Source: Dicyema japonicum (taxonomy: Eukaryota; Animalia; Dicyemida). Taken from it: a DNA stretch of 64,000 bases. The notes under the pieces were generated by a model, which was given only the letters and a program-made list of their open reading frames with translations, ran no database searches and had not been told where the DNA came from. Below, in pieces: positions 1 to 64,000 of the stretch. The stretch spans positions 11,080 through 75,079 of the forward strand of contig RDEW01000021.1 in assembly GCA_011109175.1 (NCBI GenBank). The letters are read 5' to 3'. The translations under genes were made by a program, and so were the position numbers. The number at the start of each line of letters is the position of its first letter. Position 1 is the first letter of the stretch.

Positions 1-29
1 AAATATATTTCTGATGTCCTTATCCTTAT

Positions 30-140
30 CGGACGCCAATAAATAGCATCAACGAGAAATAATTCCGCGAACGCTGCTGGTTGTTTGAACGAATTTTGCT
101 CGCAATCTTTTAGGGAATACCACGCAGTCAGACGGCTTCC
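30..140 (+). mobile_element. 3' end fragment of CRE-like RLE non-LTR retrotransposon
   Basis: cgctgctggttgtttgaacgaattttgctcgcaatc aligns by eye with the C-terminal RCWLFERISLAI segment of the element at 24889-27400. Confidence 0.65.
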
Positions 141-250
141 CTATGACCCTCGGATGATTAACTGTAGAAGCCACTGAGACTCACGTGCGTCGTGACATTG
201 AAGTCCCAGCATCTTGGTGAAACGAAGCGATTTCCCGCTTATTCATCCAG
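141..250 (-). mobile_element. Second CRE-like 3' fragment, tail-to-tail with the first
   Basis: Closely similar to the 15148-15380 copy (shared ctcacgtgcgtcgtg and gaaacgaagc..ttccc.ctt). Confidence 0.6.
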
Positions 251-589
251 TGTTCTCAACTAACGAATTGCCACATATTCTTAAAGTTTTCATATATTTT
301 TTAAAATCATGATAACTTTTGGTTTCAACTAAAATTCTAACTATTGATTCCCACCAACATGTTGCTTCGCAAATATAAGTTTCTCATCAATTGACATGAT
401 CTCAAAAATATGGAAAAATTGCAAAAATGCGTATAATTCATTTTTAACATATTTTTTGGAAATCATAATTATTAAATGTGAGAAAAGGCACCAGCTGTCA
501 AAAGACAGTTGACATTGCCGCGAATGATGACAATTCCGCTCCCGAGACTCCCATCGCCCTGGACGAGATTGCGCTTCCAATCCAAGACC

Positions 590-760
590 TGCAGGCATGA
601 GCACTCAATGGAGTTACCTCTCATCATCGCCAGCCCAATGTTCCGGAGAAACATTGTCTCATTTTGGCTCGCTTTTCCGCAGCCCCACAAGCCTTCGATT
701 AGTCTGATAAACTCAGACGTGCACGGGCCAATAACGCCAGAATATCATAGATTTATTTCA
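590..760 (-). mobile_element. Diverged CRE-like 3' fragment
   Basis: ORF 472-690 contains FLRNIGLAMMRGNS, resembling the CRE C-terminal FERISLAILRGNS. Confidence 0.4.
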
Positions 761-944
761 TTAACGATTTGCTTAAATTTGTTTTTTTCTACCAAGTCCT
801 TAATGTTTCAAATAAATATGGTAAATTTTGTCATCTGGGACTCGCACACAAGAAAAAGAAAAAAAACGGCAGGTTAAAAACATTGCCTTAGAATAATTGC
901 CTCAGATTAATTAGCCTGACTGTTCTTAATTATTATTAGCAATA

Positions 945-1000
945 TACAGTAAAACCTCTCGAATCCGCCGATTTTGGGAAGGGCAAAAAAGTCTGCGTAA
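945..1000 (+). mobile_element. pogo/Tigger-like DNA transposon terminus (one end only)
   Basis: TA followed by CAGTAAAACCTCTCGAATCCG; a related end occurs at 5460. Confidence 0.5.
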
Positions 1001-3000
1001 TATTTCATGTGGTGATGAACACGCTTGTTTCTACTAATCTTTGGACCTAGCTAGCTGTTTGGGAGAAAAGAGCGGGGGTTGATTTGTTAGACGTTGCTAG
1101 CTTGCTAATTAGGGAATTGATCTTGATAAATTTGATATCGAAGCTTTATTGGCCCATGAGGAACAAGCATACTCAATCGTCGGTTTTAGGAGTTGATTGA
1201 ACACGACGAAGGCGCATTCCTGTGACGTCCTGGACTTCAAGAGCGGTTTTTATATTAAGTTTCCTGAGACCCTATGTCATAAAGTTCTTCACATGTTGAG
1301 AAAATGTCATCAAAGGGTCAAATGTCACTCCCTGGATAGTTGGACGACTCTGTAGTGGTAAGGAGTCTCCAAAATGTTCAAATCAAGTGTATGTTTTTCT
1401 TTTCTGTCCGTGGTGAAGATTGTATATGTTGATTTGTCCCTGGATACGGAGAGACGATTCAACTTCAACCAGGCTCCCAGGTCGTCAATATGTGACTGAA
1501 GCTCTGATTTTGCTGTACCCACGTATTTGTTCCTGCTAGCGATGATTAGGTCGTCAGCATAAGTGAGAAGCATTTAATCTGGTCCTCCAGGGCAGGGTAA
1601 ATCGTTGAGGAACAAGTTGAATAATGCCGGAGAAAGGGGCGATCCTTGAGGACGCCATTAGATCGAGACGGGACCTCGATCTTGCGTGGCCTATACAGAC
1701 ACGTCCTCTTCTTCCGGAGAGAAAATTGGCTATCCATCTATTCAAATCCGTCTGAATGGTGGTGTCAAAAACCTTCTTCGTGAGTAATATTCTCGAGACA
1801 GAATCGAACGCCTTCTGGATATCCAAGGAAACCATTATTGTCCGTAGATAACGTTTCGGTACGTTGAACCCTTCTGATATAAATTGAGACAGTGAAGTCA
1901 AATGTTATAGTTGAACGCTCACATATGAAACTATGTTGAAAGTGCATTGGGCAAATGGGGTTTAATTTTCCAGAGTACGAGTTTCTCCATTAGGCGCGAT
2001 AATGCGCACGTTAATGAAATTGGACGGTAGGAAGAAGGTGAGGTTTTCGGTTTTCCTGGTTTAAGGATCGGTATTATAAGTGAGTTTTTCCATTTGCATT
2101 GGATGACGTTCATGTTAGAAGACAAATTAAAAATTGACGTAATTGAATTGATTGCAGCATTACCAAAGGAATGCGTCAGGTCCACACGTAAAAGATCTCT
2201 TCATCGATCTTATAGCCTGTGTGACCTCGGCATGCGTAAAAGATTGATCCATGAAGTTGGTTTAGGCACTAAATTCCGAAAGTGACAAGAATGGATTTTC
2301 GAGAAGTCCTTGTGACTTATGGATGCGTAGTATTTCATTAGATTGTTAGCTTGAACAGTATTCGGAGCAGAAAAAGATTCTGATTCATCTGATAAGTTTA
2401 GCTTGATTCGACGAATAGTTTTCCATAAAAGACTCGTAGATTTCATATTCCAATAGATGATAATAGGCACTTCCACGCCATCTTTCTTTTCTCTGATGAA
2501 CTTTGTAATTCTCTGATTTAAGCATTTTATATTTTCCAAATCAGAAGAGGTTTGCAGATGATTCATCTTCAGGGAGTTTTTTTGTTTGACAATTCTCCGA
2601 GTCCAGAGTAGGCTTGTGGGATTTGTAAACTGCACGTGGTACAAACAACTTTTAAGCTTGAAGGATATATGGTTTAGATGGTCCACTGCTTTGTCGATGG
2701 AGCAAAATGAAGTGGATCACAATAGTTCCGCGGTCTTGTCGTGTAGAATAAAATCATCCAGTTGCGAGCTCACAACGTGAAAGGATAAAACGTTTTTAAA
2801 AATGGTGAGTAAGCCGCAACCACGTACAATGCGATCTTTTCTGATAGAGATGTATCCAGGAAATATTGGGGTTGTACTCTTTGTAGAAAGTTTTGACTCC
2901 TGGATAAGGCAGATGTCAATCTTGTGCTTGGTTAATAAACATCGTAACTCCAGAATCTTTGTTTTTATTCCGCTAGCATTGAGTTGCATAATAACAAGGG
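1000..3000 (-). mobile_element. Degenerate APE-RT LINE ORF2 (jockey/I-like)
   Basis: APE motifs QLNASG, ICLIQESK (2717-2989); RT motifs IPILKPGK..SSYRPISL, SLDIQKAFDSV, TYADD, spread over frameshifted ORFs. Confidence 0.9.
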
Positions 3001-3584
3001 GTTTTGGTCCAGCCTTTTGTTCAATATTTCCAGAAAAAAATGGAATTCATGGGAACAAACAACATCCCTAGTTTACAGTTGAGGTGTACCATCCAGCATA
3101 AGGAGTCTGGATGGGAAAGAGCAAATGGTCTTTTTGGTGTATTATTACACTGAGCGCCACCACAAAGGTGAACCACATGACGCTTCGAGAATAATTTTTT
3201 TTAAACTGACTATATTATTTAAAAAATTTTACAGTAGAATATTATTTATTAACTATGGAGGAGAGCGGCTGCTGACATCACGGAGTAAGCTTAAGCATCT
3301 CCGCTTAGAGAAACAGCAAGCAGCATACAGAGCCCCGGTATTTCTCAACACAGGAACATAGAAAATGTCTCTTATCGACGTTATTCAGGCCTCTGCATTG
3401 AAAGTAAGGATTTGTAGGTCATTGGATTGTTCTAAATGCTTTAGACATAAAAGCAAAATAGAGGTACGTCACCACTCAAACAATAAGTTTTCTGAGTTTA
3501 TCTCCAAAATTGAGAAAGTTTCTTCTTATACTTTGGGAAGGATTCTAGAATAATTAGACTTTGACCCAAATGGATGGTCTAGAT

Positions 3585-4684
3585 CAGGGGTTCTCAACCT
3601 TTTTTTACTCGTCGACCCCATGACTTTTTTTCGACCCCCCCTAATATTAATTGACCCCTTAAAACTTTTTTATTTAGAACAGACAATTCTAAGTAAAATT
3701 AGTTAACTATCTAAAATGAATTCATTGTTAATAATCAAATCAAACAAAAAAGTATATATTCGATGTTAAGTTGGTATCTTTGCATAAATCTATAATAAAA
3801 AAGAATTAAATATGAATGGGATCCCTGTTACTGAAGTTTTTTGACCAAAGATTCGATATCTGGCACTACATGTGTTATTTTTAAACGAATATCTCTTCTA
3901 ATAGACATATCCAATCTGTTTCGTTCTTTATTTACAATTCGATGTAGAATGCTAAATCCGCATTCAACACAGTATGATAGAGTAGCAATTGTGCTATTTC
4001 TGTCCACAATTTGACAACTCTTTTACTTTCATATTTTGCCAAAAAAAATAACAGGTGATTGTGAATCATTATAATATAGTTTTAAATCAGGATTGAATTT
4101 TTAACATAATTAATTCCTCTTGGGAACTCTCATTTTTTGAATAATCATTGCAATTTTATAGGATGTCCTCCTACATATAATTTAAAATAACAACAACTAT
4201 TGTTTCTTTCATTACTATATGTAAAATAGTGTCAATCGTTTTTTGTTTACGAAAAAATCTTTTAATTCTTCAAAATACTCTAATGGTTAATCTTTTTTAT
4301 CAGAATGGATTCTCCTTAGATGATCCAACAATTTGGACAGTTTCATTGCATCATTTGATAATGACCTATAACACAGTAAGCAATATGGTCAATTATCAAA
4401 AGAATTTTTTATAAATCCAAATGCCAAATATTCATTTTATATTGACAATTTTTAATGTAGAAGGACGACTAATACACGAACAAAAACAAGCATGGTAATT
4501 TTAAAAATTTTAAAGAACAAAGGTTTACCACTTTAAAAATAAACTAACTTAATTAAAATTAAAAAAATTAAATGTATTAAATTTATTTTCGACCCCCAAA
4601 TGTTTCATTTTTGACCCCTTACGATCGATCTGGATTGATTTTAGACCCCTGGGGGTCGAATCGACCCCAGGTTGAGAACCGCTG
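3585..4684 (-). mobile_element. hAT (Buster/Charlie-type) internally deleted transposon
   Basis: TIRs CAGGGGTTCTCAACC / GGTTGAGAACCGCTG; perfect 8-bp TSD gtctagat (3577-3584, 4685-4692); minus-strand dimerisation-domain remnant SYCVECGFS near 3950-3990. Confidence 0.93.
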
Positions 4685-5457
4685 GTCTAGATTTTTGACC
4701 ATTTTAAGGAAATATTGCTGGTGTTTCTACAAATGAACAATTATTGGTGTTTCGTTTAATGTTTTCCATTATAATAAGATTCTCTTTTTGGTAAATAAAA
4801 ACCAAATCGGCGTATTTGGGTCATTATTGTGTTACAGTCATTAGCTAAATAAATCTTTATTAGAACCTTTTCTATAAAATAATAAAATAATCATCATCGT
4901 GATATTGCAACTTGATTGAATAAATTGTAACAGATAAATAATTCGTAAAAACTAATATGAGTATAACCGCATCGGTAGTATTCCCATATTAGTTTGTGGT
5001 ATCTTTGTGATATTTGTGTAATGTTTACCACCTTAATTATAAAAAAAACGTACCATAAACAATTTCTGTTATTAAGTCAATAGTATAAAACTCATTGTAA
5101 AGTGTGGAATTAGTTCAAAATTATATTATCAAAAGATAACCTAAACTCTCCATTAGTTTTCCAGTCATCTATATTTTGATCGTTTTTTAACATCCATAAA
5201 CTATTTTCCTTTAGTTAAAAAAATATATATTATAAATGGATTCTTATAAATCATATATGAATCAATAATAAATATTCTCATAGCATATTATTTGACGATT
5301 TGCTTAACAGAATAAATATGATAAAATTAATAGTTCTGTTCATTTAATCTAAATTTTATTAGGTCAAATTTTATTATATTTTAATTTTTGACATTATTTT
5401 ATTTAATTATTATAAATATCTATAATAATAGATATTTTATTACGATTTTAAAATAAA

Positions 5458-5510
5458 TACAGTAAAGTCTTTCGAATCCGACTATTTTGGAAAACAACTA
5501 AGTAAGTTGA
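5458..5510 (+). mobile_element. pogo/Tigger-like terminus
   Basis: TA + CAGTAAAGTCTTTCGAATCCG, similar to the end at 947. Confidence 0.45.
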
Positions 5511-5529
5511 TACATTTTCTACTTCTACA

Positions 5530-6530
5530 GAAACAGAGTCCATCCGGAATCAGCATAGAGGTATCGTGAACTAGCTGGATAAAGGGTGTGGCGGATACCT
5601 ACCAGCAAGTCACAGTGGGTTCCGAGAAGTGAGGTCTCCGGCAAACATTGTATGGAGCCAGTTTCAAAACAAACGATTGGGAAACCCCAGGGTGATTCCC
5701 TCTCCCCTTTACTATTCACCATATACCTGAATCTGCACTCCGCGATGTCCGTAAATGCTATATAGGAGACATAGTAGAGACATCTTATGCGGATGATCTG
5801 GATTTCGTATCACGGGATGTGACCTCACTCCAATACCTACTAGAAATTGCACCTGCTGAGTTTGAGAAATAGTTCCTCAGCGTATATGTAAACTAAACTG
5901 AAATTACTGAAATCAAAAGAGAAGACGATATTACTCATGAAAGATGGATACGTATTAATAAGCTCGACTCTATACTAGGAGAACCTGAAGATGTACTAAG
6001 GAGAAATACACTGGCATATGCAGCAATGGCTAAACTGAAGAAATGATGGCAAAGGGTCAAAGGACTTTGAATTGACATCAGATTCAGACTTTACAACGCG
6101 TTTGTAAAACCGATCCTACTGTACAACGTTGGGACCTGGAGAAGTTCCTTCAACGAACTATTGAAACTGAATTCGTTCCATAGAAGGCAACTAAAAAGCT
6201 TACTCGGAATGGAGTGGCCACGTAGAATATCAACCATTGGTATTTACAACAAATGTATGTGTTCGTACATCAGCAAGGATGTGATAGATGCCCTGTGGAG
6301 GCCATTTGGGCATGTACTAAGAATGAACCCGGACGCACCCGATAACAAAGTGATGGAAGATTACTTTGACAGTTGCGAAAAACCCTTCCACAGATAACCT
6401 AGATCGACACTTCCGAATGCCTTTAACAAAAAATTAAATCGTGTGAGAAAAAATCTAAAGACGGTGGACGACCTGGACGAATTGAGATCACTCGCATTCG
6501 ACAGAGGAAGATGGAAAAGACTAACTATAA
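5530..6530 (+). mobile_element. RTE-clade LINE RT 3' fragment
   Basis: PQGDSLSPLLF, SYADDLDF, RLYNAFVKPILLYN, KLNSFHRRQL..WP; same family as 27890-31000. Confidence 0.85.
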
Positions 6531-6999
6531 ATGTTGTTTCTTTGAGTGTTGCACATGCGGGGCTATAATCATTATGGCTTTCGTGAAAGTGCCTTTCACA
6601 TCTGCTGAACCAACCGGCTGGCTTGAAACTAACCAAGAAACAGTGTTTTTGAGTAAATTTGGCCTTCTTCTCATACCTTTCCTGTAGAGCCCGCTCGATC
6701 TACATCTTCCTTCACTTTCAACTTCCATGCCTCCATTACAATGTCTTCGTTCATTTTGAGGACTGCCTAAATGTCCCTCTCCATTTGATTTTCGCACTAA
6801 TCTCATAATCGAACAAGACCTTCATCAAACTATAGACATTAGCCGCTCTTTCCGCTTGGAGACTTGCTCGAGTGGGAAGCTCAGTTGTTCATTTCTTTTT
6901 CAATACTAAGAACAAAGTTGACAGACCACCTCAATCGTTATGTAGTTTCAGTTGCTTGCTTACAAGATACCTTTCGTCATTTTATTTTTTTCAATGTTA

Positions 7000-7130
7000 C
7001 ACAGAACTAAATCAACCTGGCGAGACATGTGACTATTTGGTGGGACCATGGAAAATCAGAGTGAGGAGACAGTTTCCATCTACAATCAAATAGATTACAT
7101 AATCACTGCGCCGTAATCTTAAATGTACAT
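7000..7130 (+). mobile_element. RTE endonuclease fragment
   Basis: tacaatcaaatagattac (YNQIDY) matches the APE of the RTE at 29779-30228. Confidence 0.5.
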
Positions 7131-7714
7131 TAATGGACAGAGAAACACGTTATGTTATTGTTAATGTTTTTGTAATTATGTATTGTTAATGTTTTTGTCC
7201 TCAATTAGGAATTTCGACTTTGAACATCGAATGTCAGTATATTTTAAAAGTTTATTGAAAACTACACTAACAAATGTATTTCGCAAATAATAATGGTAGA
7301 CAATCAAATATTCAATTAAAACTATTTCTTACAAGTCTTATGATGAAATGCTAATTACAATAAAACAAATAACTTGATCTACTAATTTTTTATTGAATTC
7401 TCAGACAAATTTTACAACATCTCAATAAAAATAGAATTAAATTCTAGTATTTAATAGTTAACACTCAAAGATAATAAAACCTACACAAATACAACAAATC
7501 TTCCAAATATTAAACATGGAGATTACTAAAAATGCGGATATATGTCCGTAAGTTTTGAGAATGGTAATACTATCATATTATATTCTTTGGTGTTAAAATA
7601 CTACACTAAACTATCACATCCATATTTTATTGGAAAAGGTTTGACATAATTTAATTTAGCACATGACTGTGATCCATCTAACGATCCAAATGTTCAATAT
7701 TGGTATTTTATTGC

Positions 7715-7835
7715 GGAAAATTGACTGGCTGCCAAAATTGCCTCCAGACATTCTATTCCACTCGTCACAAAATTCTTGAACCCTTCTCAAGTAGGTGTCG
7801 GTATTCGCTTGGGAAGCGAGATGTGAGGACACTCA
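7715..7835 (+). mobile_element. Internal CRE RT fragment
   Basis: Near-identical to ~25510-25640 (attctattccactc.tcacaaaattcttgaaccc..ctcaagtag..gtcggtattcgcttggga). Confidence 0.75.
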
Positions 7836-7839
7836 TAAA

Positions 7840-10800
7840 CCACAGTATAAAAGATTTCCGGGTGCATGGTCATATCGCCGCGCATTTCAAGGAGAAGAAG
7901 TGTCTCAAGTGCGGAGGGGAACACTACCTTGTGTGTGAATTTTCTCCAGATGTGAAGACAAATTGTATTAATTGGAGGACCAGGGCTTAATACCCGATAC
8001 AGAGGATGTCCTGCTGGGCCGGTGGAGCGGAGTGCTACACGGGAACTTAAGCAGAGCAAGGCAGAAGTTTCCGAGACTTTATCTCGTGAGTTAAATAAAA
8101 TAATCGTACATCTGGACAAGCTATGTACACTGCTGAAAATGGATTTACGTAATTTGGTGGACCTGGCTGTGGAAAGCGAAAACTATGAAAAATTATTTAA
8201 AAATATTGCTGGCAAGCAATCCTCCGAGTTCTTGCAAGAATTCAGCCGTCATTGGACCAACGGCTCCCGATGATTCGGTCGCAACAGGAGTAAATCGGTA
8301 GCGATCCCCGAGGCAAGAATATTTCTTGATTTTTAGGTTTTCCGCGGTCGAAGCAGCTGCTCCAGGTGTCTGAGGATTGCTTGCCAGAAAGAAAAGGGAT
8401 CAACGAGAAGGGTTATGGCTAAGACAAAAGATCGGAATAGCCATACTCCTAGGGAACTCAACTGTACGCAATCCACGCAGCAGGCTTCCTCAACTGACAT
8501 TTGTTTAATTGTTAAAAAAAATTTTGTTAATAAAAAAAAATAGTGCTGGTGAATGCCAGCTCCTTGGTGAAAGGCATGATGAACTAGCGCTACTTGCGAA
8601 GAATGTCAAGGTTGATGTCTTGGTAGTCAACGAGACGAAAATTAAACACGGAAGATATCATAGTATGGAGGAATATGACTCGGTGGACATCTCGTTAAAG
8701 GATAAAACAGTGGTTGGGACTTCGATCTTTTTCCATAAAGAATTGCAAACGCGAAACGATTCTATTTTATTAGCTGCCGATCGGAATTCGTGTTCGTCGA
8801 TGTATAATGTGGAGCGACATGGATAAGAGTGGGAGGATTATTCTCTAAGGACTTGGCCCGATCTTCTGCGAAAATTGTTGATTTTTTCGAAGGAGCCCCG
8901 ATGTCGATCTTTGTAGGAGACCTGAATGCTAATATTACGAGTTACAGATGTTGCAAATCAACGGGATGGGAGACTCCTAGCAGATCTGGAGCGAAGTTTG
9001 AGATGAAGTCTTGACGTCTGACAAACCTAACCATTTCTCACATTATGGCGGTGATATGCTGGGATTGGTCCTAGTGTCTTTACAATTTCTAGATCATGTG
9101 GACAGACAAGAATACTTTGGGATATAGGGAGCGATCATATCCCACAGGAGGTGATTATAAACCTGGAGCCGAATATTGTTGAAGATATTTTCATAAATAA
9201 TGATACCTCGTCGATAGACTGGGGACATTATCGTTGTTATTTGTCGAAGACTTTACAAATGAGGACTAATTCTTTTTCTATACCTGAGGAGCTGGACGTG
9301 TTTAACTGGGAACTATCTAATATTATGCTGGTGTATCTGCGATTGTACGGAAAGAAGGTCTATTCAAGAGTGTTTCTAACAACAAACAATCTTGCCCACC
9401 TATGATACGGAATCTTATTCGCGAGAGGAATAATCTGAAGGCTAAGCTTAAACGATGTGTGGATTTGTAGGACAGGACAACTCGAAAAGCAAAATTTATG
9501 TGATTCAAAAATTTTTGGAAAGAGCATGGAAAGTTGCGCAGGATAAATTGAAAAATGCAGTCTCAAAAGTTAACTGGAAAAACCCATGTTTCTGGAAAAT
9601 GTACAGAAGGCTTACTAATGGAAATTTAAAGGCGAAGAGTATTGTGCTGGCCGATCATGAGAGAAAAACAATTTCTTTGGAAAGACTACCTTCGGTGTTC
9701 AGGAATCAACTCGAAGATATACAAGAAGTTGATACTCTTAGTATTATACTTGAGAAGTTTTCAGAGGAAATATCTAATTCTATGGATTACTCTATGGACG
9801 AGCTGAAAATTCTGTAAGAAGACATTACTCTGGCAGAAGTCAGAACTGCTATACGCGAGTGCAAGAACCAGGCTCCTGGATTCGACAACATTCCATGATT
9901 ATGTTATAAAAAAGGGTCCGATGAACTACTATTTGTTCTAAAAAAATGTATAACTCGAGTTTTAAGCTCGGACATGTTTTTCCGTTATGGAAGCGTTCTA
10001 TTATGAAGATGATCCTCAAACCTGGAAAGTGGATGAAAAATTCTCTTAGTTATAGACCAATAAGCATATAAGTTATACATCAAAGATTATGGAACGAATT
10101 GTATTCAAGAGATTGAATCGGCATATGGAAGAGAGTATCTTTCTACGACCTTACCAATTGGGTTTTTCGTCCGGGAAGATCGTGCGGAAATTGTATATTC
10201 TCGCTAAATTACGAAATTACAAATGCATTTAAGAAGAAAAGTCAGTTAAGCCTTGATTGCCTTGACATCTCGAAGGCGTTCGACAGTGTATGGAAGCCTT
10301 ATTTTGTCAACTTGTACGATCAAAGATATCCAAACAAATTCCTATGATTGAAAGACTATTTGACTGGAAGGATATTTTATGTGGTAGTCGGTGGAAGATT
10401 TTCTGATGGTATATCGTTTAAAAGGGGAGTACCGCAGGGATCTATTTAAGCCCCCCTGTTATTCAACGTATTTATGGAAGATTTTACGTCACCGCTAGAC
10501 GTCAGGACATGCTGATAATATACGCTGATGACATTTTAATCTTGGATTCGTCTTTGAAGGCATACCTTTCAGAGGAGCTTTTGTCAACAAAGTCCAGGAT
10601 TGGTATGATCGGAGAGCCCTGAGATTCACCACGGAAAAATCCAGTTATTTACGGAAAAGCAGGCTGAGTAGGCATCACTAAGAGCCTTACACTCTTTACA
10701 TACCGAGAGTTTCGTCGCTGAAATACCTTGGAATTGTAGTTGATGGAAAAGAATCATATCTGAAGGACATTGAAGAGCCGAGAAAGAAGACTGTGCGAGC

Positions 10801-11060
10801 ATGTTCTGCACTAGAAGCCTAAAGTTGGATGGTGATACCTTGCTTTTTGTTTTTTGTAATGTGATTCTTCCAAGACTTAGCTATGGAAGCAAGGGATGGT
10901 TTTACAGCCCGTCGAGGGAGAGGATCCTCTCTAGACTTGAGAAAACAAGGTGAGCGGCGATCAAACTATCACTTGGAAAAAATTATACGAAGGACTGACT
11001 GAGGAAAAGAACAAACTTGTCAGGCCAATCATGTTGAAATCAGGATGTGTAACTTCAAGA
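7840..11060 (+). mobile_element. Degenerate jockey-like LINE with gag-type ORF1 and APE-RT ORF2
   Basis: Zn knuckle CLKCGGEH (7900-7930); VLVVNETK, FVGDLNA, GSDH (APE); APGFDNI, LDISKAFDSV, VPQGS, YADD (RT); many stops and frameshifts. Confidence 0.85.
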
Positions 11061-11078
11061 CCAGCATAAGAGTTATTA

Positions 11079-11760
11079 GCAGGGCGGAAATAATTGGACA
11101 TTTTTTAGGACATTTTAAAAACAAAATAGTACAATTAGGACATTTTAAGACAAAAATAAGACAATTATATTATTTTTTAAATTATTTTGTATTTTTGACG
11201 TTCAACTATAAACAAAATATAACAAACACTTTATCTTGGCTTTAAATTATTCTAAAAAATAACTAATCTAAGAATTATTTTAGGACAATTTATATGGAAA
11301 TTAACAAAAATTATAATCTTACTTTCATCGATTATTAAATAGAATTGTTTGTTTAAAAATGTTTTATGTAGTTCAATAATATAAATTGAAGGAACATGAT
11401 AATTTAGCAGGTTTTTTATATAACAATTTCCAAATTGCGACAAATCGGGGAGAGTGGAGGAAACTTGTTCATGAGATCTCCAAGGGTCGGATAACATAAC
11501 ATAATTTGTGAACTGGAATATCGGCATTTTAAAATGCTTTAGCCAAAAAAGATATCCAGTTTTCTTAGTTTTCTCAAGAAAAAGTTGAGTGGTTTCTTGT
11601 AGCATTCAGTCTGATGTCTTTTCCATTAAGATATAGATCGGTGTAGTTTTATTGGATGATTTTACTATCTTAGAGCATTTTGGTAGTATAAATCTCCTTT
11701 ATGTGTTTTTGTAAATATGTATGAGAGAAAATTGCTTTTGAAATTCATTTCTTGTTTTAC
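11079..11760 (-). mobile_element. hAT transposase remnant (CGGBP1-like type) with one terminus
   Basis: Terminal-like CAGGGCGGAAA at 11079 with repeated ggacatttt subterminal motifs; minus-strand remnants resembling NADIPVHKL and FYLIIDE. Confidence 0.45.
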
Positions 11761-11849
11761 CTCTGAGTTCTAATAGTTTTTATATTTGAGAAAATGCAAA
11801 CCTGCCATTAAAAGAAAACTGTTAGTACACAAAAAACAATTTATAACGT

Positions 11850-13335
11850 ATTTATTTAACACCCAAGACAACGGTACCCAGGAACACAGGAAGTCGGAAG
11901 TCCTTCTCTTTTCATGGAGAAAACTGAAGAAGGATTCTAACCAGTTTACTTCTCGGATGAAGACGTGAAGAATGCGCTGCGTTTTACAAGAACCAACGTA
12001 CTCTGCCGGTCCCGACAACATTCCAGTAGTGTTATTGAAAACCTTGGAGATATGGAGTGGGTTTTCTAACGTCGGTGTATAACTATTCATTAATTGTAAT
12101 GTAATACCGTTGTTATGGAAGCAAACCAACATCCGACCTATACTGAAACCTGGAAACCTAAGGAAGATCCGGCATCATTTAGACCTGTGTCATTGTTATG
12201 TTCCATATCGAAAATACTGGAAAGGCTTGTGCTTGGGAGAATCAAGGCTTTCTTACCAGAAAAGGATTTTCAACACGGATTCAAGAGCGATTGTTCTACA
12301 TCAACGTACCTACAGAAATTAACCAACTTCATTAGAGATGGATTTTCAAACAAACCAAGGCATTTGAAGACATTCTTATGTTCATTGACATTAACAAGGC
12401 CTTTGATTCTATTTCGAGAAAAATATTATCAAAGAAAATTTTCCAGTCCGAGATCCCGGGGAAGCTTAAACTTGGATAACAAATTTCTTAAGTGGACGAA
12501 GGGACGTGTATGCCTCGGAGACTGAAATCAGTCTCACGTCTTCTCCCAAACGGTGTCCCCCAAGGATCTCCTTTATCCCCGCCTTATTCAATTTATACCT
12601 GGCAGACCCGACACCGGAATCCAATAACGATGTTCTACTCTCATATGCGGACAACATTGTTTTGGCCTCGCGTGATCGGGATATTCAAAATGCTACAGAA
12701 AGAATACAAATTAACCTCTACCGACTCAACGCCTGGGTAATGAAGAACCGACTCACGGTAAATTTCAGAAAGTCGGTCACGTCTATGTTTACTTCGGACA
12801 AAAAGTAAGGGGAGATGATTTCCAAGTTAAAATTGGACAACATTGAAATCCCCTTCACCAAATGTTAGAAGTTCCTGGGCCTGACACTGGATGCACACTT
12901 ATTTTTGTCACCACACGTGGCAAACATTGTTCTGAAATGCGAGAAGAGGATCAATATATTAGTTTATCTGGAATATGCAAGACAGGTACCCACCTGGTCT
13001 TGATGAATATTTACAAACAATACATCGAACCATGCTTCTCGTACGCGTATGCTTCGTGGGGACCTTCATTATCATGGACGAACACTAAGAAAATCGAGGA
13101 CGTTCAAAACAAATCTTTCAGAATGACAGAGCGTTGGTCTTGTGGGAGACACAGAACCGGACCGACTACTTTGGAGGCCCTTATTAAACAAAACTCCGGC
13201 ATGCGGGAAGGTGGTCCTGCAAATACAGTCAGCCGCCCTATACGAGCTTGTGTGGGTACGAGGGAGGAGCACCGGGAAAGAATAACTCCCTCTTTAATTT
13301 TCCTTGCTAATAAGTTGTTAAAGTTAAAAGTTAAA
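11850..13335 (+). mobile_element. 5'-truncated degenerate LINE RT with 3' end
   Basis: AGPDNI, FRPVSLL, FQHGFKS, GVPQGSP, SYADN, YKQYIEPCFSYAYASWGP, C-terminal RACVG..EHR; short gttaaa tail. Confidence 0.9.
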
Positions 13336-13344
13336 AACCTCGTT

Positions 13345-13630
13345 TGTGGCAAATTATACCTGGTTAAGATGAAGCCCGTGGAAACACTGGTGGAGGTCTA
13401 TCGCGATTCTGACGTGCAAGTCAATTGTCGAAGCTGGGAATAGGGCCGAAATACTAATCGAGCCATCTAGTAGATGGTTCTCTCTGAAATTTCTCTCAGG
13501 ATAGCTAGCGCTCAAGACTAGTTTCAGATGTTAAAGCGAATGATTAGAGGATTTGTGCTTATACGGGTTTAAACTATTCTTAAACTTTAAACGTGTGAGA
13601 ACTGTGACTAACTTGAGTGTAGTCATGGGC
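13345..13630 (+). pseudogene. 28S (LSU) rRNA fragment, domain II, about 285 bp
   Basis: Colinear conserved LSU blocks: GGAAACACTGGTGGAGG, CTGACGTGCAA, CTAATCGAGCCATCTAGTAG, CTCAGGATAGC, TAAAGCGAATGATTAGAGG, CTATTCTTAAACTTTAAA. Flanked by LINE sequence on both sides. Confidence 0.92.
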
Positions 13631-13639
13631 TTTATTTAA

Positions 13640-14760
13640 TTCTTCGTGGTGTTATGAACATGTTCCCTTCTACGTGGAAGAAGTCTTTTGTACGGATGAT
13701 CCCGAAAAAGGAAAAAGCTAGTTCAAATCCAGAGAACTATAAGCCAAAAAGCCTAATATGCAGTACATAAAAAATTATGGAAAAAATTATTTTTAACAGA
13801 TTATCAAAGCATATTGAAGATAACAAATTTCTTCACCCCACTGAGGGATTTGGAGATTGTTTTTCAATATTATCAAATTTTATGTGTTGCTAAAAAAAAT
13901 AGAGAATGTCTTACGGCTGTAAGTCTAGATATATCAAAGACTTTTGATAGCGTTTGGTATGACAGGGTTTTTGAAAACTGTCAAATTTTAATGTTGGGAG
14001 CAAGGCACTAGTGTGGATGAAGGATTTTCTTTCTGGTAGAGAATCTTTTATACGTGTTGGAAATCATACATCGAAGAAAATTTTGTTAAAAAGAGTTGTA
14101 CCACAAAGGTCTCTCTTATTCAATTGTGTTATGTGTGACATTCCGAAGGTGAACACTTAAAGTCGAAAATGCTTATTTATGCTGATGAATCATCAGAAAT
14201 ATATAAAAATTTAGAATCGACCCAATTTTACTATAAATAAAGCATACAATTATTTGAAAAAAATGGATTTTAAAAAAGACGTATGTGGAATAAAAATTAT
14301 ATTAACAAAAGGACGAATTCTAATGATATCACAAAAATAATGAATTTCGTTGATCATTTCATTTCACCTTTAGATTATTTTTTGTTGATTGCATGTCAAG
14401 CGTGGAAAGATCATTTTTATTTTTATCAACAATCATTTTCGTTTCGTAAACAAAATCTTATCCAAGGATAGGAATTTTAAAGCGGATTAATCTAGAAAAA
14501 GTGTACTGCTTCATGGATTGTGAATAACAAGAATAAATCAAAAATGTGTTTTGATACTGGAGCAATCAAATGCATGGAGCAGTTGCTATATCTTGGTGTG
14601 AACTCTAAGGGTTCCTTCATTAATTATATTAAGAAAAAAAGGAAAAAAGCTACAGCGATGTTGAAATCGATTCTACGTTTTCAATTGAGTCCGGAAACTT
14701 TTCTTTATGTGTATACAGCTTGTATAGAACCATTCTTGATTTATGGCTTCCAACGATGGT
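13640..14760 (+). mobile_element. Degenerate jockey-like LINE RT fragment
   Basis: TWKKS..MIPKK..NPENYKP, AVSLDISKTFDSVW, VPQRSLL, LIYAD remnants. Confidence 0.75.
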
Positions 14761-14792
14761 TTGAAAGTGATGAGAGAAGTATTCTTGTAGAG

Positions 14793-14830
14793 CAGGGGTG
14801 GCCAACCGGTCGATCGTGGGGTGTTTCTTG
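14793..14830 (+). mobile_element. Solitary hAT terminus
   Basis: CAGGGGTGGCCAACC preceded by ttgTAgag (hAT-type 8-mer); no partner end found. Confidence 0.5.
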
Positions 14831-15147
14831 GTCAATCACAATCAATTGAGTTTTAACAAAACGATTGATATAGCGAAACTATGTGTATTTTCCCGTTTAA
14901 TTTTCCATGATATAACTGTCAAGGAAGAATTATTTGCTATTATACCTATGAAAAAAGAACAGCTGGCAAAATATCTATATTTTTTTCAAGTTTTTATTAT
15001 TATTCGATTTATTACCGCTAACAAACGAAATTAATAAATTAATTAACACAAAAATTTATCGATTGATTTCTAACGGCTTTAAGGCCACGTATAACGCCTT
15101 TAACGGCTCGTATTCAACCTGGGCTCGTATTCAACCGGTCACATTAA

Positions 15148-15380
15148 TTAACACAAAAATTTATCAAACGTGGTCCCAGCGGACATTACCGACGTAACAG
15201 AGATCATCTGGAAAAGCCACCGAATCTCACGTGCGTCGTGGATTTTTAGTGTAGCTAGGCGTTCAATCTTCTTTATGAAACGAAGCAATTCCCCACTTAT
15301 CGTCTCAACAACAATGGGGTAGAACGCGAATCGGTCGCGTAGCACTTCGTATTTCTTCTCCTTTGCTCTCATCAAGGGAA
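15148..15380 (-). mobile_element. CRE-like RLE element 3' fragment
   Basis: AKEKKY..L..FAFYPIVVET.SG..WLFQMISV; homologous to 26938-27351. Confidence 0.8.
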
Positions 15381-16089
15381 AATTAGTTCTGATATATTAA
15401 TTTTTTTAAATATTTATTTATTATAATGAAAAACAAAAAATTAAGAGAAACTTAATTATTTAATCACACCCTTTAATTTTGGCTACTTCCAGAGTATTGA
15501 CATCTTTTGGATACAATTTTTGATATGTCGAACTCAGCTATTTTTTGTAGTTCCAACTTTTATTAAAGTGGTTTTATTAGTGAGAATTGTTTTTTGAGCA
15601 GCTTTTTTTTAATTTCATAAATGAAAAAAGCTGTTCACATATATTTCGAACCAAAACAAGCAATGATTTTTGTCTTTTCAGATCGTACCAAGATATAGTG
15701 AAGAAATTAACACTCAGCAATGATTCAGTTGCTTGTTGAATAATTTTTATAAAATAAATATTTTTTGTGCTGGAAAAAAGTTCGTTTACTATTTATTGGC
15801 TATTGACTGCTATAAAAATGTTACTGACATAAACAATTAATTGTGTTTGTAAGGGGAGTAATGCCGGATTTAAAAATTTATGAAAAATTTCTTTCGTTAT
15901 GTTCACTTCACCACTCAACAAAAGGATAGATTTATTCCAAAAAAATTTGTCGAGTTATAAAAGATGAAAACTTGGACCCTCAAAATTGATTCTATGGAAC
16001 TGATAGATGTCCTTCTATAATTGGTCAGAAATCTGGTTTCAAATGCGAATGAGAGATTATGGAGTCGAAAATAAAGATGACCAAAAGAA

Positions 16090-18620
16090 TGGGCGAGTCA
16101 GGTAGTCCTGCAGGTTCGTAGCAGGCTATCTCGAATGCCCTGGAATGGATGGCCATACTTGGCGGAGCTCTGCAGTGGCAGATTCAGTACTGCTATATCT
16201 GTGAGTGAACTCAAGAAGATGGCTGTAGGCAAAGAGGGTACTGGTCTAAAGGGGCGGGGACCAGGTGACCACAACTGTCAAAGAGAGCACGAGCACCAGA
16301 GCTGTGATACGTTGCAGCTCAAGCATGTTTATGAGGTCTTTGCACGGAATCTCGCTGCAGCGGCAGATGTCCCACTTGAGAACCGTAGATTTACCTGCAA
16401 GATTCCTCATTGTAAGGTTAACGGTGGAGTGTTAACCTGCATCAATAAGGCTATGGCTTATGCGGTGGAGTCGACCGATAACCTGCATGCCAACCCTGTA
16501 TAAACTGATGACCAAATTGTGGCTAATGAGGTCAGGAGCTTTGTAGAAGCAAATGGGATTCTCTCCGAGAATCAGTTGGGTACTGTGCGAAATTGTCAGG
16601 GGGCAAAAGAGCAGGCTTTGATCAACAAATGCCTTTCTGTGTTTCACGGAAACTCACTTTTGTCTATGTGGGTGGATGTGAAGAAGGCTTACGATTCAGT
16701 TGATCATTCTTACCTTGTCGAGTGCCTACACAGTCTGTGTATGCCTGTGTGGTTCATCAGTTTTGTAGTGGCTGTGATGAATAGGTGGAGTATTCATCTG
16801 AATTATAATAGGCACTGGATAGGTAAGGTAAAACTCAAGAGGGGGATCCTTCAGGGAGATAGCATGTCTCCGCTACTCTTTGTTCTCTGTTTGGAGCCAT
16901 TGAGTCGCCGCCTCAATGACCGGTTTGAGCAAATACCAGTTCATTGTGAAGGGGTTTGTTTCAGTACAAATCACCTTCTTTTTATCGATGACTGAAGATG
17001 TATGCTCGAACAGCCGAGGAGCTCTACTCCATGGGGGTCTGTGCCAGGGAATTCTTTGAGAGTATAGGGCTAGATTTGAATTATTCAAAGTCTGCGACTA
17101 ACACGCAAGTATGTAGCGAGTTAGTAAGAGTCCTAGAGGAACACGAAGGATATAAGTATCTGGGTGTTACCGAATCTCCAAAGTCCCTTATAATGCCTGA
17201 GACAAAGCGACAAATTACTGAAGGCATCCGTAAAAGAGCAGCGTTATTGTGTAAGACGTCTCTAAATGCAAGGAATTTGTTCCTAGCATTAAATGAGTAT
17301 GCTGTCTCGCTGCTAAACTACTACATAGGTGTTGTGGAGTTTGAGCCCAAAGAGTATGATGAGATGGATGTTATGATCCGTGGAGTACTCAGAGAGAACC
17401 ATGTCCATGTGTTGGCAGCCAATAAGGAGAGACTATATTTACCCCGTGATAAATTCGGCCGTGGACTGTGTGGAGTAGTCCAACTAAGTGAGCGTATCCT
17501 AATGCGAATGCACGACACCCTGATAGCTGGGTCAAGTGTGTCTGCTAGGAAGCACGCCATAATAACGACCGAGAAAACACGGGCAACCCACCTAGGCACT
17601 ATCAGACCTTTTTTGTCTGCTAAGTATGGTGTTGATGATGGTGGGCTAGTAAATGTGAAGGCGTTGATCGAATTACAATATAATAATTTGATGGAAAAGA
17701 TCAACTTAAAAAGCCTTCATAAGGTCCTCTTCAGAGCATTGGACAACCCACATGTCGACCTTAAGTCGTCGACAATATGGCTAAAATACGGTGACAACTC
17801 ACCTCGATCGGAGGCGTTGTACACGTATATGCAAGACCGCAATATTTTTTGGGGTCGATCAACAAATACATGTCCCCACTGTAAGTCAAGGAGCATGTCG
17901 GTTGATCATTTAGCCACTCGATGTGGATCCATGCTCTGCCACGACTATGTGTGGAGGCACAACGAGGTAGTAAGGAGTCTTCATCTTCTACTATGCAATA
18001 AGTATGGTATTCGCCACACCAGAAAGTTGCGGACTCATAAGGTGCAATCTGTAGTAGAGAACACCAGGGTCCAAATTAAGGTAGACAGTGTTATCCGTAC
18101 CTCGGTGCTAGTCAAGCACAATAAACCGGACATTGTGGTACACGATAAGGAGTCTGGCCAAGTCCTTATCATAGAGGTTGGCATCACGTCTCAAGACCGT
18201 TTGCAGACTGTGGAGGTGGAGAAAAAAAGGAAGTATGACTTTCTTGCAAACGAGATGGGGCAGATGCTTGGTTGCAAGGTCCTCGTTATTCCTATAGTAA
18301 TGACGTGGGAAGGAATTGCAACAAAGTACCACAAGGGTTATCTGAAGCAGTTGGGGGTAGATAGGAAGCTCCAGGCCTATCTACAGTCCACTGTGTTAAA
18401 GCGGACCCTAGAGAGCTTGACACTGGAGTATAGGAGGCAGAGCCCTGAGATGCCATATGGGCAGAGGGTTCAATTTGACAATGCGCTCTCGGAGTTGTTT
18501 CAGCAACCAGAATCGAACCTGCCTGAGGAGGCTGGCGAACAGGCAGGCGAGGAAGGTTGTTGATTAAATATATTAACTTTTTATTTTTTATTGTTATTTT
18601 TAAATAAAAAATTAATTCAA
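16090..18620 (+). mobile_element. Near-intact R4/Dong-like RLE non-LTR retrotransposon (RT + CCHC + PD-(D/E)xK endonuclease)
   Basis: RPITCMPTLYK, KKAYDSVDH, GILQGDSMSPLLF, FIDD, YKYLG, CPHC..DHLATRC, RHNEVV, KPDIV, IIEVG, EKKRKY. From 16480 onward only two -1 frameshifts (near 16515 and 16992) break the frame. Confidence 0.93.
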
Positions 18621-18699
18621 ACTGTATTTATTATATGGCTAACCTGATTTATTTTAATTTTAACAGCATGGCTTTAGTGATTCATTATGTCTCAATTTA

Positions 18700-19300
18700 A
18701 GGACTTTATCATAGATCTATAGATGACAAAATTAAACGGATATTATGTGAAATCGATCCTGAAAATATAAGTACTCAAATGAAACGGAGAGTACGATGAG
18801 AGGCCTCACATTTTCAGATTGATCTAATCGATCTGAAAAAAAAGTTTCAAAGTGTCAACCAAGGATTTAAATGGATCCTATCCGTAATTGATGTATATAG
18901 TCGGTATTAAAATTGTACATAACCACGTTAGTTTCGCTTTTGCAAGGCCATTGTTAAATAAGTCAGCATTTGAAGTATGTCAGAATTTTAGTCAATTTCT
19001 ATAGTCTGACAACGTACTGAATTTAAAAATACCAACATTCAAGCTTTATGTGAGAAATTTAGAATACGTCACATCCATGGAAGACCAAACAGTTCTAGAT
19101 CCCAAGTTTGTATACAAAATAATTTTTAGGGAATAGTAGAACGTTTCAATCAAACGTTGACAATATCAAAAATTTATTGATGGGAATCAAAATGAATGGG
19201 TGTCTATTCTAGAATGTGCAGTTTACTGCTACAATACGACAATGCACTCTTTTTCAAATGAGACGCCATTTAAACGGTATCGAGGAATTTGTCATTACAT
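18700..19300 (+). mobile_element. Degenerate retroviral-like integrase (Ginger/KRBA2-like)
   Basis: QIDLIDL..WILSVIDVYSRY, SDN, HIHGRP, WVSIL..AVYCYNTTMHS..ETPF. Confidence 0.75.
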
Positions 19301-19399
19301 CTGTCGAATTTAAACACTGATTTACATGGAAAAGACAACCTTTGTTATCAATTATATGCATTTATATCTTCTTTCCTCATAAAATTATATTTATGAAGA

Positions 19400-19915
19400 T
19401 TCAACATTCAAATAGATACATGTCACTTTGCTATCTGAAAATAAAGATCGTATGAATAATATGTATCAATTATCGGCGGCTTAATTTACCAATTTCAATG
19501 ATGCTTTGGAATTCATTTACAAAAATATAAAATTTTATATTTTAAAGAGATTTACTCTTAATGAAAATATTTACAACGCCCTTCAACGTCAAATTGAAGA
19601 ATCCAAATGGAATTGACAGCCAATTTACAGTTTAACGCTTTTTAAACACTTTTCTTATCGAATTTTGCCAATCTCTACCCAAAGAAAAATTTAAGAATCA
19701 TGTGAATAATGCATTAATATTTCAATATTCGGATCAACTTATGTGAATACATTTTCAGAAAATGGTTCAACTAAAGAACAAATACCGCAATAAACTGATT
19801 TCTACATCTTTTATTGTAGCAGCTTTTAAAGAGCTATTTGATTAATGGTTTATAAATTTTACATTTGCTTTCTTGTTTATATTAATTAAGTTTTAAAAAA
19901 AATTGGCGGCCCCTA
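19400..19915 (+). mobile_element. hAT (SPIN/GTF2IRD2-type) transposase C-terminal remnant
   Basis: SIFGST..CEYIF..KMVQLKNKYRNKL near 19720-19800; possible terminus ttggcggccccta. Confidence 0.6.
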
Positions 19916-19919
19916 CATA

Positions 19920-21840
19920 AATTAAATTATTAACCCCGGCTTCGCCAGGAAGTGGGAAGCCGGCGACCATCAGAGAGCGTGCAGTCCGGACAGGCCGCTC
20001 CCAGAGATCCTCGACTTTTGCATCCGGTGGTCCAGGGCAGGGAAAAAGGTCCGAACTACTCTGCCAGCCAGAAAAGGGTGGTGTCCACATCGTAGGCGAG
20101 CCAGTCCGATTCTGATCTTCCTCGGGAGCGATTTTTCCGTTGGACTGATATCAGGGGGGAAGCGCTCCAAGACTTTGTTATATTGAAGTGTCCTAATGAC
20201 CCGTGTTGAGATGAAATCATGGATTCGGCGGGTCCAAGTTGAGTCTTCTTGAGGGGGGTGATCTTCGACAAGGCTCTTTGTAGGTCAAAGAGGGTCCTGC
20301 GTATGTATCTGCGGTTATTGTTACTTAGCAGAGCGTGAACTGGGTGATTCGGGTCGAACGACTGCCGTAGGAATTGTAAATTACGCATTTCCAGGTGGTC
20401 ATAGAGCGGGAGGATTTTCGACTCCCAATGTAAATGGTCGGTGGGGGTTGACTTTAAGCAGCCAGTTATTATTCTCAGCGCCGAGTTTTGCACTTTCTGC
20501 AGTTCTTGAGAAAGGGACAAGGAGATTGAGGGGGCCCAACTTGGTGAGGCGTAGTTGAGTGTAGTCCTGATGAACTGTTTGTAGAGAAGAGTTAAGTTTT
20601 CTTTTTGCTGACCGTTTGAGTGGCCAGCTACTGCCCGTAATATGTTAAGTTTCCGCTTGGCTTTTGTCATTACTTCCTCCACTTGTCTGTTGAAACAGAG
20701 TGAAGGATCGAAGACAACTCCAAGGATCTTCGGGTATTTATTTAAGGGGAGTGGTTCGTCTCCCAACGAGAGTGTGGGGTTTAGGTTGAATTGTCTTCGA
20801 TCGGTTGTGAACAGGGTAGCTGATGACTTCGAGGTGGAAACACTCATCCAGTTTAAGTTCATCCAGTCGGATAGCAAGTTCAGGTGGTACTGCACTTTTT
20901 CGGTGGCCAGTCGAACATCGCCACTCCTGGATGCGATTACTAGATCATCGGCATATGTCAATAGTAACGTATTTTGGGTTGTTGGGATGTCTTTGACGTA
21001 AAGGTTGAAAAGTGAGGGTGAAAGGACTGATCCCTGGGGAACACCGTTTGGTAGGAGTCGATATCTTGATAGATTTGAATATAGACACGTATGACCCAGT
21101 CTTCCCGAGAGGAAATTTGTGAGCCATGACTTCCATACAGAGGGAATATTTGAAGAATAGATCTTGTTGCAGAGGACCACACGGGAGATTCTGTCGAAAG
21201 CTTTAGTTAGGTCAATAGAGGCCAAGACAGTTCGTTCCGGGGGTTTGCAGTTGTTGAAACCGTTGGAGATGTATTGGGTTAGTGTCAGTAAGTGCGTGGT
21301 GGTCGAGTGTAAAGGACGGAAACCATGTTGTGAGTCGGAGAGGTCGAGGTAGGGGGTGATTTCGTTAAGAATGATCCTTTCGAGGATTTTTGAGACAACA
21401 GATGTTAAGGAAATTGGCCTGAACGAAGAGGGCAAGGAGGAGGCTTTGTTGTTCTTGAGTATTGGGATAATGTTCGACTTCTTCTATAACATCGGGATGA
21501 AACACCTGTTGATAGAGAATTCGTAGATATCTTTAAGTGCCAAGAGCCCGTTTGGACCGAGGTGCTTTAGGTGGAATATGCTGATCCGATCGGGTCCCGT
21601 GGCTGGTGAGTTTCTTGAGTTTGTAATGAGGTTTTGAACATGACTTATTGATACTTCGAATCGTGCCTTTGTTACCCTTGGGGGTTTAGTAATATGAGGT
21701 CGATTTTCTTTATTCATTGGAATATGACTCATTTTGCTATGGTGAGTCATCAAGTCATTTGCCTGGCAGTGGAAATCTTTTGTTTGGTTGTCCTTTCCAA
21801 GTCTACCTCCATGGGTTGTGCTCTTTTCCGTATGAAACAT
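19920..21840 (-). mobile_element. 5'-truncated LINE with open RT domain (ORF 20056-21435, 459 aa)
   Basis: SFRPISLTS, QHGFRP, IDLTKAFD, GVPQGSVLSP, TYADD, PKILGV, RIITGC; 3' RIGLARLRCGHH; ATGPDRI in 21484-21840. Confidence 0.95.
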
Positions 21841-21849
21841 AATACGTGC

Positions 21850-22470
21850 CGACCGAACTAAGAAACGTGGGGAGGACTACTTACATTAATCAGAAAAGGC
21901 CTAAAGTATGAGGACCATCACTCGAAGCGAAGAAACTTTTGGGAAGTCATGAAACCATGGAGACAATCGGAATATCTGTTGGCACAACAAAAAGAAGACT
22001 ATATTCGAACAGGACAATAGAAGTTACTGCGGAAGGAAGAGCATTGCCGTTCAGCAAATGGCAAAAAATATTGGGTCAGACTTTCGATACGCACATGAAC
22101 TTTTCGAGACATTTCACTAATGTGCTAAACAAAAGTGAGAAGAAAATCAACCTTCTGAAATGCCTAACAGTTCTATGGAAAATTGGACATCATCCTATAC
22201 TTAAAACGCTCTACTCACAGTACATCGAACCATGCATTTCATATGCTTGTACTTAATGGTGACCACTGGTCTCTTATACCAACATCCAGAAAATCTCCGC
22301 AACCCAGAAGAAGGCCTTCAAACTAACTGAGAGATGGTATACAAGGAAAAACATAAAATCACCGACGCCTATGGAGACACTAAAACGAACTTGTGTAGGC
22401 TCAAGGGGTCAACACCGAGCAAAAATGAGAGCCTTGATCAAATTCGTCGGGATCACTTAGTTAGTTTTTT
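21850..22470 (+). mobile_element. LINE 3' fragment (GGGATCAC-end family)
   Basis: KILGQTFDTHMNFSRH, LYSQYIEPCISYAC; ends gggatcacttagttag. Confidence 0.8.
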
Positions 22471-23634
22471 TACGGATTAACAGTGGTCTTTGGAATTAAC
22501 TTTAATTTAATTTTTTAGACGATTATAAGATGAGCTTCTATTGTCTTGGTCCTCTTCGATTTCTGCGTTAAGTAATCACGGTTTCACAAAATTGTAGGAG
22601 TAATATGTAGGATGCAACAAATGCCTGTAAATCAAGGAAATCCAAAAAGGTGATTTACTGTCAATTTGGAGAAGTTGCAAAAAAATAGTAGACATCTTTA
22701 CAAGTTTACTTACGTTTGTAGAGATGGGTAGTTCCCACATCGTAGACGAGCCAGGTTCACTCAGTCAATCAGAAGAGACGAATTTGATTGAAGAAGGGGG
22801 CCGTTGTAGGATTTTATAATCATGAGTCTACTCTTTAAAATATGGCATCCTCACGAAAACAAGTTATTAGGATTCTCAAGCATCTCAAGAACCCACATAT
22901 CAATCACAGACTGCGTATGCGAATTATTGAAAAAATAATCATTTGAAACGACCATGAAAATTATCGGTTATTCATATGTATACTTCTGGGTATGGCAGAG
23001 GAAAGATCACATCACCTCTATCGTACAAATATCATATTTTCGTTTAAAACTATAATAGTTTATTCTTAGAGCATTCTCACTAACCAAAAAAGAAATACAT
23101 CCCATTGCGAAGGTTTCGTTTTTCCATCATAGCTTCAAAGCTAGCAGACAGAGAAATCCTTCCTGCGGGGTTCAATCACTTTTAGCTACTTTAGTATACT
23201 AGTAATTGGGCTTAAATGACATAGTAAACTAAATTCATTACTGTAAGTTGTTCATAGGATTAAGACCCGGAGACTCGGTTCTTGCCAACTAAAGAGCAGA
23301 GTTTAATATTTTATAGGAATAACGATCGATGATGCTATTTTAAGGACTAAATGGTGAGATTAGCTGAGTCAAATCGCATAGAAAAGGGAATGTGAGGTAG
23401 ACGGAAAATCATTGTCATTAATCTTTATAATTAAGCTATTAATGATCTTGGGATTTGTCGGATGAAAAAAATTTTCAAGGGATACTCTAATAAGCAAATT
23501 AAGAAATGAGGATTCCTTTCTGTAATGACAGTTTCATATTATTAGACTTTTAAACAGGTTTACATTCTTAAATAAGTGACCTGTATTTGAAAACCAGTAT
23601 TAACCCATAAAAGACAAACGATTAACTAATTTAA

Positions 23635-24800
23635 TTATTTTTTTCTGCTTTTGAAACTACTATAGAGTTTAAATATTTTTTCATTTTTGTATAAAATATT
23701 GTTTTTCCTAAACTTTTTTATATAAAAATACATCGAAGTGGCAAGACAAAATAAAGCTCCACAAAGAAACCCTAATAAAATCCCTGAAAATTAAAAATTT
23801 AAAATAACCAATATAATTTAATAGACCTTTAGGGCATTCTGACTCGACTGAATGTGCTGATTCTAATTTAGTTTGTTTAGAAAAATTTAAAGGTTTAGTT
23901 GTTGTTGAAATCGTCTTTATCGATGCTTTTACAGCTGTAGAGTTTAAAGTCGTAGTAGTTGGTATCACTTCAGTTACTTCTTTAGTGGTTGCAGAAATTG
24001 TGGTCGGACTATAAGCGGTTGTTTCTGTCGTTCTTTTAGTAGTTTCAGAAATTGTAGTCGGACTATTAGTGATTGTTTCTGTCGTTCTTTTAGTAGCTTC
24101 AGAAATTGGGGTCGGATCATTAGCGGTTGTTTCTGTCGTTCTTTTAGTAATTTCAGAAATGAGGTCTGACTATTACTAATCATTCCAACTGGCTTTTTAG
24201 TAGATGTAATGGTTGTTGTAGGTAGAGCATCTATTTATTAAAGTAAAAACTTACTTGTTTGACAGACGAATCCATCCGCATTTAGATAATTATAACAATT
24301 ACAACGAGTCCATTTCCAATTAAAATATCCTGATAGACAAATACAGTGTCCCAAGATAGAATGATGTAAGAAAACAATTTGAAAAAAAGAAAACAAAGCA
24401 AAGTTTGTATAATTCAAAGGTATTCCTTTAAGTAAAAAACTAATCTACCTTTATACATCCAGCCAAAATTTTTATAATGTCCAGCTATATAGATAAGAGT
24501 ATTATCTGCAAGATTCATGGTTTTAAATATGCACGAATATTGTTTGAAATTGGATTTGAATCAATTAATGCCTGAAATATCAATGAAGATTACAATTTCT
24601 CCTCCAATATCGTTGCAGTACCTTTCGTCATCGTAATAAGTTTCTCTTTGAAAAACAAAATAATAGCACTTTCGGTTATACTCTAACACATGACTTCCAT
24701 ATGTATTCTTATCAGGGCATCCACAAAAAACTAAAAGAAATAGTAATAAAATAACCAGAAATGACTAAAACAAAAAGGGCATACGTTATTGGTCAAACAT
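23635..24800 (-). CDS. Type I membrane protein: signal peptide, C-type lectin-like domain, Thr-rich mucin stalk, TM helix, short basic tail
   Basis: With five 22-25 nt introns the model reads ...YALFVLVISVFCGCP..KCYYF..YCNDIGGEI..GWMYKG..HCICL..WKWTRC.., stalk, GILLGFLCGALFCLATSMYFYIKKFRK. Needs three single-base insertions (~24790, ~24522, ~24160), so it is a pseudogene or has assembly errors. Confidence 0.72.
23990..24175 (-). repeat. 54-bp coding tandem repeat (~3.3 copies; consensus NSPTTISETTKRTTETTA)
   Basis: ttctgtcgttcttttagta recurs at 24023, 24077, 24131. Confidence 0.95.
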
Positions 24801-24888
24801 TTAGGTATTATTTTTTATAAAAAATTAATATTATTTTTATTTTTAATTACAATTTCTAAACTTTGTTATATAAAAATACATCGAATGT

Positions 24889-27400
24889 ATGCGCTTATTC
24901 TGTTTTGAGCCTTCCGCATTGGGACTTGATAGAGATGATCACGGAATAGAGTCTCTCGCTACCACCATGAGGACCAACATTCGTTTTTTGGGAGGTATCC
25001 ACATTCCCGGTTGTCCGATGGCTTCTAACCATACGAGGGAGACACGTTGCCAGAACGAGGAAGTCGAAGTGCTCAGTCTCAAGAGAACTGTCCGGTCGAA
25101 GTTAATCGAAGGTGGCACCCGCGCAGCCATCAGGGCACTTTCCTCAAGTAACCCGCGAAGACCGACTCCCGACGCATAGTTTACTGACCAAATATCCTCT
25201 GCCACCCAAAAACTTACGCCCAGTGGCTCCTTCATCCAGAGTGAATCTCTGATTACATCAAAGATGAAGTTCTCCTCGCAATACGGAATTTTGCTTCTAG
25301 TAGCAGTGGCGGGCTCGACAGAATGAGACCTGGCTACCTGAAGGATCTAACCTCTTTGTCCGTTGGAGACCAGGGACTTCGTCTTACGAATTCAATTACT
25401 TTACTTATGAACCGGATCCTGTCTGGAGTTCCTCCCGAAGTTATCCGCCAATTAGATAGCCCTCGATTAGAAGGGCAGCGGAGTTCGACCAGTTGCGGTC
25501 GGGTTTGTCTTCAAAAGACTGGCTGCTAAAATTACCTCTAGGTATTCTATTCCACTCATCACAAAATTCTTGAACCCCCCTCAAGTAGTCGTCGGTATTC
25601 GCTTGGGATGCGAGACCGCTGTCCATTCAGTGAGGACATTATTAAATCGCAGTATAGAAGATTCCCGGGGACATATTCTGGACATCAAGAACGCCTTCAA
25701 TAGTTCAAGGAGGGACAATATCCTGGAGACGTGTGTTGAATGTTACCCTAATATTTTCGAATTTGTGAGTCAGTCATACATCCTACTTGATCATTACTTT
25801 TCGGGGACTACCTAATCTATTCGTATTCTGGAATACAACAGGGAGATCCCCTTGGACATCTATTGTTTTATCTTGCAATAGAGAAAATCACCAAACTTCC
25901 GCACTCGCCCCTCAACCTATGGTATCTGGACGATGCGGTCCTCGGATACTATTTTCTGGGATTTGGAAGTGAAAATTGCAGCACTGTTGGAAGCTGGACT
26001 GGAGTTAAATTACACTAAATGTGAAATCTACAATTGCGGACTTTTAGAAGAGAAGTATTCAAAAGCTTTGTCATCTTTCGGAAATTTACTGCTTGGAATA
26101 TTCCTACACCCGATGAAGAACTTATATTCCTCGGATCCCCAATCACCATAAATGTAGTGGGAAGAGCAATGCGTGAAAAACGACTGTTACTCGGAGAGAC
26201 TCTGGACCGCTTGTGTCTACTTGATATGCACAGCATTATTCCTCCTGAATAACAGTCTCAAACGTACGGAGGCTTGTATATGTCCTGAGGACTGCTCCTT
26301 ATTTCACCCTGTGTGACCAACTCGCACAGATTAACGAGAACTTTCGTACGACAGCGGAACGTATCTACAACGTCCGGTTCGAAGATTACTCATGGAAGCA
26401 AGCCACGTTGCCAATGAGACTCGGAGGACTTGGAATTCGCAACCATGTGGACCTTTCTCTCTCTTCTATTATCGCTAATGGCCTCTAACACACATGTCAA
26501 GAGGATTCTACACTTTCTACCTGAATTCTCTATTGACAAGGACGCTGGCCATGCTCGTGAGGCCTGGAGCCGCACTTATCAGCTTTTTCTGCCTTCCTTG
26601 TTCTCTCAGCGGGGTCTGGATGATGCTATATGTAAGATTCCTTCAAAGATTTGCTAGTGTTATCCAGCCAACATCGCCGTGCTTGTTTGTTGTCGTGGCC
26701 GTCTTTCGAGAGCGGTGCCTGGCTCAACGCCATTCCTAATGGAGTTCTGGGTAGCTTCCTGGATGATGAATGCGTCCGTATTGGGATCTCATTGCGACTG
26801 GGATTAAAAGTCTGTATTCCACATTCGTGCCGATGCGGAAACAAGATCGACTGTTTTGGCCTACACCCTCTTTCCTGCAGGAAGAGTGCAGGCAGATTTC
26901 CCATACACATGGCTTTGAACGAAGTCGTTAGGCGAGTTTGGACACCGCCGGACACCCCTCCATGCTCGAACCTGTCGGTCTTTGCAAGCGGGACGGGAAA
27001 CGACCAGATGGGATGATAATCTTCCCTTTTGAAGCCGGGAAACAACTGGCATGGGACGTTACCTCCATCGACATGTTTGCCTTCAGCAACCTACTCCAGA
27101 GTGCCTCTGGAGCCTGTTCTGCCGCTGAGAAGGCCGAGAAGATGAAACGGGAAAAGTATTATTTGTTTGTTCCACTCGCTATTGAGACGTCTGGTTTCCT
27201 TGCGCCTGCGACGCTGGAATTCTTGAGTCGTCTAGGGAATCGGATCGCTACACGAACAGGAGACCCTCGTGAGCGCTGCTGGTTATTTGAGCGAATCTCG
27301 CTCGCCATCCTGAGAGGAAATAGCCAAGCAGTCAGAGCAGGCGCTATATAACCATTTACTCTCGTTTCTTTCTTTAATAAAAAGTTGATATCTTTAAAAA
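24889..27400 (+). mobile_element. CRE-like RLE non-LTR retrotransposon, largely complete, frameshifted
   Basis: DIKNAFNS, QQGDPLG, WYLDD, PMRLGGLGIR, SGAWLNAIP, CRCG..GLHPLSC, RPDG, WDVT, WLFERISLAILRGN. Confidence 0.92.
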
Positions 27401-27889
27401 AATAGATATTAAAAATATTTTTTGAGATCAGAAATTCTTCCAATAAGTATTGACATATTTCTGTCCCCGGATGTCAGTTTCGTCAATCAAAACAAAATTT
27501 TTCAGATCTATAATAAATGAAAATAAAACCTCAAAAATAATAAAAAAACCTCAAATATATCTCCAAGAATTTCCATTGTTGCAAAAACATGATGGTCTTC
27601 TTTAGAAAAAATTCCTAACCTATTGTAACTTACACAAAATAGGAGGTTAACCCTGACAAGCGGCTGTTCGTTTCGCCCTCTTTTATCTAAAAGAAGAGCT
27701 AGGAAAAGTAATTAGTTCTTTACCACCACGTCACAACCCTATGAATGCACAAGTTCAAATGCACAAAAAACAATGCTCCTGGATGGGACAAGATCACTAT
27801 GAGTTTGTTCAAGGAAGCACCCTTGGCGCACTATGAATATCTGGAATGTCTATTTTTATTATTAAAAGCACTTTCACAGAACCAAAGAA

Positions 27890-30800
27890 CGTTATATTAA
27901 CTAAGGTTCCGTTTGTGCCACACGTTTCAAAATCTGCTTCACTAGGCATCTCCATCGCCCTCTGCTTTGCGCATCTGTCCTTAGATCTTCTGCAAATTTA
28001 AGTTTTCTTCCAATTCCATTTAGATCCTTGTTCAGAGCCACGGGTAGAGTGACTCTGGGTCTTCCTCTGAATGATGGTTTTGTTCTCATTATATTTGCAG
28101 GGGCGTTTATGTCCATTCTAAGCACGTGGCAAAACAGTCTCCATCTTGATTCAATAATGTCGATGCTTATTGGCCTCGATTGTGCCACAGAGTATAATTT
28201 CCTATTTGAAATCTTCTTTGGCCAACCTAGGCCCATTAAATTGCGTAATTGTTTTCGATGAAATATATCCATTTCTTGAGCTCTAGCTCTGTGACCCCCC
28301 ATGTACCCGAGTTGAACATAAGCACCGGCTTTATATATGCGTTGTGTAGTCTTATTCTTAGATTTTTAATTAGTTTTCGTCGACTCCATATCTTCTGCAT
28401 TTTCTTATGCATGGCAGTGGCTAGAACTCTTCTATACATCATGTCCTCACTACCACCAAGTAAGGATCCAAATTTCCTCTAATTTTCATCAATATATTTT
28501 GATTCCCTTGTGATTCTTATGTGTTCAGTCTTTTCCTGATTAACTCGCAGAGACCAATTCTTAAATTCTCCAGGGATTTTTCTCTAAAGCAAGTCCAAGT
28601 TCCAGATCATTTTCTGACACAAAATCTATGTCATTTGCATAAATAATCTCCATCGGCATGCATCCTTCACATTTTGTTCTAAGAGCTTTCAATGCCGCTT
28701 CCAGGTATACAACGAATAGAACTGGATAAGGAAACGGACAAGTTTTGTGTTATCCTCATCAAGAAAACTCCCAGCAACGTCCAACAATGTTTTTTTCTGT
28801 TGACAGTGTCAAACGCACTGGACATGTCCACTCCCAAAATCTTAAAATCACTCCTGTATCGTTAACACATGGCACACATCCACCTGTGGGACCAAAATGC
28901 ATTTGCGGTCGAGCGTCCCTTTCTGAACCCACATTTTTCCGGCTACAAAAATTCATAAACATCAGAAGATATCCGACTAAGAGTTATCAGAGATAGTATC
29001 TTCCTCAGTGTTCTCAATAATATCACTGGTCTTAGGGTTTTATCGGTTCCTTGCTCTTTCCTGGTTAATGAAAAGGAATTAAAATTCCATGACCATGTTT
29101 CAAGTGGGAATGCGTCTCAAATACCTTATTGAAAATCTTTGTAATGAGGGTTGTCAGTTCGCCTGGTGCATACTTGATCATTTCTCCATGTATGTTGTCT
29201 GTTCCCGTTGCCCTGTTGTTGTTTAATTTAATGATTGCCAGGTTAGTTTTCTCTGTTGATATTGGTGGATTCAGGCTTCTTGGTGATTTCTCAAATGGCT
29301 TCACATATGAGGTTTAATTTTCATTCAAAAGTCATGAAAAATGTTCGGCAATGATCTCAGTTTTTCTTTATTATCCAATACATTTCTATCTTGACTGTCG
29401 TGAATACAAATATTCGTAGGTTTAAGTCCCCTCTGCAAAAGGCGAACTGCTCGAAACATTTGCGTTCCGTATCCCAACTTCTCGATTTCACTGATACGTT
29501 CGTCAATTTTCTTGACAATTTTCCAGTTTTCCTAGTCTCCTTGACAATACGATTTCTTTCTCTTCTTGACACGTTGTAAGTATCATTATTTGTACATGAT
29601 TCCATTCTCAGCCGCAATTTTTTTTGTTTAATTGATAATGATCAAATTTTGTATCGAAGACTCCTTTAAATCCTGCCGGCCTATTTTCCCCAAGCACGTC
29701 GAAACTTGCCTTCTTTATTCTCTCAAAAGTAGTATTCCAAATTATGTTCACAGTCATCTTAATTGCCATACAATAATCTTAACGCGTCTTCTCACATAAG
29801 CATAATTTTTCCACAATAAAACAATCCAGATCAGCTCTCTTCGTTCTAGCTCCATCTATTCCGAAATATCTTTTCATTCTGAAACGTGGAACCAGCAGTT
29901 TATGATCACTATGAGTGATGGTTCCTCCATAGCTGCAGGAGTCTGTTAGTAAAGCACGAAGAGATCTTTTACACATAACATAATCAATCTGGTTGTATAT
30001 CCGGACATAGTCACCATTTCCATCCTTTCTGAGTCCAGTCCACGTAGTCTTATGCCTCTTATTGTGGTCGAATGCAGAATTACAAATAAAGTAGTCAAAC
30101 ATGTTACAAAATTGCACGAGCGATTCTCCTGACATATTCCTCCTCCCCTTGGCGTGTCTACCCATACAGGGTTTTCTCCATGGACAGTGTCCCACTTTAG
30201 CATTCCAATCACCACACAAAAAGGTCATAAACGAGCCTTTGAGATCAAGATGGTATCCGTTATTGACATATAGAACAGATCAAGTTCATCGGGATTTGTA
30301 GAAACCCTCGTCATTGTGGGCGCGTAGACATTAATTATGGATATAAAGGAATTATCAGTCCTCCCACTCTTAATCTGGAGTACTGCTAATTCTGTCATTC
30401 ACCCTCCACACTCTGTGGATTCTCCCATAAAGACATTGATGTATAGCAAAGCCAAGTCCGTAGTGGTTGCATTCAGAGTCTAGTAGTATAAGTCTAAACT
30501 CTCCGTAATTCTCCTCAACTTCATCCTTCACTTTAGTCCCCTGTATACTGCATATAGTAACTTTGTATGATGTTAAGTCACTTATTAAATCCTCCTTTTT
30601 ATGTTTTTCGTTCAATCCTCGAACGTTGAATGACGTCAGTGTGACGAGATCATTCGTCATGTGTGAAATAGACATAATTATTCAGAACCACGTCACCAGT
30701 TCAATGTCTCTATACATGCAGTATTAGGTTGGGTCATATACCTTCCCATTGGAAATTGAAGGAGGTCCGGATGATACGTAAATATGGGAAACCTGGGTAC

Positions 30801-31000
30801 TTGGCAATCAGTTATAGGCCTGTAAACCCTATACAAACAATCTCGAGAATTAGGAAAGGATCGTGTTTAACAGTCGCCGAACAGGCATTGGCGTCTTCTG
30901 AGTAGGTGGAGGGAAGGAAAAGAAATCTTTAATCAAGTAGCCACATGGTTCCACATAGTTCCACATTGCACCACGCGGCCGTATAATCTAAAAAAACCAG
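27890..31000 (-). mobile_element. Near full-length degenerate RTE-clade LINE
   Basis: FNVRGL (30370-30675), CGDWNAKVG, NQIDYV, SDHKLL, ATGTDNI, RLHNAYIKPVL, IFHRKQLR..WP, FRGRPRVTLP; putative 5' UTR 30690-31000. Confidence 0.9.
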
Positions 31001-31083
31001 TTAATAGTGAGTAAAAATATTAATATCTTGTTAAGTTATTATTTTATTATTAATAAGCACACTGCAAAACAACGTTAGTAAAG

Positions 31084-31560
31084 TTATCTCGCTTGTGCCA
31101 CCCTCTCCTGGATGCGTTTTGTTAATCGTTTCCAGTTCCCTCTGTTCCTCAATAGGTCCCTCAGGTGCTCAAGATCATCTGCCGACGTCAACCCTTTCCC
31201 AATCGAAGTTAGGTCTTGATGTAGAAGGGTTGGTAGAGTAATTCGTGGTCTTCCCCAGAAAATCGATCCCGGATGAGGAGCATGGTGGTGTTCCATCACG
31301 AGATTAGCGGGAGTATTCCTGTCCATCTTAGGATGTGACCAAATAAGCCCCATCTGTTACTTTTATTTCTCCGTCCAATGGGTGGATATTGTAATGGGAA
31401 TAGAGGTGTTTGTTTGAGATGTGCTTTGGCCAGGAAATTCTTAGAATGTATCTGTCATCTGCGAAGATGACTTCCGTTATATGTCTGGGGATATTATTCC
31501 TGGCCTCTCGTAGGGTTGCCTCCAGATATGCGATGAATCTTGTTAAGTACAGCAATAATT
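31084..31560 (-). mobile_element. RTE 3' fragment with internal deletion
   Basis: FADD joined to LRISWPKHISN; FWGRPRITLP; RGNWKRL. Confidence 0.8.
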
Positions 31561-33482
31561 TATTTTTATTTAAAAATATTTATTTATAAAATATCCGTCA
31601 GTGAATTAATTTCGAATAAACATTTTTTACCATTTAAAATTATGGTTCTTGTCGTGTCATATAGCTTTAGGATTTCTTCAACGGATTATCATTTACAGAG
31701 ATTATTATCAATGAAAACGACCAAATAATCTTAAAGGTAATGAAAAATTTTTAATTCAGGATAAATTTAAGCACTGCTTTGTATATGACGACACACCCAA
31801 TTTGGGTCAAAATTCCGTTAAAAGGTCTTTATCAGAGTTCAGTTCTGAGCCAAAAAGACCGCGACACTTCTAAATAATTCTAAATATTTTCTTTTTAACC
31901 TTCTAAATACTTTAATAACAATTTTATTAATCTAATTGGATTTGATTTATAACTCTGCAGGAGTTTAAACATTTTATACAAATTAAGGTGTTTTTAAGAC
32001 TGAATCGAAGTGCTTGATTAGTCAAGTTCACTGGTTAACTGATCGGGATATTGAACTGGTGACGTAGGTTTTTCGGACCAAATGACAAATACATTCAACT
32101 TTCAGTCCTATGAGACTTGGACTAAATGACGACCTCAAAGGTAGATCATTCAACTCTGGTTGTCCAGTACTCCAAAGGTGGATCCATTAATATTATGTGA
32201 ATACGGTCATGCCTGGTTGATGTTGTAAATTTAAGTGCAAATTAATTAGACATTGTTTAATATCAAAATGGCACAAACATGCCTATATAACATGGTAAAG
32301 TCACAATTTGGGAATAAATGTCAGTTTGGTCTTCTTGCACTGCCAATGACAGAGGTCCTTGTCTAATGAATTTTGAATATTTGAAGGCTTATATTTATGG
32401 GCACTCACTGATGGGAGTAAAGTTTCAAAAAGCTACATCACTGTGGGAATTATATTTTAAAGGACATGGGTTTACTGCACATAAGTTTACATTGGTAGTA
32501 CACGTATTTGTATCTCCCAACAAGGTTTCTGTTTATCACTTTGGCAAATCACGAGGTGTGGGCTGATTGTCGATTTTTATTAAATCGATACTTAAGAAAC
32601 ACCATGACTATTCGATGTTAATTACGAGTTATGGTATTTGATGCATTCCAGGTAATTCATTGGCTGATTGCTTCCTTTAAAGTGGATTTGACTCATCAAC
32701 TTTGATTTCTCATTATCTTCAAATATTTTGAACGAGGAAGTGTTGGACACTTGTCTGCTCCAAAAATGGAGAACCTTGGATGAATCTGCCTACGAACAAG
32801 GGAATTATTGTTTAGATAACAACTCTGTCGAAGGAGATATCTAAGGTCCTCGAACCATGACATTGTTGCATCCGTTCCTTTTTTATGTACAGCAGTTCAT
32901 ATATATGATATCTCTTCCCTAGTCCAAAAAGAGAACGTGGTTACATCCATATTGAGGAGATGAAGACATTAGTGTACATCTACATTCGAAAATTGCTAAT
33001 CATCCACATTGCTAAGGTAGAAAATACTTATTCAGTTCGGCAGATAATTTTATTTGCGATTAAACACATGACTTGTGTGTCCAATTTCTACAATTGCAGT
33101 AACGGAAAGGCAAGTCTTTCCACACAAGTTAGTGATCTTCTTACTCATCCTTCCACACAAGTCCATCGGTAAAGCCCACCCATAATCAAAGGAAATGGAA
33201 GAGTTCCTGCAATCGAGAAACAACTTCAAGGAACGGGGGTCATAATAAAGTTCACTACTTCAATTTCTCGAATACTAATAATATTGATTTTGAGCTATTC
33301 AAAAAATATTTGTTCAGAACTACGGGTTTCTGACGTCTCCTGAGTCCGTTTATGACTGCGAAAATAAAAGATGGGGTTTTCATGTTGAATTTTGTACAAT
33401 AAAAGTACGTCACGGTCTCAACTTTCGAATTTTAGTAGGCTTCAAGTTATGGAATGACACAACTGATATTTTAGTAGACTTA

Positions 33483-33657
33483 GTCGGGTGGTGCAGTGTA
33501 ACGAGTGACAGGCAAACGGCTTGATGGCCCCTAGTACGAATCTCGCTGCTGTACATTCCGGCTGAAGGTTCCACGTATATACGATGCTTGGCTTGACGAG
33601 TGACGCCGTCATCAGTGAACATCTCACTTCGGAACCGAATCGTCTACAAAAAGACTC
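33483..33657 (+). mobile_element. Putative tRNA-derived SINE, copy 1
   Basis: A-box-like TGGTGCAGTG and B-box-like AGTACGAATC; body shared with 39738-39910 (tggcttgacgagtgacgccgt). Confidence 0.6.
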
Positions 33658-33789
33658 TAGTACTATTCAAGTTATTTGAGCATAATTTTCACTTAAATTA
33701 AATAATTATTAAAAAAGTGTTAATAATTATTTAAATAAAATCAAATTACATTTTTAAATAAAAATTAATGTCAATAGAAATATAAACGA

Positions 33790-36700
33790 ATGGAGTCAAG
33801 TTTGAAAAACAACTGGAAAAAGTACAAATTCGCAGTGAGCACGGACACTAACAAAAACGCGGGGACAAAAGCCAAAGTTGGATAAATAAAAATTTTGAGA
33901 TTTCATTCCAAATTGTGAGTGATAACAAGGTCCTTCCACCATTCTGTTTTCCCTTTAAGCGGACCGAGCCAGATCAATCCTTTAACTTCCACGTGGGTTC
34001 TAAGAATTTTGTCATTTTGAGGACCGAGGACCTCAAAGGCATCAAATCCATCAAAATAATGGTCATTTGGTATTTTAAGGGTAGAATCATGGGAAAAGCA
34101 GAGATGACAGATGGAAATTAGACAGAATCGTTGTAACAGATCTTTCAACCAGCAAGTCCTGGACATTTCCAAAGAGCGAATGGATCATCCCTTATAAACT
34201 GGACTATTCCTTGGACAACTTCATATACCCGGCAAAGTCAACATTTTCGAGTATTTCTACTTTATGGATTGTTAGGTTACGACATTACCGTTTTCACGGG
34301 AAATCGCGGTGATTCCGCTAATAAGATCGTGTTTATTCAACTCTACGGGACAGCAGGGACCTCGGATGAAATAATATTAACAAAATCAGACTTACCATGC
34401 TTTAAAAGGGGGCTGTGGACACTTTTCATTCCGTGATCTACGACATTGGAGTGGTAAACAAAATAAAGTATTTACGTGCTCTTTCTTTAGGATTGGACTG
34501 ATTTCTACTATCAAAACGTCCACCTGGTATTTGAAGCACGTGGACGTAGTTAGTTTGCCTTACAAAAAGACCATGAGTTTCCCATGCCATCAACTGTTTG
34601 AGGCCAGCCAAGAAACAGTCTTCCTAACTCTTACTGGACAACGCAAGATGAGAAAACAAAGTAGAGATTTGTGTCACTAAGAATCGTCCTATGTCCTCAC
34701 AGTTTACTCCCAGCCTTTGGAATCCAGCAATTTCGACGGCTTTTTGGGTCTTTATCTTATCAACCCTACTGGGTCCTCTGACAGAATCATTTTATGCAAG
34801 AATCTCGAATGTTTCACTCACAAATGGTAAAATTACCGCTAAGCTCAGCATCAACAAATTTAGGGTGAAGAGCACGAGAATGGACGGAATCACATCTTTG
34901 TCGATGTTCCACGACTCGAAAGGAATCAGACTGTGGATTGATAAGGTATCCTCCATCCTGACCGTGAGATTGTCGTGGAAGATGAAATATTCGACAAATT
35001 TTACGATTTCGTATTTTTTGACTACATGGCTTGTGGCTTGACTTACAAGCTCGACGCAGTTCACTTTGATGAGCAAAGCCAAGGTCTCTTGATTAATAAA
35101 ATTAGACGATAAGGTCGTTTATCACATGTTTTTAAACATTGGGAGTTCACAGTCTTCCGAGAGGATGTCCGATCTCGACGTTGAGCTGATTGGGGGAACT
35201 GTAGACAGAACAGTCACGGAAAATGTGAGATTTGAGAAAAACTTAATTACTTTGCAAAAAAGCAATCATTTCAAGGCCAAATTCAGCAAAAACCTAAGCA
35301 TAGTCAGGACTCTTGTACTAAGATGCTCCACCCACGTGGAAAATCATACATTTTATTTGGAAAATGTGCTCAAAGTGCCTAATTTGTAGTTAAAGATCGT
35401 CAATTCCACGACTGGGGTGGTCCAAATATTTCCCTATGAGAAGACGTTTGAAGGGGACACGACTCTTACGGAAGACGTTAAACTGCGGGAGGTGACCAAT
35501 GCTGAAGGTCTACCTGTGATTTAAATTTTAGGTATAGTAGTTGACACGTGGCAGTTGATTTTCTTTTCAAAGCTCAATCACGCAGAAATATCATTCGAAT
35601 TACTCCTCTTTGGGTCACTGGGGGTCTCCAAAGTCTTCAATACTGGGAAGATCAGTCTTAAATCAGAATCTACGGAGACTATTAGGTTTGAGTCGCTCAA
35701 GGTTGGTCATTTGAAAAAACTCCGTGTTTGGCACGTGTCAAAAACTAGTCCCTTTTCAAAAGTAATGAATATGCCTTGACTTAGATTACGATTGGGAATT
35801 TGTGTTCTGGGTATTTTTACGTATTTTACACGGATTCCTGGTTCAAACGAGGCAATCAGAACGACCACTCCAATTTTATAGAGATGCCGGCTGAGGGTCC
35901 CATGGTATCTTCCGTGAAGGAATGTAAGGATTGGATTAACCATTTCAGTTGTGGAGTACATTATCAGATTGAAAGTAAAAAAGTCAACAAAATTGAAACA
36001 AATATTATTTTTGAGATTTTTGGAGAGAACGAGGACTCGACGGGAGAACGAGTATTTTCAAATCGGTCCCCAATGGATGAAGAGGTTGATAACGTATCTG
36101 ACTCTTAGGGATTTGAAAAATACAGTTTTTCTGCTCTTTCCATAGGACAGATCGAACGACTTAGACTGGGACATACAAAAAATGAGGAAAAGGCGAGCTG
36201 GCTTTTGGAATATGCAATCGTAGAGTGTCCCCAATTGGATCAGATAGAAGAGTTCATTTGCGAACGGTATTATGGCAGTTGATTGAAGATGGTTTTCACC
36301 CACCAAAGATGACGGCCTGTGTCTGCGAGTACTAAAGCCGGGGCTAAATCCAATTCCTAAAGGTAAGTCCGAGGAGTAGCATCCATAGAAACTGAATATA
36401 TCGTTTCTATAGCAACAAATAAATCCACCGAGCCTTCCAATTTAGGAAAAGCTTACATTACTTTCATCGGCACAGAGGGAAAAACTAGGAAGTTGTATTT
36501 TGAAAAGAAGAGTGGAAGTAAAGGACTAGTGAAACGCAAAGTAATCACTCCTTCACGTGTCAAAATGTCGGCCCAGTAATCGATTTGATTAACATCCAGT
36601 TAATATCTGTTTGCATTGGGTCTTCAGTTGACTCGGAACAGATCCCCTGGAGATTCGAATCCATCGAAGTCACCGTCCACAATAAGATTTACTACTTTTA

Positions 36701-37672
36701 CCCCAACAAGCTAATCAGCCGAAAATGTCCCGAAATTGAGGTGAACAAGTCGAACACCAAAAAGTGTCCCATTCATGGTTTGAGGAGTCCTCTTATTAGA
36801 GAAATCGAGTACAAGATAATTGTTTACACGGGAGACAAGCTGGGAGCGGGGACCGACTCGAACGTGTTCATCAACATTTACGGGAACAAAGATATTGTGT
36901 ACAACGTGAAACTAACGAATAACCAACATTATAACAAATTTGAACGGGGAAGGTAATTTTAAGGAATATGGAAGTACGATGTATTCACCAAGATGCTGAA
37001 GGATGTTGGAATGGTCCAGAAGATAGATTTAATGCACGACTCCTTTGGGATACTGAATGAGTGGTACGTGGACAAGGTGGAGATAATCAGTTCGACAAAA
37101 CGGTAGATTGGACCCTTTACTTAGGTATTTGTTTATATGTGAACAGTGGATAAAAAAGGCTAAAGGATCTCCCATGGCTTCCGTGACTCTTGCGACGGAT
37201 AGTTCTGCTGAAGATCAGCAGGGTAAAGGCTAGTTTCACGTTAGACTCAACGGATGGATTTTATACTATTACGATTTACACAGGGAGTCAGTTTGGGGCC
37301 GGGACTGACGCCTCAGTGTTTATTGTCATTCACGGAAATAAGGGGAGCACCGAATTGATCAATTTATCCTGCGCGATTTCAACTCGACCGACGAAATCCT
37401 TGTTTTCGAGAAACTCTGTGATTGTTTAACTTAAATCCAAGATTGATATTTTCAATGTGAACAATTTTGATGTGGGGGATATCACTAAGATAAAACTAAT
37501 GCACTCCGCCGCCGGGATAGGAGCCGACTGGTTTGTAAAAAAGTTGGAGATTCTTTACAAAAATGAAAAGTAAAAGTTGTAATAAAGCAGATATAATTTT
37601 ATTATTAACAAGTGGATTAAATTCGACAGCAAGAATAAAGAAGCATCGATAGAAGTTATTTATGAAAAATAA
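33790..37672 (+). CDS. Multi-PLAT-domain protein (LOXHD1-like), about 8 PLAT repeats, many 21-26 nt introns
   Basis: Repeated PLAT signatures YKIIVYTGDKLGAGTDSNVFINIYG, YTITIYTGSQFGAGTDASVFIVIHG, FERG, WYVDKV. Three -1 frameshifts at homopolymers (34408-12, 35977-82, 36572-74). Confidence 0.85.
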
Positions 37673-37966
37673 TTAAATTAGTTATATACTAAAATATATT
37701 TAAAAATAAAAAAATTAATAAATTTAGTATTTACTAGGTTCTAGCTATCAAATGGTGAGGTGGCTTACCTCAATTGCGCGTATGTTTAAAACACACCTGG
37801 AGAATCGTACTTATCAAAAACCAAGATCTATACACACTTTGTAAATCGAAGCATTGGATACAATTATTACTAACACCCTATTGCTGATTAGTTGAACACA
37901 CATTACAGATGAATCATGCCGTTCCTGCATACGATATTATGGAATCATACTTCCTCTGCTTTAGGG

Positions 37967-39298
37967 CAGAGCTTTTCAATAATAATTCTCGCGGCACACT
38001 AATCGTAAAAAAATAATCCACGGCACACATTAAAAAATAAAAAATTAAATTTTTAAGATGTGTAAAACTAAGTACTAAAATTGGTAATTTAATTTCCAAA
38101 TTTTTATTAATAAAAAAATGAAATCTTAATTATTATTGTTTTTGCATATATCATCAATATCAGGTCGAATGGTTGACAAAGCCACCCGCATTTCAGCATC
38201 AATGTTTCTCAAACTTTCACGTTTGTTATATTTCATATAAAAACCTGTTTCGCATAAATAGATCGTAGAAAACTGTAAAATTATGGTCAGTGCTTGTTTT
38301 GATAAACTGGGATATATGTTTCGAATATATATCCAGAATTCTCCAATGTCTAACTCCGTCATCATTAATTTTAAGGATCGATCATTAAACAGTGCAATAA
38401 GTTTTCATTTTCTTTAACAGATAAGTGTTTTGATTCTGACACAAGAAAAGGATTTCGTATCTAAAAAATATTTAAAAAATAATAACCCAATCGAATTTTT
38501 CAATTTCTAAGTCTGGAAAATAAGCATCCATTTTGTTTTCCAAAATTATTAAATGTTCATTAATCAGTCCCTGTATCAATCATCATTATATCCTTATTAT
38601 AATTAAAATATAAAATAAACCAATATCCGTGGATTCATCTAGTTGTAATGAAAACCGAGTTTCTTTAATTTTTTGTTCATATTTAAGGCCAAACATAGTC
38701 CGAGCAATAATACGACAAGCAGGGCTTATTTAGTTTTCGCCAATAGTGTTTGGTTTTAATTGTTTTGCTATCAATTCTGGATCAGGTATGAATATTTCAA
38801 TGATTCTTTTGTGTTTACAATAGTTTCACTGAACATCATTTGACTAGATCTACGATTCATAGTAAAAACTAAAAATACTAGTATTGTTTTTTCAAATGGA
38901 TAAAATAATTCACAGATTTTTCGGAATAGTCCGGATGCTTGGAAGTAAAATACATCATTTGCCAAGAGTTAAATGTAAATTAGACATTGAGGTAGTTTAT
39001 TTTTATCTTTGCATATAAATCCAAATGACAATTAAGAATCTTTATAATAACGATGAACTGATTTATCCATAAGCACGTTGATGTGCACGTTATTAAAAAA
39101 TTAATTAATAATGGTTAACCAATGTTAATGTCATTTAATATATAATAAAAAAATGATTATTTTAATTTTAGTAATTATTTTAATTTGTTTATCTTTTTAA
39201 ATTAATTAGGTCAAAAAATGTATATAAATATATTCAAATTTGTATTTGGCAGGCGGCACACTAGAAATTGTCTCCGGCACACCGTTTGACAACCTCTG
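37967..39298 (-). mobile_element. hAT (Buster/ZBED5-type) deletion derivative
   Basis: Imperfect TIRs CAGAGCTTTTCAA / TTGACAACCTCTG; TSD ctttaggg/gcttaggg; cggcacac subterminal repeats; FSTIYLCETGF..MRVALSTIRPDI in 38126-38365. Confidence 0.88.
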
Positions 39299-39737
39299 GC
39301 TTAGGGGCTTTTAGAAGGAAGCCACGAACAAATTTACCCTCAATAATGAAAATCGATCTAAAACATGTTAAAATGGCATTAAAAGACACAGATGATCTAG
39401 ACAGCCTCGGAAAAATCGCAATCTCAGAGAAGAACGCAAAGGAGTCTAACAGACAGGATCATTCGGGGGTGGCACAAGTGACGGGAAGGATAGAACTTTT
39501 CTACTGCGAATGTGCATTATAATAATGACAATAATAACTATCAATACTAGATATTTAAAATTAAATAAATACTAGATACATGAAGAAACCCCCTTCCCCC
39601 CTTTGTGGAGATTAATCCAGGACTCCAAAACTGATGTAAACACTGGATCACTTTTTTAGACCGGTGGTTCTCAACCTTTATTTCCTGTTACTCATTTTGA
39701 AATTTCATCGCTCATGAGTAAATTTAACTCATTCTAG

Positions 39738-39910
39738 AGGATGGGTCAGTGTAATAAGTTCCGGAACAAAATCATGAGGTCCCCAGTTCAAATCTCACTG
39801 CTATCTATTCGGTTGAAGATTCCACGCATCTCCGATGCTTTGGCTTGACGAGTGACGCCGTAATCAATGAAAATCTCACTCTGGAACTAGATCGTCTATA
39901 AAGGACTCAC
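39738..39910 (+). mobile_element. Putative tRNA-derived SINE, copy 2
   Basis: B-box-like CAGTTCAAATC; colinear with 33483-33657; followed by an A-rich tract. Confidence 0.6.
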
Positions 39911-39914
39911 ACCC

Positions 39915-40030
39915 AGCAAAAAGAAAAAATAAGTTAAGAACATTTCCTTGGTTCTGCCTCATCGATTAGTTATGATAACTGTCTTTACGTGAGAGGAGCT
40001 ATAGCTAATATGGCTCTGCGTAAAGTGCAG
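39915..40030 (+). repeat. Unclassified interspersed repeat (second copy ~41138-41270)
   Basis: Shared catcgattagttat.ataactgt and agctaatatggctct.cgt blocks. Confidence 0.7.
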
Positions 40031-40044
40031 TATTTATTTATAAT

Positions 40045-40430
40045 TATAATCTTCCTTTTTGAAGCCCGGAAACCACTAGTCTGGGACGTTACCTCACCGA
40101 CACGTTTGCCACTTGCAACCTACTCCAGAGTGCCTTTGGAGCCTGTTCTGCTGCTGAGAAGGCGGAGAAGATGAAACGGGAAAAGTACACGGTCCTACCT
40201 AAGGATTATTTGTTTGTTCCACTCGCTTTTGAGATGTCTGGTTTCCTTGCGCCTGCGACGCTGGAATTCTTGAGACGTCTAGGGAATCGGATCGCTACAC
40301 GAACAGGAGACTCTCGTGAGCGCTACTGGTTATTTGAGCGAATCTCGCTCGCCATCCTGAGAGGGAATAGCCACTCAGTCAGAACAGCCGCTATATAACC
40401 GTTTACTCTTTTCTTTCCTTAATAAAATTT
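40045..40430 (+). mobile_element. CRE-like 3' fragment, close to 27030-27390
   Basis: WDVT..EKMKREKY..FVPLA.E.SGFLAPATLEFL..WLFERISLAILRGNS plus a shared 3' UTR ending in aataaaa. Confidence 0.9.
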
Positions 40431-41399
40431 TATCTATTATAAATTCCCAAAAATATAAAACTCATCGCTCAGGTTGAGATCCACTAATTAAGACGATAAT
40501 TCTTGTTTTCTTTATTTTTGTTCCTGAGTTGATAAATTAATTTCATTCCTGTCGGATACGAATCTGACTGGAAGTAAGGAAGGGGAACCTCCAATTAAGA
40601 CGAAGGTGGATACCTCTCAAGGAGACCCCTTATCAACTATTTTATCTATCAACTACCTTGAATCTGTTCTTCAGGATCAAAGGCCATTCCTCTGAGAAGG
40701 AACGAGCATAATAGCGTACCCAGATGATGTTGTTTTAATTTAGAATTATATAGAAACACTTTATTAGAGAATGCTAGGCTCCCTTCTCAAAAAAAACATA
40801 AGAAAAACATTGGTAAACACCGGAATACACAAGATCAAGAAAACCTGGTTCACCCGTAAAAGCCTCGACTTGGGTACAGGAGTCCTTCTGTATAATGCAC
40901 TGTGAAACCCATACTCCCATACAACATGGGTACCCTAACCTGCACAAGACAAGAACTTTTTACGAAGATCAACTTGGATATATCCTTTCCTCTTGAAACT
41001 ACTATACTATAAAATATTAGATTTGCACGTCTGATTGCATTGAGCGTGTAAAATTAGTCACAATCGATTTGGGTCAAAATATTATAAAAGTGGTTTTTAT
41101 TATATAAAAATTAGTTCTATAAAGTACATGCACACAACGAAAAGAAAAAAAAGTGAATATCATTTTTGGTTCCCCCACATCGATTAGTTATAATAACTGT
41201 TCTTTGCTTAAATAAAGTGTGTGTCCTACCTGAGCGGAGCTAATATGGCTCTACGTATAAGTGGTATTTTAATAGTTAGTTAGAGACTAGAAGAGAAGGG
41301 TACCAAGTTAGTAATGTTAAAACTTCTGATCCACTTTGGTCCTAAGGAGAAAACCCTCGATCCGTTCTACTACCACCACGCTCCTTTTTTTTTTACCCC

Positions 41400-42200
41400 A
41401 AGATCACCGGATTAGAAAAAGTTTAAAGTTAACTACTAACTAAGTGATCCCGGTTTTCCGGGTTCTGGCTCTCGTTCGGGGTCCTCGAAGATCCAACAGA
41501 ATTGGTAAAAACAGGGACGGTCTCATTCTCCATAGATTTCCCCCATTTTCTAGATAGTCAGATATAGAGAGTGAAAGCGGACAGCCGGTTTTCATTGCCC
41601 ACTGTAGAAGATGACTTCACTCTCCACCTTAGGTGTTCTTTAACATTCAATACGTTATCCAGTTTTCTTATTTATTATTTTGTGCGGCTTCTAATTTTTG
41701 AGACGACGATTCAGAAATCATCGAGCTCCAGGAGGGACATGCGTATTCGATTACTAGCAGTTTGTATTGTCTATAAATTTTCTGTGGTAAGAAGGTGTTG
41801 TGCCCGATTGGTGATCGGGACAAAATTTTCAATATGTTGGTCCTCATCCTGACCTTTGTAATAACGTCATTGACGTTTTGGCCGAATGTCAAAAGAGTAT
41901 CCAACTTTAATCCCAGTATTGTTGGAAAGTTATTCATAGGAATTTCATATCCAAACAATTTGATTTTGTGAGAGTATAATGATCTATATGTGGAGAAAAT
42001 TGTTATAAACGACTTTCCTGTAGAAACTTCCAGTCGATTTGATATGAGCCAATGTTCCAACATACAACTTTGAAGTTTTATCTCTGCCTTCTCATAGTTA
42101 GAATCTCTCGTCGAAAGAACAATGTCATCTGCGTATGAGAGTATCAATGTATCGGGATCGTCATTGGTGTACAGGTTGAAGAGCACTACCACGCTCCTTA
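41400..42200 (-). mobile_element. LINE RT 3' fragment (GGGATCAC-end family)
   Basis: LFNLY, SYADD, PTILGLKLD, IEYACPSW (ORF 41668-42192); terminal gggatcacttagttag at 41444-41451. Confidence 0.85.
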
Positions 42201-42459
42201 CTAATTTGATCAGGGTTTCCTCCTCTTCTATGCTTCTTCACCTCTTTTACGAAGGGCCAGCTTGATTGCCATCCTCCTCGCCTTGTCCAAAAGATTGATT
42301 ATTCTTTCTCTTTTGGGGAAAAAATTCCTCCACATCCGTAGATGAGAGAGGGTAGAATAATTTTTTAAAAAATAAAGATAAACGTCTCCTTCTTCAAATC
42401 GAGTTTTCGTAGACACATATTCAACATAATCTCTCTGCATCCACTCAGTGTGTACCCCT

Positions 42460-44100
42460 GTTGAAAAAAACTTTATATAGTGTGAAATTCACTCGACTTT
42501 TGACTTTTCCATTGAGAGACTCAAGTCACGGGATTTACATCACCAGAGAATTTCTTCCAAAAATCCACGTAATCTTCTTTCAGACACCACCTAAATAAAC
42601 ACGTTAGTACTAGAATTCCCTGGTGCCGGGAAATCTCTTATAAATGTATTAAAGAGCAGAGGACTCAAGACTGAGGCTTGTGGCACTACCTTCTTCATTG
42701 TAATCTGTTCAGCAGTCAATCCTCCACATCCCACAAATGATCTTCTCCCGCCAGAAGATTCCTTAATCAGTCGAGTTTCGACTAGTTGACAAAACAGTGC
42801 GTCATGTCAGACACTACGAAAGCCAAAGCAGACGACACTAAGATGATATTTGAAGATCCTGGCCTTCTCAATCTCAGAGTTCAAGATGAAAAAACAATCT
42901 CCACAGATCTTCCTCCTTTCCAGGTTTTGGGATCATCTGAATAATGGACTCCATTTTTATTGACTTCTTTAAATAAGAAATCTATAGTCTTCTGAGTAAC
43001 TCGTATTCTTCTCTTTAGAAATTCTAGGTCCACATAATCCCGTCTTAACTTTGTCCGAAGGCGAGTTCGTTCTCTGCTTGATATGGTAGGGACAGCAGCT
43101 TTAGGATCTCCAGAGAAAACAGGTTTCGAAAAACAATGTATATTCTCCCCATAGCACTCACAATGTGCTAACATAGTCCACATCACCGGTCAACAACATA
43201 GACGTCGATAAAACATAGATTATCCGTCATGAATGTCCTGTACGACTCCAATTGACATTATTAGTATCAAATTTCATAAAAAACCCCACAATACATGGTC
43301 AATTTTAAATTAACACATAAGACTTGGGGAATATGGTCGCTTCCTGTATCTCTAACTAGGAGTATCCACATGGGCAATAAGAGGTGAAGACACCAGAAAA
43401 ACATTTGCACAAAAATTTTTCATAGCCAATAAAAACTCGGTCAAACCTGGTTAACTCAACATTAGGGGACTGGTAGCTTGGTTCTGGTTCACAACCACTA
43501 CGAAACAAACTATTTGGTAGTTTCTTGGTAAAGGCTGTTCACAACAATAAGTCATATTTATTGATTATGCCTCATTAATTGAATTTGATGTCCTTATTGA
43601 AGAAAATAAATATGATACTCTTGGCTGTCTCTTTTAGTGAAAGCAATCCTGAGTAATGTCTGTTGATATCTCCATAAAATTTATTTAATCCATAAAACTA
43701 ACTAGTTAGCCTAATTTTTGTTGAAATGAAACAAACTAAGCTATTTGGTGGTATTTCGATACTTTATGGACTTTGAAAAATATGACCCTTCCCATCCTGC
43801 TAGGTCATTCCTTGGAAGGTTTCCAGTAAACTTTACTCACTGGACGTCTATTTAGATGTGTTATTAAGTGATGTATCTTCGGCTGCGTCGACCATGGTAA
43901 CCAGACACATTTGGTTGGTTTTCTATTGTTAGCATCATCATATTTACTAACACCGTTCTTAGCAGGTGATCCTCCAAGTTCTTTCAATTTTGGGCTGGTG
44001 GGATTCGTAAACGGATCCTGCGTTTATTCCAGGTTCAGAACTTTGAGTTTCCGATCTCTCATGTGTCTGTCAGCTACCGTATTCTCACCAGGGGGCTTCG
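42460..44100 (-). mobile_element. Degenerate jockey-like LINE related to 7840-11060
   Basis: DTGSDHIP (~43340), linker similar to 9380-9620 (RERTRLRTKLRR..DL), VPQASVLSPLLFN (~42650-42690). Confidence 0.65.
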
Positions 44101-44309
44101 TCATACATAAAGCTATAAAGACACTGTGTGCAATAGAGTTACGTCACTAGCTCATATTCAGACTAACCACGTGGTTGATGTTAAATTAAAAATTAATTCA
44201 TTTTTAAGGTTCTTTTGAATCTTTATCATTTTAATTTATTTAGAATATAATTTAATAATAACTCAAAAATTATATATTTAAAATTTTCCGAATAAAATAA
44301 AATTTTTGA

Positions 44310-44963
44310 ATGGCAAAAGACACAAAGGAACCTAGTTTTTTATTTGCAATTCAATGGGAACCTGGTTTACTGGAAGTATTGGACTGCTAATTTTAAAGGA
44401 CGGTGCAACATTGCCTCCAGGAAACCAATCTAATTCATGGACGATTCATGGTCTTTGGAAGGTAAGACGAGAACACCTTGAAGGAAACAACTTTGACATT
44501 AGTAAACTGGAGCCAATCATTGCCGAACTAAATAAATACTTTTCTACGGCCTACAGGGGTACATCGACTGAAGAATTCTTGTATTTTAAATTCACCCAAC
44601 AGATCACACGAATGGAAAAAACATGGGATTCATTTCAGGGACATTCTCGGAGGAGAGCTTGGATACTTCAAAAAGACATTGGATCTCCTCTATGAAATAG
44701 GAATGGACGAGTAAGGTGTTTTATGAGGTTTAGAATTTTAAAAAAACATAATATCATTCCTTCTTCTGATAAGTTATTCTCAGTATTAGTTGCTATAATT
44801 TTAGCATGCGGATATTCAAGCAGCCATAGTGGAGGAGAAGGGTATAGAAGTCGATATTCGAAACAAGGGCAATAATCTAAGTCAAATTTATATCCATTTG
44901 GATAAAGATTTCAATTTTATTAATTACTGGCGAGACTACCGTTATCTCCCGTTTGAGCATTAA
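44310..44963 (+). CDS. RNASET2: Ribonuclease T2 family protein, 187 aa, cysteine-free, no signal peptide
   Basis: Introns 44376-44398, 44581-44602, 44711-44733, 44783-44804 give a 564-nt open frame with FAIQW, CAS I WTIHGLW and CAS II FLSHEWKKHG. Confidence 0.9.
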
Positions 44964-46819
44964 CTCATTTCTGTCTCGTTTGGTTATTAACATGGTTTTT
45001 CTCATTTTATTTGCATAATCGATTTATTCGATTTTAATTCTACGTGCCTAACATATTAGTGGTTTTTGACTATATTCACTGAAATAATGTGAAAGTACAC
45101 AAATGTTAAATCTTCATCAATCCAAAAAAACAGTGGACAGCACTGTTGTCTCTTGGTAAGGATGACTATTTATTCGACTTCCAAGATACCAAAAATGCTG
45201 TTAGGCTGTTCAATAAACTTCATGAGGCATGGTACTGCTGTTAGGCTGTTCAATTAACTTCATGAGAATTTTCAATTTGGTCAGTTTAGTTTATTTTCAA
45301 GTGGCAATTTCAATTTCCTCAAGTAGACTTGGCCTAGTGGTTAATCGGTCGGGGAGTTGAACCTAGCTGTCATCTCCCCAAAGTTAATATTGTCTCTTTC
45401 CTTTCGGATACATCATTGGATACGCAAATCTTCAGATGCGAGGAAGCATTGAGTACATCAATGTCACAATTAGGATCCCTCCTTCCCAAATTTGATGACT
45501 ATGGATAAGTCTGTATTGAGGCGGAACAATTATTAATTCCCAATCTTCTTAAGTGTACTTTTTGCTTGAAATCGATAATTAATGTAGGTTAAATATGCTA
45601 ATAATGTGGTTTTCAGTTTGACCAACCTAAAGGACAATGAACTTCACAGGAGTTATCTTTATTCGGAAACAGAAACAAAGAATTTAATGACAAATCATGC
45701 TTCAAGACAATGGGCATTGTTAACGGTGGTTATGAAAACACCCAGGAGCTGTGTGAACGATTCCCATTCGCTAGACACTACCAAACAAACAAAACACAGT
45801 GGACATTTTCTGTCTCTGAATGAGTCTTTGAAGAACACTGTCTTGTGAATCTTCAAATTTTAATATTAAAAAAACAACTTTTTCGTGGTTAAATGGTCTC
45901 TTCGACATAACTTTAATAAGTTCGTCCACCGATAAGAAGTTAGCAGTCATAACTGTCTCTGAATTAGTCTCTTCATATAAGAACACTGTCTTGTGAACTA
46001 ATTTAAGGTTTTTCAATCTTCAGAAAAGCTGTATTACGAACCCAACCCCATTATTTACCTGTTTACTTCAACCAACACCTTTTAGGAAGTCTTTAGTGGT
46101 TTGACCTATGCGAGCGAGCTCTCACATGAGTGTGAGTAACTTTGCACCCTAGAGGCTCCGAATAAATAGTACCGGCAGAATACTATCCTTTTTAAATTCC
46201 TCTTAGGTTTTGAACTTCTTGATGCAATTTTTGTTATAGGGTATTCACTAAACATTCCGTTTATTCTCCGTTTATCCCTAACGGTATTCACTAAACTTAT
46301 AAACTCTTTTCGGTCAACTGAGTCTTTCTTTCATTGCCTTCAACTCATTGCCACATGAATAACTCAAAATATATCAACAAGTGTTCTTTCATGGATCCCT
46401 GACATTCATACATAGTTCGAGGCAGGATTATACGCTTATTTGGTCATTAATTTGTGTTGCACTGGCATACAGGTAATCGGCCTCAGTAGGTGATTTAGGG
46501 TATCTATATAGGGTTACATTACATGGTCTCATTGTATAACCATTTGGGAATAACTCGTGAGTTGGGAGGTAGTCTCTTAGAATAGTACTCAAAGGTTCAT
46601 GGGAGAACTTGATATTTTTTGACTGGGAATATATTTCTTGGTTACTCTAATTATCCTTTAGTTACTCTGATAATATTGGGAATAGTCCCCTCACGAGTAA
46701 TGGCTATCTCCCACATGATGGCAATCTGATTCAAGTTCGACACAGTTTTTCATCCCCCTGTGCAATCGTTGATAGAAGAGTCCATGATTAAATTATACGT
46801 GCAATTTACCGTCTTAACC

Positions 46820-48900
46820 AATAACTAATATTCAGGTGATCCCGGCATCTCTCAATAATCGGGCCATTTTTTCTCGATGCTCCGACCGTGATCCCACACA
46901 TTTTCTATACGGACGGAGGTCTTTTTCCCTTCCTCTTCTGAAATTGCCACCAGTTTCCTCTATGATAGACTCGAGTGCTCTGGGGGCAATTTTTTTATCT
47001 GTATATTTTTCCAGTAATTTTTTGCTCTTGACTGGATCTCTTGAATTTTTGTTAGGTTCGTTGCCGACAGGTTAGATCCCCACGCAGCAAATGCATAGCC
47101 TATTGTTGGCTCGACATACTGCTCGTAGAGGGTCCCGATACCTGGCAGATAAATTCCTCCACAGTTCCAAAGGAAAACTTTCACAAAATTGATCTTCTTT
47201 GCACAGGTTGATGTGATGGATTCCACATGGGCTGAAAAGCAGAGGAAAGTATCAAAAGTTACTCCCAGTATCTTCTGCGATTTCTTTTGTGGTATTGGCA
47301 CTCCATTTAACGTGACATCAATTGTTTGCGTTCCCATCTTTCTATTCTTAGTAAATAGAGTGACTGCTGACTTTCCGGAACATGAATTTAATCGATTTTT
47401 GCACAACCATCCAAATATGTTATTTAGTATTCCTTGTAGTCTTTACTTAGCATGTTCGACATTTACGTCTCTAGATGCGACAACTATGTCATCGGGATAA
47501 GAAAGTAGCATGACATTATTATTCATTGGTACGGGGAGATCACTCAAAAACAAATTAAAAAGGATTGGTGACAGAGGAGATCCTTGGGGTACACCATTGG
47601 GTAATGATCCCGATCTGGAACTCTTGTTTCCGAAGGACACTTTCCCTCGGCGTCCACTTACGAAATTTGCTAACCATAACTTTAATGTTTCATCAATTTT
47701 TGTCAAAAATATTTTTCTTATGAGGATCTTTCTTGGGACAGAGTCGAAAGCTTTTTGAATGGCGATCGTACATATGACCGATTTTTTTTGTTTTGGCTTG
47801 TTCTTGTGTCCTTCAGTTATAAACTTCATTAATGTTGTTAGGAAGGAGGTTGTTGATAATCCTTCCTTGAAGCCATGTTGGAATGTAGGTTGTGGGAGAG
47901 AAGGGCGAATAAGTTTTAGGACCAGTTTCTCCAGGATCCTCGACAAAACACATATAAGGGAAACTGGTCTGTAAGAGTCGGGATCGTTCTTCAGTCTTCC
48001 CGGTTTCAATATTGGACAAATTTTATGAATAGGCTTCGGTACAAAACGTGGCTCGCAATTCAGCTTCATTATCATTGAATGGTGGTCACTCCGGAGGTCA
48101 TAACGGACCGTCCAATTAATGATCGGGGAAAGACGAGGCGAGCAGATTGATAAGTCCGGAGATGTCACCATGTCCTTCGTGTTGTATGGTCCTAGTGTTC
48201 TTTTTCCGGTTGTTGATGATTATTAAGTTTTGCATTTGGGATAATAGCAGGTCTCTCCTGTTATCAGCGACCTGGTAGCGGAACCAAGAAGGGTGCTTTG
48301 CATTCAGGTTTCCACATAAAAGCAAGTTCTCCAGTTTGTCCAAGGTAGATAGGTCAAAGAAGAAATATTTCTTGCAGGAAGCAGGAGGAGGAACATAAAC
48401 ATTCCCAATTTCAATTTTTCCAATGGAAGTTATAACAGAGATTCCAATTATCTCCGTGTTCGAGTCTTCTATTAAGCTCTTGTAAGGAGAAAGGTTCTCG
48501 AGGTATTTTATTCCTTTTCTCGCAAGAGTCAGTAGACCCCCTCCTTGGCCAGATGGGCGGTCGGATCTTACTGTGTTGTATCCGTTAAAGAGAGGAGTAG
48601 GAATGTTATTTGAAAGCTTCGTTTCCTGAAGAAGGCAGATGTCTCTGTTCCTCTCCAAGAATAAGAAAAGTTCGGCAATCTTTCCTCTGCTTTGGATTGT
48701 TAACTTCTTTGGGCCTGGAGTTTGTTCCACATCTGCTGAGGTCAACAGTCTCAATCGATAGAATGTTCCAACAGTGAGAGAATGCCGTCCAGTAAGAAGT
48801 CCTCTAGTTGGTAGAGAGCAAATGGTTCTTTTTAGATATAGTTTAGGACTATATCCGACGCCACCAGAAACGGTGAACCACATGACGCACTCTAAATAAG
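46820..48900 (-). mobile_element. APE-RT LINE with large internal deletion
   Basis: DICLLQETKL, GNVYVPP, CGNLNAKH, SDHH joined directly to PILKPG; FQHGFK, GVPQGSPLSP, SYPDD; 3' gggatcac at 46836-46843. Confidence 0.9.
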
Positions 48901-50148
48901 AATGTATATGTTACATGGTTTTACGTTGTATAACCACATCCTATAAGGAAATAAGGCACAATAATGAAGACGAGGGGTGCATGGTTGAGTAGTTTCAAGT
49001 TAACCATATACGAACTGAGTGACATTTTCAAACCAATTGATATTATTTTGTACTTTAATATAATAAATCAATCATTATTGTTTTGATTAAATAAGTTTGA
49101 CATTAAAATAGTAATTTTGTCGCAAATCAATGAATGTTGTGATAAATGATTGTTCTAAGACAGTGATTGATTAGTCTTTCAAATATTAAATTTAAGAGTA
49201 TTCTTCTTCCATCACAGGTTGTGTGGGCTCAAAGGGAGAACACTGATCCAAGTAGAGGGTTCTGCTGGGACGTGTGGGGATCACACAGTCCTGGTAAGAT
49301 AAATTCACTCCTTAACCGGATTATGGCGACTTTCCTAAATGAATTTTTTGTAATTGGTCGCGTCTCTGATCAATCAAATACTCTGGTTACAATTTTTTAG
49401 AGTCTTTATGGTCACTTTGATTGATTCAGTGATCATCGACTTGTACTGTAAGGGATAAATGACAAAGTGTACAGAAAGAGATATGATTTATTTTTTTCTT
49501 ATTTTTTGAATCCTTAAATTTATTTTACTCTGTCTTTTGGGACTAAGAATTTATGGGGGGGGAAATTCACCCCCAAAACCACACTTACCATAGTTAAATC
49601 TATTCCTGAAATCCAGTTAAGAAGAGGATTGAGGATTTTAATAAATGAAAATCTCCAGCAATGTAACAGTGAGGAATATGAGGTTGGCTATGAAACTACT
49701 GTTTTGTATCAACCAACTAGGACCATTAAAAGATGGTTCATTTTAGTTTTTAAATTGTTAATGATATTGCTCATATGATGAGGTGGGAACCTACACAAGA
49801 CCGTAAGGTGATCCCGTACTCTTCACCCTCCCTGAATTTCCACTAAATCTATATTGTCTCGTAACAGTTGCACGTGGGTTAACTGAGGGAATGAACCCAA
49901 ACTAAAATCAATCTGCCATTGTCTTTAATTATGAGACAATTAAGAAAACTGAATAATGCGACTAGAACATATGTGGTGGTTCTCATTAAAGAGGATATTT
50001 GGAGTAAGTCGAGTTGCAAGAAAGAGAAGTATTTTCTGCAAATATGTCCCAAAAACAAAAATGTAAAAATAAATTTTCTATAATTTTATGTTAGTTATAT
50101 TTATAAGGCTTTGTTATATTTTTCACAGCCAAGTCAAAATATATTCAT

Positions 50149-51720
50149 TTAGGTCGACGAAAGGTTCACTTCTGATAGCTCATGATGCAAGTAAGCCAAG
50201 GCATTTGAAGATTCCATCACGTGGATTCCGTTCATAGCTCTGATTTTAATTACTTGCAAATCATTAATGAGATTTATAAACATTGTCCTCGCCTGGAATC
50301 TGCTGTAGTTTGACTGCAGATACAAAGATAGGAGATATGTGTAGTGTTCCTGTGTTTTTACTACGAGACTCTAAAGGTTAGTCTCCCCCTAACCACGTTG
50401 TTCAAGTCCTCTCTTTCTGGCGAAAATATGGCGATCAAAATAATCAGCTGTAGAGTCTTGAGGTCCCCAGCTGAATGCTCGGTCAACTCCTTAGTAGCAT
50501 TACACTGCTGGATTAGCTGCTCTATTCCATAGATCGACTCCTCGTGGTAGAAAATGGGGGGAATTGTTGATTCATTTTCATTAACCTCGTGGACATCCGA
50601 CACAATGCTCATTCTGATAGTCAAAAGTACGATTATTGACGACTAAATAAACGGAAACCCTTACTTTTAGTAAAGTTAGTCTGTCCTCCTGACACAAATT
50701 CCGGTACTCTTCGAAATGTCCTATGAAGTGTGCAAATTGGCGAGTTTTTGTGGATACATTGTCCGTATTAGTGAAGACCCTACCATTGCTTTTTGACAAA
50801 AAACCTGAAAAAGATATAATTGATGTTTTCTATCATCTGGTTGGCTTCCTCTGAGAGGCACATTTTGGGGGTTGTGTCGAATATACCTCCATTATTCGAA
50901 ATGGCTGGGAGTTGAGGAGAAAATTTAATGATTAAGTGACTTGCAAAGTCCTCTGATGACTTGAGATAGTCCCCTTCGAATTCTTCAGTAAACACGAAAT
51001 CATAGAATCCACTGTCTTTGTGTATTTTCGCCACGGGATAGCAATGAGAATAAACGGGTAATCCAGTTGGGGGATGAAAGTAGGCAGAAGACATGTCCAA
51101 AGAGAAGCTTCCCTTATGCATTTGGGGAGGAACTCCTGTTGGAAATGAATGATGTCTTTGAATGGCGGATATCATTGAATGATTGTTAGGAATGTGGTAA
51201 ATTTGGTCGTTGACCTTTCCGTAGTTATAAATGTAGGAAGGTGGAGTTCTTTCGAATCTACTAACTCGAGGACTGAAAATATTAGATCCGCCCTGAGAGC
51301 TCTCGTCGTTCTTTTCCCGTGAGGTTTTTCGTTTGTGCTCGATTTTTACGCGTCTTTTCTGCAGCTGATCTTCAGCTACGAACATTAGAGAATAAATATT
51401 ACTGAGAATCCACTGTTTCTTCATCCCCACGTTTATGCATTTGTTCAGTCGACAAGCTGGACAGAACTTCCGAGTAAATGGAGTGAGAGCACATTCCCCC
51501 GTGAAGGCACAACGCATATTCTCAAATAAGACATCAATTACCTTCTTTCTGAGAGCGTTTCTTCTGAAAAATGCCTTGCAAGACTCGCACGTGACTGCAT
51601 TGAAGTTATATCCAAGCGCCTTATCCCCACAAATTGCACAGATGTACTGAAAGTGATGTCCCTTTGGTTTACTTCTGCGCTTGTGGTGTTCCGTTTTTTC
51701 GTTAAGTGAAATCCCCTAAA
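50149..51720 (-). CDS. Nuclear receptor, NR1J (HR96/DAF-12/NHR-8)-like; 5' end not resolved
   Basis: CAICGDKALGYNFNAVTCESCKAFFRRNA (P-box CESCKA); second finger CAFTGEC..RKFCPACRLNKC..VGMKKQWIL; LBD motifs EDRLTLLK and IAIFSPER; introns 51521-51541, 51376-51402 and others. Confidence 0.9.
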
Positions 51721-54700
51721 ATATTAAGTTTGGTAGCCAAGTAACTAATGCGATTGTTTGCGGTAACTCAACCAAAAAACTAACATCGACAAAACAGCAG
51801 GAGTACCTAACTTAAAGACTGCACATAAAATATGCCGGAGAATTGTGGTTCAATCAGTAAATTGTCAGATCCTTATCTAACCACGTTTAATCTAACATGA
51901 ATACGAATGATCGATCATGTAAAACAGCCATCGGTTGTGTTCGTGATAAAAGCATGCAAATATATTGGGAGTGAATGTAGTAAAGGTTACCTCAAACTCC
52001 GACGAATCAATCGGATCCTCTCTTATCATTTTGCTGGAATTCATTTCATTGGTTTTTCCAGACGACCTACATTAATAAGCGATAAGAAAATATCAACAAA
52101 ATATTCTAAAGCAGCAAAGAACATGAAATGGTCGATATATAATTAGCGAGTTGCCTAATAACGAGGGAAATGATCGTAAAAAATAAAATAATAAAACAAG
52201 AATGAGCATGCAAACAGAAAATATGACAAATGTTAATTTTCTGATAAATGGGACCATTAAAAGTCTACAGATAAAGACACGTGCATTAAACCAGTAAACA
52301 GCCTACAACTCCCAAATAGCAGCGCGAGTACAATTCTATATAATTCCCGAGGTCTCGCACAAAATCCATATTCGCTTTTTGTGCCAATAAAAAAGCAATG
52401 AATAATAAGTATTGTGTGACAAATATTGACAAATCCATTAAATATATTGACTCTGCCAAAATTCGCAGAAAATACAAAACTTACTTAAATATTGTCCCCC
52501 CGAAACTTTGCGCTTTTATATTCCTATCGACCGCCACCTGTCACGCTAGCATTCACTTTGATTTTTTAAATTACAAATCATGACACTTCGCTTAATGAGG
52601 TAAAAAACGAGTAAGCAAATCTCCCCAAATTACTCAGCCTCGCCAAAGTAACCCCGAGTTGGTAATCAAAACAAAACTGATAGGACTTGGCATGTGAAGG
52701 GTGTATCTTATCGCCAAATGAACTCTTATTCTTACGCAAAAAAGTGGAAGTACAAAATGTAAGCAGTAATTGTCGGGAGTTTAATTTCAAAGTAAAAATA
52801 GGCAAACTGAGTTTTCAGTAAATATTTATATTCGCGGTTTTACAGCTCCCTTGCAAATTGATTGAGTCTGTGACCCGACATAATTTATACTTTTGATCGA
52901 CATTCATATTTTTTGTGATAAAGCGTATCATATTCACTTTAATAGTACCAACGTGCACTTTTGTGGATTATTTCTTTACAAATGACCTCACATTCACAAT
53001 TGTTATGCCACAGATTCGGTTTTGAAAATTTACTCGACCTTCGGTATTTTGCCATCTCAAATAATTTTATTCACTGAATATTCAGTCATATTTATTTACT
53101 GTCATGTCTCCTAGTAACTCTCGAATAGCTATTCTTCTAAACAATTCGTTTATAAAATTAAAGTCAACTCAAAATATTTACTCAAATTTGTTAAATCCGT
53201 CAGAATTTGTTGATGGAAAACAAATCATTCTGCGGTAATAAGACTGGCGATTTGATGTCTGGAAAGTGCATGATATTATATTTGTGGTTGCTTCTTTACG
53301 CAGTTACAAATGACCTTTTCAAGTTTCACAAAGAAAATTAGATTTTGTTGGTTCTTAAGGGAGTACCATTATGAGTAATTTATGGTGGTAGGGGGAACTA
53401 ACACGACGATTCTTGCCTTTCCCACACGACTGAAGGGGTGGAAGTTCTTCATTTTCGCTGGTTCTGGGTATACTTTTGTGGTTCTAGAAGTCTTCCTTTT
53501 CCGTGACCGTGGAGTCGGAGATAATTATTTGAATGTTTAAATAAAAAATAATAAAAATGAGTTTTAAAAAATCATTATATTCCTCGTTAATGACGCTGAA
53601 ATAGAAATCAAGGCTTCCTTAGGGCCGTGAATCTGTAAGGATTCATAAATAACAGCTATTCGGGCGACATCAGCATATTTCATGAAAGATGTTTTTGTGG
53701 AAGACTATTATGTTGTCAAAGTTGATTAGTTTTAAATGTTGTTTATTTAAATAGGATTTAGTTAAAATGGGGGGTACTAACTGATTTCGTTTTCAGTCGA
53801 TCCCCTGAGATGTTTGGAACCTCGGCCATAGTACAACGATTTGCAGAAACATGAAGGATTAAGTACAGAACGCTATAATGACACTCCAAGAACGTGAGGG
53901 GGTTAACTCTTGCAAGAGGGTGACTCAATCCGCTCTGAGTGTCTGCATATTGAAAAGTCGAATAACATTGCCATCACTGATCTCAATATGAAAGGATTAT
54001 GTGTATTATTTGACTTGGAATTCTTAAAATTATAGTAAAGTCACGATATCCGCCAACGAAGATAACGTTGGAGTAGTTTTCTGTCTTTCAAAATTCCAAA
54101 TGCATCCCTTAAACCACAAATGGAACTCATTATAAGCGGACTCGAAGTCACTTGAAACTGTCATTTACATTATCTGTCCTTCGATTGGTGGCCTACACGT
54201 GATACTGGAATGAGATAATAATTACTAGAGACATTTGCATTGTTGACTTTAGCATCCTCTTGTCAATAAGGTTTGCTTTTTTCGATTTTGTTCCTTTAAA
54301 TTGGAAAACTCGATTAAACTGGATAATTGGCGATTTTAACGATATTTTGAATTGAGTGAGTGATCAAAGAATACAGAAAATCAGTTATTAGAGTACTTTT
54401 CTATTATGGATTTTTCAAAATGTCTCCAACTATGCTGCACGAGTCGATTCCCTTTAACTACTTGCCCAAAGGTTTTTTCACTGCCTATGTTCCTCCTTTT
54501 TTCTCGTTCTATTAGAGTGGCATCGTGTCATTCAGCTGTCTCAGCATATTCTCAGTGCCAATGTGACATGACCATTATCTCTACTTTATTCCATTGAAGG
54601 GGTCACTACAGCTGCAAGGACTGGACGTTTTCTTCCCTTTCACTGGTTGAGTGTGATATTGGAGGGTCTCTGTTTCTCTGACTGTGAGAACTGGGTAAAT

Positions 54701-55608
54701 TAACCGGAATCACATAATTAGTTAATTTAACACCTTTTTGATGCTCTTTGGGGATTAGCAATAATTAAGGTTGGAACACTATTAATTGGATATTAATGGT
54801 TTTCCCACCAACTGACAAATTTATCCAACTTCCACTCAACATTTTTAATAAAGTTATTGAGACTCCAGACTCACTAAGGAATGATTCTTTAGTGAGGATA
54901 TTTTTATTTTTTGTAAAAAATAATCAATGTGAGCCAATTATAGCTCCCAAAGCAGAAGTTTTCAAGCTCTGTCTGGATTACCCCCTTTCGAGGGCTTTGT
55001 CAGAGCAAAATGGCCGGACAGTTTATCTCACGTGAGCATACACAGAGTGCTTGAGATCCCGGGAGGAACACCGAACGAAGATGAGATGTTTATTGGGAGA
55101 AGCGGGGATCACACAATGATCGTGTCTTTCTTTAAAGTGATTCTTGGTTCTCTAACACACAAATTATGCATTCTAAAAGTATTGTTAGTTCTTCCAATTT
55201 TTTGGGGGGACCAGATTCTAACAGTAAGTCCTTCAACACAAAATAAGTGTAAACTAGCAATAATATCAGCTTCAACACCGGAGCATTGGTTTAGTCGATG
55301 CTTCCTTGTTCAATACATCGAGTCTCCAAAGTCTCAGATTAAGTAAAACGAGGGCTTTCATCCACTATGGAGCACGCCACCTCCCTAGACAAATGGTCTT
55401 GTTAGACACTAGTCTTAAAAAATTGTAATTCAGAGTAATAAACATTTGTTAGTAAAATGAGTAATTATCATCAAGTGACCTCAGTTCTATGAATCTATCT
55501 CACGACGTCATAAATTTTAAAATCTATTCCAAATCAAATACGCAAATTTGTAAAAATTTGAGTGACGACATGAAACAATATAAAATGGACACCATGATCT
55601 CGTAGAAA

Positions 55609-56043
55609 ATGGAATCCACTGAAACTACCAAAAAGTGAACAAATTTAATAATTCGAGATCTTATAGTCCCAAAATATACAGGCAGTCCTCATTCGAGGAA
55701 TACAGCGAGATAACTAAGAATATTGAGAGGCAAAATAGCGGGGAAAGTGTTGCCTTTATAACCAAATTGATTGAGGAATCCGAGGAGGTTAGAAATATTA
55801 ATAGTTAAGGACGTTGAGAGGAGCAAGAATGTCATAAAGAAGGATTTGATGACAGAATACTCACGTAAGGGACATTGGAGGCATTCCGTTTATTCCTGCA
55901 ATATTTGCAACACAATTTTCAGCTCACTGGCGATCTGCATTCTCCACATAACAGAGCATTGCAAGGACAATACATTTCCTGATGAAGTCTCGAATTTGCC
56001 GGATATTATCATTAAAATTAATGATAATTTTAATTTAGAATGA
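55609..56043 (+). CDS. Small protein with one C2H2 zinc finger (129 aa model)
   Basis: Two introns (23 and 22 nt) give an open frame ending YSCNICNTIFSSLAICILHITEH..; further upstream exons are possible. Confidence 0.65.
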
Positions 56044-56105
56044 TTAATTTAATTAATCTTAAATAAAATTATTTAAATTTTAATTCTTGTGCGCACGTTA
56101 ACGAG

Positions 56106-56945
56106 ATGACTTCAAAGGTCACTCAAGAAGAGCTAAGGCGATTAATGAAAAAGTCCAAACCGCAGCACATAATTTCCTCTCCTTATATTAAGTAGATCCT
56201 TTAGCTACATTTCACAGATACAATTCATTCGGAAAAATGACATGTTTGGTTTGTAATTGTCAAATAAAAAGCGACATTATCTGGGGAGTGCATTCTAAAA
56301 CAGAAGAACACTTAAAAGTAATCCTTCACTTGCATTATTCTAGAAAGTCTCCTTGTTTTTGTCCTCTTCGGGAAATAACAATAATAATACTACTTCTATA
56401 AACTCCCAAAATGAGCATGAAAACGCTCAGAAACGGTCTCGTGAAAAAACTGAGGATTTTCCTGACCCAAAAATGCAGAAATTTAACGAAGAAATGTAAA
56501 TTATTGATTCGTGATTATCTAGGGTGGTTGAAGGCGGGAGTTCCGAGCCGATCATCCTCCAGGAAGTACCCAAGGACTTTTTCGACAGTGGTTTCCAAGT
56601 GGAAGTCAAGACGAAGAAGAAATCGAATATTGATGAGGAAATACGGAAATTTGACGAAGAGATGAGACGGGCCCCGATGACTACTGAGGAGACCTTCGAA
56701 CCCCCAACGGTTGGACGTACCCTCGAAGAGATTGACTACGAAATGTAGAATGGGAGCCGTATTTTAGGGATGAATGGCAAAAGTGCGAGGAATTGAGGAT
56801 TAGACAGGAGAAGGCTTTTGCTGAGCACATGGAGGAGGACGGGGAGGATGTTGGGAGATGTAATAGTCATTGGCGTGACTTCAACTCAACTGATAGTGAT
56901 GATGTATTGGATTGCTTTCTTAAGTCAAACCCGTTTTTTAAATAA
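56106..56945 (+). CDS. ZNF830: Zinc finger protein 830 (CCDC16) homologue, 245 aa
   Basis: VTQEELRRLMK, KYN..GKMTCLVCNCQIKSDIIW..H....H, PKDFFD, EEID; introns 56192-56217, 56318-56343, 56496-56522, 56745-56767 keep the frame. Confidence 0.85.
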
Positions 56946-57339
56946 TTTGTGTGTGTTTTTGGTGATATTAATGTACACGTGGTTGTCTGAGTCAGTTGGC
57001 TCAGAGATTTTTGATATTTTAAACGTTATCTTCGTGTTCGATTCCCTCCAATAGACTCTTGGGCCAAGGGTTTCTCGTTATTCGTCTTAATTTTCTCATT
57101 ATAGTGGCGTAGTTTGGTCCACTTGTATACCATTTGCTCTCTTTCACTTCATTGGATCATTCCTTGGAAGGGTCCCTCACTGTGCTGGTGGATGTTCTTT
57201 TCCTGCAGCCGTGAGAACTGGATATAATTGATTGTTTTTTATTGTCCAATTTTGTATTCGGGGTGAGGGGTTGATGAGTAACTTGGCACTGAGAGGATTC
57301 AAAGATATGGAGAAAGCAAATTATTATTAAAACCAAAAA

Positions 57340-57680
57340 TCACCGACAAATTGAATAACTACATAGCCCTCAGGTGATTCCGGCCGCCATCTCATTCTTG
57401 CTCGGTGTTCCTCCCGGGTTCCAACGCATTTCCGGATTGGGCGGGAGTTTCTAACTTTTTTAGGGGGTAATAAGGCTCTGGTTTTCCTCACTAATTCCTC
57501 AAATAGTGTAAGGCTTAGAGGTGTCTGGGAAAACTTTTGCAGAGCCTTACTGGCCTTTTTTTTGAATGTATTGATTTTTTAAATATTCGCGTTTGATAGT
57601 TTGGTTCCCCATGCAGCGCACCCGTAAGTTAGAGACGGTTGATTATACCGAACGTAGAGCGAGTCCAAATTTGAGTTGAA
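57340..57680 (-). mobile_element. LINE 3' fragment (GGGATCAC-end family)
   Basis: YVRYNQPSLTYGCAAWGT, KCVG..GEHRARM, ends ggaatcacctga. Confidence 0.75.
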
Positions 57681-57752
57681 AATGTTTTATTATATTTATT
57701 ATTTTATTATAATTAATTTTAAATTAAAAAATATTTTATATCACGTGCTTTC

Positions 57753-58802
57753 ATGTCGTCTCTTGTGGAGAGGTTTTTTTCGTTTGTAAGTTTTATTAGA
57801 AAACCTGCTTCTCGTCGTGGAAAAAGAATTCTCGAAAAGAAAGAACCTCAAATATTCGAGAACCCAAAACGTTCCCTTATAATAAAAGGAAAAACTTGCA
57901 AACAGAATACATGGCAAGTCCTGCGAGACATCGTAAATATTGTACTAAAACATAGTCTCGACTCAAAAAACCCCTTGTGGTACCCTACAATCACAAAAAT
58001 GACCTCCTTCCCTTTGAGGACATCAACAAGCTAGTTTTCTTGCGTTTTACTCCAAGGAATACTTTTCTAAGAAAGAAGACTGTTCTCTCTTCGCATTTGC
58101 CTCGGATTCTAAGAAACGTCCGAACAATGTGGTTTTCGGTACCATGGTTTCTTATCCAAGGTTCTTTCCACGATCACCATCTCCTGGATATGTTTGAATT
58201 CGGGATATCAGCTTTCCGTGGACTGGATGAGATCAGGGGACAGACTATAGATGTCGGGTGTAAGCCTATTCTGGTTTTTTCGGGCCAAGAATTCGATTCT
58301 GACGTGATTTTCCGTCGTTTGAGGATATTTTTCATGGGTTAATGGTGTTCTTACTCATAGATTTTTTTCGTGGAGAACTTGCCTCGGAGGTATCCCTCGA
58401 TAACTTTCAGCATGTCATCTTCTTTAGTCAGCACGGTGATTCCGTGTCCCTGAGAAATTACAAGTTAAGATTTTTTATGATTTTCAGGATCTCCTTGAAA
58501 GTATCTGGGTCTGAGGTCCCCGACGTTGTTTTGAGTGAACTGGGGCCGGCCGTGGATTTCTGTAAGCGCCGAGTACACCTGGCCGAGGATGAGCTGTTTA
58601 ATAGTACAGTGAAAAAACCGAAGGAAGCGAAGGTTTAGTGGGTGGTGATTTGTAGGTAAAGAAGGTGAAAAATCTATCGAAGGATGTGTTTGGGACAAAG
58701 CTCGGAAGGATTCATATGGAGAGACAGGACTACTCCAAGTTGAATTACAAGAAGCCCAAAGCTCTCAAAAAACGATTTGGGAAAGATAAGATTGATTTGT
58801 AG
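57753..58802 (+). CDS. RPF2: Ribosome production factor 2 (Brix domain), 294 aa
   Basis: Seven introns (57773-99, 57933-55, 58034-56, 58139-60, 58338-60, 58464-87, 58633-55) give LKKP, PFED, DCSLFAFASDSKKRPNN, LDMFE, KPILVFSG, DFFRG, ELGP, LSKDVFGTKLGRIHM. Confidence 0.95.
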
Positions 58803-59712
58803 TTTTAAATATTAATTTTGTTTTTCTTTTAATTGATTTTATATTTGTTTATTTGCCACGTGTTTGATTGGTCATAATTTGAGGTGGTTACCTCTATTAC
58901 AAAGAATTTCTACTTCGCTTTTCTTGTCCTTCCCGTGAATGTGGATGATGTGGTGGAGTCAGGAGACATCAGAAATTTTAAGTTCTGAACAAAAAAAGGA
59001 AGTGTCCGTGTATGTATTTGACTTATCGTCCAGCCCACAATTGAAAGAGCTTGGGATATTGATCATATGTTAAAAGATGGTAGACAATACGATCACATTT
59101 GTAACTCAAATCGAATGGAGGCATTGGAGCTGAACAGTCAACCGCACTACCAATCATCATTTGATGCCTCGAGGTTTAAGTCATAACAGGCTGGAAACTA
59201 AACACTCTAATCTCTTCGTGCTTAACGATGGATGGAGTATTATTTTAGGTTTCAGACTAAATCCTTCGAATTACCAGATTCTGCTTAGTTGAATTTCTTA
59301 TTGGAATTCGAGTGTCACTGACACCAATTAACTATAACAGGGGTAATTACCATAATTTAAGATATTTGCTTACCCCAGTCTCAACTGAGGTATCAACTGT
59401 ACTATTCAGTAGAAATTATTCTTGCGAAATGATGCACGTGCCTATTAGGCCCTTCACCAGCTAACATGCCCGTGTCTAATAACTCCTAGTGATGGAATCC
59501 AGTTAAGACAGTGTGTCAACCTAACTGAGTTACAAATAATTATGGTAGTTTTATTCACTTAAGAAATGTAAGTTATTTTCTAACGATCAATATTTTTTAT
59601 TTTTTCCTAAATGTTAGCTAAATCGTTACATGTTCACTAGTAAAGGTGTTGAGCAGCAGATTACATCTTATTGGCTTTATTGACTGAATGTGCGACAAAT
59701 AATTTAGTTTTT

Positions 59713-62021
59713 TCATGTTATCCCCCACGTGTGACAACTATTATGTACATACTTGGGTACATTAACTGTCCTCGTTGACCGTGTGCTTTGACTTTTGACT
59801 GATATGGTCGACTTTGATTTATTCAATTTCTTGTATTCCTGGCTGAGATCAGTTTGGGACTTTTCCAAGATCCCACAGTTGAATGAGTGACTGACGGGAT
59901 AAGTCGTATGGGCGAGTATTTCGTCCTCATACTAGAAAAGTCATCACTAATATCGAACCCTCACATTCGACCCAGACACGTGGGTCAGATTACGCAAAAT
60001 ATTTGAGTTGGCTGACTGAATATAATGCATTCTGTGTGACCGTATTTGTGAATATGGTCGGTGATATTCGGGTTCTGGGGAATCTTTAACCTCCTCGTGG
60101 GTTACTCTGGGGATCTTTTCTTCCTGGTCGTATCTCAGTTCTACTGATTCGAAGGATAGAAGAGCTACGACATGTCTCGTGCACACAATTATGCTAAAGT
60201 AGCAATTTACCATTAAACTTATCCTCGGAGGTAAAAAACTGTCTTATCGGCTCACATTTGGCGGTGGCTCTGATCACTTTAATACATTCTCCCTTGAAGA
60301 GGTCCCAAATCCGTATTTTTCCGTCGTTGCAGGCTGTGATGACTCGCATATAAACGAGGGCAACATCCATCACAGCACTAAAGTGAGTCAATCAAGTACG
60401 CAGGGTGGGAGAGCTTGCTGATCTCGTTCAAATTATAGTCCGACCTACCCCAACATTTAACAGTAGAGTCCTTTGATGACGTAATCAGGAACCACTTTGT
60501 AGCGAAAATGGATGTGATCTCCCTGTCGTGAGCCTTATATACCTGAAATGGTCACTGACTGCTGTACCCGCTTAAGTTTAAAGTCTTTGAGGGAATAAAC
60601 CTTCATGACCCCAGTTTTGTCCCCAGAAGCCAAAAAGTCCATAAAAAATGAAATCTTCATGACTGGTTGGGACTGAGAAAATGTGTGGATGCACTTCCCC
60701 GTTCTTATATCCCAAACTAATTTAGAATTCCTTGAATACCTTTGCACGTGCAGTCGGAAGATGCCGAAAAGATCAGTTCCTTGTTGCCTTTAATGTCATT
60801 TACAGTTTTAATGTGGCCTATGAATATTTTGGCACACTTTTTTTGGTTGATATTCCATTTCCTACGAGTAACCCCCATGAAGCGCCTTATGGTCGTGTCG
60901 TAGCTGGCAGAATAGATTGAGTTTGAACCGACCACGAGAGCTCGAATAGAACCCACGTGGCCTTTCAAATTGATTATAGTCTTTTCGTACGTTTCGTTGA
61001 ACCTGACTGCTTGGATGGAATTCTGTTTACCAGTGATGGCCACTAATCTTTCGTTTTTGCTGACCCCCGTGACATATCGTCCACGGCTGTTCTAAAGTAA
61101 GCCATTTTGTAACCATTTGAAGAGGGGGATGAAGTTATAAGGCTGAAAATACACATTTCTGACCTCCATTTCAACTTCCACTCTGCTGCTCCGTCTGGAG
61201 GAATCAGCTGGAACCTGCACTTTCAGGAAACTCGCATAATTTTTGTTGTAGACATCTCCTGGGAGGAACTGATAATTAAAGGGGTTAAAACGTGGCAAAT
61301 GATGTATTTCTGGTGATCCTTCATGGCTCGGAAGTTATCGAAATATTCCGTAATCTTCTGATTCCAAAGTCGGGATACCATGGCCGCGGTAGTGAGACTT
61401 TGTTTGTCCAACAGTCTGAATAAATACTGGATCATATTATTTGGGAGTTTCCCCACAATGTCGAACTTCCCCCTTTATTTGTGCAACTTATGGCAAACCT
61501 GGTTTCCTGGTCGCTAGGATCTACGTATAAAATTATTGGGTACCTCCCATTGGCAGTCTTCGTTTTCTGAGGAGAGAAGTCAGCTGGGTGAGGACGCTCA
61601 AAATGTGGTAGGATTTGACTTTTTGGAGGATTTTAATGACAAATTTGATTTGAAGGAAACTCTGAAGAGACTCAAACCACAAGAAAAGGTCATCAATGAA
61701 TTTTTTGATTAAATTGAAGGGGACTGCTCTATCCGCACTAGTAGGGGGAGTGTCACAGAGTTGGTGGAAGTTGTGCTGGCTTATAGAGTAGACATAGTCA
61801 CGTGACAATATAAGATCTAGAATTTGATAGAGTTTCTCCAATGAGTTGTAGTTTCTGATTTTATTGATGAGTCCATAGAGGAGCTGTTTTTTGGTCTTTA
61901 CCCCAATTTGGTCGAACCAAGTCATGCTTTGTAGTCGTTCGATCAAACAAACATCAGTAAAATTTTGCTCAAAGATCGGCAAACTCTGAGACCGATCATA
62001 TTCTAAGCGATATCGCTTCAT
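59713..62021 (-). CDS. F-box/WD40 protein, FBXW10/CDRT1-like; 3' end uncertain
   Basis: N-terminal SADRA..WF region; F-box LPNNMIQYLFRLLDKQSLTTAAMVSRLW; WD repeats GHVGSIR..SASYDTTI, GHIKTV..SASSDCT, ACNDGKIRIWD; micro-introns throughout. Confidence 0.8.
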
Positions 62022-62459
62022 TTTCAATATTTCTCGTAGATTTACTATTTAATCGGTTTCTTGGATTGATTATTGTTTATTTCATTGACTTTGTGGTTTT
62101 CAATGAATTTGGTTTCTAAGCAATCGTCGTCTTAAAATTTTATGCCAACTAAGGGTTGTCCACCCACGTGACTCTACCAGTCTATTCGAACCAGATATGA
62201 ACTCCTAGTCAGGTGGGTTATTCTATAACGGTTTATAGTCAAGAGTTTTCTCCGATATGGCTGAAGTCCTCCTTTTTGTAGGTAACTCACCCTTATTCTC
62301 TTAGTTAAATATTATGCTAATGAAATAAAAGATTATCGATTTATTTTTGATAGTTCCATAGTAGTGTTACAGTACATAGATCATCTTTAAGTATCTAGGG
62401 AATCAGTGGGAGTAGGTTAATCCACTTTGGGACGTGACGGGAAGAATTTGGTAGTCGGT

Positions 62460-62935
62460 ATACGCTTTCTTGTTGGAACGTGGGGTGGGTCCCTACGCCA
62501 TTCTGCATCAACTCTGCCTGTTTTCTGTTAAACTTAAGGCTTTTATTTCCGTAGGCGTAGTGATTCCGAGTGGATTATATTATTACCCTGTTGAGAAAGC
62601 CACGTGTGAATTCAATCCACTAGAGAAAAGTCCGATGATATCTAGCAAATAGATTCTCTCGATGCTGAAACCAACGGATATCGTTTTAGTCGTGATTAGC
62701 CTTGGATTCGATATCTATACAGCTACCAACCTGGTCGAGGTATTCAGTTGACCCACCATTCTCAAGAGACACTCAATCCCCGTCCAGCATCCAAAAAGGA
62801 TCTATCTCGTCCCTATTACAGTGGAGGGGTTCCCACAACGGTAGATGTGTATGCATGTAATAGTTAAGGATGTGTCCCATTCAGACAGTGGAAATTGGAT
62901 ATACCATAATTATGCGTTTACTCTTAGTGGATGAA
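62460..62935 (+). CDS. Possible unknown micro-intron gene
   Basis: GC-richer blocks separated by 23-28 nt GT-AG segments; no unique frame or recognisable domain. Confidence 0.3.
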
Positions 62936-63109
62936 GGCTATTAAAGGGATCTTTTAGTAATTAATATAATGATTAAATGTCGTACACCTGACTCACTGCA
63001 CGTGCGTGAAACAATTAATTTTAACAAAAGTAATTGATTTTTATAATTATAAATAGCACATAAACTCCAAATAAAAAAGTAATAGGATAAAATAATAATA
63101 CCAGGCCCA

Positions 63110-63420
63110 GGTTACATCAAACTAACTAATCACGTGATCCCATCACGCTCTAGCAGAGACCGATGCTCGTTCATCAACGTCGCACAAGCTCGTATCAGCC
63201 GAATGACTGGATCTTCACGATGGCACGTTCCACGATTCATCCGCATCATGGATTCTAGAGGCATTGGAGACTAGGACTCTTCAGAAGTCCGTCGTTCCGT
63301 AATTTTGTAGGACAATTGTCAAAGAAATGGATGGAACCCAGATTCCACATGCAATGCGTGTATTTTTTGTATATAGAATTCAAAATAGGATTGTTGCCGA
63401 TCTTCCATAAGCCAAATAAA
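63110..63420 (-). mobile_element. LINE 3' fragment (GGGATCAC-end family)
   Basis: IRACATLMNEHRSLLERDGIT* followed by ttagttag. Confidence 0.75.
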
Positions 63421-63578
63421 CATTTAAATACATATATCTTTTTTCAAATTTTGTTAAAACATTTTCAACAAATAAATAAATAAAACAGCGAAATTAATTA
63501 AAAATATTTTAAAATTATATTATTTTTATTAAATTAATTTATAAAGACACGCTGACTGCTTTTTGTTCTGTTGTTAAC

Positions 63579-64000
63579 ATGGAAAACCCTATGACAATAA
63601 ATAGCGAGGATAACAACTCAATGAGCCCTAATAAATCTAACCAATCAGAATCCAACACTGCATATCAATTGATAGCGGATGCTCCGATTGAATACGAAGA
63701 GCGAGATGACGTAATTGAGGACGTCCCTCAAAACGACGTTGTTTTAGGCTAGTAAATCTGTAGAACGACAAGGAGGATACCTCAGCGACTGTAAATGTTC
63801 ACTATCTTACTCAACAGGGACAGAAATTGGATGAATCTCCGAACGTATCACTTTCCGCCCTATTAACCCTTTATAGGAGAAAAGAGGGGACACGCGTGTC
63901 ATAAGAGTTAGATTATTGTCATAATATAAGTACGGAGACAAAAAGGACGGGAGAAGTCATCGCTCGGATCACGGTAGGCACTATTCTAGACGTGACTCTG
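63579..64000 (+). CDS. 5' part of an unknown acidic, low-complexity protein with micro-exons (runs off the window)
   Basis: ATG 63579; introns 63738-63, 63791-817, 63845-76, 63907-30; exons of 27, 27 and 30 nt keep an open frame. Confidence 0.7.

Follow-up and report, generated by a model that had tools for sequence, protein, structure and literature searches.

RNases of the T2 family are among the most conserved secretory/lysosomal ribonucleases. [quoted passage not shown] All completely sequenced genomes of animals yielded at least one T2 gene, and signal peptides are the norm for the family (PMC2720953). Loss of the catalytic histidines, with structural cysteines and signal peptide retained, characterizes divergent lineage-specific T2 paralogues such as Tetrahymena Rnt2 D-F, CalsepRRP, and OsRNS4 (PMC3248902). 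The plant S-like RNases LE and MC1 are also disulfide-bonded, and are extracellular or vacuolar. In some cases a T2 active site meets cytosolic RNA, as occurs with the cytoplasmic RNase I* of E. coli. Yeast Rny1 does so when released from the vacuole (cited in PMC3248902). Both nonetheless have signal peptides and cysteines, are made for secretion or for the periplasm, and reach the cytosol secondarily.

Dicyema japonicum is a parasite of the octopus kidney, an animal of about 30 cells. Its genome, assembled into 377 scaffolds totalling 67.5 Mb, has a GC content of 36.7%, consists of repeats to 49%, and contains introns averaging 38 bp in length (PMC6736024), while a 2026 survey describes introns of 20-27 bp with splice signals consisting only of 'GTa' and 'AG' (PMC13644364). 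Ribonucleases are unmentioned in the supplement of the genome paper (PMC6736024), and a literature search on Cys-free or cytosolic T2 enzymes retrieved nothing specific. A window of 64,000 nucleotides of this genome (contig RDEW01000021.1) was here analysed, and positions given without a locus name refer to it.

The gene found at 44310-44963 on the forward strand is, judging by its sequence, a highly divergent RNase T2 homologue and an intact protein-coding gene. It coincides with animal RNASET2 in Pfam family, CAS I and CAS II, collinearity of the ~190-residue domain, and multi-exon organization, whereas its model contains no Cys and no signal peptide. Relative to RNases LE and MC1 the catalytic residues correspond one to one, but KHGIH takes the place of KHGTC and the Cys of TNCPG is replaced. 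The comparison with Rnt2 D-F, CalsepRRP, and OsRNS4 is one of opposites, since the dicyemid family keeps the catalytic set and loses the cysteines. Unlike Rny1 and RNase I*, the window gene appears to encode a non-secretory, disulfide-free form.

Gene Structure

In the unspliced sequence of 44310-44963, RNase T2-like coding pieces are spread over two reading frames. Upon removal of four GTA..AG micro-introns of 22-23 nt, they join into a single 564-nt CDS for a product of 187 residues, none of which is Cys. This product begins MAKDTKEPSF, its N-terminus being MAKDTKEPSFLFAIQW, and its ATG is immediately preceded by an in-frame TGA at 44307-44309. The first-pass annotation, made from the letters of the window, had proposed a Cys-free protein of this length with four introns and a stop directly before the ATG, and the rebuilt gene model bears it out; the motifs that it quoted (QWEPGLL, HGLW within WTIHGLW, HEWKKHG, KHGIH, and QIYIH) and the N-terminus are all present.

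Exon 1 (44310-44375, 22 codons) encodes the ATG, a hydrophilic N-terminus, and the first T2 strand with QWEP, the Cys usually found after QWP being missing; its ATG is at a position equivalent to that of the paralogue L001 described below. Intron 1 (44376-44398, 23 nt, GTA..AG, phase 0) contains a stop codon and shares position and phase with a 28-nt intron of the paralogues L001-L003. Exon 2 (44399-44580), which carries CAS I, is followed by intron 2 (44581-44602, 22 nt, GTA..AG, phase 2), coincident in position and phase with the 27-nt intron that precedes (W)EHEW in L001-L003. Exon 3 (44603-44710), with CAS II, is separated by intron 3 (44711-44733, 23 nt, GTAAGG..TTTAG, phase 2, position conserved in L001-L003) from exon 4 (44734-44782), whose product ILKKHNIIPSSDKLFS covers the T2 'gI.P' segment and aligns with KLSDSGIIPSRNITYS of L001. 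After intron 4 (44783-44804, 22 nt, GTA..AG, phase 0, again at a position conserved in L001-L003), exon 5 (44805-44963) encodes the C-terminal third of the protein and ends at the stop TAA at 44961-44963. In searches within the own genome, exon 5 pairs with the last exons of both L001 and L003 (E 0.007-0.01), and the C-terminal residue is equivalent.

Introns of 20-27 nt being normal in D. japonicum, the 22-23-nt introns of this gene represent the species norm and not a sign of decay. DNA contigs from four sequencing runs of one (pooled) sample show zero indels over 44382-45226. The four were the only runs retrieved in a search for RNA data, and all proved to be contigs of genomic DNA, without splice joints within the gene. 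The lack of any indel in the four runs indicates that the changes of frame are due to real introns. Frameshifts arising from assembly errors are ruled out on the same grounds.

Homology and Catalytic Residues

The products of exons 2 and 3 match Pfam PF00445 collinearly, at profile positions 29-87 (E 3.6e-5) and 90-122 (E 0.007), respectively. Taken singly, both exons score below the gathering cut-off of 26 bits (24.4 and 16.9 bits), while in the own-genome scan the match with its in-frame neighbours reaches 26.1 bits and the paralogues 41-50 bits. Among solved structures, the best matches are to the plant RNases LE (exon 3, E 2.5e-4) and MC1 (exon 2, E 0.004), similarity to human RNASET2 being weak (E 0.2-0.35 per exon). 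In the alignment to RNase MC1, WTIHGLW at 44438-44458 corresponds to CAS I (xTIHGLWP) and contains the catalytic His39. In that to RNase LE, SHEWKKHG at 44604-44627 falls on SHEWEKHG, the CAS II motif HEWxKHG being at 44607-44627 and providing His85, Glu86, Lys89, and His90. Thus, the catalytic set of the window copy is complete, and the earlier description of both motifs as intact is confirmed by Pfam and by the alignments to both plant structures.

The canonical disulfide cysteines are, on the contrary, absent, with no Cys in the window copy and one in L001. RNase LE has KHGTC where the window copy reads KHGIH, and RNase MC1 has TNCPGSPFD opposite EHLEGNNFD, so that the Cys of KHGTC and that of the CAS I-proximal loop are replaced. 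Exon 5 carries QIYIH and FINY at sites that usually hold Cys in plant T2 sequences. Exons 4-5 alone give no T2 match, and a last-exon profile of the window copy and L001 gives none against the PDB, which counts against the reading of the gene as a T2 endoribonuclease. Putative N-glycosylation sequons number two in the window copy (NQS and NLS) against a single one in L001 (NIT), and their positions do not correspond.

A HMMER search with exon 2 against 1.84 billion representative sequences produced nine matches, three of them true T2 proteins confirmed by Pfam (P0001, P0003, and P0004; E 1e-12 to 2e-5). These metagenomic or protist-like proteins have two T2 domains in tandem and are Cys-rich, P0001 and P0003 also showing a signal-like hydrophobic N-terminus; their scores are inflated by the presence of two T2 domains, so they are not considered close relatives. 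The remaining six, to proteins with YWTD/LDL-receptor or InlB B-type repeats, are spurious. Neither a close relative nor a self-match was found among the 1.84 billion representatives, and a word search with region 22-81 of the 119-residue open frame at 44336-44692 yielded no candidate. Such lack of close relatives on record is what would be expected of a family that evolves fast and is specific to its lineage, and it makes a recent bacterial origin by transfer less likely. Horizontal transfer and contamination by host DNA were rejected on account of micro-introns typical of the species at positions shared with the paralogues, together with the absence of a close bacterial match in the exon 2 search. 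A scan of prokaryote genomes for WTIHGLW retrieved one locus on a Streptomyces contig, dismissed because the string arises there by chance, in an alternative frame of DNA rich in GC.

The RNase T2 Family of the Genome

The assembly searched consists of 67,542,437 bases in 377 contigs and covers ~76% of BUSCO genes. A six-frame PF00445 scan of the whole assembly detects only four T2 loci, and own-genome searches using the last exon of the window copy and a Cys-rich T2 domain as queries recover the same loci and nothing further. No conventional Cys-rich T2 was thus found by these scans and searches in the assembly, in line with the initial reading of the window copy, although at ~76% BUSCO coverage this is not proof of its absence from the genome.

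Two of the loci are intact. The window copy bears no lesion over its 187 codons and 8 splice sites, and the second, L001, encodes 181 residues with a single Cys and is 41% identical to it. Both share four introns in position and phase, have equivalent start and end residues, and keep all five catalytic residues, their identity being clustered in WTIHGLW, HEWxKHG, ILGGEL.YF, IIPS, and DFN..NY. In L001-L003 exon 2 is interrupted by a fifth intron, 27 nt long and containing a stop codon, which the window copy lacks precisely and with the frame kept, as is the signature of real introns. The other two loci are decayed. In L003 (G000:C363:55858-56178) exon 1 is disrupted by a TAG and by a shift of frame, and the last exon lacks 1 nt. 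In L002 (G000:C63:28631-28954) the start of exon 1 is lost, the 5' end being replaced, and 1 nt is inserted into a T run of the last exon. As some of these lesions are located in T runs, they could reflect errors of sequencing. The unit duplicated between L001 and L003 extends just 81 nt upstream of the ATG, which speaks against an upstream signal-peptide exon.

At L001:1217-1712 (G000:C363, about 75163-75658), T2 exons 2-3 appear twice in tandem, as a duplication of 248 nt whose halves are joined at a single N. Because it flanks an N, a real duplication of these exons was dismissed; the feature most likely arose during gap closing, from the ends of two allelic contigs that differ at 2 residues.

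Regarding selection, pN and pS between the window copy and L001 are 0.40 and 0.81, respectively, with synonymous sites being saturated. L002 and L003 have diverged from L001 by 6-11%, show pN/pS ratios of 0.6-1.1 that are near neutrality, and carry two or more lesions each; ratios of this size at such divergence indicate that both are decaying. Within the CDS of the window copy there are five variants, four non-synonymous (all conservative) and one synonymous. As this ratio is about neutral and the density of variants is similar to that of the flanks, the signal of present-day constraint is weak. Three of the variants (N52D, N53D, and S57N, at 44486, 44489, and 44502) lie in exon 2 within 17 nt of each other, come from different runs of the one pooled sample, and affect the loop that follows CAS I, in which a Cys is present in other T2s.

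N-Terminus and Subcellular Location

The N-terminus of the window-copy model is hydrophilic, with Asp and Glu, and its 9-residue hydropathy maximum is 0.99. The 150 nt upstream of the ATG are AT-rich, and no GT occurs within 44220-44309. ATG-started exons were searched by brute force over ~2 kb upstream, using AG acceptors at 44319, 44327, and 44335 and also allowing TG acceptors at 44308 and 44312, and no exon joinable through an intron shorter than 171 nt was found in this range. The sole signal-like upstream peptide, MSLLKKINMILLAVSF, at 43588-43636/43652, requires an intron of 656-683 nt, and the DNA there is at raised depth. Hydropathy, the in-frame TGA, and this search thus agree in giving no signal peptide to the window-copy model. 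The first-pass annotation had likewise noted its absence, which holds for the first coding exon, and had named a signal exon spliced near 44319-44335 as what would speak against it; the long-intron peptide is the only such candidate that emerged. The lack of a signal-peptide exon close enough to be joined by a micro-intron makes it plausible that the protein is located in the cytosol or nucleus, in partial support of the retargeting proposed by the first-pass annotation.

L001 differs in having a more hydrophobic N-terminus, MDIVPYVYVLLW (2.28), which in the alignment corresponds to the T2 fold's first strand and for which, from its hydrophobicity, a signal-like role may be conceived. As a control, the cathepsin L-like (papain-family) genes of D. 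japonicum were found to keep their cysteines in QG.CGSC and VDC..GC.GG, indicating that the loss of disulfide Cys is not a trend of the whole genome.

Functional Interpretation

Taking these observations together, we hold it somewhat probable that the locus is a functional spliced gene for a predicted disulfide-free, non-secretory T2 endoribonuclease, the Cys and the signal peptide having been lost before the two intact paralogues split. Its product would probably act inside the cell, and not in lysosomes or outside. The T2 family would have left the oxidising secretory route prior to the divergence of the two intact copies, and the window protein would be made on free ribosomes and fold without disulfides. 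It would be a transferase-type endoribonuclease, proceeding via 2',3'-cyclic phosphates like other T2 enzymes, with single-stranded RNA of the cytosol or nucleus as its putative substrate; alternatively, it may act on RNA met after autophagic delivery. Counting against this proposal, a non-specific cytosolic RNase would need some restraint.

A different outcome would be that the protein is still a secretory or lysosomal T2, translocated by means of a far-upstream signal exon or of an uncleaved hydrophobic first strand, and grown independent of disulfides in a fast-evolving parasite. We consider it unlikely. The signal-like ORF at 43588-43652 can be joined in frame, but only through an intron of about 660 nt, to be compared with a genome mean of 38 nt, that starts in the raised-depth DNA. 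In favour, the N-terminus of L001 has 10 hydrophobic residues in a row and then SFA|E, and a zebrafish T2 isoform is described whose predicted signal overlaps conserved T2 sequence (PMC2720953). However, the N-terminus of the window copy is hydrophilic, with Asp and Glu, and the two intact paralogues agree in the position of the ATG, which stands behind in-frame stops. That this is the only T2 family in the assembly, while animals normally keep one lysosomal T2, also speaks for a secretory enzyme, whereas the cathepsins of the genome, which show no such total loss of disulfide Cys, speak against a secretory protein having shed all of them.

Two further explanations were considered. The locus may be a relic, recently silenced or never expressed, whose frame is open by chance amid transposon debris, as in L002 and L003; we regard this as quite improbable. 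Two of the four family members are indeed broken, the L001 clade evolves near neutrality, the polymorphism of the window copy is 4:1 non-synonymous to synonymous, and the gene sits between LINE fragments. Nonetheless, L002 and L003 gained two or more lesions each at just 6-11% divergence, while the window copy has 187/187 codons and 8/8 splice sites intact with no indel in any run, and its catalytic motifs are identical to those of a paralogue from which its synonymous sites are saturated. Less probable still, and in our opinion very unlikely, is an expressed but non-catalytic or weakly active protein with RNA-binding or regulatory functions, given that T2 activity may be low at neutral pH in the absence of disulfides. 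The lower activity reported for the cytoplasmic form of E. coli RNase I counts in its favour. Moreover, T2 homologues with non-enzymatic roles are described, as Tetrahymena Rnt2 D-F (PMC3248902) and OsRNS4 (PMC12871459). Known inactive T2s, however, lost the catalytic histidines and kept the cysteines (PMC3248902), the reverse of what is observed in both intact dicyemid paralogues.

Beyond the disulfide-free, non-secretory enzyme proposed for the window gene, and as a more tentative suggestion that we hold possible rather than probable, dicyemids may have replaced the secretory/lysosomal RNase T2, otherwise universal among animals, by a disulfide-free enzyme made directly in the cytosol or nucleus, with a new role in cytosolic RNA turnover or RNA fragment production. 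If true, a naturally occurring T2 fold would be able to stay stable and active under reducing conditions. Together with an active site kept under long-term constraint, this would imply that the fold does not need disulfides and that a bulk RNase could be moved into a reducing compartment. Questions would then be raised about how its activity is restrained, how lysosomal RNA is degraded in dicyemids, and whether tRNA or rRNA fragments are produced. A disulfide-free T2 that could be expressed in the bacterial cytosol would, in addition, be a practical reagent.

Genomic Neighbourhood and Other Genes

Fragments of non-LTR retrotransposons (LINEs) with reverse-transcriptase domains flank the T2 gene on the reverse strand, at 20059-21435, 41668-42192, and 46960-48883, and an endonuclease/exonuclease/phosphatase domain is recognized in them at 48119-48883. 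Of the roles suggested by the first-pass annotation, tRNA/rRNA cleavage and defence against retroelements, the one observation in favour is this placement of the gene between LINE fragments, which is unremarkable given that 49% of the genome consists of repeats. At 43000-43950 the depth of the DNA runs is increased 2-15 fold.

Elsewhere in the window, a 245-residue open frame at 50783-51517 on the reverse strand contains a nuclear-receptor C4 zinc finger (PF00105, E 6e-7) and is probably an exon of a nuclear receptor, and a 521-residue open frame at 16998-18563 on the forward strand shows no Pfam family at E <= 0.001. Across the assembly, papain-family (PF00112) protease genes account for 130 exon-level matches at E <= 1e-5, distributed over many contigs and with local clusters on C68, C157, C334, and C57; examples are L009 (C46:102193-105783) and L010 (C334:1531919-1535587). 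Set against a total of only about 5,000 genes predicted for the genome, such abundance looks like a large expansion of cathepsin L-like proteases.
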